Shown piece by piece: positions 1 through 64,000 of a DNA stretch of 64,000 bases. The notes beneath the pieces were generated by a model, which was not told the origin of the DNA, ran no database searches, and worked only from the letters and a program-made list of their open reading frames with translations. Origin of the DNA: a plasmid. Location: NCBI RefSeq assembly GCF_056712565.1, contig NZ_JBWXXM010000004.1. One strand, written 5' to 3'. A program made the translations under genes and the position numbers. The first letter of the stretch is position 1; every line of letters begins with the position of its first letter.

Positions 1-156
1 ACGTGCAGCTTCAAGGATAGATGCGGCACGCGCGGCATCATCTTTAATGAATTGGTTATCAGTACCGAACTGCGCAGTGCTTGCCCAGCCAAGCACAGCT
101 TTAGAGCGTTTTGCGATATCTGCAATACGATTCTGGTATTCGCGTAAGTTACTCAA
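1..156 (-). CDS. Late structural (head) protein, first 52 codons only; P1 gene 23 position; continues past the window start
   Basis: Minus-strand frame opens at TTG (154-156) after RBS AAGGAAGAG and reads LSNLREYQNRIADIAKRSKAVLGW.. to the window edge. A late-promoter-like box lies upstream. Confidence 0.5.
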   Translation of the reverse strand, partial: MSNLREYQNRIADIAKRSKAVLGWASTAQFGTDNQFIKDDAARAASILEAAR

Positions 157-219
157 TTTACTCTTCCTTAAACACAAGGCACTTGTGTGAATCCCTTTTC
201 GGAAGAGATTTTATTGAAA

Positions 220-229
220 GTCACTTGTT
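220..229 (-). promoter_or_regulatory. Late-promoter-like box AACAAGTGAC, followed by TAAAAT-like -10
   Basis: Minus strand reads TCAACAAGTGACTTTCAATAAAAT, about 65 nt upstream of the head-gene start. The same box recurs upstream of four other late genes. Confidence 0.45.
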
Positions 230-294
230 GACTTTCTCGTGACAAGCAATTTTTTTATTTTTTTCGGGAGTAGGGGAGGAAGGTAAAATCCAAG

Positions 295-377
295 GTGAAA
301 TCGTGGCGATTTCACCTTGAAATTTTAGATGGATTTACTTTAAAAACAGTTGGTTAATAGTGAAATTTGAATGGCGA
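295..377. other. parS: parS partition site (box A ATTTCAC heptamers, box B TCGCCA hexamers, AT-rich IHF region)
   Basis: Reverse complement reads TCGCCATTCAAATTTCACTATTAAC...AAATTTCAAGGTGAAATCGCCACGATTTCAC. This is nearly the P1 parS sequence as I remember it, and it lies directly downstream of parB. Confidence 0.85.
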
Positions 378-381
378 AAGT

Positions 382-1383
382 TTAAGGCTTCGGCTTTTTA
401 TCGAGGCTCTTTCTAAGGATATGCCCAATCATCCTGTCGAGTTCTTCCTGTAGCTCTTTTGAAAGTCGATTAAACTCATAAGAAAATGCACGGCCTTTCA
501 CGCGCTTCCTTGCAAAGCGATCCTTGTCCTCAAATTTCCATAATTCAGTAACTACGGACTTATCTTTAGAACCTTTATCCGTGAGTAGTGAGGCTTCCTT
601 TGTTATCAAGCGCAGGATTTTATTTTTAACTTCATCTTCGGCCATTTCTTCAATGGATAAGATGTCGTTTATTTCCGGGGATATGTTTTGAATAAGCTGA
701 TCAAACTCTAAATTCTTGTTCCCCATTTCGTCGCCAACAGCACAAAGCGTTTTGTAGTCCGAAAAGGTTAATTCCGACTGCACAGGGAAAAGGGCGACTA
801 ATTCTTCCGGAGCACTCGCTGCCTGGAGAGCACGCGTGACCTTCGCCTGAGACAGCCCTTCTTTGGCTGCAATATCCTTCTGACTCATCCCATCATTTTT
901 CATTCGCATCAAACGCAGACCTATTTCTCGAATGCTGTGCTGCAATGCTGTCTGAACGTCTTTCGCTAAATTTTGCGCTTCCTGAACGCTGATCTCCTGG
1001 TCCGTGACTAAAACCCGCAACCCTACGTTCTCTAAGATGGCAGAAGCTCGACGCCGGGAACCATCCAAAATTTCAATTTTCCCTGTAGCCCGTCTGACAC
1101 CTATTGCAGGGTAAAATTGCTGATGCTTAATAGTGCTTCGGATACTTTTTAATGATTTTGGCGTAAGAGATGCCTGGTCACGCCCGTTGTTATGCTGATC
1201 AACAAAGGTATCGCTTTCTACCTGGTTCGGAGGTATTACCTCTTCAATAAATGTGGCCTGGCGACCAGTTGATAACTTGAATACCTGCTCGACTCGATCG
1301 CCAGAGGCTGAAGAACTATCAAATCCGCTTAATATTGAAGGATTAAGGGTTCGCCCAATTGTTGGTCTGTTTTTCTTTGACAT
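382..1383 (-). CDS. parB: Partition protein ParB (centromere-binding)
   Basis: 333 aa, the P1 ParB length. Adjacent to parS and translationally close to parA. Contains a ParB/Spo0J-like GSRRRASAI box. Confidence 0.9.
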   Translation of the reverse strand: MSKKNRPTIGRTLNPSILSGFDSSSASGDRVEQVFKLSTGRQATFIEEVIPPNQVESDTFVDQHNNGRDQASLTPKSLKSIRSTIKHQQFYPAIGVRRATGKIEILDGSRRRASAILENVGLRVLVTDQEISVQEAQNLAKDVQTALQHSIREIGLRLMRMKNDGMSQKDIAAKEGLSQAKVTRALQAASAPEELVALFPVQSELTFSDYKTLCAVGDEMGNKNLEFDQLIQNISPEINDILSIEEMAEDEVKNKILRLITKEASLLTDKGSKDKSVVTELWKFEDKDRFARKRVKGRAFSYEFNRLSKELQEELDRMIGHILRKSLDKKPKP

Positions 1384-1399
1384 GGGGGTTTCTTACTCC

Positions 1400-2596
1400 T
1401 CAGTTAGATCTGATAAATTCAATACGGTCAAAAACTGCTTTAGCAAAATCTTCCGCAGCAATTCGCGCGTTCTTCAATGCATCAGCACTACCAACATACG
1501 TTGCCGGGTTAGCTGAAATAACAGTGTCAAAAGACTCGCCGCAGCGTTCAAAACCGTCAAGGCGAGGGAGGACAACATCAAGCATATCCCCACCGAACAC
1601 TTCTTTAGCCAGGCTATGGCAATACTTATGGTCTGCCTTGTTACTCAACTTGGACATAAATCCAATGTTAGTTGCAAGCTGACACTCGCAGCCTTCATCC
1701 GAAATGAGTTTCACCAACTCAGGAAGGCGGGCAACGTATTTAAGCGATGAGTGGAAATCAACCGTTGCAGGCGGCAGAGGTGTAAACAGTATATTGGCCG
1801 AGGCCAAAGCATTTTTCAGGAAGGCGTCAAGGTGAGGACCACTATCAACGAGGATAAAGTCATAATCGCTCTTCAGCTTATCAATCACATTTTCTTTCAG
1901 GACTGCATGGATGTTCTGACCCGGTAGATGCTCATTGCACAGCTCTCTCCAATCGGATGCAATAAAGGCATCGTCAATCGACGCAGGCATAACGTCAACC
2001 CCAGGTACAACAGAAGGAACAATAAACTCCTCTAACAGCTCTTCACGGCTTACATTCTGCAACATAGCCTGTGCAGATGTTGCGTTTACGATACCAATAG
2101 AGTGTTTATGGCTTAAAAACATCGTTGCTGAAGATTGCGGATCAAGGTCAATAACCAGAATCCTTAAATCTTCCATCAGAAGATGAGGATGAGCACGCAT
2201 TGCATGCGCCAGAGAAACCGTCGATACAGTTTTTGACACACCGCCTTTAAGATTGGAGATGAAAATCACATACGCTTCGCTGTAGCGATCCCGGTATTTT
2301 GGCACTCCGCGATGTTCATATATGTCAATGATGTTCTGAATTGACATCGCATATTTCATTGAAGAGCCAGCAGGGCGTTTATCGAAAACATAACCCTTTT
2401 CTTCCATTTCACTTACGGCATAGTCAACGTTCGCACGAGTCAGTAGAGGCAATTTTGCCAGTGCCGCTTTCGCATAGACCTGGTAAAACTCGTTCGCGTG
2501 TAGCTCATCCTTTTGCAACTGTACTTGTTCAGTCAGAACATTGAGCATTCTATTTGCTCTTTGAGCAACCTTGTGAAGCTGGCTGGAATCACTCAT
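1400..2596 (-). CDS. parA: Partition ATPase ParA (type Ia Walker-type)
   Basis: 398 aa with deviant Walker A NLKGGVSKT and an N-terminal HTH extension, upstream of parB. Confidence 0.9.
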   Translation of the reverse strand: MSDSSQLHKVAQRANRMLNVLTEQVQLQKDELHANEFYQVYAKAALAKLPLLTRANVDYAVSEMEEKGYVFDKRPAGSSMKYAMSIQNIIDIYEHRGVPKYRDRYSEAYVIFISNLKGGVSKTVSTVSLAHAMRAHPHLLMEDLRILVIDLDPQSSATMFLSHKHSIGIVNATSAQAMLQNVSREELLEEFIVPSVVPGVDVMPASIDDAFIASDWRELCNEHLPGQNIHAVLKENVIDKLKSDYDFILVDSGPHLDAFLKNALASANILFTPLPPATVDFHSSLKYVARLPELVKLISDEGCECQLATNIGFMSKLSNKADHKYCHSLAKEVFGGDMLDVVLPRLDGFERCGESFDTVISANPATYVGSADALKNARIAAEDFAKAVFDRIEFIRSN

Positions 2597-2608
2597 CGAA
2601 AGTCATCC

Positions 2609-2650
2609 TTTATGCTGTATTTTTGAATTTAATTAAAAATGCTGCATAAA
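2609..2650. promoter_or_regulatory. par promoter/operator imperfect inverted repeat
   Basis: TTTATGCTGTATTTTT..AAAAATGCTGCATAAA palindrome immediately upstream of the parA start, as in the P1 parOP. Confidence 0.6.
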
Positions 2651-2736
2651 ATAATAATGTATGCGTAGATGCTTGTACATAGCATTCTCTGCATGTTTGG
2701 TTCATTTTGCACGATTGAGAGTTACAAGGAGGGCAC

Positions 2737-2757
2737 AAAAAAGCCCCGTTCAGGGGC
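2737..2757 (-). terminator. Intrinsic terminator of the T5orf172-like gene
   Basis: Minus strand shows GCCCC-TGAAC-GGGGC followed by T6, starting 8 nt after the stop codon. Confidence 0.7.
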
Positions 2758-2764
2758 ATCAGTG

Positions 2765-3574
2765 TTATTTGCTAAGAGCAGCGAATAATCGTTCGAAATC
2801 GATAGTATCTATAGCACGCGTAAGCGCCGGAAGTTCAGCCTCAAAGTACCCGTGTCGATCGTAAAAGAAGGGACCGAAGAGCGAGGCATGTTGGATTCTA
2901 CTTCGCCCCAGCCCGGACACACAGTTAAGCCCATTACCGGCTAAAAGGCTAAAAAACTTCTCTGGATTATCGTGGTAAAGCTGGGAATCAATGGTGGCGG
3001 TTAACTCTTCCATAGGGAAGCACACCCGCCCTGTATCCCAGGGATATTTAGTCCGAAGCATAAACATTGCTTTCAGCAATTCACATTGAGCGCGGATCGC
3101 GTCCGGTTCATAGCCAGATATGGAGACATAAGCCACGTCCCTCATTCCTGCGTCATCTTTGAAAGTCACGATAGAAGTAACATCCAGCTCTTTTTCGAAA
3201 GAGCAAGCAGCATCTACTGGACGCTGAAGTAAATCATTCGACTTAATGCGCTCGAGAATCCCTCCCCACATATCATTTAGATATTCGATATGAGCCAAAA
3301 CCTTATCAAGACACTCTCGTGTAAACCATTCAGTATGCCCGCCACCGACGCTTTTCTCCCACGGCGCATTCCAGGGGAAAAAGGTTGCGTGTAAAGCCCG
3401 CTCAAGATTAACCATTGCCAAACGCGTACCACGATAGACCCGTGAAAGCGCAAAATCGGGACTCACTTGTAGTCCTTTAAACCGTGCCAATGGACCACAT
3501 GAAATGCCGATTTTAAAAGTATCTCCGTTCTCTGGCACCAGAACGTAGAGGTAGTGTTGTTTCTCTTCTTGCAT
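2765..3574 (-). CDS. T5orf172 / GIY-YIG-like domain protein with an uncharacterised C-terminal half
   Basis: The N-terminus YLYVLVPENGDTFKIGIS..RFKGL..LERALHATF..HTEWF fits the T5orf172 (MUG113) pattern. The gene has its own terminator. From memory, P1 has no gene at this position. Confidence 0.6.
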   Translation of the reverse strand: MQEEKQHYLYVLVPENGDTFKIGISCGPLARFKGLQVSPDFALSRVYRGTRLAMVNLERALHATFFPWNAPWEKSVGGGHTEWFTRECLDKVLAHIEYLNDMWGGILERIKSNDLLQRPVDAACSFEKELDVTSIVTFKDDAGMRDVAYVSISGYEPDAIRAQCELLKAMFMLRTKYPWDTGRVCFPMEELTATIDSQLYHDNPEKFFSLLAGNGLNCVSGLGRSRIQHASLFGPFFYDRHGYFEAELPALTRAIDTIDFERLFAALSK

Positions 3575-3604
3575 ATCAATACCACTGCTTGATGAGAACC
3601 GCGC

Positions 3605-3865
3605 AAATGTTGACTATGCGCGAAGGTTAATGTGAATAGTTGACTATGCGCGATGTGACTACAGTCAAAAGTTGACTGTAGTCGATTTAACTCCACCAAA
3701 GATCGACTATGTAAGATATTGTCGGGAGAAACGTTGACTATACGCGATGAAATGCCCCTAAAAGCCATCTCAATAGCGACTTGCAGAATATTGACGCCAG
3801 CAAAAATCCACCAGCGTCAACGAATGTCGCCTATAGTCAACTTCTCGCTATCGCATATAGTCAAT
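3605..3865. repeat. incA-like copy-control iteron array (about 9 copies in both orientations)
   Basis: Repeated GTTGACTAT(G/A)CGCGA-type 15-mers and degenerate copies lie downstream of repA. Confidence 0.75.
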
Positions 3866-3866
3866 A

Positions 3867-4751
3867 TTATGGATTGCGCTTATGGATCTGGAAGCCGATT
3901 TTCCTGCCGTTTTTTATCTCTGAAAATTTAAGATATTCAATAGCTTCCAAATCTTTCATGGCTTTTCTGATAACGCTATTTTGCACGCTAACGGATGATT
4001 TGAGATTAAGCCTCGCTCTAAGGCGCTCAATGCTGACAGGTGCCGGGTTGGCGGGTAGAGCCTCAAAGAATGTATACAGTACCTTGGCCGTCTCTTTGCG
4101 CCCTAGTTTATCCAGCATCTTCAGCTTCAGGATTCGCTTATAGTCAACATAGTAAAGTTCAGATAGCTGTTTCTGCGGCTGGATCTCGATAACATCAAGC
4201 TCGGTATTCAGGCTGCTATATGCCAACAAGTTGACGTTAATGTTATTGAGATGACCTTTTGCCGCCGGGAAGCGGAATTTGACAACTGTCTGCTGAATGC
4301 GTGTCAGAGAGTCATCAATACTTTTACGGAACGCCTTTGAAAGGCGCTTACGTGGATAGCCGCATCGATCGGCAAACTCGGAGAATGGCAGGGTGATTAT
4401 GCCGTCATCATCAGGTGCGTAGTCAAACAACGCGGAAGTTATGCCCACCCACACCTTAAAATCAGTATCCATATCCAGGCGTGGACCATGAATTTCAATT
4501 CCCTCATAGCCTTCCTGCTCAACAATTTTGAGGCTTGATAGTTCTTCAGTTGCGTTCGTTGTGTTTGTTGTAACTGACGATCCGCGACGTAGCGCCACAT
4601 TGGTAGATTTTAAGGTTGGCACAAACACACCTAAGCGCAACAAAGCGATGGGTTGTATAGTGCTGTTGTTATTGGGCTTCAGGCTGTGGATTTCTCCTGT
4701 ATTTCCTGCAACTTCTTCAACGCTAAGGAAGCCTTTACTTTCTTCCGGCAT
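3867..4751 (-). CDS. repA: Iteron-binding replication initiator RepA (Rep_3/RepFIB-like; not the P1 IncY RepA sequence)
   Basis: Flanked by iteron arrays on both sides. ATG at 4751 follows RBS GGAGA; the ORF track extends to a TTG at 4787. The C-terminal winged-helix-like region is typical of iteron initiators. Confidence 0.8.
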   Translation of the reverse strand: MPEESKGFLSVEEVAGNTGEIHSLKPNNNSTIQPIALLRLGVFVPTLKSTNVALRRGSSVTTNTTNATEELSSLKIVEQEGYEGIEIHGPRLDMDTDFKVWVGITSALFDYAPDDDGIITLPFSEFADRCGYPRKRLSKAFRKSIDDSLTRIQQTVVKFRFPAAKGHLNNINVNLLAYSSLNTELDVIEIQPQKQLSELYYVDYKRILKLKMLDKLGRKETAKVLYTFFEALPANPAPVSIERLRARLNLKSSVSVQNSVIRKAMKDLEAIEYLKFSEIKNGRKIGFQIHKRNP

Positions 4752-4832
4752 CACGGTTTCTCCATGTGTGGCGCGGCCTGACGTCAATTTGGATGGCTGT
4801 TATCAACAGCTGTGAATATTCAGACTCTAAAA

Positions 4833-4932
4833 TCGCTTACAGTCAATGTTTCTGTCGCGTATAGTCAACAATAAATCGCGTGCAGTCAACAATAAATCGT
4901 GCACAGTCAACATAAAATCGCGTATAGTCAAT
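4833..4932. repeat. Origin iterons (5 direct copies, spaced about 21 bp)
   Basis: TCGCTTACAGTCAAT, TCGCGTATAGTCAAC, TCGCGTGCAGTCAAC, TCGTGCACAGTCAAC and TCGCGTATAGTCAAT, directly upstream of repA. Confidence 0.85.
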
Positions 4933-5043
4933 GTTGATCCCATTTCAGGCCAGTAATGACGCGGCTTACAGCGATCCGGGATCTTCTTTGGATCTTCCTA
5001 GGTTCTCTTTAGGATCTGTTTATTGGATCTATGCTGTGGATAA
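4933..5043. other. oriR-like GATC-rich unwinding region plus DnaA box
   Basis: Six to seven GATC sites within about 90 bp, then TGTGGATAA (reverse complement TTATCCACA) at 5035-5043. This is the same layout as P1 oriR. Confidence 0.75.
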
Positions 5044-5086
5044 GTTGAATAAACCGGCCAACAAAGCCGGTTGGAAGGAAGTCATA

Positions 5087-5479
5087 TTATTCTACGCTTT
5101 CGATAAGAAGACCATGTTCATAACATTTAAGCTCATCGCCTTCATACAGGAATTGGTATCCAATACCACCATTTTCATGGACATTAGGGAATAACTCATA
5201 ACTCACTGAAGAGCAAATCACACCAATGCAGCGATCAACGCCTTCTCGTTCTTCAGTGCTGAAAAAATCCTCTTCGGTAAGAACATGAGTACATTGCTCA
5301 TCAGCATAGGTCGGAAATACATGCTCGATGCAATCCGGGTGTTTTAAACCAAGCTGATCGGCAAGCTCGAAAGCATGACGGTATTGTTCAGATCCTGGCT
5401 TGCCAACAGTGATGTGCTCAATTTTGTAGATTGAAGTCGCTTTGTTGATAGTTTGCTTTACTGTTACTTTATCAGACAT
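5087..5479 (-). CDS. Hypothetical protein (P1 upfA position)
   Basis: 130-aa ORF with coding-like composition, first gene after the origin. Confidence 0.6.
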   Translation of the reverse strand: MSDKVTVKQTINKATSIYKIEHITVGKPGSEQYRHAFELADQLGLKHPDCIEHVFPTYADEQCTHVLTEEDFFSTEEREGVDRCIGVICSSVSYELFPNVHENGGIGYQFLYEGDELKCYEHGLLIESVE

Positions 5480-5490
5480 AAAAATCCCTT

Positions 5491-5823
5491 TTAGTTACCG
5501 CTGATAGCGCGGTTGTAATCATTAACGTTGCGATTCTTCCTGTTAATCCCCATCAGCATCGTTTCTGTATCGAGGATATACGCTGGCAGATCATCAAAAT
5601 ATTCACTGCTAAACTCTGGCATTCTGCACATAAATGCACTTTTGGGGGCAGGGTGGTTAACCTTTGTCGGCGTCGGCGTTAAATTCGCTGATCGACTCCC
5701 GGAGCAACCGCTGAGTGTCAGCAGGAATGCGCTGGCGAACATTACCCGCCGCAACCAGTTGTTTCTGAACTTCAGCTTTTCGTTCCATTTGCCTGTCAGC
5801 ATATTTGGCTTGTTCTGATTCAT
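5491..5823 (-). CDS. mlp: Small lipoprotein precursor
   Basis: Lipobox FLLTLSGC after a hydrophobic h-region. The start is ambiguous (Met at 5823, 5802 or 5742). The position matches P1 mlp. Confidence 0.6.
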   Translation of the reverse strand: MNQNKPNMLTGKWNEKLKFRNNWLRRVMFASAFLLTLSGCSGSRSANLTPTPTKVNHPAPKSAFMCRMPEFSSEYFDDLPAYILDTETMLMGINRKNRNVNDYNRAISGN

Positions 5824-6079
5824 TTTTCACTTCCTGGCTGTGAAAATGTTGCTCTGCTTTGTTCATCGTCTCAATGGTCTGGTTAAGATCCATTATTGAC
5901 TTATCACGTTCCTTAACAGCCTGATCAAGACTGCCAATTTTCTCCATGGCTTGCTTTAGCTGATGACGTTCCCATGCAAACCCAGCACCAACAAGTGCGC
6001 AAATCAGAACAAGAACACCAGTAGCAGCAAGTTTCTCCTTCAAAGACAAAGCTGTTTTTAACGTAGAAAAGAATGACAT
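5657..6079 (-). CDS. N-terminally membrane-anchored coiled-coil protein (P1 ppfA position)
   Basis: ATG at 6079 follows RBS AGGAGGAAG. There is one TM segment (GVLVLICALVGAGFAW), and the rest is charged and helical. Confidence 0.6.
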   Translation of the reverse strand: MSFFSTLKTALSLKEKLAATGVLVLICALVGAGFAWERHQLKQAMEKIGSLDQAVKERDKSIMDLNQTIETMNKAEQHFHSQEVKNESEQAKYADRQMERKAEVQKQLVAAGNVRQRIPADTQRLLRESISEFNADADKG

Positions 6080-6118
6080 GTCTTCCTCCTGAAGAAAAAT
6101 TATCAATGAAGTCCTTTG

Positions 6119-6907
6119 TTACTGTGCCGCTTTGTTTAATTCATCAAGAACAGAATCAGGAACCAAAGCGGCAACTGCGCTGGCTGTGCTGGCCTTATTT
6201 GCTGATGCTTCCGCAAGCGCGGTACCGATAGCATGGTTATAAGCAGTTATGGCTACGTTGGCGCTTTCATTCGCTCGTTCATACTGCTGTTGTAACGCAG
6301 TTGTGGGCGCTGTTGTCTGGTTGAAAACAACCCCAAACTGTTCAGTTGCTACTTTCAGAGATTCAATTTGCTCTTCTGTTAGTGCTGGTGGGGGAGTGGC
6401 AGTGCCGCCGCCTGAACCAGAGCCTGACGAGCTTCCTGAGCCAGTGTTAAGGGTCTGGTTAATCTCCCCCATTGCAGCGACTAAACTTGATGTATTAAGC
6501 GCGTTAACAGCGTCCTCAAGCGATTTAGTAATATTCACATCACCAATGGCAATAGAGATCGGCAGTTCTGAAACTTCTCGCTCATTAGCACGGCAGTAAA
6601 CATCCCAACCAATATCGAGTTGAAGCAGCATTGACAGATCTGCATAACCAGCCAACAGGTCCGCGTGCTTAGTTGCCAGTTCTCCAATGTTCGTTAAGCC
6701 GGTTGTGGTTGTTCTGATCGTTGAAACATAGCTGGTAATAGTGTCGGGATAGACAATTGTATCCAGAATTAATCCGGTCAATTCTTCTGCAAGCAGTTTT
6801 GCTGTGTTAGCACTGTTTCGTGCCGATGTTATGGCACCAGGTGTTTTCATCCCACCGGCGGCGGCCAATTTTTTATATGCGGATAACTGGTAGTCTTTTT
6901 CCAGCAT
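6119..6907 (-). CDS. Hypothetical protein with internal Gly/Ser linker (P1 upfB position)
   Basis: ATG at 6907 follows RBS AGGAG. Contains a GSGSSSGSGSGGG tract. Confidence 0.55.
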   Translation of the reverse strand: MLEKDYQLSAYKKLAAAGGMKTPGAITSARNSANTAKLLAEELTGLILDTIVYPDTITSYVSTIRTTTTGLTNIGELATKHADLLAGYADLSMLLQLDIGWDVYCRANEREVSELPISIAIGDVNITKSLEDAVNALNTSSLVAAMGEINQTLNTGSGSSSGSGSGGGTATPPPALTEEQIESLKVATEQFGVVFNQTTAPTTALQQQYERANESANVAITAYNHAIGTALAEASANKASTASAVAALVPDSVLDELNKAAQ

Positions 6908-6915
6908 GATATCTC

Positions 6916-7200
6916 CTAACTTACCTGAACCAGGCCGTCTCCGGACGCTACGGTAGATCCGCATGAAACAGGGTCACCAACGCATACGATCCCTTTACCA
7001 TTGACGGTAAACCATGCCCTGGTTGATATAGCTTGCCCACCGTGCGTACTGTTTCCATCGGTATGCTGTGCATATTGCTTACCATCAACTAACACTTCGA
7101 CTCCGTTGACTTTAAGTAGTGGTTCACTCTCTACAGGAGGCCTGGATGGGAATCCTCCGTGCCCCGAACAAATGCTGTCTTTTGTTGCAATACTTGCCAC
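6916..7200 (-). CDS. PAAR-like spike-tip protein (P1 upfC position)
   Basis: 94 aa with repeated HGG..VNG..V..GD and GDPVSCG..VASG motifs typical of PAAR-repeat cones. Confidence 0.55.
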   Translation of the reverse strand: MASIATKDSICSGHGGFPSRPPVESEPLLKVNGVEVLVDGKQYAQHTDGNSTHGGQAISTRAWFTVNGKGIVCVGDPVSCGSTVASGDGLVQVS

Positions 7201-7281
7201 GCCATCACCAATTATTTGCTCTGATTTTCGTTATTTTAACTTAGGTTATTTGTGGTCTGTATGGCGTTTACTTATTACAAA

Positions 7282-7298
7282 ATTGCTCTAATAAATAT
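7282..7298 (+). promoter_or_regulatory. C1 operator
   Basis: ATTGCTCTAATAAATAT against the consensus ATTGCTCTAATAAATTT. Confidence 0.7.
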
Positions 7299-7369
7299 TG
7301 TTTTTTATGTCGTATTTTCGGTACCATTCAGCCATCGCCCTTCAATGGGCATTTGTTTGGAGTCGTCAG

Positions 7370-7654
7370 ATGCAGATGGAGCTAATAAGCCGCAAGGAGT
7401 TCGATAGCCGTGTAACCAGCGGTGAACTCGACAACTTGCAGGCTATCAAGGTGAAAGAAGGCTTTTGCCTCATTGGGAATCAGAGCGGAACAAATCGCGT
7501 TTTTATGCTTCGCCGTACGGATTTGAAGCCATTTGTCTGGAAGAACGAAATTGGTCCCAGCTCATACGCTCAAACGAGGGGGTGCCACAACCTGGCCTTT
7601 TTCTACAAAGACGAGCTTTCTGTGGTTGATATTCAAGGGTTACAACATGTTTAA
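7370..7654 (+). CDS. Hypothetical protein upstream of hrdC (P1 uhr position)
   Basis: ATG at 7370 follows GGAG. The stop overlaps the hrdC start. Confidence 0.5.
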
Positions 7655-8552
7655 GCACTGGAAAAACATTACTATTTATAAACTTTCTCGTGAGGCGGAT
7701 CTGACCGACTTAGAAGATAAAAAGAAAATGATCCTTTTCACGCCATGCGGTAGTCAGGATATGGCCAAGTTCGGTTTTGTATCGCCATTTGGTGATAATT
7801 CCGAAGTTATCGCTATGCATGGAAATGGTTTTATCCTTGTTGAAGCAAAGCGCGAAACAAAAATTCTTCCCCCGCCGGTTATCCAGCGAGCTATTCAAGA
7901 AAAAATTGAAAAACTTGAGCAAGAACAAGCGCGTAAACTGAAGAAAACAGAGAAGGACTCCCTGAAAGACGAAGTTCTGCATTCTCTTCTGCCACGGGCT
8001 TTTTCAAAGTTTTCTGTTATCCAGGCGATCTACGACGGTTCAACTAAACGTATCTATATCAATGCCAGCGCGCGGCAGGCAGAGGATATGCTCGCGCTTA
8101 TGCGTAAGTCTCTTGGTTCTCTTCCTGTTGTTCCCCTGAGTGTTGAAAATCCCATTGAATTAACGCTGACCGACTGGGTACGTGATGGTAGTGCTCCACA
8201 GGGATTTCAAATGGGGGATGCGGCAGAACTTAAGGCAGTGCTTGAGGATGGCGGTATTGCCCGAGTGAAAAAGCAGGATTTGGGAAGCGATGAAATTTCC
8301 ACACACCTGGAAGCTGGCAAGCTCGTCACTAAGTTGGCACTCGACTGGCAGAACCGCATTAAATTTACACTGGACCATAACTTCAGCCTTACCAGCGTCA
8401 AATTTGCGGATGAATTGCTTGAGCAGAACTCTGATATTGATAGTGAAGATGTTGCGCAGCGACTGGACGCAGATTTCTTCCTGTTAACCAGTGAAATTTC
8501 GTGCCTGGTTGATGCTCTGGTAAATGCCCTTGGTGGAGAGGCTAAGCAGTGA
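7647..8552 (+). CDS. hrdC: RdgC-homologue recombination-associated protein
   Basis: [13 protein letters not shown].. aligns by eye with E. coli RdgC along its whole length ([45 protein letters not shown]). Confidence 0.9.
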
Positions 8553-10813
8553 AAGAGCTGTGCTATGGATCTGTTTGCAGTGGAATTGAAGCCGCGAGTA
8601 TTGCCTGGGAACCGTTGGGTATGCGTCCGGCGTGGTTTGCTGAAATCGAGCCTTTTCCATCTGCCGTTCTTGCGCACCGCTGGCCCCATGTCGCCAACCT
8701 TGGCGACATGACAAAACTTGCCAAAAAAGTCCTGGCTGGGGAAATCGAATCCCCTGATGTGCTCGTCGGGGGTACGCCTTGTCAGGCATTCAGTATCGCG
8801 GGCTTACGTGGTGGGCTTGATGATGAACGCGGCGCGCTAACTTTGAAGTATGTGGAGCTTGCAAATGCAATTGACGACAAACGGTCTGAGTCCTTCCTCA
8901 AACCGACAGTTATCGTCTGGGAAAATGTCCCAGGAGTCCTGTCATCGGCAGATAACGCCTTCGGATGTTTCCTTGCCGGATTGGCTGGAGAAGATGCGCC
9001 ATTTGAACCAGGTGATCGACCTGAATCAGGAAAAAGTAACGCGTTCTGGCGGTGGGATGGCAAAACCGGTTGCCATGCTCCAAAGTGGCCGCAGTGTGGT
9101 TGTATTTATGGACCGCAGCGAAAGGTGGCCTGGAGAATCCTTGATGCCCAATACTTCGGAGTGGCACAACGACGCCGACGCGTGTTTGTTGTCGCAAGTG
9201 CTCGAACAGACCTCGATCCCGCAACGGTACTTTTTGAGTTCGAAGGCGTGCGCCGGGATATTGCGCCGAGCCGAAAAAAGAAGGAAATCGCTTCCGCCAT
9301 TATTGCAAATGGCGCTGCAATCAGTGGCGAAAGCCTAAATCCATGTCTACACGCTGACATTCCACCCGGTATGAAATCGACGAAAGCCGTAAACGCTTTC
9401 AGGATGGCAGCATTTGGGGAATATATTGACGATGAAACCGCATCGACAGTAAAGGCAAGAGATTTTAAAGATGCCACTGACCTTGCCGTTTTTAGCAGCA
9501 CAGGAGCAGGTTTTTGGTCAGAAGGGCATGGTACATTGCGGGCACGTGAGCAAGAAAGCCATGAGCATCTTGTTACATTGGCTTTTCCTGAGCGTATGAG
9601 CGGTACACAACATGCTGCAACTAAGAATACTTCACCATCTCTAATGGCTAAAAATCCAACAGCTGTTTGCTATGAAGTAAGAAACGCAGAAGTAGCTGTC
9701 CGCCGTCTTACCCCTGTCGAATGTGAAAGGCTGCAAGGTTTTCCTGATGGGCATACGTTGATCCCGACGGAAAAGCGTAAAAAAGTTAATTCAGATGAAC
9801 TGGCATATCTTCGCAATCACTATCCAGATTTAAGCGAAGAAGAGGCCGCGATGCTTGCAGCTGACGGACCGCGTTACAAAGCGATCGGCAATAGTATGGC
9901 AATACCAGTAATGCGCTGGATTGGCGATCGGATTACTAAGGCCGTATGTCGGCAGAAAGAAGGAAGTGAAACAAAAGAGCGAAAAGTTAAACCAGCGGCA
10001 GAATTCGAACGGTCCATATTCAAATGGGCTGGTGGAAAATTTGGTGTTCTGGAACAAATCTTTCGCTATTTGCCAGAAGGGAAGCGCCTGATTGAACCTT
10101 TCGTTGGTGGCGGAGCTGTCTTCATGAATGCCGGATACCAGGAAAATCTGCTAAATGATGTGAATGCTGACCTGATTAACTTTTACAAGACTCTGCAACG
10201 CGAGGCGCATTCACTTATCACTCTGGCACATCGTTTCTTCCAGGACTATAACACACAGGAAGGATACCTGGCAGTACGGAATGCGTTTAACAAACAAGTC
10301 TATGATGATTTACATCGCGCAGCGGCGTTTTTGTTCCTGAACCGACATTGTTTTAACGGATTGACGCGTTACAACCAGGCCGGTGAGTTCAATGTCGGTT
10401 ATGGGAAGTATAAAACTCCGTATTTCCCATTACAGGAGATGGAAGCCTTCCTCGGTGCGGAAGGGCGGTCTGAGTTTGTATGCGGTGATTTTGCAGCGGT
10501 GATTGAAGCTGCCGGAGAAGGAGATGTCATCTTTTGCGATCCGCCGTATGAACCGCTTCCAAATACAGAGGGATTCACGAACTATTCCGGTCATGACTTT
10601 AAGTTTGAAGAGCAAAAACGCCTGGTGTCTCTGTTGACGGATGCTCATCGTCGAGGTGCAAAGGTTCTCATTACTAACAGTGGCGCGCCAAATATCAGAG
10701 AGCTTTATCATGACAGTGGCTTCAGAGTGGAACCTCTTTTTGCCAGACGTTCTGTGTCTTGTAAGGGGGACACTCGAGGTGTAGCTCATGACGTTTTAGG
10801 TATATTGCTCTAA
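8549..10813 (+). CDS. dmt: Bifunctional DNA methyltransferase (N-terminal C5-cytosine MTase fused to a C-terminal Dam-like N6-adenine MTase)
   Basis: 754 aa. C5 motifs: [22 protein letters not shown] and the QGFP/GNS region. Dam motifs: FKWAGGK and DPPY. Confidence 0.9.
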
Positions 10814-10833
10814 TAAATTTATTAGTGTAATAT
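10804..10833 (+). promoter_or_regulatory. Bipartite C1 operator overlapping a sigma70-like promoter (Op72/Pban-like)
   Basis: ATTGCTCTAATAAATTT overlaps an inverted copy AAATTTATTAGTGTAAT. TTGCTC (-35) and TAATAT (-10) are spaced about 16 nt apart. Confidence 0.7.
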
Positions 10834-10994
10834 CGCCTCAATGAATCGTGATTTATAGAGCGATTTAGCTGTTAGCCGCGACAGGCGCGGCGGTAAGCAT
10901 GGCTGGGCCTAGCCCTCCCAGACAAACCACCGAGTTGCCAGGTTGACCATGCGCCTAAGTGGCAACGCCGAAGTGCGTTACGAGCTTCCAGTTT

Positions 10995-11020
10995 GCCCAT
11001 CTTCGGGTGGGCGTTTTTTT
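10995..11020 (+). terminator. Intrinsic terminator with UUCG tetraloop
   Basis: GCCCATC-TTCG-GGTGGGC followed by G and T7. Confidence 0.8.
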
Positions 11021-11200
11021 CAGGGTTTTCGTCATGGTTAGCGACTTTGCGGCGGTTTAGAAACTGACCATTAAAGTAAATGCAAACGATGATCTGATGA
11101 TGGTAGCGGCCTAAGAAGCCAGATGCCACGGGGTATGAGTCGTCCCCCGTCAAAAAATCGACCGCAGAGTGTCCCCGTCTGTGTATTAGGGAACGGGGAG

Positions 11201-11282
11201 GCACAACAGGTAAGGGCGCTGGTGTGATTAACCAGATGAACGAGAAGGGGCCATCTGTTGGTCAGCGTCCTTTCCTGTTGCG
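11201..11282 (+). ncRNA. Long-stem structured element A (candidate ncRNA or processing hairpin)
   Basis: The 5' arm GCACAACAGGTAAGGGCGCT pairs with the 3' arm AGCGTCCTTTCCTGTTGCG (17 of 19 pairs, including G.U). The 43-nt apical region contains its own hairpin. Confidence 0.5.
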
Positions 11283-11485
11283 TTTTCTTTTCAGCGTAAC
11301 AGCGGTGCTTAACAGCACTTTGGGTACAGTTCCACGAATTTACGGGTATATCCCGTCATGCTGAAGGCGCTAATCACGCTGGAAGCCAGGGTTGTGCATC
11401 CCCTGTTACCGAATTGCAGCCAGGGCGCGGTGCGCCGAAAAGCATACGGAGGTGGAAGCCCTCGCCGGAGACGTACCCGGCAAGT

Positions 11486-11560
11486 GATGGTGTAGCTCAG
11501 CGGTAGAGCAGTTGGCTGTTAACCAACTGGTCGGTGGTTCGAATCCATCCACCATCGCCA
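11486..11560 (+). tRNA. tRNA-Asn (GUU), CCA encoded
   Basis: Hand-folded cloverleaf: acceptor GATGGTG/CACCATC, anticodon loop CTGTTAA, T-loop TTCGAAT. Confidence 0.9.
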
Positions 11561-11562
11561 AT

Positions 11563-11638
11563 GCCGGTTTAGCTCAGTTGGTAGAGCGCCTGCCTTGTAA
11601 GCAGGATGTCAGCGGTTCGAGTCCGTTAACCGGCACCA
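11563..11638 (+). tRNA. tRNA-Thr (UGU), CCA encoded
   Basis: Acceptor GCCGGTT/AACCGGC, anticodon loop CTTGTAA, T-loop TTCGAGT. It starts 2 nt after tRNA-Asn. Confidence 0.9.
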
Positions 11639-11749
11639 ACACAACAGGTAAGGGTATTTTGCGACGTCGGAGATCGCCGTGCTTGGCAGAGGGTTCGAAT
11701 CCCTACGAAGTACCCTTACCGTTGTGATGAATGCGCAGGCTGATGCGCG
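11637..11749 (+). ncRNA. Long-stem element B with an embedded tRNA-like core, followed by a short hairpin
   Basis: An outer stem of 16 bp with a bulged A (ACAACAGGTAAGGGTA/TACCCTTACCGTTGT) encloses GCGA-cgtcGGaga-TCGC (D-arm-like) and AGGG-TTCGAAT-CCCT (T-arm-like). A GCGCA-GGCTGA-TGCGC hairpin follows. Confidence 0.55.
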
Positions 11750-11854
11750 AAAGACATTGCAGCTATTGCGGAAAAGAGCTGTTCGGCGGGGCAATTAAAC
11801 GCCCGTGAGAGTCTGAAATAACCGCAAGCCGGAGATCAGCACCGGTCATCACAA

Positions 11855-11922
11855 CACAACAGGTAAGGGCATTCTCCCTTATGGGGCTTGGCTTAAATGC
11901 ATCGAGTGCTCTTACCGTTGTG
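11855..11922 (+). ncRNA. Long-stem structured element C
   Basis: CACAACAGGTAAGGGCATTC pairs with GAGTGCTCTTACCGTTGTG (with U.G and G.U wobbles). The apical region is 28 nt and contains a CCC-ttat-GGG hairpin. Confidence 0.5.
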
Positions 11923-12058
11923 ATGAAGTGCAGCTCTTTGAAGCAACCAGAAGATAAGCATCTGGCTTCACAACATAAACCGCAGGAACGACCAATAAAC
12001 GGTAGTCCGTATGGAGAACACCCCGTTGAGGAAGAGGCCTGGCCGGAACCGTAACCGG

Positions 12059-12177
12059 CACTACAACGTTGAGAACACTGGCGTAACGGGGTCATATCCC
12101 AATCTACGAATAAATGTTGCGTTGCAGCGTGACAACCAGTGTTCTCAACATTGTGGTGAATGCACAGGCTGATGTGC
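12059..12177 (+). ncRNA. Long-stem structured element D plus a short hairpin
   Basis: A 23-position stem (22 paired): CACTACAACGTTGAGAACACTGG with CCAGTGTTCTCAACATTGTGGTG. The apical module GTAACGGGGTCATATCCCAATCTAC is shared with E. A GCACA-GGCTGA-TGTGC hairpin follows. Confidence 0.6.
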
Positions 12178-12335
12178 CGCAACTACAGTAGTGCGCGCTT
12201 TGCGGGGCTTGCTACAACCCTGTGTCGGAGTTCAGCACCGACCATCACAGTTTGATTCTCTGGCATGAGCATAACGCTGAAATAAGTCCAGTCTGGTGCG
12301 GCCCGATCACCCGCCGTTAGCTCCACGAAACGGAG

Positions 12336-12435
12336 CACGTAACAGGTAAGAGCATTCTCCTGTAACGGGTTCATATCCCAATCTACAGGTCCACCAGGAA
12401 TGCTCTTTCCGTTGCGGTGAATGCGGCTAAGCGCA
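12336..12435 (+). ncRNA. Long-stem structured element E plus a short hairpin
   Basis: CACGTAACAGGTAAGAGCATTC pairs with GAATGCTCTTTCCGTTGCGGTG. The apical hairpin is CCTGTA-acGGGttcatatCCCaatc-TACAGG. Element E differs from D by five double compensatory stem changes. Confidence 0.6.
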
Positions 12436-12565
12436 CGCGGAACAGTAAAAACAATCCTCCTTAATGGTTAAACATTCCGGCGTTAATTGTTAACTGGTTA
12501 ACGTCACCGGGAGGCACTCGGCACCGCAATCTAATAAATATGTCACTTTTATTGAGGGATAACCA

Positions 12566-13000
12566 ATGTTCGGTAAATTGTTCGGCAAGAAAGTCGCTTC
12601 TGCAAAAGTAGAGCTGAAAAAAGTTGAGAATCGCGATCTGATGGAGGCCATCATCGGTGGCTGTTTGTTGGTGTCTGCCGCTGATGGTGAAATCGAAAAA
12701 GAAGAAACAGCGAAACTTGATCAGCTTGTCCGCTCTAATCCGCGTCTTAGTCATTTTGGTAACGAAATTACTGCAACAATTACCCGCTTTACCGAGCAAC
12801 TGGAAGCTGGCTTCCGTGTTGGTCGCATGAATATCCTTCGCGAAATTGAAGATATCAAAAACGATCCAAAAGAAGCGGAAGAAGTATTCGTTAACATGCT
12901 GACAATTGCAGAAGCGGACGGTGAAATCGAGCCAGCAGAACACAAAGTACTGGAAGAAGTAGGCCGTCGTTTAGGTCTTCGTGTGGAAGATTATCTGTAA
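12566..13000 (+). CDS. tciA: TerB-like (tellurite/colicin resistance family) protein
   Basis: 144 aa. Acidic repeats ..AADGEI(E/D)K/PxE.. are typical of TerB, and the position matches P1 tciA. Confidence 0.8.
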   Translation: MFGKLFGKKVASAKVELKKVENRDLMEAIIGGCLLVSAADGEIEKEETAKLDQLVRSNPRLSHFGNEITATITRFTEQLEAGFRVGRMNILREIEDIKNDPKEAEEVFVNMLTIAEADGEIEPAEHKVLEEVGRRLGLRVEDYL

Positions 13001-13164
13001 TGGCAAGCAAGGCACGTATCGCAATCGCCATTGGTTTTCTCTTGCTGTCCGTGCTGGTGGATTTCACCAGCACAATCCTGTCAGTTTTATCGGACGGGGC
13101 GTTGGTGGCAGTAGCTGTAACATTGGTATGGCCGATATTAAAAACAGCTTCTAAGGATCAGTGA
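13000..13164 (+). CDS. tciB: Small membrane protein (54 aa)
   Basis: TAATG-coupled to tciA and hydrophobic (IAIAIGFLLLSVLVDF..). Below the ORF-track cutoff, so translated by hand. Confidence 0.55.
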   Translation: MASKARIAIAIGFLLLSVLVDFTSTILSVLSDGALVAVAVTLVWPILKTASKDQ

Positions 13165-13271
13165 TGGGCTTCTGGGATTTTGCTGACAAGCATCCAATTG
13201 TTCTCGTTGTCATTGCTGGCATAGTTGTAGGCGGTATTGCTGGCGTCATAGAAGCACTCAGGAAACAGTAA
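13164..13271 (+). CDS. tciC: Small membrane protein (35 aa)
   Basis: GTGATG-coupled to the previous ORF, with a single TM segment (IVLVVIAGIVVGGIAGVI). Confidence 0.5.
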   Translation: MGFWDFADKHPIVLVVIAGIVVGGIAGVIEALRKQ

Positions 13272-13274
13272 TCC

Positions 13275-13350
13275 GGCCCTTTAGCTCAGTGGTTAGAGCT
13301 GGCGACTCATAATCGCACGGTCACCGGTTCAAGTCCGGTAGGGGCCACCA
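13275..13350 (+). tRNA. tRNA with CAU anticodon (Ile2/lysidine-type or Met), CCA encoded
   Basis: Acceptor GGCCCTT/AGGGGCC, loop CTCATAA, T-loop TTCAAGT. The P1 counterpart is annotated tRNA-Ile. Confidence 0.85.
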
Positions 13351-13636
13351 TATTTGGTTGTAACACGGCGTCTGGCACATGCGTCGTTAGCGGTCTGGTG
13401 ACGTTAAAAGGGGGGAACCTTGCCCCTAGCTCAGGCAACGAACCAGGTAGCCGGAATGTGCAAGCCACCGTTTGTTGTTTCTCGGGTAAAGGGATTCACC
13501 ATCCTGGCGATTCGGTGTGACAGCCGGGAAGAGTCCGGCGCATTAATCCTGATTTTCTGGTGATGACTCATATCGTTAGGAGTGATTTGAGTATGCCGAT
13601 TATATCTGACATTCAGCACGCCTGGGTGGAGTGCTA

Positions 13637-15001
13637 ATGTCTGCATCCCCTCTTGAATCCATGCCAAATTCCCTTAGTGCAGAACAAGCTGTACTTGGTG
13701 GCTTAATGCTTGATAACTGCCGCTGGGATGAAGTTGCAGATCGTATAGTTGCTGATGATTTTTATACCAGTGCTCATCGTGAAATTTTCAGTGAGATGGA
13801 GAGGTTATTAAGTCATGGCAAACCGATTGATTTGATAACACTTGCTGAAGCACTTGAACAGAACGGTAAATTAGAACGCGCCGGTGGTTTTGCGTACCTT
13901 GCGGAGATGTCAAAGAACACGCCCAGCGCGGCAAATATTTGTGCTTATGCGGATATCGTTCGTGAACGCGCGGTTGTTCGTGAAATGATTTCCGTCGCAA
14001 ATGAAATAGCCGAAGCTGGATATGCGCAGGATGGCAGGGGCAGCAATGAATTGCTGGATATGGCCGAGCGCCGCGTTTTTGAAATAGCTGAAAAACGACA
14101 AAAGAGCGGTAGTGGTCCAAAAGATATCGCCAGCATTCTCGATGCAACGGTATCTCGCATAGAAGAGTTGTTTCAGCGACCACATGATGGTGTAACGGGG
14201 CTTGATACGGGATTTACCGATCTCAATAAGAAGACGGCAGGGCTTCAGCCGTCCGATCTCATCATTGTCGCCGCCCGCCCATCTATGGGGAAGACCACGT
14301 TTGCGATGAATCTCGTCGAAAATGCCGCAGTCCGTAACTATAAGCCCGTATTGGTTTTTAGCCTTGAGATGCCGAGCCACCAGCTGATGATGCGCTCACT
14401 GGCTTCTCTTGCACGCGTTGATCAGACTCGTATTCGAACAGGGCAACTTAACGACGAGGATTGGGCGCGGGTTTCTGGCGCAATGGGGATTCTGTTGGAC
14501 AAGCAAAATATTTTTATTGATGACTCAAGCGCCCTGACACCTACAGAGCTTCGTTCCCGCGCTCGTCGTGTTTATAAAGAAAATGGTGGTTTGAGCATGA
14601 TTATGATCGACTACCTGCAACTTATGCGCGTCCCCGAGCTGCAAGATAACCGAACGCTGGAAATTGCCGAGATTTCTCGCTCACTGAAGGCTTTGGCGAA
14701 GGAATTACAAGTACCGGTGGTGGCATTGTCACAACTTAATCGATCGCTTGAACAGCGTGCGGACAAACGACCGGTAAATTCAGATTTACGTGAATCAGGA
14801 GCAATTGAGCAGGACGCAGACCTGATCATGTTTCTGTATCGCGACGAAGTTTATCACCCGGATAGCGAAATGAAGGGCATTGCCGAGGTGATTATCGGTA
14901 AGCAACGAAATGGCCCAATTGGCACGGTGAGATTGGCTTTTAACGGCCAATACTCACGGTTTGATAACTATGCTGGTGCTGACTGGCAAGAGGATTATTA
15001 A
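13637..15001 (+). CDS. ban: DnaB-family replicative helicase Ban
   Basis: Walker A ARPSMGKTTF, plus IDYLQLM and QLNRSLEQRADKRP motifs. ATG at 13637 follows GGTGGAG; the ORF track starts at a GTG at 13631. Confidence 0.92.
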   Translation: MSASPLESMPNSLSAEQAVLGGLMLDNCRWDEVADRIVADDFYTSAHREIFSEMERLLSHGKPIDLITLAEALEQNGKLERAGGFAYLAEMSKNTPSAANICAYADIVRERAVVREMISVANEIAEAGYAQDGRGSNELLDMAERRVFEIAEKRQKSGSGPKDIASILDATVSRIEELFQRPHDGVTGLDTGFTDLNKKTAGLQPSDLIIVAARPSMGKTTFAMNLVENAAVRNYKPVLVFSLEMPSHQLMMRSLASLARVDQTRIRTGQLNDEDWARVSGAMGILLDKQNIFIDDSSALTPTELRSRARRVYKENGGLSMIMIDYLQLMRVPELQDNRTLEIAEISRSLKALAKELQVPVVALSQLNRSLEQRADKRPVNSDLRESGAIEQDADLIMFLYRDEVYHPDSEMKGIAEVIIGKQRNGPIGTVRLAFNGQYSRFDNYAGADWQEDY

Positions 15002-15999
15002 TGCAATGGAATGAGGAAAAGCCGATGAACATCCTGATCATTGGGCGAAAATTTGAAGCTATCAGTGATGTGAAAACATATACGGAAATGTGGGCTTACA
15101 ACCTGGCCTGCGCCTTTAGTGAGGCTGGGGTAACATTGCAATACCATCGTCCATATTCCCCCGGCGTCGAAAGCCCGGAGGATTATGTTGAAGCTGTGTT
15201 GACTGCTGCGACCGCATGTTCTGCGAAGGCCATTTTGGCACCAGGATTGAGGTATTTTACTACGGTACCCAGGGAAATAGGCATGCAACTGTGTCGCCGA
15301 TTCTCTGGATGGGTAGCCCAGGTATATGACGGTTCTATGCTGGATTCGGCACCAGTCGATATTACTTTTACTGTCCGCGATGATACCTGGCGGTACCTGG
15401 ATAATCCCGGCAGGTTAGAGCGTCATAATCGCTTTAACAAACATGTTGGATGGGCAGCGAATCAGGAACTGTTCCATCTGGAAACCAAGACAGACGATGT
15501 TCTGCGTATTTTTGTAGACCACGCTGCATTTGATGTTAGTGGGTTTGATCACTCCTTAAGTATCCTTATGAACCTTCAGCGTCTGACCGTTCCGTATGAG
15601 GCCAGAACGTTGACCGATGACGGATTGGTTACCATTGATCCGGGGAATATTTCGGTAACTCCATACAGACGGACGCCGGTACCAGCAACCGAATTTGCAG
15701 CTGAATTGCGTAAGAGTGACGTGTTTATCGTTACGCATCCCGAAAGCCTTGGATTAACTGTACTTGAGGCGGCAATGTGCGGGGCGTTGGTATTAACGCC
15801 TCCCGATTGCCTTCCGCCAGATCGCCTGGCTTTGGTGAACCATATGGTTATCAAGTCGCGGATTGATTGGGATGAGGTTATTGCTCGCGTTGATCGCGTG
15901 AAAAATGCTGAAAAGGTCCAGTGTCACACCTGGTCGGCAATTGCGGAAAAGATGCTTGAGACGTTTGTCACGCAGAAACCGTCGCGCGGTAACGGATAA
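15001..15999 (+). CDS. dbn: GT-B glycosyltransferase-like protein downstream of ban
   Basis: C-terminal ESLGLTVLEAAMCGALVLTP resembles the GT1/GT4 E-x7-E region. The start is either TAATG-coupled at 15001 or an ATG at 15025 after GAGGAAAA. Confidence 0.7.
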   Translation: MQWNEEKPMNILIIGRKFEAISDVKTYTEMWAYNLACAFSEAGVTLQYHRPYSPGVESPEDYVEAVLTAATACSAKAILAPGLRYFTTVPREIGMQLCRRFSGWVAQVYDGSMLDSAPVDITFTVRDDTWRYLDNPGRLERHNRFNKHVGWAANQELFHLETKTDDVLRIFVDHAAFDVSGFDHSLSILMNLQRLTVPYEARTLTDDGLVTIDPGNISVTPYRRTPVPATEFAAELRKSDVFIVTHPESLGLTVLEAAMCGALVLTPPDCLPPDRLALVNHMVIKSRIDWDEVIARVDRVKNAEKVQCHTWSAIAEKMLETFVTQKPSRGNG

Positions 16000-16021
16000 A
16001 AAATTGAACCCGTCATAACAG

Positions 16022-16044
16022 AAAAGCCCGAACGCCGGGCTTTT
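16022..16044. terminator. Bidirectional terminator between convergent dbn and the baseplate operon
   Basis: AAAAGCCCG-AACGC-CGGGCTTTT with flanking A and T runs. Confidence 0.75.
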
Positions 16045-16045
16045 C

Positions 16046-19192
<3,147 letters not shown>

Positions 19193-28723: not shown

Positions 28724-29364
28724 GTAACCGTTTTTACATGATGTGCTTGCGTGAAATTGTGGGTAATAACGCCTCATTCCATTGCCATAACGGCAATGGT
28801 TACAGTTCTGATATCGATCGCGCTCATGTTTACACGCTGGAAGAAGGCCAAAAAGCCTGGAATTGTGGACGAGATATCGATCAGCCTGTTTGCGCTGATA
28901 GCGTGGATGCAATGGCTGTGTGGCACGTTGATTGCCAGTACATCCCTACAGAAAGCCTGATTGAGTCAGATTGCACTGCGTATGTGGCCTACAAAAAAGG
29001 TAGCTGGAACGGCAACGATGTTTACTGGCTTCAACACGGTGGATTGCCAACAGATGACTTCAGTAAAGCGACCATCTTTAGCGTCGCCAACAAAAACGAA
29101 CCAGGAATAGTTTGGTTGCCATTTTCCATTGCTGATTCAGCAAAGCGCCGGACGTTCAATATCAATAACTTTAACCGCAGAACAATGGTTCAGGGCGCAG
29201 GTTTGGTCATGCCTGACTGGTTGAAAAAGCAGAACAGAAGAAAGAAGTCGCGAAGCGGGAAGGTGCGTTGGAATTGTCCGCATTGCGGAAAAATTACCTG
29301 GCAGTACAGCCCATATGATTTTGAAGGCTGTCGTGATTACAACTGTGAAGGATGGCGAGAATGA
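28720..29364 (+). CDS. Cys-rich hypothetical protein
   Basis: GTGA-coupled start after AAGGAGG. The C-terminus has CPHCG..(n)..C..C. Confidence 0.5.
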   Translation: MSNRFYMMCLREIVGNNASFHCHNGNGYSSDIDRAHVYTLEEGQKAWNCGRDIDQPVCADSVDAMAVWHVDCQYIPTESLIESDCTAYVAYKKGSWNGNDVYWLQHGGLPTDDFSKATIFSVANKNEPGIVWLPFSIADSAKRRTFNINNFNRRTMVQGAGLVMPDWLKKQNRRKKSRSGKVRWNCPHCGKITWQYSPYDFEGCRDYNCEGWRE

Positions 29365-29948
29365 CAATTGACTATCAGGCACTGCGAGATGCGGCAGTTG
29401 CAGTAGAAACAGAACCTATGCATCAAAATTTTGTGGCGTTTCGTATGGCGTTCACGCCATCGGTGGCACTGGCACTACTGGATGAAATTAAGCGGCTGGA
29501 AGACACAAATATTGATGCTATGTGCCGTATTGCAGAGCTTGAGACTAATCTCGCGGCGCTGGTGGCAGAGAACGCCGGACTGAAACACGCAATGGCCGTA
29601 ACTCTTGAGCATGTGTCGGTCACGGATGCAGGGCAGGCCGGAGTTGCTGCAATGATTATCAACGATGCCCTGCACCACAGCGAAACTCCAGCTACCGATG
29701 CTTTTCTAGCTGAAGTGAAGACTGAAGCACGCAAGGAAGGCGCTTATTTTGTGGCGAACAGAATGCTGGCTGCCTGGGAAGCTGGTTTTATTGATGATAC
29801 CGCGAAGAACGCCGCGGATATTGCCCGGATGATTCTTACCTCTACTGAGTTTATGGCTAATGCGCCGGAAGGCGATTTTGACCGCTCATTCTCTGATGGC
29901 GTTCTCGAAGATATCGCCGCCCAGCTTCGAAAAGGAGGCAACCAGTGA
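29361..29948 (+). CDS. Ead/Ea22-like protein, paralogue 1
   Basis: MTIDYQALRDAA..VALALLDEIKRLE..AAQLRKGGNQ. Confidence 0.6.
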   Translation: MTIDYQALRDAAVAVETEPMHQNFVAFRMAFTPSVALALLDEIKRLEDTNIDAMCRIAELETNLAALVAENAGLKHAMAVTLEHVSVTDAGQAGVAAMIINDALHHSETPATDAFLAEVKTEARKEGAYFVANRMLAAWEAGFIDDTAKNAADIARMILTSTEFMANAPEGDFDRSFSDGVLEDIAAQLRKGGNQ

Positions 29949-30697
29949 GCAAGATTGACTATCAGGCACTGCGTGAGGCGGCGGAACGTGCAATTCCAGC
30001 AATGGAACGCCTGTTAATGTTGCCAGCTGATGATGATTTGTTAAGTGAACAGGAACTTAAAGATTACGGTGTGGATATTGATGCGCTCAACGCCTTCAAA
30101 TTTCTGGCCGGACCAGAAACCGTGCTGGCACTACTGGATGAACGGGAAAGAAACCAGCAATACATCAAACGCCGTGACCAGGAGAACGAGGATATTGCGC
30201 TAACGGTAGGGAAGCTGAGAGTTGAGCTTGAGGAAGTAAAACAACACGCTGAAGAATTATCCGAAACCAAGGCTGTTCGTAACCAATGGCGGCCAGATAT
30301 TTGCCCAATAACCGGACGTGCATTTTTCATGTGGATTGAGCATCCAACATTGGGAAATGTGCCGACATATGGTGGCCCATTAGATAGTTACACCATTCCA
30401 ACAAAGGACGGTGACGGTGAGTTTTCATGTGAGCGTTACGATCATGATTTTGGCGGTTGGGTAGAAAGCGAATGTCTTGGGTTATATCTGATTGATGATA
30501 GAGAACAATGCAGGGTCTACGAACTGGAGGAACGCGTTAAGGAACTGGATGCTCGGGAAATATCGCTCCCGGAACGTAGCAGCATGCTTCATCGAACAGA
30601 TTTTCACGATGATTACCAAACGGTAATGGCATACAAAGTTTCTGAGGTCATCGCTGCAATCCGCGCCGCTGGCATCCGTATCAACGGAGGTGAGTAG
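29945..30697 (+). CDS. Ead/Ea22-like protein, paralogue 2
   Basis: MSKIDYQALREAAERA..VLALLDERERN, with a GTG start. Confidence 0.6.
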   Translation: MSKIDYQALREAAERAIPAMERLLMLPADDDLLSEQELKDYGVDIDALNAFKFLAGPETVLALLDERERNQQYIKRRDQENEDIALTVGKLRVELEEVKQHAEELSETKAVRNQWRPDICPITGRAFFMWIEHPTLGNVPTYGGPLDSYTIPTKDGDGEFSCERYDHDFGGWVESECLGLYLIDDREQCRVYELEERVKELDAREISLPERSSMLHRTDFHDDYQTVMAYKVSEVIAAIRAAGIRINGGE

Positions 30698-30873
30698 TGC
30701 GTGTGGTATGTATCAGCTTGTTACCGTACCCGACTCGTTTTTGGGCTTCTGCGCTAATTGCAAAGCCACATGTCCTGATGGCTGACAACATCATCCCGGC
30801 ACCAAAGCGCCGCCATACCGGTATTGCAGCGGCACGACGAGCAGCAAAGAGACGCAGGAGAGCAAAGCGATGA
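30697..30873 (+). CDS. Small protein with a very basic tail
   Basis: GTG after GGAGGTG; the sequence ends AARRAAKRRRRAKR. An alternative ATG lies at 30778. Confidence 0.3.
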   Translation: MRVVCISLLPYPTRFWASALIAKPHVLMADNIIPAPKRRHTGIAAARRAAKRRRRAKR

Positions 30874-31046
30874 AAAACCGTAAGGCAAAACGACTTTTTT
30901 TACAGCGGCCTGTGCGTGTGGTGGAGCTGGTTATTAGCAACCATAAGATAGCGGTACTCCATCCATTTGGTCAGGTGGCTTTTGCCGCAAAGCGTAAGCC
31001 TACTGCGTCACAGAACAGGCGGAAGAAAGGGTACGCAGTAAGATGA
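30870..31046 (+). CDS. Small basic protein, MKNRKAK paralogue 1
   Basis: ATGA-coupled; 58 aa. Hand-translated. Confidence 0.4.
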   Translation: MKNRKAKRLFLQRPVRVVELVISNHKIAVLHPFGQVAFAAKRKPTASQNRRKKGYAVR

Positions 31047-31231
31047 AAAACCGTAAAGCAAAGATTCTGTTAGTTCGTAGAAACGCTCCTGGCGTCTGGC
31101 AGTGGGTGAGACTCAGCAACCGACGGATGGGGTTGATGAAATATTACGGGATGATGGATTGTGGTTTTTGCAAAAAGCCCAGCGCGGCGCAAAACCGCTG
31201 GAAAAACCATTTGCGCACTAAAGGAGAGTGA
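31043..31231 (+). CDS. Small basic protein, MKNRKAK paralogue 2
   Basis: ATGA-coupled; 62 aa, with the same first 7 residues as paralogue 1. Confidence 0.45.
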   Translation: MKNRKAKILLVRRNAPGVWQWVRLSNRRMGLMKYYGMMDCGFCKKPSAAQNRWKNHLRTKGE

Positions 31232-31232
31232 T

Positions 31233-31748
31233 ATGGCGTTAACACACCGCGAACTCTGTCAAATTGCGTACAAGTTCCTTAAGCGCAACGGGTTCAAGGT
31301 TTGTTTTCATGACCGCTTTATAGCTGTAACCAGTACCGGAGAACAGCCAGATGCTATGGGGTTCAGAAATTCAGCATCATGCCTGATAGAGGCGAAGTGT
31401 TCTCGTGCTGACTTGTTGGCAGATAGAAAAAAGCGTTTCCGTAAAAATCCCTCACTTGGCATGGGCGACTGGCGATTCTTTATTAGTGAGCCGGGAATTA
31501 TTTCAATTGAGGATTTACCACCTGGCTGGGGATTACTTCACGTTGTTAACGGAAGAGTACGGAAAGTACATGGGTGGCCCAAGGGTAATTGCTGTTGGGG
31601 TAATCCTGACGATAAGCCATTTACTGGAAATAAGCAGGTTGAATGCGATTACATGTTATCTGCATTAAGGCGCATGGAGTTGAGAGGGCACCTTAATGAA
31701 ATATATGACGGTGTAATTGTTAATAAGAAAGAAGGAAACGCGGCATGA
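31233..31748 (+). CDS. PD-(D/E)xK nuclease-fold protein (MmcB-like)
   Basis: QPDAMGF..(n)..LIEAKCSRADLLADRKK. ATG at 31233 follows AAGGAGAG. Confidence 0.55.
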   Translation: MALTHRELCQIAYKFLKRNGFKVCFHDRFIAVTSTGEQPDAMGFRNSASCLIEAKCSRADLLADRKKRFRKNPSLGMGDWRFFISEPGIISIEDLPPGWGLLHVVNGRVRKVHGWPKGNCCWGNPDDKPFTGNKQVECDYMLSALRRMELRGHLNEIYDGVIVNKKEGNAA

Positions 31749-32944
31749 TCACTATTACCAAAGAGCGACTGCTGACAATCAAGCAGTGGCGCGAAACATA
31801 CGGACCTGGTAGCAACGTTGTACTGCCAGCAGAAGAAGCGGAAGAGCTGGCACGGATTGCTCTGGCATCGCTGGAAGCAGAACCGGTGGCATGGACTGAT
31901 GAAGAGGAACTGCGCGATGTCAGGAAGTATGGTTTCGGTGAGATATTTCAGTGTCCGCCAGATAAATATGCGGACCCGCGTCGTGTAATCTCGCTGTATC
32001 GCGAGCTGCCAGCACCGGTAGTGCCAGATGATTGGCAACTCGTACCTAAGAAAATAACACTGGAAATGGAATGTGCTCTATCAAAAGCTGATAGCTATGA
32101 AATTGGTTGGCTATGGGCATTGGCAGCCGCACCTAAATACGAAGTACAGAACGCTAAACGCGTGCAAAACGCGCTTAACGCCTGCCGCGCCGCCATGCTT
32201 CAGTCCGGAAACTTTCGGGAAAACAAGAATTCGTCAACCAATAATTTTCGGGAAATCGCGGAAACGTCAACCAACTATCCGGCAATTCCTAGTGAGGTGT
32301 TGTCCGCAATCCTGAAGGTTGCCAGGATTCGTGCCGATTTCGATGATTTTGACGGTGACAGGCGAGGTATCGGTGATTGTCTGGATGAGGCTGAGCAAGA
32401 GCTTATCGTTACCATTAACAAATATGCCAGTCAGTTGGCAGCAGAACCGATAGCGACTAATGACGTTCGAGAGCAGCAGACAGCCGTTCCGCCAGTTCCG
32501 GAAATACAGGATGATGTCGCGCAAGCAATTGAAAATCTCAAGCAGAAGTTAGTGGAATGCAATCGCTATAACTACTGCGCAGATGCAGTTAAAGGCGTAG
32601 AGGATGCCTGCCACGCTGCCATGCTTCAGGGTAGGGAACGCCTTGTTCTGGATGCCGCTACCAGAACCGCCGCAGGAGGCGAAATGATGGATGTAAAAGA
32701 GAAGGTTTTGCAGGTGATGCGTTCCCGGGCTGCCCTGCAAGATAAAGCTCTCGGCGGGGAATATCCATTCAGGATGGCAACCTGGAATCTGCGGTTGGCA
32801 ATGGAGAAGGAATTTCCTGATGAAGAATGGCGGTCGGCAGATTTGCGCAAAATTCTTATGGAGCTGGCTAAAGATGGAACAGTATCCAAAGATACCCATG
32901 CCAGCCGGATTGGTCAGGCGGTATGGAGACTGGAGGTGAGGTAA
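31745..32944 (+). CDS. Hypothetical 399-aa protein with internal C(R/H)AAMLQ repeats
   Basis: ATGA-coupled to the nuclease-like gene. The C-terminus looks like a winged helix (weak support). Confidence 0.5.
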   Translation: MITITKERLLTIKQWRETYGPGSNVVLPAEEAEELARIALASLEAEPVAWTDEEELRDVRKYGFGEIFQCPPDKYADPRRVISLYRELPAPVVPDDWQLVPKKITLEMECALSKADSYEIGWLWALAAAPKYEVQNAKRVQNALNACRAAMLQSGNFRENKNSSTNNFREIAETSTNYPAIPSEVLSAILKVARIRADFDDFDGDRRGIGDCLDEAEQELIVTINKYASQLAAEPIATNDVREQQTAVPPVPEIQDDVAQAIENLKQKLVECNRYNYCADAVKGVEDACHAAMLQGRERLVLDAATRTAAGGEMMDVKEKVLQVMRSRAALQDKALGGEYPFRMATWNLRLAMEKEFPDEEWRSADLRKILMELAKDGTVSKDTHASRIGQAVWRLEVR

Positions 32945-33020
32945 TAAGCTGGCCTGAAGCATTTGCGATTGTAGGCGTAGCTATGGCGATTGCCGCTATT
33001 TTTATCTTCTGGGGGTAACG

Positions 33021-33254
33021 ATGGGAAAATTAACTTTTGTAGTCGAATTTGAGGATGGCAAAGAGCCACCTGTTAGCGCCAATCTTGATGTTGCTGGTGG
33101 CAGGCTGGTTTCGGTTCTATTTGGTGATTACCGCGACGACTTCTTTCAGCCTGAAGAAGTTGATGTAGTGCGAGAAGCATTAAACGAGCTAAGTGTTGAT
33201 AACGATGATGCTCATGCGGAAATCATCAAAAAAATGGAACTGCTAACTCACTAA
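33021..33254 (+). CDS. Small acidic hypothetical protein
   Basis: 77 aa, with RBS GGGGG. Confidence 0.45.
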   Translation: MGKLTFVVEFEDGKEPPVSANLDVAGGRLVSVLFGDYRDDFFQPEEVDVVREALNELSVDNDDAHAEIIKKMELLTH

Positions 33255-33302
33255 ATTATCAATTATGGTGCTATCACCTACGACACCGAGAGAAAATTTA
33301 TA

Positions 33303-33425
33303 ATGTCAAAAGTAAATGTTTTGATTTTTTCAGCAATTGTTGGCTTTGGTTTTACTGCCGGAGTGCAGATTTATATTACGTGGGAAAAAATCATCAACTA
33401 CGCATGGAGTTGTTTTATTAAGTGA
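33303..33425 (+). CDS. 40-aa membrane peptide
   Basis: MSKVNVLIFSAIVGFGFTAGVQIYITW.. in an AT-rich stretch. Hand-translated. Confidence 0.35.
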   Translation: MSKVNVLIFSAIVGFGFTAGVQIYITWEKIINYAWSCFIK

Positions 33426-33432
33426 GGTAAGT

Positions 33433-33726
33433 ATGTGGAGAGGTAATAATCATGGCAAAAGCCAGATGATACTTACCGAATATAAGCTAGACCACAAAAC
33501 CAATAAATCACGCTCAGTATATTTGCTCCGGCACAATAGCCGCGTAAGAAATACCGTGCTGGAACAAAATCTGACAGTTGAAATGGATAATTGCGGGGGA
33601 TTCAAGCCAACAATTTCGCTTGATGATTTTCCTCGTGGTTTAAGCGAAAGAGAAGCAATGCTGAAATTAGCAGAATGGCTACAAAGATTAAGCATTGCTA
33701 TTGAAGATAACTGGTCTGAACCTTAA
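33433..33726 (+). CDS. Hypothetical protein (97 aa)
   Basis: Internal Met of the 33337 ORF, chosen because it follows the upstream small ORF. Confidence 0.4.
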   Translation: MWRGNNHGKSQMILTEYKLDHKTNKSRSVYLLRHNSRVRNTVLEQNLTVEMDNCGGFKPTISLDDFPRGLSEREAMLKLAEWLQRLSIAIEDNWSEP

Positions 33727-33732
33727 ATTTAT

Positions 33733-34107
33733 ATGATGACACTAAAACATTTTCTTGACCGCCCATTATGGGCGGCAGCCGCAGGCTATGACTTTAATTA
33801 TATGGATTGCATGTCTTATACTGCCAATGCATACGACCATTCGTTCATCCTGCTGTTTAATTCTTTAAGAATATTGCCGGAAACAGAAGTTGGAGAGCTT
33901 CATTTATGGCTATTGGGCTTTATCGCGGCTGTCGTTGGTATTGCTGTATGGCCTTTTATTTTCTGGCTGGTGGCTGTTGTAGTGTGGTTTAAGTGCAAGA
34001 CATACCGGAAAAAGTATTTCTTAGGTGATGGAATGACTGATATTGCCAAAATGAACATTGAAGAATGGACTAAGGAATGTGAAAAGAAATGGCGCAAAAA
34101 GAAATGA
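33733..34107 (+). CDS. Membrane protein (124 aa)
   Basis: TM segment LWLLGFIAAVVGIAVWPFIFWLVAVVVWF and a Lys-rich tail. Confidence 0.5.
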   Translation: MMTLKHFLDRPLWAAAAGYDFNYMDCMSYTANAYDHSFILLFNSLRILPETEVGELHLWLLGFIAAVVGIAVWPFIFWLVAVVVWFKCKTYRKKYFLGDGMTDIAKMNIEEWTKECEKKWRKKK

Positions 34108-34739
34108 CCAGAATCACTGAAGAGCGCATATCAGAGATTATTTCCCGTATCGAAATGTATGGTCACGGTGCTGGATATACGGCAGATGAAGTATTGGAAA
34201 TAGCCCAGCAGATGCTGGCCTTGAGACAAAAAGAGCAACATGAAAGTAATACGTGTAGATTGAATTTTGAGCATTGGCTGGAACAGCAACGCGGAAAAAT
34301 CGATGTGGACTGTGGTTGTGTGTCCACTGAAACATTCATGCACTGGCTGCGGGTAGCTTACGAGGCTGGCAACTATCCGGATATTCCGGATAGTTCGGTG
34401 CCAGCGCCAGGAAAGGGCGTCACCGGTGAACGTATCCGCATTAAGCCGCATGTTTATCGCGAACTGGTTAACCGTCTCCACGATACAGCGATCAAGTGTG
34501 CTGGCACCCAGCAATTACGAGAAAGAATTAGCCGTGTTTTGGGCGACGTTATTACACCAGATCATCATAAACAAGCCGAGAAAAGTGACCTGGAAAGGTG
34601 TCACCTTGAGGCGGCATTAAACATTAAGCCGGGGCATACGCTTGGCATTATTGATGCACTATTGGTTCATAAGATGGCCAGGGCTTTATTGCCGCTGGTG
34701 GCTGAAAAGCATGAGGTGGACCATGCCAACGAAAGCTGA
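34104..34739 (+). CDS. Hypothetical protein (211 aa)
   Basis: ATGA-coupled start. Confidence 0.5.
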   Translation: MTRITEERISEIISRIEMYGHGAGYTADEVLEIAQQMLALRQKEQHESNTCRLNFEHWLEQQRGKIDVDCGCVSTETFMHWLRVAYEAGNYPDIPDSSVPAPGKGVTGERIRIKPHVYRELVNRLHDTAIKCAGTQQLRERISRVLGDVITPDHHKQAEKSDLERCHLEAALNIKPGHTLGIIDALLVHKMARALLPLVAEKHEVDHANES

Positions 34740-35006
34740 ATTACAGGTGCGCGTAGATGAGCTGAAAAAGAGAACGCGAGCCTCAAAAAAATGCTGTCGC
34801 GGGCGGAAAGGGAATTATCAGGCAAATTATTGCCAGAAGAACTGCCACCAGCAGATATACTAGATCGAGTGTCCCAGTGGATGAAGTCTTTTGGTTTACC
34901 GTGGGAGGCTTTTTGGTGCTACGACCATCGCAGATGGTGTGATGAACTTGATAGCAATTTTCCCTACTTTGCGGAAGGGAACACCTGCCCTCAATGCAGG
35001 GGATAG
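34723..35006 (+). pseudogene. Small CxxC protein split at an A7 tract (-1 frame change needed)
   Basis: Frame 1 reads MPTKAELQVRVDELKKRTRASKK up to the A7 run at 34785-34791. The -1 frame continues MLSRAERELSGKLL..CPQCRG. Confidence 0.45.
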
Positions 35007-35341
35007 CATTTGACGAAATCGATCACCCTATCCTGAACTTCAGAAAGAAGGTCTTTTTCACGCGCCAGGACGTCAGGATATTGACGTTCTGGCCTTACCA
35101 GATGCCGGAGCTTCCCATTAAGCAGAATGGCCTCAGAAAACACTTTTACGCTGTGCTTTATCCCCTCTGTTTCACTTTTCAGCGTCAAAATAAAGCGCAA
35201 TTGCTTATTAGCCTGATTCGGATTCAATACACGAATTTGCAGTTCGTCTATGCTGTTTCGCAATGGGATTGATGCCACCACACTGGTGCAGTCTCTGATT
35301 GTCTGAATTGAACGGCTAACATTGAGAACGTTATTGTGCAT
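34991..35341 (-). CDS. Hypothetical 116-aa protein, the only minus-strand gene in the 20.9-41.4 kb plus-strand block
   Basis: Clean ORF divergent from hot. I recognise no motif in it. Confidence 0.5.
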   Translation of the reverse strand: MHNNVLNVSRSIQTIRDCTSVVASIPLRNSIDELQIRVLNPNQANKQLRFILTLKSETEGIKHSVKVFSEAILLNGKLRHLVRPERQYPDVLAREKDLLSEVQDRVIDFVKCYPLH

Positions 35342-35373
35342 GTGCCTGATCCACTAACTCCTGGAGGTTTCTT

Positions 35374-35625
35374 GTGTCAGATCGAAATATAGCAGCTAAA
35401 AGCCAGGAAGAGCGAGACAAGGTGAACGTAGACCTTGCCGCCAGCGGCGTTGCTTACAAAGAACGGCTGAATATACCTGTGATTGCAGAGCAGGTGGCCC
35501 GTGAGCAACCGGAAAACCTGCGCGCCTATTTCATGGAACGGCTACGGCACTACCGGCAGTTAAGCCTCCAGTTGCCAAAAGGGAGCGATCCGGTGTATCA
35601 GAACGAGGATGCACCAAAAAAATAA
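35374..35625 (+). CDS. hot: Homologue of the DNA polymerase III theta subunit
   Basis: [33 protein letters not shown] aligns with E. coli HolE. Confidence 0.9.
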
Positions 35626-35710
35626 CGGCAAGATGGGGGAGAAATGTGATTAGCCCCCAGCGTGGCGCGCCTACAAACCCCGCTTTCACAAACTATGCCT
35701 TTTCAATGTA

Positions 35711-35730
35711 TACTGTATGAATAAACAGTA
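35711..35730. promoter_or_regulatory. LexA (SOS) box
   Basis: TACTGTATGAATAAACAGTA fits CTGT-N8-ACAG, 19 nt upstream of humD. Confidence 0.85.
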
Positions 35731-35748
35731 TCATTGAGGTAAAACGCT

Positions 35749-36138
35749 ATGGGCTTCCCTTCTCCTGCGGCGGATTATGTTGAAAGCCGAATTTCTCTTG
35801 ATCAGCAGATAATTAGACATCCATCAGCAACCTACTTCATGCGGGCAGCTGATAGCCATCACCGTGAGGGAATATTGCAGGGTGCTTTGCTGGTGGTTGA
35901 TTCTTCGCTTACTCCAGTTGATGGTTCGCTGCTTGTGTGCGCTATGGAGGGTGAATATCGCATAAAGAGATACAGGAAGTATCCGCGCCAGCACCTGGAG
36001 GATTTAAGCACCGGGAAGAAAGAGGCGTTACCAGTAGATGACGATGGATGCACGGGCAGTAATGCTGTTTTTGGTGTGATCACTCATGTCATCAATGATG
36101 CCCGAAGTGGGGAGTTTGATGATTGTCCGGTTATTTAA
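35749..36138 (+). CDS. humD: UmuD'-like protein
   Basis: GFPSPAADY.., an S24 peptidase fold, pre-truncated like UmuD'. Confidence 0.88.
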   Translation: MGFPSPAADYVESRISLDQQIIRHPSATYFMRAADSHHREGILQGALLVVDSSLTPVDGSLLVCAMEGEYRIKRYRKYPRQHLEDLSTGKKEALPVDDDGCTGSNAVFGVITHVINDARSGEFDDCPVI

Positions 36139-36210
36139 GCTGCAAAGGGCTGGTGCTTTATGCCTGTGAGGTTTATAATTGTGTACACATAACGAGTACA
36201 CGAGGTGTTT

Positions 36211-36432
36211 ATGCAATCCATTAACTTCCGTACCGCGCGCGGCAACCTTTCTGAAGTGCTCAACAATGTTGAAGCCGGGGAAGAGGTTGAAATCACCCGC
36301 AGAGGCCGTGAGCCAGCAGTAATTGTCAGCAAGGCTACTTTCGAAGCCTACAAAAAAGCGGCGCTGGATGCTGAATTTGCATCCCTGTTTGACACCCTGG
36401 ACTCCACCAACAAGGAACTGGTTAACCGATAA
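36211..36432 (+). CDS. phd: Antitoxin Phd
   Basis: [39 protein letters not shown]..; 73 aa. Confidence 0.95.
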
Positions 36433-36812
36433 TGAGGCATATATCACCGGAAGAACTTATTGCGCTTCATGATGCGAATATAAGCCGCTACGGCGGCCTG
36501 CCTGGCATGTCAGATCCGGGCAGGGCAGAGGCCATTATCGGGAGAGTTCAGGCCAGAGTTGCCTACGAAGAGATCACCGACCTTTTCGAAGTCTCCGCCA
36601 CCTACCTGGTGGCTACAGCGAGAGGGCATATATTCAATGATGCCAATAAGCGTACCGCGCTAAACAGCGCGCTGCTATTTCTACGCCGTAACGGGGTGCA
36701 GGTATTTGATTCACCTGAACTGGCAGACCTTACTGTAGGCGCTGCGACTGGCGAGATATCTGTATCTTCTGTCGCCGACACGTTACGTAGATTGTATGGT
36801 TCTGCGGAGTAG
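36432..36812 (+). CDS. doc: Toxin Doc (Fic-fold kinase)
   Basis: 126 aa with an [10 protein letters not shown] Fic-like motif, TAATG-coupled to phd. Confidence 0.95.
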
Positions 36813-36816
36813 ATTA

Positions 36817-36996
36817 ATGGCACGCAAATACAACAAATTGTCCCTTGAAGCGTTAAAGATGCTTCTTGATGGCGTGAGTCGCCGCAAGGTAAAGCAATAC
36901 CTGGTTGGTAAGCAAATTGGAGTCAGGACCGCTATTGCTGTGTTATGCCGTCAGGAAATGGTTGTGCTTAAACAGAGAATGCCGGGCAGCAGATAA
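36817..36996 (+). CDS. pdcA: Small post-doc protein
   Basis: MARKYNKLSLEALKML..; assigned by synteny after doc. Confidence 0.5.
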   Translation: MARKYNKLSLEALKMLLDGVSRRKVKQYLVGKQIGVRTAIAVLCRQEMVVLKQRMPGSR

Positions 36997-37023
36997 AGCC
37001 CAATCAGTGATTAAAGGTGTGAT

Positions 37024-38067
37024 GTGAAAGCCGTAATTACTCCCTTTGTACAGAAAGAGCTTGGCCTCGCCACGTTCAAAGTGGATCAGGAGGTCAGAAA
37101 ACTGGTGGAGGCTGGCCGTAAATTTATCATGGAGCCGGTGCCGCGTGAGTTAATCGAGCACATGGAAGACGGCCTCGTTGTTACCGAGCAAACCATGGCA
37201 ACAAATGAGGCGTTGCAGCCGTTTTTTAACAGCGATGAACTGTTTCGCCGTATTGGTGGAATTGACGCGCTGGTGGCGTGGTTGCGTAGGAAAGAGGGTC
37301 AATGCCAGGCCGCAGATCGTAGTTGGTGTGACAACCATATTGTCCACGCTGAACGAGACAATAGCGCGGTGTTGTTGTGCTGGCATCACGATAACCATTA
37401 CCGGATGCGTGGTTTTAATGAGCTGAAAGAAACGCTGCACAATAATCGCGTTAACTGGATACTGGATGTCGCCCGTCAGGAAATGGGCCTTTCAAATAGC
37501 CATGATTTAAGTATTCAGGAGCTGTGCTGGTGGGCTTTCATGCGCAACATGATGCACCTGATGCCGGAAGAAGTCTGCCGCATATCAATAAATAAGATGA
37601 AGGCTACTCCGCAGGATAGCGGACCTCTGAAAGAGGCGGATATTCGCCCGTATGACGATCGCGCTACAGCATATGTTCAGATGATGGAAGAACGCGCCGC
37701 GCCGATGCGTGCAAAAGTATGCCCTGTGGATGTTGACTCCGACCCAGGTATGGCGCATTTCAAAATACCAAAACTTCAATCGCTAAAATTGCCCGAGTAC
37801 ATGGACTTTGTGGCTTCCCGTCCATGCTGTGGCTGTGGAGCTGCGGGAGCTGGCGCTCACATTACGCCTTATATCGTTCGTCATAGTCGATTATGCGCGC
37901 ATGACATTTATGCTATTCCTCTGTGCCAGTCATGCCAGCGTGATATTGAGCGTGACCGCGATAATTGGGAGAAGACGCACGGTAGGCTGGCGATGCATCA
38001 ACGATTGTTCTTTGATTACGCGCTTGGAGTCGGCGCTATCACAAGTCACTCGTCGAGCGTTAGATAA
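37024..38067 (+). CDS. pdcB: Cys-rich post-doc protein
   Basis: 347 aa with a GTG start; assigned by synteny. Confidence 0.55.
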
Positions 38068-38068
38068 A

Positions 38069-38085
38069 ATTGCTCTAATGTATTG
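38069..38085 (+). promoter_or_regulatory. C1 operator at the lpa promoter
   Basis: ATTGCTCTAATGTATTG, about 70 nt upstream of lpa. Confidence 0.65.
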
Positions 38086-38155
38086 CTATTTCTTTAATCG
38101 AGGGTATTATATTCCACGTTGATTAGTTGACATGGGCTAATCAGTAGGTGACAGG

Positions 38156-38608
38156 ATGTTACTTAACTGGCAGGGACGCCACTTCATGGAAATAAATCAC
38201 TCACGAATAACATCGTACGAGATTGCGGATTACATGATCCGCACTAAATCTCTTCTATCAGCGAAAGAACTCGCAGCAATTCTTGAAAAGGAATACCCGC
38301 ATCTGGATGTCGATAAGCGCGATGTTTATCTGCGCTTAAAGGCTATCGCTGTGTCTAAGTATTCGTCTGTTTTGATTGATGACAGTACACGCCCACGTAG
38401 ATTTCAGATCCACTCTCTGAATCCTGAATTCTTTCGCCGCAGCCGCGCTCCGCGCCGGTTTGATGAAAAACTCCAGAACGAACTCTATATGACGCAGGAC
38501 GAAAAGGAACGCCGGGAGCACCAGCCTTGGGTGATGGCGCGTCAACTTTTCAATAAGGTGGTCCGTCAGCACCGTCATTACGGTAATGCCACATCCGCAC
38601 GTATCTGA
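38156..38608 (+). CDS. lpa: Late promoter activator
   Basis: 150 aa. The position between pdcB and pacA, and the C1-operator-controlled promoter, match P1 gene 10/lpa. Confidence 0.75.
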   Translation: MLLNWQGRHFMEINHSRITSYEIADYMIRTKSLLSAKELAAILEKEYPHLDVDKRDVYLRLKAIAVSKYSSVLIDDSTRPRRFQIHSLNPEFFRRSRAPRRFDEKLQNELYMTQDEKERREHQPWVMARQLFNKVVRQHRHYGNATSARI

Positions 38609-38694
38609 TTGATTGCTTGCCCGTTCCGGGCCTTTTGACATGTGACTTTCGTTACCCTCGCGTCAAAAAGAGTTTTATACGAAAGGAAGCATAA

Positions 38695-39887
38695 GTGACC
38701 TGGGACGATCACAAGAAGAATTTTGCTCGCCTGGCGCGAGATGGTGGTTACACCATCGCACAATATGCCGCCGAGTTTAATCTCAACCCAAACACCGCAC
38801 GTCGTTATCTCCGTGCATTCAAAGAAGACACCGGAACAGCGGACAGCCGTAAGCCAAATAAGCCTGTCAGAAAACCACTAAAAAGCATGATCATTGATCA
38901 CGCTAATGATCAACGTGCAGGTGATCACATTGTGGCTGAAATGGCTGAAAAACAAAGAGTTAATGCTGTTGTCAGTGCCGCAGTCGAGAACGCGAAGCGC
39001 CAGAATAAGCGCATAAATGATCGTTCTGATGATCATGACGTGATCACCCGCGCCCACCGGACCTTACGTGATCGCCTGGAACGCGACACCCTGGATGATG
39101 ATGGTGAACGCTTTGAATTCGAAGCTGGCGATTACCTGATAGATAACGTTGAAGCGCGGAAGGCCGCGCGCGCTATGTTGCGTCGGTCCGGGGCTGATGT
39201 TCTGGAAACCACTCTTCTGGAAAAGTCTCTCTCTCATCTCCTTATGCTGGAGAACGCCAGGGATACGTGTATTCGCTTGGTTCAGGAAATGCGCGATCAG
39301 CAAAAAGACGATGATGAAGGAACTCCGCCTGAATACCGTATCGCGAGCATGCTAAACAGCTGTTCCGCGCAGATAAGCAGCCTGATCAACACCATTTACA
39401 GCATCCGGAATAACTATCGAAAAGAAAGCCGGGAGGCGGAAAAGCACGCTTTGTCTATGGGGCAAGCTGGCATTGTAAGCTGGCATACGAACGAAAGCGT
39501 GAAAACAACTGGTCAGTGCTGGAGGCAGCTGAATTCATCGAGGCGCATGGAGGGAAAGTACCGCCCCTGATGCTGGAGCAAATCAAAGCCGATCTGCGTG
39601 CTCCTAAGACCAATACCGATGATGAGGAAAGGCAAACAGCCGTCGGTGGCCCTTCTCTTGAAGATCTGGACAAAGTTGCGCGAGAACGGGCCGCCAACCG
39701 CCGCGCCGATGCCGCATTGTGGATTGAGCAGCGTAGGGAAGAAATCGCCGATATCGTTGATACAGGCGGTTATGGAGATGTTGATACTGAAGGTGTATCA
39801 AACGACCCATGGCTGGAACAAGACCTGGACGAAGACGAGGAGGAAGACGAAGAAGTTACCCGCAAGCTATACGGGGATGATGATTAA
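38695..39887 (+). pseudogene. pacA: Terminase small subunit / pac-cleavage protein PacA, reading frame broken near 39477
   Basis: 1193 nt is not a multiple of 3. Frame 1 (291 aa) ends at 39570, while the -1 frame is open from 39414 to 39887 and ends TAATG-coupled to pacB. The joined length would be 397 aa. Confidence 0.7.
38888..39046. other. pac: pac packaging site (4 + 3 TGATCA/G hexamers with Dam sites)
   Basis: TGATCA at 38888, 38895, 38907 and 38922. TGATCG at 39018, and TGATCA at 39030 and 39041. Confidence 0.88.
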
Positions 39888-41371
39888 TGGCCAGAAGTTG
39901 CGTAACGGATCCACGTTGGCGCGAGCTGGTGGCGCTATATCGTTATGACTGGATTGCTGCCGCTGATGTTTTGTTCGGCAAAACACCTACCTGGCAGCAG
40001 GATCTGATTATTGAGTCTGTGCAGGAACAGGGTAGCAAGACATCTGTTTCGTCTGGTCACGGTACCGGGAAATCAGACATGACTTCTATCATGATCATGT
40101 TGTTCATAATCATGTATCCAGGTGCCCGTGCCATTATCGTTGCGAACAAAATTCAGCAGGTAATGACCGGTATATTCAAGTACATCAAGATAAACTGGGC
40201 TACTGCCACCAGCCGTTTCCCATGGCTTGCTGATTATTTTGTTCTGACAGAAACCGCTTTCTATGAGATTACTGGTAAAGGTGTATGGACTGTAGTACCG
40301 AAGGGCTTTCGTCTGGGAAGTGAAGAAGCTCTCGCCGGTGAACACGCAGATCATCTTCTGTATATTATCGATGAAGCCTCCGGTGTCAGTGATAGAGCTT
40401 TCGGTATCATCACCGGTGCTCTTACCGGACAGGATAACCGCATCTTATTGCTGTCACAGCCTACACGCCCAAGCGGCTATTTCTACGATACACACCATAA
40501 ACTGGCCAAGCGTCCTGGTAACCCTGATGGCGTTTATACGGCGATCACGCTTAACAGTGAGGAATCACCGTTGGTAACGCCAGCATTTATCAAAATGAAG
40601 CTGGCGGAGTACGGCGGGCGTGATAACCCTATGTACATGATTAAGGTACGCGGCCTATTCCCTAAATCACAGGATGGCTTCCTTCTTGGACGTGATGAGG
40701 TTGAACGTGCGACGCGGCGGAAAGTCAAGATTGCCAAAGGATGGGGCTGGCTTGCATGTGTGGACGTTGCTGGTGGTACGGGACGGGATAAGTCCGTTAT
40801 CAATATCATGATGGTGTCCGGCCAGAGAAATAAACGCCGTGTAATCAACTATCGAATGCTGGAATACACAGACGTTACAGAAACGCAGCTTGCCGCCAAA
40901 ATTTTCGCAGAATGTAATCCTGAGCGATTCCCAAATATCACCATAGCGATAGACGGCGATGGGCTGGGTAAAGCAACGGCGGATCTGATGTACGAGTATT
41001 ATGGTATTACCGTACAGCGTATACGCTGGGGTAAAAAGATGCATAGCCGTGAAGATAAGAGCCTGTACTTTGATAAACGTGCTTATGCCAACGTTCAAGC
41101 CGCAGAGGCCGTAAAATCTGGTCGTATGAGACTGGATAAGGGTAATGAAACTATTGAGGAAGCGTCGAAAATCCCTGTAGGGATTAACTCCGCAGGTCAA
41201 TGGAAGGTGATGAGTAAGGAGGATATGAAGAAAAAACTCAACCTGCACTCACCAGACCATTGGGATACATATTGTTTCGCTATGCTGGCGGATTATGTTC
41301 CCCAGGATGAAGTGCTTAGCGTCGAAGACGAAGCGCAGGTTGATGAAGCTCTGGCATGGCTTAATGAATAA
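39887..41371 (+). CDS. pacB: Terminase large subunit PacB
   Basis: 494 aa with a Walker A-like SSGHGTGKS and a terminase-like nuclease C-terminal half. Confidence 0.88.
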
Positions 41372-41395
41372 CTCATTGACCATGCCGGATGGAAA

Positions 41396-42247
41396 CTATT
41401 GCGCGCTTTCGGGGTTGTCGTTTACTGGCTGCCCTTTCTTAGTTTTACGGCTGCGCGTAACTGATGCGGCTGATTTGACCTTTTTCTCTTCGCGAGTGAT
41501 GGCAATTTGTTTTTTTACATTTTCAATATCTGCCAGGCGATATATTTTTGCCTGCGGCCAGCGGTCGCAGATGATCGGTTCTATAGAGTCATAAAGGCTA
41601 AATTTTGCTTTCTCGAATTCACCGTTGATGATAATTCCATCACGGAGAGTTTCATCGCAGATAAACACACCACATAGCGGCACATGGTAACTAACTGATT
41701 TACCATCATTGTAGTTAGGGCTACTAGAAATGTAATGGACGCGCAGCATTGTTTCGCTAAAGCCGTGTACGCGCATACGGAATTTTTCATCCTCCGGGTA
41801 CTGCTTCATTAGCTCTTTTGTTGCTTCCAGGTTCTCTATGTATTTCGCACTGTGCTCATTGATCCCTGCGCTTTTCTGGATGCGAATGTCCTTATCAATC
41901 AGATGAATAATGCGGCCAGCGGTCATGTTGACGCTGTTCACAGCTTCTGTCTGATAAGTCGTAACCTTACGCACACCGCGAAGGATGTTAGGTACTGGAT
42001 ATAAAATAGTCTTTGGGATATTGAGGTCTGGGTACTGTTCCAGTTCCCGCGCCATTAAAGTCCATTTATCAATTTCAGCCTGAATGCTGTCAGTTTCTTT
42101 GAACGGCAGAACGACAACCGGGCGTACAGGACGACCGTCGCTGGCGGCATCAACGTGTTGGGCGCGTGCAACAGCTTTTTTTAGAAAGAGATCCCTGAAG
42201 CTGACGAACTCCTGGTACAGTTGTTCGCCGTAGACATAATTTATCAT
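41396..42247 (-). CDS. c1: C1 repressor of lytic functions
   Basis: 283 aa, starting MINYVYGEQLYQEFVSFRDLF..; recognised as P1 C1. Confidence 0.93.
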   Translation of the reverse strand: MINYVYGEQLYQEFVSFRDLFLKKAVARAQHVDAASDGRPVRPVVVLPFKETDSIQAEIDKWTLMARELEQYPDLNIPKTILYPVPNILRGVRKVTTYQTEAVNSVNMTAGRIIHLIDKDIRIQKSAGINEHSAKYIENLEATKELMKQYPEDEKFRMRVHGFSETMLRVHYISSSPNYNDGKSVSYHVPLCGVFICDETLRDGIIINGEFEKAKFSLYDSIEPIICDRWPQAKIYRLADIENVKKQIAITREEKKVKSAASVTRSRKTKKGQPVNDNPESAQ

Positions 42248-42341
42248 TGATCCTCCTCCAGAATTGACATGGCCAACAACTCACAGCGGATTACACTGGG
42301 AGTTGTTGGCCACCATTATAGAAGGATCCAACGAAAATAAT

Positions 42342-42358
42342 AGATTTATTAGTGCATT
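42342..42358 (-). promoter_or_regulatory. C1 operator-like site between coi and c1
   Basis: AGATTTATTAGTGCATT has 3 mismatches to the reverse-complemented consensus. Confidence 0.5.
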
Positions 42359-42567
42359 TATTGTGAGTCTGGCTGGTTAGTGGCCATGAGATATTCGATT
42401 GTGTCAGTGAGATCATCCAGGTCGTCTTGGGTGATGCGGTACTCCTGATTGGATATCTTTGAGTAGTGTTCAGCAATGGCGCGGGCAGCGTCGGTTTCGG
42501 CGGGGTCTACAGATAAAGCGTTAGAGCAATGTCTAACGTCGTCGATGGTTGGTGGAATGAAAGCCAT
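42358..42567 (-). CDS. coi: C1 inactivator Coi
   Basis: 69 aa, directly upstream of c1. Confidence 0.8.
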   Translation of the reverse strand: MAFIPPTIDDVRHCSNALSVDPAETDAARAIAEHYSKISNQEYRITQDDLDDLTDTIEYLMATNQPDSQ

Positions 42568-42646
42568 AATTATGCCTCACTGTATTGACAACACAGAGCC
42601 TGAAGCTCTGACCTACTGTTTCACCCATGATCCATGCTGGGGTAAT

Positions 42647-42724
42647 CTAACAACATTGCGCTGTGTGTAAGATGAGCAATGCATAGCTGTAATGCCGTTG
42701 TATAAGGTTTCCCTGTTTGCTCAT
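42647..42724 (-). CDS. 25-aa upstream ORF in the immC leader (imcB-like)
   Basis: MSKQGNLIQRHYSYALLILHTAQCC. Hand-translated, and the identity is uncertain. Confidence 0.25.
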   Translation of the reverse strand: MSKQGNLIQRHYSYALLILHTAQCC

Positions 42725-42805
42725 TTCCTTCTGAGCCGCTCTACAACGCTGAAGACACATTAAATAGTGAATCCAAAGTCGTATTACGAAACGGCGGCAA
42801 AACTA

Positions 42806-42822
42806 TAATTTATTAGAGCAAT
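42806..42822 (-). promoter_or_regulatory. C1 operator (Op99 cluster)
   Basis: Reverse complement ATTGCTCTAATAAATTA has 1 mismatch. Confidence 0.75.
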
Positions 42823-42888
42823 TGTCAAACAACTATGAAAAACAATCCAGTTTTTGGCTGGTGGAGTGGGATTTTTCTCTCAAAATTT

Positions 42889-42905
42889 ATTGCTCTAATA
42901 ATTCT
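42889..42905 (+). promoter_or_regulatory. C1 operator (Op99 cluster)
   Basis: ATTGCTCTAATAATTCT. Confidence 0.7.
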
Positions 42906-42948
42906 TGATTTTTATGCACAGCTGGACGTAAACTCCTCTTCAGACCTA

Positions 42949-42982
42949 ATAACTTCGTATAGCATACATTATACGAAGTTAT
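42949..42982 (+). other. loxP: loxP site
   Basis: Exact match to ATAACTTCGTATAGCATACATTATACGAAGTTAT. Confidence 0.99.
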
Positions 42983-43171
42983 CTTAAGGGTTATTGAACA
43001 TGATCAATTTACCTGTAAATCCATACAGTTCAATACCTTATCAGGTCAAATAGTGATCACTTGATCATTTGATCAAGGTTGCGCTACGTAAAATCTGTGA
43101 AATGTTGGCAGTGTTAGTGCTCCAGATTTCGCGTAGCGCACTTAGCACCACCAATCAATCAGAGGTGAAAA

Positions 43172-43393
43172 ATGGGATATTCAGCTGCTAAAGTGTCCAC
43201 TCATATTGAGCTTGAGAAAAACCGTGGTTACTGGCGGGCAAAAGGGTTTGATCGTGATAGTTGTCAACTGTCATTATCGCGCGGTGAAGAGAAAATAGAA
43301 CGCACGCGCGGTCGCTGGCGTTTCTATGACGAGAACCATAAACAGGTAAAGGCAGAGCCGATCCTGTACACTTTACTTAAAACCATTATCTGA
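43172..43393 (+). CDS. 73-aa protein upstream of cre
   Basis: Strong RBS AGAGGTGAAAAATG. The ORF ends 8 nt before cre. Confidence 0.6.
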   Translation: MGYSAAKVSTHIELEKNRGYWRAKGFDRDSCQLSLSRGEEKIERTRGRWRFYDENHKQVKAEPILYTLLKTII

Positions 43394-43400
43394 GTGTTAA

Positions 43401-44432
43401 ATGTCCAATTTACTGACCGTACACCAAAATTTGCCTGCATTACCGGTCGATGCAACGAGTGATGAGGTTCGCAAGAACCTGATGGACATGTTCAGGGATC
43501 GCCAGGCGTTTTCTGAGCATACCTGGAAAATGCTTCTGTCCGTTTGCCGATCGTGGGCGGCATGGTGCAAGTTGAATAACCGGAAATGGTTTCCCGCAGA
43601 ACCTGAAGATGTTCGCGATTATCTTCTATATCTTCAGGCGCGCGGTCTGGCAGTAAAAACTATCCAGCAACATTTGGGCCAGCTAAACATGCTTCATCGT
43701 CGGTCCGGGCTGCCACGACCAAGTGACAGTAATGCTGTTTCACTGGTCATGCGACGGATCCGAAAAGAAAACGTTGATGCCGGTGAACGTGCAAAACAGG
43801 CACTGGCGTTCGAACGCACTGATTTCGACCAGGTTCGTTCACTCATGGAAAATAGCGATCGCTGCCAGGATATACGTAATCTGGCATTTCTGGGGATTGC
43901 TTATAACACCCTATTACGTATAGCCGAAATTGCCAGGATCAGGGTTAAAGATATCTCACGTACTGACGGTGGGAGAATGTTAATCCATATTGGCAGAACG
44001 AAAACGCTGGTTAGCACCGCAGGTGTAGAGAAGGCACTTAGCCTGGGGGTAACTAAACTGGTCGAGCGATGGATTTCTGTCTCTGGTGTGGCTGATGATC
44101 CGAATAACTACTTGTTTTGCCGTGTCAGAAAAAATGGTGTTGCCGCGCCATCTGCCACCAGCCAGCTATCAACTCGCGCCCTGGAAGGGATTTTTGAAGC
44201 AACTCATCGATTGATTTACGGCGCTAAGGATGACTCTGGTCAGAGATACCTGGCCTGGTCTGGACACAGTGCCCGTGTCGGAGCCGCGCGAGATATGGCC
44301 CGCGCCGGAGTTTCAATACCGGAGATCATGCAAGCTGGTGGCTGGACCAACGTAAATATTGTCATGAACTATATCCGTAACCTGGATAGTGAAACGGGGG
44401 CAATGGTGCGCCTGCTGGAAGATGGCGATTAG
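43401..44432 (+). CDS. cre: Cre tyrosine recombinase
   Basis: MSNLLTVHQNLPALPVDATSDEVRKNLMDMFRDRQAFSEHTWKMLLSVCRSWAAWCKLNNRKWFPAEPEDVRDYLLYLQARGLAVKTIQQHLGQLNMLHRRSGLPRPSDSNAVSLVMRRIRKENVDAGERAKQALAFERTDFDQVRSLMENSDRCQDIRNLAFLGIAYNTLLRIAEIARIRVKDISRTDGGRMLIHIGRTKTLVSTAGVEKALSLGVTKLVERWISVSGVADDPNNYLFCRVRKNGVAAPSATSQLSTRALEGIFEATHRLIYGAKDDSGQRYLAWSGHSARVGAARDMARAGVSIPEIMQAGGWTNVNIVMNYIRNLDSETGAMVRLLEDGD is recognised as Cre (343 aa). Confidence 0.99.
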   Translation: MSNLLTVHQNLPALPVDATSDEVRKNLMDMFRDRQAFSEHTWKMLLSVCRSWAAWCKLNNRKWFPAEPEDVRDYLLYLQARGLAVKTIQQHLGQLNMLHRRSGLPRPSDSNAVSLVMRRIRKENVDAGERAKQALAFERTDFDQVRSLMENSDRCQDIRNLAFLGIAYNTLLRIAEIARIRVKDISRTDGGRMLIHIGRTKTLVSTAGVEKALSLGVTKLVERWISVSGVADDPNNYLFCRVRKNGVAAPSATSQLSTRALEGIFEATHRLIYGAKDDSGQRYLAWSGHSARVGAARDMARAGVSIPEIMQAGGWTNVNIVMNYIRNLDSETGAMVRLLEDGD

Positions 44433-44449
44433 CCGTTCATTTGCGCTTG

Positions 44450-44466
44450 ATTGCTCTAATTATTTG
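44450..44466 (+). promoter_or_regulatory. C1 operator
   Basis: ATTGCTCTAATTATTTG, downstream of the cre stop codon. Confidence 0.65.
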
Positions 44467-44482
44467 ATATTTATGGTGACGC

Positions 44483-44794
44483 ATGCGGAAGGATTTCAAA
44501 ATAGACGGAAAATATGTGGTGCTGTCTGTAAGCTCTCAAATTCAGTCACCATCTGTCATTGTCACCGTAAAGTTGAGCGATAGGATGCCTGATATCGACT
44601 CGATATCTGTTGCGTTCCCCGTTAAAAGCATGCGGAGTGCTGAACATTTTGTGATGAATGCAACGGAGGAGGAAGCGCGGCGCGGGCTTACTAGAGTGAT
44701 GGTGGAATTTGGCGAACTCCTGGGTAAGGTAAACAATGCCCTTTCAATCAGTTCAGCAAGATCCAAAGCGTTAACAGCTTCCATGATGAAATAA
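44483..44794 (+). CDS. cra: Cre-associated small protein
   Basis: 103 aa; assigned by synteny. Confidence 0.55.
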   Translation: MRKDFKIDGKYVVLSVSSQIQSPSVIVTVKLSDRMPDIDSISVAFPVKSMRSAEHFVMNATEEEARRGLTRVMVEFGELLGKVNNALSISSARSKALTASMMK

Positions 44795-44925
44795 AAAAAG
44801 CCTGGCAAGGAGCCAGGCTGCACAAAAGAGCGGGTTTGTATTCCGCATCCAATCAATCAAGAAGGAGTATAGCACACAGGTACTGAAGTGAAAAAATGTG
44901 ATTCGCGATTAACAAAATATCTGCC

Positions 44926-44949
44926 ATTGCTCTAATTGATTGCTATAAT
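44926..44949 (+). promoter_or_regulatory. C1 operator overlapping the ref promoter (-10 TATAAT at 44944-44949)
   Basis: ATTGCTCTAATTGATTGCTATAAT. Confidence 0.7.
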
Positions 44950-45009
44950 TAAGCCGCAGTTTTTGTCAACTACGAAGACGTTGCCATTACTTAACTCCTT
45001 GACATCATT

Positions 45010-45036
45010 GGCGGCCATTAGGCCGCCTTTTTTTTT
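45010..45036 (+). terminator. Strong intrinsic terminator 5 nt upstream of the ref ATG
   Basis: GGCGGCC-ATTA-GGCCGCC followed by T9. Confidence 0.75.
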
Positions 45037-45041
45037 GCCAT

Positions 45042-45602
45042 ATGAAAACAATCGAACAAAAACTTGAACAGCGCCGCGAGTGGCAGAAGGCAGCCAGAGA
45101 ACGAGCGATCGCTCGGCAACGGGAAAAGTTGGCTGACCCCGCCTGGCGAGAATCGCAATATCAGAAAATGCGGGATTCTATCGACCGCCGTATCGCTAAA
45201 CAGAAAGAGCGCCCACCAGCCAGCAAAACGCGGAAAAGTGCGGTAAAGATAAAATCTCGTGGCTTGAAGGGGCGAACATCGACAGCGGAGGAACGGAGCA
45301 TCGCCAATGCTCTTGGCGCTCTCCCCTGCATTGCCTGCTACATGCATGGAGTAATATCTGAAGAGGTATCTCTGCACCATATCTCCGGTCGTACCGCGCC
45401 GGGTTGTCACAAAAAGCAATTGCCCCTTTGTAGATGGCACCACCAGCATGCAGCACCGGCTGAAGTAAGAGAAAAATACCCCTGGCTGGTCCCTGTTCAT
45501 GCCGATGGTGTGGTTGGAGGCAAGAAAGAATTCACCTTGCTGAACAAGTCAGAGATGGAGTTGCTGGCTGACGCCTATGAGATGGCAAACATCATGCACT
45601 AA
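45042..45602 (+). CDS. ref: Recombination enhancement function (HNH endonuclease)
   Basis: 186 aa with a basic N-terminus and a C-terminal HNH-like region (CIACY..HH..H). Confidence 0.9.
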   Translation: MKTIEQKLEQRREWQKAARERAIARQREKLADPAWRESQYQKMRDSIDRRIAKQKERPPASKTRKSAVKIKSRGLKGRTSTAEERSIANALGALPCIACYMHGVISEEVSLHHISGRTAPGCHKKQLPLCRWHHQHAAPAEVREKYPWLVPVHADGVVGGKKEFTLLNKSEMELLADAYEMANIMH

Positions 45603-45639
45603 TAAATATATTATTTTTAATCTGAAATAATTGACAACT

Positions 45640-45649
45640 GACAAGTGAC
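45640..45649 (+). promoter_or_regulatory. Late-promoter-like box (GACAAGTGAC)
   Basis: TTGACAACTGACAAGTGACTTCAGTCAGAAT, upstream of mat. Confidence 0.4.
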
Positions 45650-45751
45650 TTCAGTCAGAATCATCACATGCCCGGTACGGATGGATCCCTTTTCAAATAT
45701 TCCATGGACGGCACAGTCTGAGTACCGGGCGCTACCTTCAGTTGTATTGCT

Positions 45752-45779
45752 AAGCCGCCGCTGGTGGCTTTTCTTTTTT
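45752..45779 (+). terminator. Terminator-like hairpin and T-run 13 nt upstream of the mat ATG
   Basis: AAGCCGCC-GCT-GGTGGCTT followed by TTCTTTTTT. Confidence 0.5.
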
Positions 45780-45791
45780 GTAGGGGGCGCT

Positions 45792-46433
45792 ATGGATAAG
45801 AAAATATGCGTTGTTTCGATGAGCGTCGGCAAACCGGCGTCAATGACTGCTGCATGGATCAACAATGAGCTAATAATGGCTGAGCGGACCAGCTACCCTG
45901 AACGCCGCCGCGATATGGAACTCCAGCTGCTGCGCGAATTGCGAGAAAAAGAGGAAAAGGGTTTTATCGTGCTGGTGGAAGAGGAAAACAGCTTTATTAC
46001 TGGTCGAGTTGGCCAGCGTGTAAGGTTGCGCGATCCCTTCATGAACGGCAGGCCGGTACTAATTGAGGCAATGCAGATTTATAAGGAGCTGGAACGCCAG
46101 AAAGCAATCAAGTTACCGCGCAAGGAATCCGGCAAATACATTCTCCACCAAAGCATCTTCGATTCCGAACACGATAAAAAAGGCGATGAGTTTTTCAACA
46201 TCAACTGGAGCGAAATAACGACAGAGCATGTTCTGACGTTGTTATGCTGCTTCGCAACAGAATACAACAACGTGGTAAGCGCAGACTACATCAGGGCAAT
46301 GGCTGGAGAAGTTGAGGCCCGCCAAGAACCATCGTTACTAAGTCCACTGATTAACATAATTCTGGGCACCCAGATACTGGAACAAAAAAAAGTGCCGAAA
46401 GGGGTATTAACAGGCAAGCATAATTATTTTTAA
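45792..46433 (+). CDS. mat: Particle maturation protein
   Basis: ATG at 45792 follows TAGGGGG; the ORF track extends upstream to 45645. Assigned by synteny after ref. Confidence 0.65.
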   Translation: MDKKICVVSMSVGKPASMTAAWINNELIMAERTSYPERRRDMELQLLRELREKEEKGFIVLVEEENSFITGRVGQRVRLRDPFMNGRPVLIEAMQIYKELERQKAIKLPRKESGKYILHQSIFDSEHDKKGDEFFNINWSEITTEHVLTLLCCFATEYNNVVSADYIRAMAGEVEARQEPSLLSPLINIILGTQILEQKKVPKGVLTGKHNYF

Positions 46434-46526
46434 CAATTACATACAGTAATTTTGTGGTTACATTCTCCATTGATTTTCTAACCGCTTTATCATTAGATGT
46501 AACAGCATGTAAATCATTTAAAATGG

Positions 46527-47663
46527 ATGAAAGCAATGGGGAATGAAGTTTATCAAAGTCAAAAATGCAAGTTGAAATATTCAAAATCTCAAATTGATAG
46601 GGCTGCTCAATTGATAAGGCACGGGTGTAGTGACGAAGAAAGGCAGCAATCTATTGAAATGATACAAAATTTCCGTGAGCTGCATCTTTATCCATTAATG
46701 CTCATGAAAAATCATTTAGCAAGAGCAGCTGCTAAGGTTGACAAGGACAAAAAGATTCTCGTTGCAAGAAGACTTAAGCGACTTTCTACCATAATAGATA
46801 AACTAGAGCGTCCTAGTCTTGATGGAGGCAGAACTAGCAATGCAATTAAATTAACACGGATGCAGGACGTTGGCGGATGTAGGGCCATTGTCAGAAACTT
46901 AGACCAGTTGATACAGCTAAAGGAACGTCTTTTAAAAAGCAAATCTGTTCATAGGATTGTTAAAGAGTATGATTATCTTACTCCCAAAGACAGCGGCTAT
47001 AGTGGAATCCACCTTGCATACAGTTGCTTCGATCAGAAAGAGGATCAATATCCGTGGCGAAAAACAAAGATTGAGATACAGTTAAGAACTCAATTGCAGC
47101 ATGCTTGGGCTACCAGCCTTGAAATAATTGATACCCTTGAAGGTATCAAGCTGAAAACTTCAAGTGAAGGGCATCCAGAATGGAGACGATTTTTCTATCT
47201 AGCCGGATGTCTTGTAGCGCACGACGAAAAAGCCTGCACTCTTGATGAGCTAGTTGTATCTCAGTATGAAGGCGAGCTTAAAGAGCTGGAACGGACTTTA
47301 TCTGTACGGAGGAAACTAAGCACATACACCATCGCCTTAAATTTAACTTCTGACGCGAATTTGATTAAGAAGTTGCCAAAAAATCATAAGGGGCATTACT
47401 TAGTAACAATGAGAAATGCAGAAAACAAGCCCAATACAAAAAACAAAAAAATGTTCCTAGTGTCTGTTCGCGCATTTAAAACAAAAGAAGCAGATGAAGC
47501 CCTTGAGGCCTTAAATAAAGACGATTCTAATCCTAATGTATTGATATCTGTTCTCGTTGCTACAGATAACATTAAGTCACTAAAAAAAGCCTACCCCAAC
47601 TATTTTGGCTCAACAAACCAGTTTACAAAATTCTTAGATAAGCATCTTCGTAACGAAGGATAG
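46527..47663 (+). CDS. Fused RelA/SpoT-homologue toxin-antitoxin (toxSAS, CapRel-type anti-phage defence protein)
   Basis: RSH synthetase motifs are present in order: RRLKRLSTIIDKL, DVGGCRAIV, SGYSGIHLAY and EIQLRTQLQHAWATSLE. A C-terminal region of about 125 aa has no catalytic motifs. The gene is AT-rich and monocistronic. Confidence 0.8.
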   Translation: MKAMGNEVYQSQKCKLKYSKSQIDRAAQLIRHGCSDEERQQSIEMIQNFRELHLYPLMLMKNHLARAAAKVDKDKKILVARRLKRLSTIIDKLERPSLDGGRTSNAIKLTRMQDVGGCRAIVRNLDQLIQLKERLLKSKSVHRIVKEYDYLTPKDSGYSGIHLAYSCFDQKEDQYPWRKTKIEIQLRTQLQHAWATSLEIIDTLEGIKLKTSSEGHPEWRRFFYLAGCLVAHDEKACTLDELVVSQYEGELKELERTLSVRRKLSTYTIALNLTSDANLIKKLPKNHKGHYLVTMRNAENKPNTKNKKMFLVSVRAFKTKEADEALEALNKDDSNPNVLISVLVATDNIKSLKKAYPNYFGSTNQFTKFLDKHLRNEG

Positions 47664-47670
47664 TTGCTTA

Positions 47671-47697
47671 ATTTTGCCCGGTAATTCCGGGCAAAAT
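47671..47697. terminator. Bidirectional terminator between the RSH gene and lxc
   Basis: ATTTTGCCCGG-TAATT-CCGGGCAAAAT. Confidence 0.75.
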
Positions 47698-47699
47698 TG

Positions 47700-47948
47700 T
47701 CAATCTGCATTCAGGAGCAATGCGTTATCTATGATGATCTGCTCCCATTCTTCGAATGCCCGATCGCGGACGCCCTGGGGAACACTGTTAGTTTTGAAAT
47801 CGACCACCGTCCGCCATTTCCCGTCCGGGCGGTACATGCGCAGAGCTTTACTTCCCCCTTCCCTGCGCACCTCAACGTTATGCTTATCAGCAAACTCTTG
47901 TAATGCTCGTAGCGTCCCATGCTTTACTGTGTAGTATCGCTTTTTCAA
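47700..47948 (-). CDS. lxc: C1 co-repressor Lxc (Bof)
   Basis: 82 aa, the size and position of P1 Lxc/Bof. Confidence 0.75.
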   Translation of the reverse strand: MKKRYYTVKHGTLRALQEFADKHNVEVRREGGSKALRMYRPDGKWRTVVDFKTNSVPQGVRDRAFEEWEQIIIDNALLLNAD

Positions 47949-48385
47949 GTTTTCTCTCCAGCCTGTGCCAAGGCTTCAACTTCCAAATCGTAAGACTCAA
48001 ACTCATAGTCCTGGTCGTCAACTTCTTCAGGCACTGGCAGTAAATGCCAGGCTGAGTATATCTGACCATTATCAAAACGCTCCTGGCTGTAGAGCGTCGC
48101 GGCTATGAGTGTTAGCGCCGGGCGGTCATAACGGTAAATTTTGCGAACGTCACGGTCAACGAGACGACCGAAATTACCATAACCGCGCTCCAGTAATAAT
48201 TTTTTAATTTCCGGCCAGTATGGACCATAGCTGCGGTACAGGCGGGGATTTTTCAGTAATCGCCCGCGTAGCCCTGACAGGAAGAAATCAACGTATTCGT
48301 CTTCTGTCTTTCCTAACAACGCTGTACGGAGTACCGCCTCAAGATATGTTTTATTCGGTTTTATTGTATCAGATAGTGTGGCCAT
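47945..48385 (-). CDS. ulx: Ulx (needed for DarB incorporation into capsids)
   Basis: 146 aa, lying between darB and lxc as in P1. Confidence 0.65.
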   Translation of the reverse strand: MATLSDTIKPNKTYLEAVLRTALLGKTEDEYVDFFLSGLRGRLLKNPRLYRSYGPYWPEIKKLLLERGYGNFGRLVDRDVRKIYRYDRPALTLIAATLYSQERFDNGQIYSAWHLLPVPEEVDDQDYEFESYDLEVEALAQAGEKT

Positions 48386-48418
48386 ATTATGCGACGCCCG
48401 GCGAACCGGGCGCTCCTG

Positions 48419-51400
48419 TTATGCGTATTGTTGGATGACGGCCAGAACGTCCGCCACGTTGTGTTTTGTCTCGATAATCCACCAGTTACCCGGGAAATCG
48501 CTGTTCTTCGCCTTCGCTGGCAGCCAGCGAGCGCCGAATTTCGCCTTGATTGCGTCTTTCGCACGGAAAAGAACGCCTTTCATGCCTGAGGCTTCCTGAA
48601 GCCCAAATACCTCGCCAGCGGCGAATTTTGGTGCGTACATCATCTTCAGGTCGGCGGTGGATACGCGATAATTCAGACCAAGAGACTGAGCTATGCTGGT
48701 GGCATCACCCTGTGTTGATGATAACTCTTCTTGTTTCTCGTTTCTGGCGGCAATCTCTTCCTCCGTGATGTTGCCAAGGGCTAGGTTTATCCGATCAGCG
48801 TCGGCCTGTTTCTCTTCATCGGTGCGCCCGGCAAGAACCGTGTTAATTCTCTGCAATATCTCCACATGATTCTTGCGCATGCTGAGCAATTCCGGCGTAA
48901 CCTCGTTAAGATCCACCAGCCCAAGGATGGCAAGGTCGGAAAACATTGATACCAGGTTGTAGGTCATGCGATAGCTGAGTTGACCATAGGCTGATGGCAA
49001 CTTCACAGCATCCATTTGATAGGCATCCATAAATTTAGAGCCGTCGTTTACGACATCCGCTATTGCAGGTGTGATTTTCCCTGTGGTGGCGGCCTCCCTG
49101 ATTGCTGTTACCCACGATTGAGTCAGCGCGGCGACTGCATGATTCAGATTGGCTTCCCGTTCTGCTACGATGCGCGCGCTTGCTGCGTCCATTGCCTGCT
49201 TGATCTCGGCTTTATTGCTGTAAATGCCAATGGTGCCAAACTGTGCTGTGGTGATCTCATAATCTGACCCCCGGAACTCATTGGTACCGAAAATGGCATT
49301 GGTGACTTCAAGTTCAGAATCCCCGTTACGAGTAGCCCCCTGGCTTGTTTTTTCCGGCATTCTGGCGATCGCATCCGCTATTTTCTCCTGAATTGCTTCA
49401 GGGGATAGCGTATCTCCGTATGACGCGATTACATCGCCATAATTGGAGCCAAACAATTCAACCAGGAATGTTTCTGCCGAACGGATCTGGCGGTTATTCC
49501 CTTCCGACATCATACCAAGCACCCATTTTGCAATTGACGACTTCAGCGCGTCGTCACGGCGATCCGGGTAAACCGCATGCTTCAGTGGGTCCGTATAGGT
49601 ACCAACAAAATCAATGCTATAGCCTGACTCTGTAGTCTGAACGCCGTACGAGTCAGTTATTTTGATCATGCCGCGCTGCTGGAAACGGTAGAAATCGTCA
49701 CAGGAAATGATGTCGTTAATCCCGGCGATGGAGACGCCACCACTGATTTTCTGCATAACAGCATCTTCATCGGGAGTTACATCCACCTGTTTATCCAGCG
49801 TCTTCACATCCCAGTTACCCGATTTGGTGCCTTTGAAGGTAAAGATGATCTCCACGTCTGCGCGCTGGCTGTCGAAGTCCAGCGACTTAATGCGAACGAT
49901 ATCACCGGCACAATCGTAGTATTGGCCTACACGCCATGAGCGATCGCCGATAACAAGGAACTCACTCGCATGGTTAACCAGGTCAGGATCAACATCCAGA
50001 ATGCCTTTATTTATTGCATCCTCCACCAGCGGGCGCAGGCGTTTGATATCCGTCGCGGCCTTCTGAGTACGGTTCAATAATTTCTCATAGCGGGAGATGG
50101 CTTGAGAGATATTAGCCTTGCGCTGAATGGCGTTTTTCAACGACGCGCGATACTGTGCTAACAACATACGGTCTGTGTGATGGACGCTCCCCCAGCGGGC
50201 CTTCCAGTCTGCGTTATCAGCTGCTTTGGCCATTACCGCCTGTTTGAATTTGGCGACGTCGGCGGTGGTCTTTTCAAGTTCCGCTTTGCTTCGCTCTAAT
50301 TCAGCGGTAAGTACCTCCACATCCTCGCCAGCTGCGTGCTGCGCCTTGATGTAGTTCTGAAGGTCGATAGTAGCCTGTTCTTTCTGGCGAGCGCGTTGCG
50401 CGGCTTTCGCCTTATCCATTTGAACCTGCATCATTGCCAGACGTTCGCCATCATCCTTAGCGGTATACATCTGCATTTCGATCATATCGTTGGCGTCGGC
50501 GTTCTCCATTTCTGACTTATCTGAACGGAGGATATCGGAGATCCAGCCTGCTTTACGCTTCAGCGTCTTCAGTCGGTATTCATCGAAAGAACCCTTGCCG
50601 CAGTAGTAGTGAACGCGAACGCTTGCACGGTTGGAGCCAACTCGGGCACCGCGACCGTTACGCTGTGCGATACTGGCTGGTGTCCATGGCAACGTCAGAT
50701 GATGGATGTCAGTCGTTCCTCGATGCAGGTTGATACCCACCTCTGCCTTTTTGTTGCAGATGATGATCGGAGTCCGGCCCTCCTGGAAGTCGGCAGCAAT
50801 CTTTTCCAGCCCACCCAGCGACATTTCATTTTGCTGCGCGATATAGGCGTCATACAGAGCCATTTGCTCGTTGTATTTCGCTATCTGTGCATCTGTTGGT
50901 TCATCCGGTAGCTCTTTCGGCGGTTTAACCGCTTTCAGTTTCTTACCGGTTTTACCTGCCTCGGCAACCGTCTGAGCATTCAGGATCCCCACCTTTGAAG
51001 GTTCAAGGTTAAGAGCATTGCAGATAATGCGCTTGAGCTTCTGGTGTTGCGTTTTTTCATCGGTGAAGATGATTTGCTTACCTTCCGGGAAAAACTCCTT
51101 CAGCGTGGCAATCAGCTTCGCGTATTTGGGCGTAACGGGGTGAGTTACGGTCTGTTCGTCAATGCCAAACTTGGCCAGGCGCTTATTCACTTCCTGCTCG
51201 AACGCTTCCGGAACCTGCAACTGAATAAACTCGCCCTTATCTATCAGGGAGTATTGCGATTGCTGCGTGATTGAATCATCACTGTCGTCGTCTTCGCTGG
51301 TGGCTTGTTTAGGCAAACTGTCCGCCAGCTGCTGCACCGCATCGGCGTACTCCGGCAGGAAACGATAGGTGATCCGGCGATAGTACAGGTCCATGTCAGT

Positions 51401-54400
51401 ACATACGCGGTCCATATCCCTGATTATTGAGAAGATCGGACGGGCTTTCTCGTGCTCAATCACGCCGTCTTCATTGACCGAGGTCGTTACGCCATTGTTG
51501 GCTTTGGCCGCCGCTTCCGCCTGCTGACGCAATTCTTCATACGCCGCCAGTTGTTCTTCAGTAAGTGGTGCATCCTGCTGGTGTTCGTCCAGCTCCGGGA
51601 TCTCCACGGTATCCTTAACGTCTTCCGCCGTTTTAAGCGTTACCCAGCGATGGAATATACCGCGCAGCGCATCAAGGTTTTCAAAGCCCACCAGCGCCAT
51701 TTTTTCTTCAACTTCACCGCTAATTTTCTGTACCGTTTCCAGCCTGGTCTTGCCGAAGAATTTAACGAAGTCATCAGGACCGTAGATCCCCATGTTCTGC
51801 CAGTATTCCTTCGGCAGAACATGAGAAAGCATGTTGTATGCATCGATCGGGGTGTTAACGACTGGCGTTGCAGTCAGGAGAACCGGCCCGCGCCCGCCAT
51901 TCTTTTTCATCAGGTACGCGTTTTTAATTGCCATATCTCGCGCCGATTGCGCCACCGCGCTGGTGGGCAGATAGGCCAGTTGTGACGCTTCGCGACCATT
52001 TTTATAGCTATTGCGGTAGTTGTGACCTTCGTCGGCGATCACACTATCGAAGCCCATATCCTCAAAGTACGGATACTTCTCTGCTTTTTCGGTGCCGGTA
52101 TCTGAATACTCCGACAATACCCGGCGACGCGCGGCCTCTTTGCGGTGGGAGTCGGAGTCCATTGCGCTGGCTACGCGCCCGGCTGCAACGAAGTCATAAA
52201 GCATATCCTGTGCATGCTCATCTACGGTGTCATCACGTAGCGGAATGCGGGCGTATTGTTCTTTGGTAAACACGACTGCACGGTAATTTGAGTGCGGGAT
52301 CGCGTTCATCCGCGCCGTGATAGTGGCTTCATCTGCCAGTTTTAGGGCATCGCGCATAACTGGAGTGCCATCAGTACCAAGAACAGGTTTACCGTTCTCA
52401 TCGAGCACCGGCACCTGGCGAATCTGATCGCCATCCATCAGCACATCAAGACCGACGAACAGGTAGTTACTGAATGCCTCTTCACTCAGGAATTCTTTTG
52501 CTTCGTAATACCAGTTTTCCAGCACTGATTTAGGCACTACATACGCAGTACGGGTGGAGCGACCGTTCTCATAGTTGAACGCCTCAAGCGCCAGCGCGGT
52601 CGTAGTTTTACCCAGCCCGGTGCCGAAGCCCAGGATGCCGCGCCCATCTTCGGACAGTCGGCGCACTTCGCTATTCTGGTAATCAAATGGCTGGCGCTTA
52701 CCGCTTAATCCCTTCAACCCAAGCGGATCGCCAGAGTGTTCATACGGGATATTGCTATTGAACACATCGTTGTATTTGGCAACCAGTTCATCGTAGCGAT
52801 CGTGCGTCTTGATCCACTTATTGAACTGGTCCTCAAGCAGTGCCATCTGCTCGCGGTAGCCGTTCGCCGTCGCGCTATCTTTGCCACCGATACGCGCACC
52901 ATTGAGATACTTTTCCAGCTGTGCCGGGAACCCGGTCGCGTTTTCACCTGATTTACGGTCCCACTCGTAGCGGATCTCGCCTGTTTCTTTATCCTTGCGC
53001 TGGACGACACCGTATCGGTGCCCGACGAACAGACCATCACCACCGTGATAGGTGTCAGAAACCATTTCGTCGCCTTCCAGCTGCACTGACTGCACATAGC
53101 GAAGATCCGGATAGCCGTTTTCCTGCAAAAATTCCAGAATGACGGAACGGTCGAACCAACGGCTATTGAGCTTAAAGCGGATATTCTCTGCTGGCGTCTT
53201 GATGCGCTTCTCTTCGATCGCTGCCAGCTGATTAAGGACGTTGTTCTTTACTGGACCGTCGGGGAGTGTGGCAAGGAATTCCTGTTTTGGTGCCACTATC
53301 TCGTTAATGTCGCCGCTGGTGGCGCGGGCGAACGGAACAATCCCGCCATACGGTGAAACCGCAATGCCAGGGGTGCTGGCCAATAAATTAAGCAACTCGT
53401 CATCACTGGCTGGCAGTTCGCCGGTAAACGCAAGGCGGAAATCATCGAGCTGGATTGGATCGCGAGTGAGATCACTGTAGAGATAACGCAGGGTGTCCTG
53501 ATAGCTGGTGGAGTCATAACTGGCGCTGGAATCATGCGTAACCAGTTTTCCTGTCAGCTCGTCAGAAATAGTGCCATCCAGCTTAATTGCACCACGGAAA
53601 GCAAACCAGGCGCGCGCACCGCTCCCCGATAATTTCGCTATCGGACCGCGACCGGGGTTACCAAAACGGTCAATCTCTGCCTGCAAACGGGATACCAGAG
53701 AAAGGCGCTGCTGTTCGATTTGTTCAGCACTATGCCCGGCGGCCTTCATGTCCTGATATTCAATTAACATCCGGCCAATCATCGCCCCGCGATACAAGCG
53801 TTCACGGTATTTTTCAGGCTGGCTGTTAATCCAGTCCACCAGCTGCACCATATCGTCGCTGATTGATGTGGTGTACTTATCGCGGACATTTGCCATCTGG
53901 GTAAATGTCATGCCGAGACGGCCTTCTGTTGTAGTCAGGTTACGCTGAAGAGCCTCCCAGCTATCCGCGCCATAACTGGCAGCATCGATCTTAAGTTCCT
54001 TCCCTGCATCAGCTTCAATCCAGCGACCACCAGCATATTTTTGCCATACGCCATTAATCAGGCGCATTTCCCCTTCACCAACAACGTCTGCGGTCGGTGA
54101 CGGTTCAGCCATATCGAGCAAAGACCAGTCGATACGGCTTTCGAAACGATGAATCAGCTTCGCTTTAAGAGCCTGGTTATCAATCTGACCGTCGGCACGA
54201 ACCTCAATACGCCCCTGGAAGCCCTTTTCCTGGGTGCCATGAACAAACCGGCGGCCATCCTTTTCAAACCACTTGCCAGAAATAAACGTTGACCAAAGCA
54301 CATTTGCCGATTCGAGAGTGCTTTCATCCACCAGGGGGATTTTCTCAGCCATCTCTGCCGGATGTTTGCGCATCAGCACCACATCTACGACCGTACTGGT

Positions 54401-55186
54401 CCCGTTAGCGTCAAAAGTACCGGTAGGCAAGCGGTGAGCGCCAAGAAATTCAGCTTTACGGGATAGGCGCAGGCGTAACCGCTTCATGTTTGAACCTGAA
54501 ACAATGGACGGCGGCACAATCACGCACATGAATCCGCCTGGCTTTATCTTGTCCAGCATGCGGAGCATGAAGTAAGAACCCATGTCCGTTTCTTCTGCGT
54601 AAGGCTTATCGATGTTGCGTGTGTTATCACGACCACCGAACGGAACGTTACCCACAACATGGTCGAATGAATCGTTAGGCGTGCTTACAGCCAGCTGTTC
54701 GAACGGGGAAATCTGTACGCTGTCTTCCGGGTGTAACAGCTGGTTTATACGACCGGAAACACTGCTGATCTCAGTCGCAGTCATCACCGTACCAACCGGT
54801 TTTGTCTCATTAAAAACGCCGGTGCCCGCCGATGGTTCCAGAGTGTTACCTACGTCCGCGCCGTAGAGCTTCATGATCTCCCAGACACCTTCAGCGATCG
54901 GCTTTGGTGTGTAATATTCGGAGACGGACCCGCCAATGCCGCCTTCACCGGTGTACCCAGCCAGGATCTGGCGCTGTTCATCTGTCAGTGTCGCGCCGTC
55001 CACCAGCGAATTAAGCAAATCTATCGCCTTCTGATTCGCCTCCCGGCGCAGTCGGTCATAGCTTTTGCCTTCCACCTTTTCCACGCCGTATTTAATCGGC
55101 GCTCGGTGAGATGTTATTGCCCTAATGTATTTCAATATTTCGCTGACACTTGAACAGCGAAACACCCCCATAGATAGCTTGTTCAT
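48419..55186 (-). CDS. darB: DarB antirestriction protein (N6-adenine MTase domain plus SNF2/DExH helicase domain)
   Basis: 2255 aa. Contains the MTase motif VVGNVPFGG, the helicase motifs GFGTGLGKTT and ADEGHNYRN, and a C-terminal helicase block with QRNGRGAR. Confidence 0.92.
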   Translation of the reverse strand: MNKLSMGVFRCSSVSEILKYIRAITSHRAPIKYGVEKVEGKSYDRLRREANQKAIDLLNSLVDGATLTDEQRQILAGYTGEGGIGGSVSEYYTPKPIAEGVWEIMKLYGADVGNTLEPSAGTGVFNETKPVGTVMTATEISSVSGRINQLLHPEDSVQISPFEQLAVSTPNDSFDHVVGNVPFGGRDNTRNIDKPYAEETDMGSYFMLRMLDKIKPGGFMCVIVPPSIVSGSNMKRLRLRLSRKAEFLGAHRLPTGTFDANGTSTVVDVVLMRKHPAEMAEKIPLVDESTLESANVLWSTFISGKWFEKDGRRFVHGTQEKGFQGRIEVRADGQIDNQALKAKLIHRFESRIDWSLLDMAEPSPTADVVGEGEMRLINGVWQKYAGGRWIEADAGKELKIDAASYGADSWEALQRNLTTTEGRLGMTFTQMANVRDKYTTSISDDMVQLVDWINSQPEKYRERLYRGAMIGRMLIEYQDMKAAGHSAEQIEQQRLSLVSRLQAEIDRFGNPGRGPIAKLSGSGARAWFAFRGAIKLDGTISDELTGKLVTHDSSASYDSTSYQDTLRYLYSDLTRDPIQLDDFRLAFTGELPASDDELLNLLASTPGIAVSPYGGIVPFARATSGDINEIVAPKQEFLATLPDGPVKNNVLNQLAAIEEKRIKTPAENIRFKLNSRWFDRSVILEFLQENGYPDLRYVQSVQLEGDEMVSDTYHGGDGLFVGHRYGVVQRKDKETGEIRYEWDRKSGENATGFPAQLEKYLNGARIGGKDSATANGYREQMALLEDQFNKWIKTHDRYDELVAKYNDVFNSNIPYEHSGDPLGLKGLSGKRQPFDYQNSEVRRLSEDGRGILGFGTGLGKTTTALALEAFNYENGRSTRTAYVVPKSVLENWYYEAKEFLSEEAFSNYLFVGLDVLMDGDQIRQVPVLDENGKPVLGTDGTPVMRDALKLADEATITARMNAIPHSNYRAVVFTKEQYARIPLRDDTVDEHAQDMLYDFVAAGRVASAMDSDSHRKEAARRRVLSEYSDTGTEKAEKYPYFEDMGFDSVIADEGHNYRNSYKNGREASQLAYLPTSAVAQSARDMAIKNAYLMKKNGGRGPVLLTATPVVNTPIDAYNMLSHVLPKEYWQNMGIYGPDDFVKFFGKTRLETVQKISGEVEEKMALVGFENLDALRGIFHRWVTLKTAEDVKDTVEIPELDEHQQDAPLTEEQLAAYEELRQQAEAAAKANNGVTTSVNEDGVIEHEKARPIFSIIRDMDRVCTDMDLYYRRITYRFLPEYADAVQQLADSLPKQATSEDDDSDDSITQQSQYSLIDKGEFIQLQVPEAFEQEVNKRLAKFGIDEQTVTHPVTPKYAKLIATLKEFFPEGKQIIFTDEKTQHQKLKRIICNALNLEPSKVGILNAQTVAEAGKTGKKLKAVKPPKELPDEPTDAQIAKYNEQMALYDAYIAQQNEMSLGGLEKIAADFQEGRTPIIICNKKAEVGINLHRGTTDIHHLTLPWTPASIAQRNGRGARVGSNRASVRVHYYCGKGSFDEYRLKTLKRKAGWISDILRSDKSEMENADANDMIEMQMYTAKDDGERLAMMQVQMDKAKAAQRARQKEQATIDLQNYIKAQHAAGEDVEVLTAELERSKAELEKTTADVAKFKQAVMAKAADNADWKARWGSVHHTDRMLLAQYRASLKNAIQRKANISQAISRYEKLLNRTQKAATDIKRLRPLVEDAINKGILDVDPDLVNHASEFLVIGDRSWRVGQYYDCAGDIVRIKSLDFDSQRADVEIIFTFKGTKSGNWDVKTLDKQVDVTPDEDAVMQKISGGVSIAGINDIISCDDFYRFQQRGMIKITDSYGVQTTESGYSIDFVGTYTDPLKHAVYPDRRDDALKSSIAKWVLGMMSEGNNRQIRSAETFLVELFGSNYGDVIASYGDTLSPEAIQEKIADAIARMPEKTSQGATRNGDSELEVTNAIFGTNEFRGSDYEITTAQFGTIGIYSNKAEIKQAMDAASARIVAEREANLNHAVAALTQSWVTAIREAATTGKITPAIADVVNDGSKFMDAYQMDAVKLPSAYGQLSYRMTYNLVSMFSDLAILGLVDLNEVTPELLSMRKNHVEILQRINTVLAGRTDEEKQADADRINLALGNITEEEIAARNEKQEELSSTQGDATSIAQSLGLNYRVSTADLKMMYAPKFAAGEVFGLQEASGMKGVLFRAKDAIKAKFGARWLPAKAKNSDFPGNWWIIETKHNVADVLAVIQQYA

Positions 55187-55197
55187 TGGTAATCCTT

Positions 55198-55207
55198 AAC
55201 AAGTGAC
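55198..55207 (+). promoter_or_regulatory. Late-promoter-like box AACAAGTGAC, followed by TTAAAT
   Basis: Lies about 55 nt upstream of the prt start, in the darB-prt divergent region. Confidence 0.45.
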
Positions 55208-55252
55208 TAGTGTTAAATTCCGTTCAAACACGATGTGAATTATTCTAATTAA

Positions 55253-57983
<2,731 letters not shown>

Positions 57984-58027
57984 CCATCAAAAATAACCCC
58001 GGCGGCTGCCGGGGTTCTCGTTAACTA

Positions 58028-58282
58028 TTATCGCCTTCGTCTGCGTGCCATATATTTTCGCACCGCGCGACGTGGGCAATCTGAAGCGGTTTCTTTCTGC
58101 TGCATCAATCTTGCAGCCATGCTCAAAAATGTCAGGCACAGCCGAAGCCCGGCATATAATAGCGGTTCCAGTGGCCACGTCTCATTGATCACATATACCG
58201 CCATGAAAATCGAGTCGAAAACTATCGCCGCCAGCGATAACTTCATTGTCGAAAGTCGGCGGAGCTGCCGGAGTTTATTCAT
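58028..58282 (-). CDS. Small membrane protein downstream of lyz (possible lysis accessory)
   Basis: 84 aa with two hydrophobic segments and an Arg-rich tail. It overlaps the lyz stop. Confidence 0.5.
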   Translation of the reverse strand: MNKLRQLRRLSTMKLSLAAIVFDSIFMAVYVINETWPLEPLLYAGLRLCLTFLSMAARLMQQKETASDCPRRAVRKYMARRRRR

Positions 58283-58832
58283 TGACCAGTCCCGTCAGGC
58301 AAAGCTGACGTTCTTTTTCACGGCGAATCTTTAAGCCTCGCAGTGGCACGCCGTTACTGTTCACGAAATCAGGGAGATGGTTACACATATTCACCCATTC
58401 CCCTTTCTGCGCCCACTTGTGGATGGACGTTTCTACTCGCATGCCTCGCGCTTTGCTGTAGTAGGTCCGTAAACTATTGCATCCCATATTGAATGCCGCG
58501 CTTGTCATTGCACTGAAGGCATTATCGGGCATGTCTTTGCCCCGGAAGTGCTGATTAATACAGCGTTCAGCGATCAGGATATTCTTTTCCCAATCAGCGG
58601 CGATTTGCTGGTCGGTTTTTCGCACGCCTGGCGTTACCCCGTGTGTATTACCAATCCCGTCAGTCCATACACCCGCCGGGCACATGTATGGGTCACGTCG
58701 GCAACCTTCAGCGTTTCCGATAAGCTCAAGCCCCGCCTGGTTGGTTCGCACATTGCCATTACCCATCACGATGGTAATCATCACCGCGATAGCGCAAATT
58801 GCACCGCCTCCTGCGGCTGTTTTTCCCTTCAT
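58275..58832 (-). CDS. lyz: SAR endolysin (T4-lysozyme family)
   Basis: From the Met at 58832 the protein is 185 aa. It has an N-terminal signal-anchor-release segment (GGGAICAIAVMITIVMG) and an E..D..T catalytic region (ELIGNAEGCRRDPY..DGIGNTHG). Confidence 0.88.
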   Translation of the reverse strand: MKGKTAAGGGAICAIAVMITIVMGNGNVRTNQAGLELIGNAEGCRRDPYMCPAGVWTDGIGNTHGVTPGVRKTDQQIAADWEKNILIAERCINQHFRGKDMPDNAFSAMTSAAFNMGCNSLRTYYSKARGMRVETSIHKWAQKGEWVNMCNHLPDFVNSNGVPLRGLKIRREKERQLCLTGLVNE

Positions 58833-58930
58833 AAAGACCTCATAAGCGAATTTTTTACGCTCCAGGACAACACCCATTCACAGCCAATACCGACTGACTC
58901 GATCCCTTTAGAAGGCACAGGATAATGCAA

Positions 58931-58940
58931 ATCACTTGTT
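58931..58940 (-). promoter_or_regulatory. Late-promoter-like box (AACAAGTGAT)
   Basis: Minus strand reads GCTAACAAGTGATTTGCATTATC, upstream of lyz. Confidence 0.45.
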
Positions 58941-58964
58941 AGCTACGTTTCAAAGATATACATT

Positions 58965-58981
58965 ATTGCTCTAATTAATTT
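58965..58981 (+). promoter_or_regulatory. C1 operator upstream of ssb
   Basis: ATTGCTCTAATTAATTT. Confidence 0.7.
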
Positions 58982-59000
58982 ATTTTATTAGGTAAGATAA

Positions 59001-59489
59001 GTGGCACAACGCGGTGTAAACAAAGTCATCCTGATTGGTACCCTGGGGCAAGACCCGGAGATCAGGTATATACCAAATGGCGGAGCGGTCGGAAGACTCA
59101 GCATCGCAACGAATGAATCATGGCGCGACAAGCAAACGGGCCAACAGAAAGAGCAAACAGAATGGCATAAAGTCGTTTTGTTCGGAAAACTTGCTGAAAT
59201 TGCGAGTGAGTATTTACGAAAAGGTTCTCAGGTCTACATCGAAGGGAAACTTAAAACCCGTAAGTGGACAGATGACGCCGGTGTAGAACGTTACACGACG
59301 GAAATTATCGTCAGCCAGGGCGGCACCATGCAAATGATCGGCGCTCGCCGTGACGATTCACAGTCCTCAAATGGCTGGGGGCAATCAAACCAACCTCAAA
59401 ACCACCAGCAATACAGTGGTGGCGGTAAACCTCAGAGCAACGCCAATAACGAACCTCCAATGGACTTTGACGACGATATTCCGTTTTGA
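59001..59489 (+). CDS. ssb: Single-stranded DNA-binding protein
   Basis: [17 protein letters not shown].., a Gly/Gln-rich linker and a DDDIPF tail. Confidence 0.95.
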
Positions 59490-59686
59490 ATGTGTAAAAA
59501 ACGACTGAAAGAAAAGCGGTGGTCCAGACGCCAACAAAAGCACGAACTCGCTAAAAAACGCCAAAGTTGGCAATGGCACGCGTTTTTAACGAACAGAACA
59601 CCACGAGATATTGCTTTCGCTGGTGGGAAAACATTCCTAACCCACCTGAAGACGCAATACATCAGTTTTTAAGCAGAGAAAAGACT

Positions 59687-60475
59687 ATGACAGCACAAAA
59701 AACTAAAACCATTCAATACCGCCTACGTAATGGCCAGAGTGTCGAAGTGACCATCAATAATGATGGAGTACCTGGCGAAAAAGTTTCTATCTCTGATCTG
59801 GCTATCGAAAAAACCATCATGTGCCACCTTGGCTTTACTGAAGAAGTGAGCAAAAAGCATGGTGTAGCAATCTGGAGCGCAATGGATACTGGTATGCGCA
59901 AGTTCATTACTGCTCGTACCCCAGGGATGACCATGATGGACCTCATGCAGATTGCGCCGCTGTTTGAATGTGAGCCTTTAGATGTATTCAGCAATCCAGC
60001 TATCTGCCAGCAGTTATATGGTGAGATGAAACTCGCGGTTACCCCCATTGTGCTGCATGAAGGATCGCTTGCTGGCGTGTGGAAAGTAGAGCGTATTTCA
60101 AGCTACATGCCTTTCCATGTCAACGGCGTAATCACTGGTGAAAATCAACCTGTTTCCGTTATAAAGTCAGACCTCAAGCGCGCAATTCTTGAAGCAAGTT
60201 GTCGAGTTGTCGGGCTGGGCAAACAGTCTTATGTTTCCTTCCCGGCTGGCCCTGAAGGCCCGGCAGAAATTCTGATTATGGATGCCGATCTGCTCTGGCA
60301 AATACAGTTTCTGATTGGCAAAAGCATCATCCGCGCTGAAGAACTCGATCAGTACATTACCTGCACGATGACGGATGAAGTCAAAAGTGTGGCTATAGCC
60401 AATGCCCGGAACCTATGTCGTGCTGCATTAACAGAACTGCAAGAAAACACCACGGAAGAAGTGGAAAGCGATTAA
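59687..60475 (+). CDS. Hypothetical protein (P1 hxr position)
   Basis: The ORF is open from 59567. The ATG at 59687 was preferred by eye, so the start is uncertain. Confidence 0.45.
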   Translation: MTAQKTKTIQYRLRNGQSVEVTINNDGVPGEKVSISDLAIEKTIMCHLGFTEEVSKKHGVAIWSAMDTGMRKFITARTPGMTMMDLMQIAPLFECEPLDVFSNPAICQQLYGEMKLAVTPIVLHEGSLAGVWKVERISSYMPFHVNGVITGENQPVSVIKSDLKRAILEASCRVVGLGKQSYVSFPAGPEGPAEILIMDADLLWQIQFLIGKSIIRAEELDQYITCTMTDEVKSVAIANARNLCRAALTELQENTTEEVESD

Positions 60476-60506
60476 AAAAAATCCCGCCGATTGGCGGGAT
60501 TTCTTC
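60474..60506. terminator. Bidirectional terminator
   Basis: AAAATCCCGCC-GATT-GGCGGGATTT with flanking A8 and T runs. Confidence 0.75.
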
Positions 60507-60813
60507 AATATACGATCTGGTCTACATGATCACCAAAATCATCGTCGTCGTCCTCATCGCCACCATCTACTGCTGGCCAATCAACAAACCAGCCAGCGTA
60601 AAGATGCAGCGTTCGGAGAACATCACTTGCGGGAGCATCAAGGGTGTTAACGAATCCCATATAGCTATTGGGATTTGCTCCAGCTATGGCTTCAGCGATC
60701 ATGTCCTCGGTAATGTCACCGGAGATAATGCTTAAACGCCCGGAAACTTCTTCATTATCATCAAATTCGATAATGGCATCTCCGCCTAATGGCGCTGCGA
60801 TTTTAATCTGCAT
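60505..60813 (-). CDS. Acidic small protein at the end of the darA-ddrB operon
   Basis: 102 aa with a GGDEDDDDDFGD tail. It overlaps the ddrB stop. Confidence 0.55.
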   Translation of the reverse strand: MQIKIAAPLGGDAIIEFDDNEEVSGRLSIISGDITEDMIAEAIAGANPNSYMGFVNTLDAPASDVLRTLHLYAGWFVDWPAVDGGDEDDDDDFGDHVDQIVY

Positions 60814-63790
60814 TATTTAGCTCCTTTGCCACACCTAATAACAGTTCCAGCAATCCGTCACCATTCATCAGTGATGCGGCAGCGGCCTCTTTGTCATGAT
60901 ACAACTGAAGAGCCATAGAGAATACTTCCGTTGCTGACGTTTTGGAAATAGTCGGTGATTTCTGCCGAATTTTCCCGGAATTACTCACTGAGGCTGGCGG
61001 GTATACCTTCGCCATATAAATATTACTCAATCGAGATCTGAAGCACCATTCAGGCTTGCCACGCCCACCGATATTAACGAAAGATGGCTTATCCCCTTCA
61101 ACATTGGCCTTCAGGAATGACCGGGCTTTCTCTAACAAACCAGGGTTACTGTACTCAAGATGATGACCCAGCTCGTGCCACAGTGCACTTGCATTTTCAT
61201 CGTTCAAATTGACAGCAACAACACCATTAAGATTTGCATATGCCCTTCCCTGGTGGTGAACCACCTTTGTTAAGGTCGAAATTTTACCGCCGGTCAGGCG
61301 ATAAATATCAGCAAGTTCCTTGCGCAGGTCTATCCCACCATTCTGTCCAGCGCGGGCTTCTTCCACTTCTTCCGTGATAAAAGAGTCGGCCCACTCAAGA
61401 GCTTTTTCTTCAGATACGGATGAGTTGGCGATCGCACTGTTCATGGCAGATAACACTTTCTCGTGGACCGAACCCATACTTCGCTGATTCATTTGCCAGC
61501 GTGTCTGCGGGTTATATGAGAATCGCTTAAGTAGTTGGTCAAGCTGCTCAAGTTCTTCTTCACTGACATACTTTTTAGCCTCACCAATAATGCCAGGGAG
61601 AATATTGCCGTTAGGATTAAACGCTCGCGAAAGGAAGAGTTTCAGCGCCCCCATGCCCTCCGATGCTTCAATATCACCAATAACCCGGTTAACAATGGCC
61701 GCACTCTTCGGATTAGCATCCGCCAACGCTCTGGCTACGATTTGCAGGGACGATACGACCTCACGCTGCATATCCGTCCTGATCTCATCAATAAACTCTG
61801 GCGTTATGCCGTGCTCTTTAAGGATATCCCGGCCTTCCGCCGTTACCCCATCGATATCACCGACATGTTTATTAACACGACTTTGCAATGCCTTAAATGC
61901 CTTCAGAATTCCACGGGCATCATCCGCTTTACTAACGGCCTTCCTGAATGCTGGCAAGAAGTCAGAGTTAACCTCATTTTGTTGATCGGCCCACTGAATG
62001 GAGGCTTCTTTCATCTCGTCCAGAGTCAGATCACCCAACGCGGTATGGTCTGTGAATATGAGCGACAACCTCTGAACCATTTCTGCCAATGGTGATGCCG
62101 AATGCGCCGCGCTAAGGAATGCTTTCACCCTGGTTGGGCGAATGGAAAACCAGTCAATAGCTGGTGGCATATCTCCGTTTTTTATCGCCTGCGCTATCTC
62201 ATCAAAGCCGTCGCGCCCAAGGGAGGATGCGTGATTTAACAATCCGCGAAGTAACGAATTGCTGATACCGAATAATCGGCACCATTTATTCACGTCGGCA
62301 ACAGGCATTCGAACAAAATGCGCAAGCACTTGTACAAGCTGTTCATCCTGGGGATCTGTACGGGAAAGCAGCCTGATCAGATGAATAATGTCTTTGATGC
62401 CGGATGCCCGATGTAATAGCAAGCTGGTATATGGAGCAACACCGTTGTAACTACCGCCGGAAACGGACTCGAAAAGACCGCCGGATATCCCTTGCATGCC
62501 TTCGTTTTCCAGTTCCTGAGACACCTGGCGAAGGATATCCTGTAACGACACATCACCACCGCCAAACATATCCCCCAGCGCCTGGCCCTGGTGCTGTAAC
62601 TCATCATTGATACGTTGAGCCATCAATTTAAAGGCGGTGGCCATACGCTTCGCGCTACGGTTATTCGCGACGATGAACAACGCGAGAGCTTTCACTTCCG
62701 GGGCTGTTTCGCTGAACATATCCCCCTGAGCAATAACATCGGTAATATGTTGGCCTGACTCCTTCGATTGCCTTACCAGGTCTACCGCATCTTTCAATGC
62801 CGCCAGCGCCTTTTTATCGAGACTATCCGCTGTCTCAATACCATCAACAATAGTTGTCACAGCCTGCTTGTGCGCTTCTCCTGATAAAGCCTGCATCTGG
62901 ACAAAATCATTGGCTGCCGCATTAAGCGCCGTCAGAACATTACGCATATCCGGATCAGGTTCTTCTGCAACCATCCTTACCAGGCGCGCATCCTTATATG
63001 CCTTGGCAAAGATCGCGTTTTGTATACGGTCAACAAGTTGCCGCGTTGGTCGCCCATCTTCCGTTACAAGGCCAGCCGCCTGTGTGGCACCAACTTGCGT
63101 CATAAATCCGCGAATAAACGCGTCATTACTGCGGCTAAGCAGATCTCCGCTTTCTGACGGGTTAAAAAGCGCCATCATCGCCGGTGTTATGCTGTCGGCA
63201 TCAACAAAAGCCTTTTCACTGGCTGCCATTTCCTGAAGATCAGAAATATTTGAGTCCTTGGCAAACTGAACGCGGTCAACCTTGGTTAACCGGCGGCGCA
63301 CCAGTACCGGAGCCGTCATTGATTCAACCTTTTCAGGTCGTATGCCGAATTCGGTCGCATGATCAATCAGGTACTCACGATACCGATCCGCATTGCCGTC
63401 CTGATAGGCTTTGATGATCCCCATGGTCCGTCCATTACCTGACTCAACGGCATTGTCCTCACCAATTATCGGCGCACCATGGCTGGATAAACCGGAATCA
63501 GTAAGCTGAGCAGGCCGCAAATCTTTGGATATCTGGTTAACCTGAAGAAGGCTGGATGCGCGGGTCCGGTCGCGCGGCTGAAGTTCCTGGGGATAGTCAG
63601 GATTAATTTTCCCATCCAGAGTATTGGATACCAAAAGAGCTGAGGCATCGACGATATCAAACGCTGTTTTTACCTCGTCTCCCTTCGCTGTCACCACATA
63701 CGAAACCCGCCCATAACCGGGCAGGTTCTTTAGCAGCTCGATCAGCGTTTCTATGCTGGTGGCCATTACCACCTGATCGCTTAAGCTCAT
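60803..63790 (-). CDS. ddrB: DdrB (capsid-packaged antirestriction component) with a Zn-metallopeptidase-like HExxH motif
   Basis: 995 aa. Contains WHELGHHLEY near the C-terminus. Position is as in the P1 hdf-darA-ddrA-ddrB operon. Confidence 0.7.
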   Translation of the reverse strand: MSLSDQVVMATSIETLIELLKNLPGYGRVSYVVTAKGDEVKTAFDIVDASALLVSNTLDGKINPDYPQELQPRDRTRASSLLQVNQISKDLRPAQLTDSGLSSHGAPIIGEDNAVESGNGRTMGIIKAYQDGNADRYREYLIDHATEFGIRPEKVESMTAPVLVRRRLTKVDRVQFAKDSNISDLQEMAASEKAFVDADSITPAMMALFNPSESGDLLSRSNDAFIRGFMTQVGATQAAGLVTEDGRPTRQLVDRIQNAIFAKAYKDARLVRMVAEEPDPDMRNVLTALNAAANDFVQMQALSGEAHKQAVTTIVDGIETADSLDKKALAALKDAVDLVRQSKESGQHITDVIAQGDMFSETAPEVKALALFIVANNRSAKRMATAFKLMAQRINDELQHQGQALGDMFGGGDVSLQDILRQVSQELENEGMQGISGGLFESVSGGSYNGVAPYTSLLLHRASGIKDIIHLIRLLSRTDPQDEQLVQVLAHFVRMPVADVNKWCRLFGISNSLLRGLLNHASSLGRDGFDEIAQAIKNGDMPPAIDWFSIRPTRVKAFLSAAHSASPLAEMVQRLSLIFTDHTALGDLTLDEMKEASIQWADQQNEVNSDFLPAFRKAVSKADDARGILKAFKALQSRVNKHVGDIDGVTAEGRDILKEHGITPEFIDEIRTDMQREVVSSLQIVARALADANPKSAAIVNRVIGDIEASEGMGALKLFLSRAFNPNGNILPGIIGEAKKYVSEEELEQLDQLLKRFSYNPQTRWQMNQRSMGSVHEKVLSAMNSAIANSSVSEEKALEWADSFITEEVEEARAGQNGGIDLRKELADIYRLTGGKISTLTKVVHHQGRAYANLNGVVAVNLNDENASALWHELGHHLEYSNPGLLEKARSFLKANVEGDKPSFVNIGGRGKPEWCFRSRLSNIYMAKVYPPASVSNSGKIRQKSPTISKTSATEVFSMALQLYHDKEAAAASLMNGDGLLELLLGVAKELNNAD

Positions 63791-63802
63791 CCCTGTTACG
63801 CC

Positions 63803-64000
63803 TTATGCTGCCTCTTTAATGTTGGCGGCTATCCATGCCGCCGTGTGCTGTTTAACCTGGTCCAGGTCGATGTATGTGCCAACATATTGACTCAAATCCT
63901 GCAAGGTACCGATAAATGCATCGGTGCTCTGATCGACGAATTTATCAGCCAGGAAATCAGCAACCAGTTTTGGCACACCATCATGTACCGAAGGTTGTTT
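63803..64000 (-). CDS. C-terminal 65 codons of the gene upstream of ddrB (P1 ddrA position); continues past the window end
   Basis: Hand translation of the minus strand is open to the window edge (..KQPSVHDGVPKLVADFLADKFVDQSTDAFIGTLQDLSQYVGTYIDLDQVKQHTAAWIAANIKEAA, then stop). Confidence 0.5.
   Translation of the reverse strand, partial: KQPSVHDGVPKLVADFLADKFVDQSTDAFIGTLQDLSQYVGTYIDLDQVKQHTAAWIAANIKEAA

Follow-up and report, generated by a model that had tools for sequence, protein, structure and literature searches.

What does a P1-like phage-plasmid carry between mat and lxc when this place is not taken by the type III restriction-modification genes res and mod, which the annotations of P1 and P7 agree in placing there? 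In the 64,000-nt stretch of plasmid DNA analysed here (the window), the interval holds a single gene on the plus strand, which a sequence-only reading had taken for a CapRel-type fused toxin-antitoxin in an exchangeable defence slot beside counter-defence genes. The reference for such proteins is CapRel(SJ46), a fused toxSAS toxin-antitoxin from the Salmonella phage-plasmid SJ46 (Zhang et al., 2022, 2024; PDB 7ZTB, 9ERV). On the evidence below, the window gene very probably encodes an anti-phage protein of this fused toxin-antitoxin family and is an exchangeable cargo of the P1-like element.

The open reading frame can be read from an in-frame ATG that gives 378 aa (46527..47663, plus strand), as the sequence-only reading did, or from the ATG at 46536, which gives 375 aa and is used in the NCBI annotation of the identical protein (P0001). 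The latter start agrees with that of the CapRel(SJ46) crystal construct (MGSEVYQ), and a Shine-Dalgarno-like GGATGA lies 5 nt 5' of it. The gene is separated by 102 nt from the mat stop (46433) and by 36 nt from the lxc stop (47700). No separate antitoxin ORF of at least 40 aa was found in these two spacers, only antisense or internal overlaps, so the locus is not of the bicistronic toxSAS type (PhRel/ATphRel, FaRel2/ATfaRel2). No Rfam match was found in 45600-48500 (E ≤ 1), and thus no hidden RNA element was seen. The coordinates of the features are collected in the table.

Table. Features of the mat-lxc interval and its flanks (window coordinates; a point marks a feature without strand)
Feature	Position	Strand	Details or basis
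mat (maturation control), left flank of the slot	45645..46433	+	P1 annotation; 93-98% nt identity to mat of P1, P7, RCS47, SJ46
AT-rich non-coding region upstream of cargo	46434..46535	+	presumed promoter location
Candidate -35, TTGATT	46470-46475	+	position conserved with SJ46
Weak candidate -10, TTAGAT	46493-46498	+	sequence inspection
CapRel-type fused toxSAS toxin-antitoxin gene (= relAP1)	46536..47663	+	375 aa; intact ORF
N-terminal helices and toxSYNTH (RelA/SpoT synthetase-fold) toxin domain, aa 1-240	46536..47255	+	Pfam RelA_SpoT; homologue alignment
toxSYNTH residues R79, R116, G-loop Y155, I179, E180/Q182/R184	Y155, 46998-47000; I179, 47070-47072		
C-terminal antitoxin/sensor region, aa 241-375	47256..47660	+	full-length 7ZTB alignment; AF2 secondary structure
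Anchor-1 with helix alpha9; C-terminal helix	aa 270-279 (anchor-1)		parts of the sensor region
Pseudo-zinc-finger domain	aa 286-294, 307-315, 335-342 (strands); aa 316-330 (helix)		
YPNY autoinhibition motif, aa 353-356	47592-47603	+	
Perfect 12-bp inverted repeat (hairpin) abutting the lxc stop	47670..47698	.	AATTTTGCCCGG-TAATT-CCGGGCAAAATT
lxc (modulator of C1), right flank of the slot	47700..47948	-	
ulx	47945-48385	-	after lxc
darB	48419-55186	-	after ulx

The GC content of the cargo (46434-47675) is 37.8%, lower than in the window as a whole (48.3%) and in mat, ref, cre, lxc, ulx, and darB (47-53%), which bears out the earlier remark that the gene is more AT-rich than its neighbours. Among all 1242-bp windows of the 64-kb stretch it is the minimum, with 0.08% at or below. 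Of the two boundaries proposed earlier, the mat stop holds and the bidirectional terminator does not. The inverted repeat next to lxc folds well on either strand (z -4.1 and -4.7), with a T-run before the stem and an A-run after it on both strands; there is thus no U-tract, the terminator scan made no call, and a rho-independent terminator was rejected. Furthermore, the hairpin core GCCCGGTAATTCCGGGCAAAATTG also occurs in an element with an empty slot (L036), so the hairpin is a backbone feature beside lxc rather than a piece of the cargo. The counter-defence neighbourhood was likewise half right, since the Dar system comprises ulx and darB only, and lxc is a modulator of C1 (bioRxiv 10.1101/2025.09.12.675607).

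The mat-lxc interval is a fixed site between conserved genes, in which one or another of many AT-rich cargoes, most of them defence, is found to the exclusion of the others, and their exchange involves neither dedicated recombinases nor flanking repeats. It contains res/mod in P1 and P7 and its own CapRel in SJ46, and it is empty in RCS47. Across 78 P1-like elements, a sample drawn without dereplication from the top 80 of 112 hits in IMG/VR, it falls into 17 sequence classes with about 13 kinds of alternative AT-rich cargo and is empty in eight. The slot is therefore exchangeable, as had been supposed, but it is not reserved for defence, given that GNAT, EAL plus AraC-like, and lipoprotein genes, which are not recognisable as defence, occur in it as well. 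It corresponds to region RD-1 of Venturini 2019 (PMC6906374), whose marks are found at the window locus: mat and lxc as flanks, low G+C, and differing cargo in relatives. The EcoP1I and EcoP7 type III systems are, like the window CapRel, AT-rich defence cargo in this slot, although they comprise two genes and 5.2 kb on the opposite strand instead of one gene of 1.1 kb, and their proteins and mechanism are unrelated (DNA restriction versus a predicted abortive arrest of translation). Neither flanking direct or inverted repeats nor a recombinase was detected in the CapRel cargo, and transposition or integrase-mediated insertion was rejected on these grounds. The cargo would have entered between mat and lxc, at the position of EcoP1I res/mod in P1, via homologous recombination in the conserved flanks. 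A comparison of junctions shows that the last ~70 nt of mat are mosaic between elements.

The four synthetase motifs noticed earlier (RRLKRLSTIIDKL, DVGGCRAIV, GYSGIH, and EIQLRTQLQHAWA) are all present in the ORF. The Pfam profile search returned RelA_SpoT only (3e-12, residues 82-196), with no hydrolase domain and no Pfam domain in the C-terminal ~135 aa, in line with the view that this part has no enzymatic signature. On the other hand, the full-length protein can be aligned with CapRel(SJ46) (7ZTB/9ERV; 74% identity over 371 aligned residues, E 5e-185), and it matches PADLOC PDC-S33 over its whole length (6.7e-86). The two proteins share their architecture, fold, and slot (CapRel between mat and lxc of a P1-like element) and differ little in length (375 versus 373 aa in SJ46). 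The identity is 81% in aa 41-240 and 63% in aa 270-339. The AF2 model (pLDDT 82.5) has TM scores of 0.83-0.94 to 7ZTB/9ERV and includes the three strands and connecting helix of the pseudo-zinc-finger domain. Residues shown by experiment to be important in SJ46 for catalysis, autoinhibition, and trigger sensing are conserved with three exceptions. Thus, A77, R79, R116, Y155, L280, L307(308), V338, L339, A341, A351, Y352, and Y355 are kept (for their roles, see PMC9712102), and the YXXY motif and the docking-interface residues (A77, V338, L339, A341, A351, Y352, Y355; SJ46 numbering) are all present. Of the residues by which CapRel(SJ46) senses Gp54 (PMC11578894), L270, D273, N275, L276, K278, and K316 are retained, and K277I, S279K, and R314K are changed. 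Within the family, the ATP-coordinating R79 and R116 and the G-loop Y155 are invariant in 50-116 homologues and the YXXY motif is invariant across homologues, and the C-terminal region (aa 241-375) is the most variable part across 116 homologues. The earlier assignment to CapRel is thereby borne out by family membership, conserved residues, and predicted fold.

By analogy with CapRel(SJ46), we infer for this protein the tRNA substrate, the autoinhibition, the activation by a phage protein, and the restriction of phages. In the uninfected cell, the C-terminal pseudo-zinc-finger domain would fold back onto the toxSYNTH domain, with YPNY placed between R79 and R116 so that the ATP site is blocked. 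Once released, toxSYNTH would move pyrophosphate from ATP onto the 3' adenosine of tRNA, an activity predicted here from the 74% identity to the SJ46 enzyme; translation would then stop and the infection would be aborted.

The same gene has been described under another name. Lai and Cooper (mBio 2024, PMC10865808) reported relAP1 from E. coli M114, where it lies in a P1-like phage, and their 90-nt ancestral oligo differs from window positions 47027-47116 by one synonymous mismatch (ACT/ACC). The position of I179, the mat/lxc flanks, and the RD-1 location are also shared, and by this match of sequence and position the window gene is the published relAP1. A relAP1 clone with 134 bp of upstream sequence was functional at attTn7 (PMC10865808); a sigma-70 consensus scan of the 102-nt upstream region in the window gave no convincing promoter. 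According to the same study, relAP1 alone is not toxic and has no fitness cost, a cost arises in combination with blaTEM-116* and is removed by a null allele or the compensatory I179S, and CTX-M-15 and SHV-12 bring no cost with relAP1 (PMC10865808). The cost with blaTEM-116* is the sole published phenotype of relAP1 and was attributed by its authors to ppGpp synthesis (PMC10865808).

Lai and Cooper take the product for a ppGpp synthetase that has no regulatory domain, and CapRel is not mentioned in their paper (PMC10865808), whereas its C-terminal part is identified here as the CapRel antitoxin/sensor. An unregulated small alarmone synthetase, through which basal (p)ppGpp would rise and the stringent response of the host would become sensitised, would suit the synthetase fold, which also matches RelP/RelQ structures, and the gene-dependent cost that is lost with I179S, a change adjoining the invariant catalytic E180. 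We nevertheless consider it unlikely. The C-terminal 135 aa can be matched position by position to the antitoxin/sensor of CapRel, YXXY and the interface residues included, and the SJ46 enzyme, which shares 74% identity, is known to pyrophosphorylate tRNA (PMC9712102). Moreover, the lack of any fitness effect of relAP1 alone (PMC10865808) fits autoinhibition better than constitutive synthesis. This harmlessness is consistent with a non-toxic full-length CapRel, and it bears on that point only.

Being a toxin-antitoxin carried by a low-copy plasmid prophage, the gene could also serve mainly as an addiction module, which stabilises the P1-like plasmid by post-segregational killing and is not a phage sensor; such a role has been considered for res/mod of P1, which occupies this slot too (PMC6906374). 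This is highly improbable for the window gene, because toxin and antitoxin are one polypeptide and differential decay cannot free the toxin. Furthermore, the entire P1-like element had been lost from six of nine evolved M114 lines, which remained viable and had gained fitness (PMC10865808), and elements with an empty slot persist. A further explanation is that the gene is an inactive remnant, a neutral passenger of a recombination-prone AT-rich slot. The slot may indeed be empty, and some copies are disrupted by a frameshift in phage 673R5, by an IS1 insertion, and by truncations; hence the CapRel gene is not essential and may carry a cost. However, the ORF in the window is intact, and it keeps 98 of the 99 near-invariant family positions (those with 97% or more conservation among 116 homologues), with I112V as the sole departure. 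The comparison with the SJ46 gene (pN 0.17, pS 0.85, the latter saturated) indicates strong purifying selection amid saturated synonymous change. DNA at least 99% identical to the gene is present in 82 of 5,426 complete E. coli genomes, and a gene-dependent phenotype has been published (PMC10865808). Inactivity is thus extremely improbable, and a functional CapRel remains the preferred reading.

The window CapRel is not a recent allelic variant of that of SJ46. The nucleotide identity between the two genes is just 68% and synonymous sites are saturated, which points to an old divergence, and the alleles are not sisters in the CapRel family tree. When phages and plasmids were searched with the gene by megablast, all copies recovered were at least 99% identical, and tblastn was required to detect the SJ46 allele. 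In the sensor (aa 270-339), 26 of 70 positions differ, and the beta6-beta7 loop has a different sequence with one residue inserted. The triggers of CapRel(SJ46) can therefore not be assumed for the window allele. In PLSDB, 52 records carry the window allele versus 22 in the 60-80% identity band (SJ46 type). The commonest allele of E. coli P1-like plasmids is not the studied one, and its sensor is 37% different from that of SJ46.

Much of this finding confirms published knowledge, namely that the AT-rich mat-lxc cargo is swappable and that a CapRel-type abortive-infection gene is common in E. coli; the slot, relAP1 within it, and the occurrence of CapRel in P1-like elements of E. coli are already described (PMC6906374; PMC10865808; a 2025 preprint). 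In the literature searched, neither a link between relAP1 and CapRel nor phage data on the window allele was found, and within this scope the recognition of relAP1 as a CapRel appears to be unpublished. Several uncharacterised single-gene cargoes of the slot are candidates for defence screening (SIR2_2, DUF2971/PDC-S31, PIN_12, GNAT, YaaC-like plus NDT-like).

The recognition of relAP1 as a CapRel also provides a concrete, testable mechanism for the published antagonism between a phage gene and an antibiotic-resistance gene. CapRel sensors bind unrelated proteins (PMC11578894, PMC13423816), and we tentatively suggest, as a possibility that we hold to be rather doubtful, that the cost of blaTEM-116* in relAP1 cells is autoimmunity, in which TEM-116* would weakly trigger the sensor and cause low-level pyrophosphorylation of tRNA. 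The triggering could be direct or via a host factor, as in CapRel(Ebc)-FtsZ-Gp0.4. Such autoimmunity is compatible with the gene being a CapRel, with relAP1 being harmless alone, with the loss of the cost in I179S and null alleles, and with CTX-M-15 and SHV-12 being cost-free. A search of the 64-kb window for blaTEM found none. If autoimmunity is true, TEM-116* would be the first non-phage trigger of a CapRel, and the anti-phage sensor of a phage-plasmid would at the same time determine which resistance plasmids can be maintained by its host.

A single long open reading frame was found in the region (46527..47663 on the plus strand, 378 aa), and it carries all four synthetase-fold motifs that the sequence-only reading had quoted. 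In the database, the identical protein (P0001, whose 90%-identity cluster has 313 members) is annotated with a length of 375 aa, starting at the in-frame ATG at 46536 with a Shine-Dalgarno-like GGATGA 5 nt upstream. This start agrees with the first residues of the crystallised CapRel(SJ46), from the P1-like Salmonella phage-plasmid SJ46, and residues are numbered from it (identically to SJ46 up to residue 298). Pfam RelA_SpoT (3e-12) was the sole domain reported by the profile search, in line with the claimed lack of a hydrolase domain. Neither the gap from the mat stop to the start codon (102 nt) nor that from the stop codon to the lxc stop (36 nt) contains an ORF of 40 aa or more, and therefore a separate antitoxin is absent, as had been proposed. 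By sequence and modelled fold, the gene is an intact member of the CapRel family. The protein matched PDB 7ZTB ("Salmonella tRNA pyrophosphokinase CapRel") and 9ERV, the complex of CapRel with Bas11 Gp54, over the full length (E about 1e-185), and BLASTP aligned it to CapRel(SJ46) with 74% identity (275/371) and a single gap of one residue. The PADLOC candidate family PDC-S33 was matched end to end (6.7e-86).

All residues with an assigned function in CapRel(SJ46) (PMC9712102) are kept in the alignment, including the ATP-coordinating R79 and R116, the G-loop Y155, the autoinhibitory YXXY motif (Y352/Y355 in SJ46, YPNY 353-356 here), the docking-interface residues A77, V338, L339, A341, and A351, and the capsid-sensing L280 and L307. 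Among the residues required for Gp54 sensing (PMC11578894), L270, D273, N275, L276, K278, and K316 are kept, and K277I, S279K, and R314K are changed. Furthermore, an alignment of 116 homologues has 99 positions conserved at 97% or more, and the protein keeps 98 of them, with I112V as the sole departure. Both this conservation and the phenotype published for the gene contradict the possibility of a dead remnant. The AlphaFold2 model (pLDDT 82.5; strands 286-294, 307-315, and 335-342, helix 316-330) has the same pseudo-zinc-finger topology as described for SJ46 and aligns with 7ZTB/9ERV at TM 0.83-0.94; RelP and RelQ, small alarmone synthetases that rank next among the structural matches, extend over the N-terminal half alone. 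Identity, functional residues, and fold together bear out the proposed CapRel-type fused toxin-antitoxin.

The best-supported mechanism, by analogy, is that of CapRel(SJ46), in which the fused toxin-antitoxin would be autoinhibited at rest (PMC9712102, PMC11578894, PMC13423816). Binding of a phage protein at the pseudo-ZFD and anchors would open it, and the opened enzyme would pyrophosphorylate tRNA 3' ends, causing translation arrest and then abortion of infection. We infer the substrate, autoinhibition, triggers, and phage range of the window allele from this relative. DNA identity to the SJ46 allele is only 68%, with saturated synonymous sites (pS 0.85) and pN of 0.17, which indicates an old divergence under purifying selection; origin as a recent variant of the SJ46 allele was rejected. 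When the closest 21 cluster representatives are placed in a neighbour-joining tree, the two P1-borne alleles are not sisters but separate long branches. The toxSYNTH core (aa 41-240) shares 81% identity with SJ46, compared with 59% at aa 241-269 and 63% at aa 270-339, the region swapped in the published specificity chimera, and the beta6-beta7 loop is rewritten from ITK-NGKDTGK in SJ46 to ENKPNTKNKKM. Across the family, entropy is highest at aa 271-315 (2.4-2.8 bits), compared with 0.2-0.5 bits in the catalytic motifs. This region accounts for the specificity difference between CapRel(SJ46) and CapRel(Ebc) (PMC9712102), so it cannot be assumed which triggers the window allele responds to.

The gene order in the window is cre, c8, ref, mat, and CapRel, followed on the opposite strand by lxc, ulx, and darB. 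As claimed, the gene occupies the restriction-modification slot of P1, where mat and lxc enclose res and a mod gene interrupted by IS5; P7 has res/mod there, SJ46 its own CapRel in the same position and orientation, and RCS47 only 39 bp. The proposed exchangeability of the slot was supported in P1-like loci from IMG/VR anchored on Ulx (80 loci, the best 80 of 112 matches), in which the interval from the conserved part of mat to the lxc stop, measured in 78 elements, fell into 17 sequence classes (Table).

Cargo classes of the mat-lxc slot and the inverted repeat beside lxc (counts are indicative only, as redundant copies were retained among the best 80 of 112 matches)
Feature	Window position	Elements	Remark
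SIR2_2 single gene		14	434-435 aa
Type III R-M		11	two variants + P1
DUF2971 / PDC-S31 gene		10	346 aa
Empty slot		8	
GNAT acetyltransferase		8	two variants, 201-202 aa
SJ46-type CapRel		7	
PIN_12 gene		5	316 aa
Window-type CapRel	46536-47663 (+)	4	window included
3.7-kb cluster		4	lipoprotein + ANT antirepressor + HTH + JukA-like genes
EAL + AraC-like pair		3	
YaaC-like + nucleoside-deoxyribosyltransferase-like pair		2	
Lipoprotein		2	135 aa
Perfect 12-bp inverted repeat	47670-47698		both strands fold; the "bidirectional terminator" of the sequence-only reading

Several of the alternative cargoes, read from loci L012, L015, L006, L008/L009, L007, L049, L013, and L073, are uncharacterised. The GC content of all cargoes is 33-43%, and that of the empty interval 52%. 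The AT-richness noted earlier holds, with 37.8% GC in the window cargo (46434-47675) versus 48.3% in the window and 47-53% in the neighbouring genes, and this is the lowest-GC 1242-bp stretch in the 64 kb. The sole other stretch with GC below 0.41 in 1242-bp windows, at ~32851-34400 (about 0.40), may likewise be a region of the P1-like backbone that carries acquired cargo. The exchange boundaries are the mat stop codon on the left and a point just ahead of the lxc-side hairpin on the right. The last ~70 nt of mat (46301-46433 compared) is mosaic among elements and does not co-vary with the cargo, a pattern that locates recombination breakpoints at that stop codon; the variant in the window is nearly identical to that of the GNAT-cargo element L008, and empty-slot and SJ46-type elements carry others. 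Neither flanking repeats nor a recombinase was found at the window cargo, and thus it is likely that cargo is exchanged by homologous recombination in the flanks.

On both strands, the inverted repeat has a significantly more stable fold than shuffled sequence. However, the terminator label does not hold, because the stem is preceded by a T-run and followed by an A-run on each strand. A U-tract is thus missing, and the repeat was not called by the terminator scan. Its core GCCCGGTAATTCCGGGCAAAATTG is also present in the empty-slot element L036; thus, the hairpin belongs to the backbone adjoining lxc. Nearly every cargo class has its own G+C-rich hairpin of differing sequence directly at the lxc stop codon (L002, L012, L032, L015, L006, L007, L008, L009, L013, and L073 were looked at). 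A structured element at the cargo-lxc junction appears to be maintained whatever the cargo.

The DNA was found at >=99% identity in 82 of 5,426 complete E. coli genomes, in 82 plasmid and 4 chromosomal places; the four chromosomal copies (of 86 places) may represent integrated P1-like elements. In PLSDB, 52 plasmids carry the gene, and the 60-80% protein-identity band contains 22 records, mostly of the SJ46 type. Disrupted window-type copies include a CDS split in two by a 2-nt length difference in phage vB_EcoM-673R5 (L001 5103-6202), an IS1 insertion (NZ_CP050045.1 13287-15329), and shortened copies (NZ_CP070916.1, NZ_CP103610.1); gene coverage was below 80% in 7 of the 82 E. coli genomes. 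This recurrent disruption may reflect a carrying cost.

The slot corresponds to the published hot-spot RD-1 (P1 3,469-9,749, res-mod), in which "a putative phosphokinase" was reported for pTZ20_1P (Venturini et al., 2019; PMC6906374). In that plasmid (NZ_MN510447.1, 130,134 bp), the window gene is present at 99.9% DNA and 100% protein identity. The gene was named relAP1 in a P1-like phage of E. coli M114, in RD-1 and always flanked by mat and lxc (Lai and Cooper, 2024; PMC10865808). A 90-nt ancestral oligonucleotide from that work (Table S1) matches window 47027-47116 with one mismatch, and therefore the window gene is relAP1; the mismatch, at 47114, is synonymous (ACT/ACC, Thr), so the M114 and window alleles are near-identical, not the same sequence. 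CapRel was also reported by DefenseFinder to be common in E. coli P1-like phage-plasmids in a 2025 preprint (10.1101/2025.09.12.675607). All three claims of the sequence-only reading are correct, and all had been published before; the gene is relAP1 in a published slot of a P1-like phage-plasmid, and little of this is new.

Lai and Cooper read the protein as a ppGpp synthetase on the premise that it has no regulatory domain, whereas the alignment reveals the CapRel antitoxin/sensor, and the lack of cost of relAP1 alone (PMC10865808) suits autoinhibition. Plasmid addiction is unlikely, since toxin and antitoxin are a single polypeptide and the whole element was viably lost in 6/9 evolved lines (PMC10865808). 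The CapRel-type reading bears on the published cost with blaTEM-116*, which is gone with the relAP1 I179S or null allele, and which CTX-M-15 and SHV-12, unlike blaTEM-116*, do not incur (PMC10865808). If relAP1 is a CapRel, we speculate, with considerable doubt, that this specific cost could arise when a non-phage protein, or a host factor that it perturbs, weakly triggers the sensor. No paper with both "CapRel" and "relAP1" was found in the literature searched. The remaining value lies in the relAP1-CapRel link, in the commoner allele's own specificity, and in the catalogue of slot cargoes.
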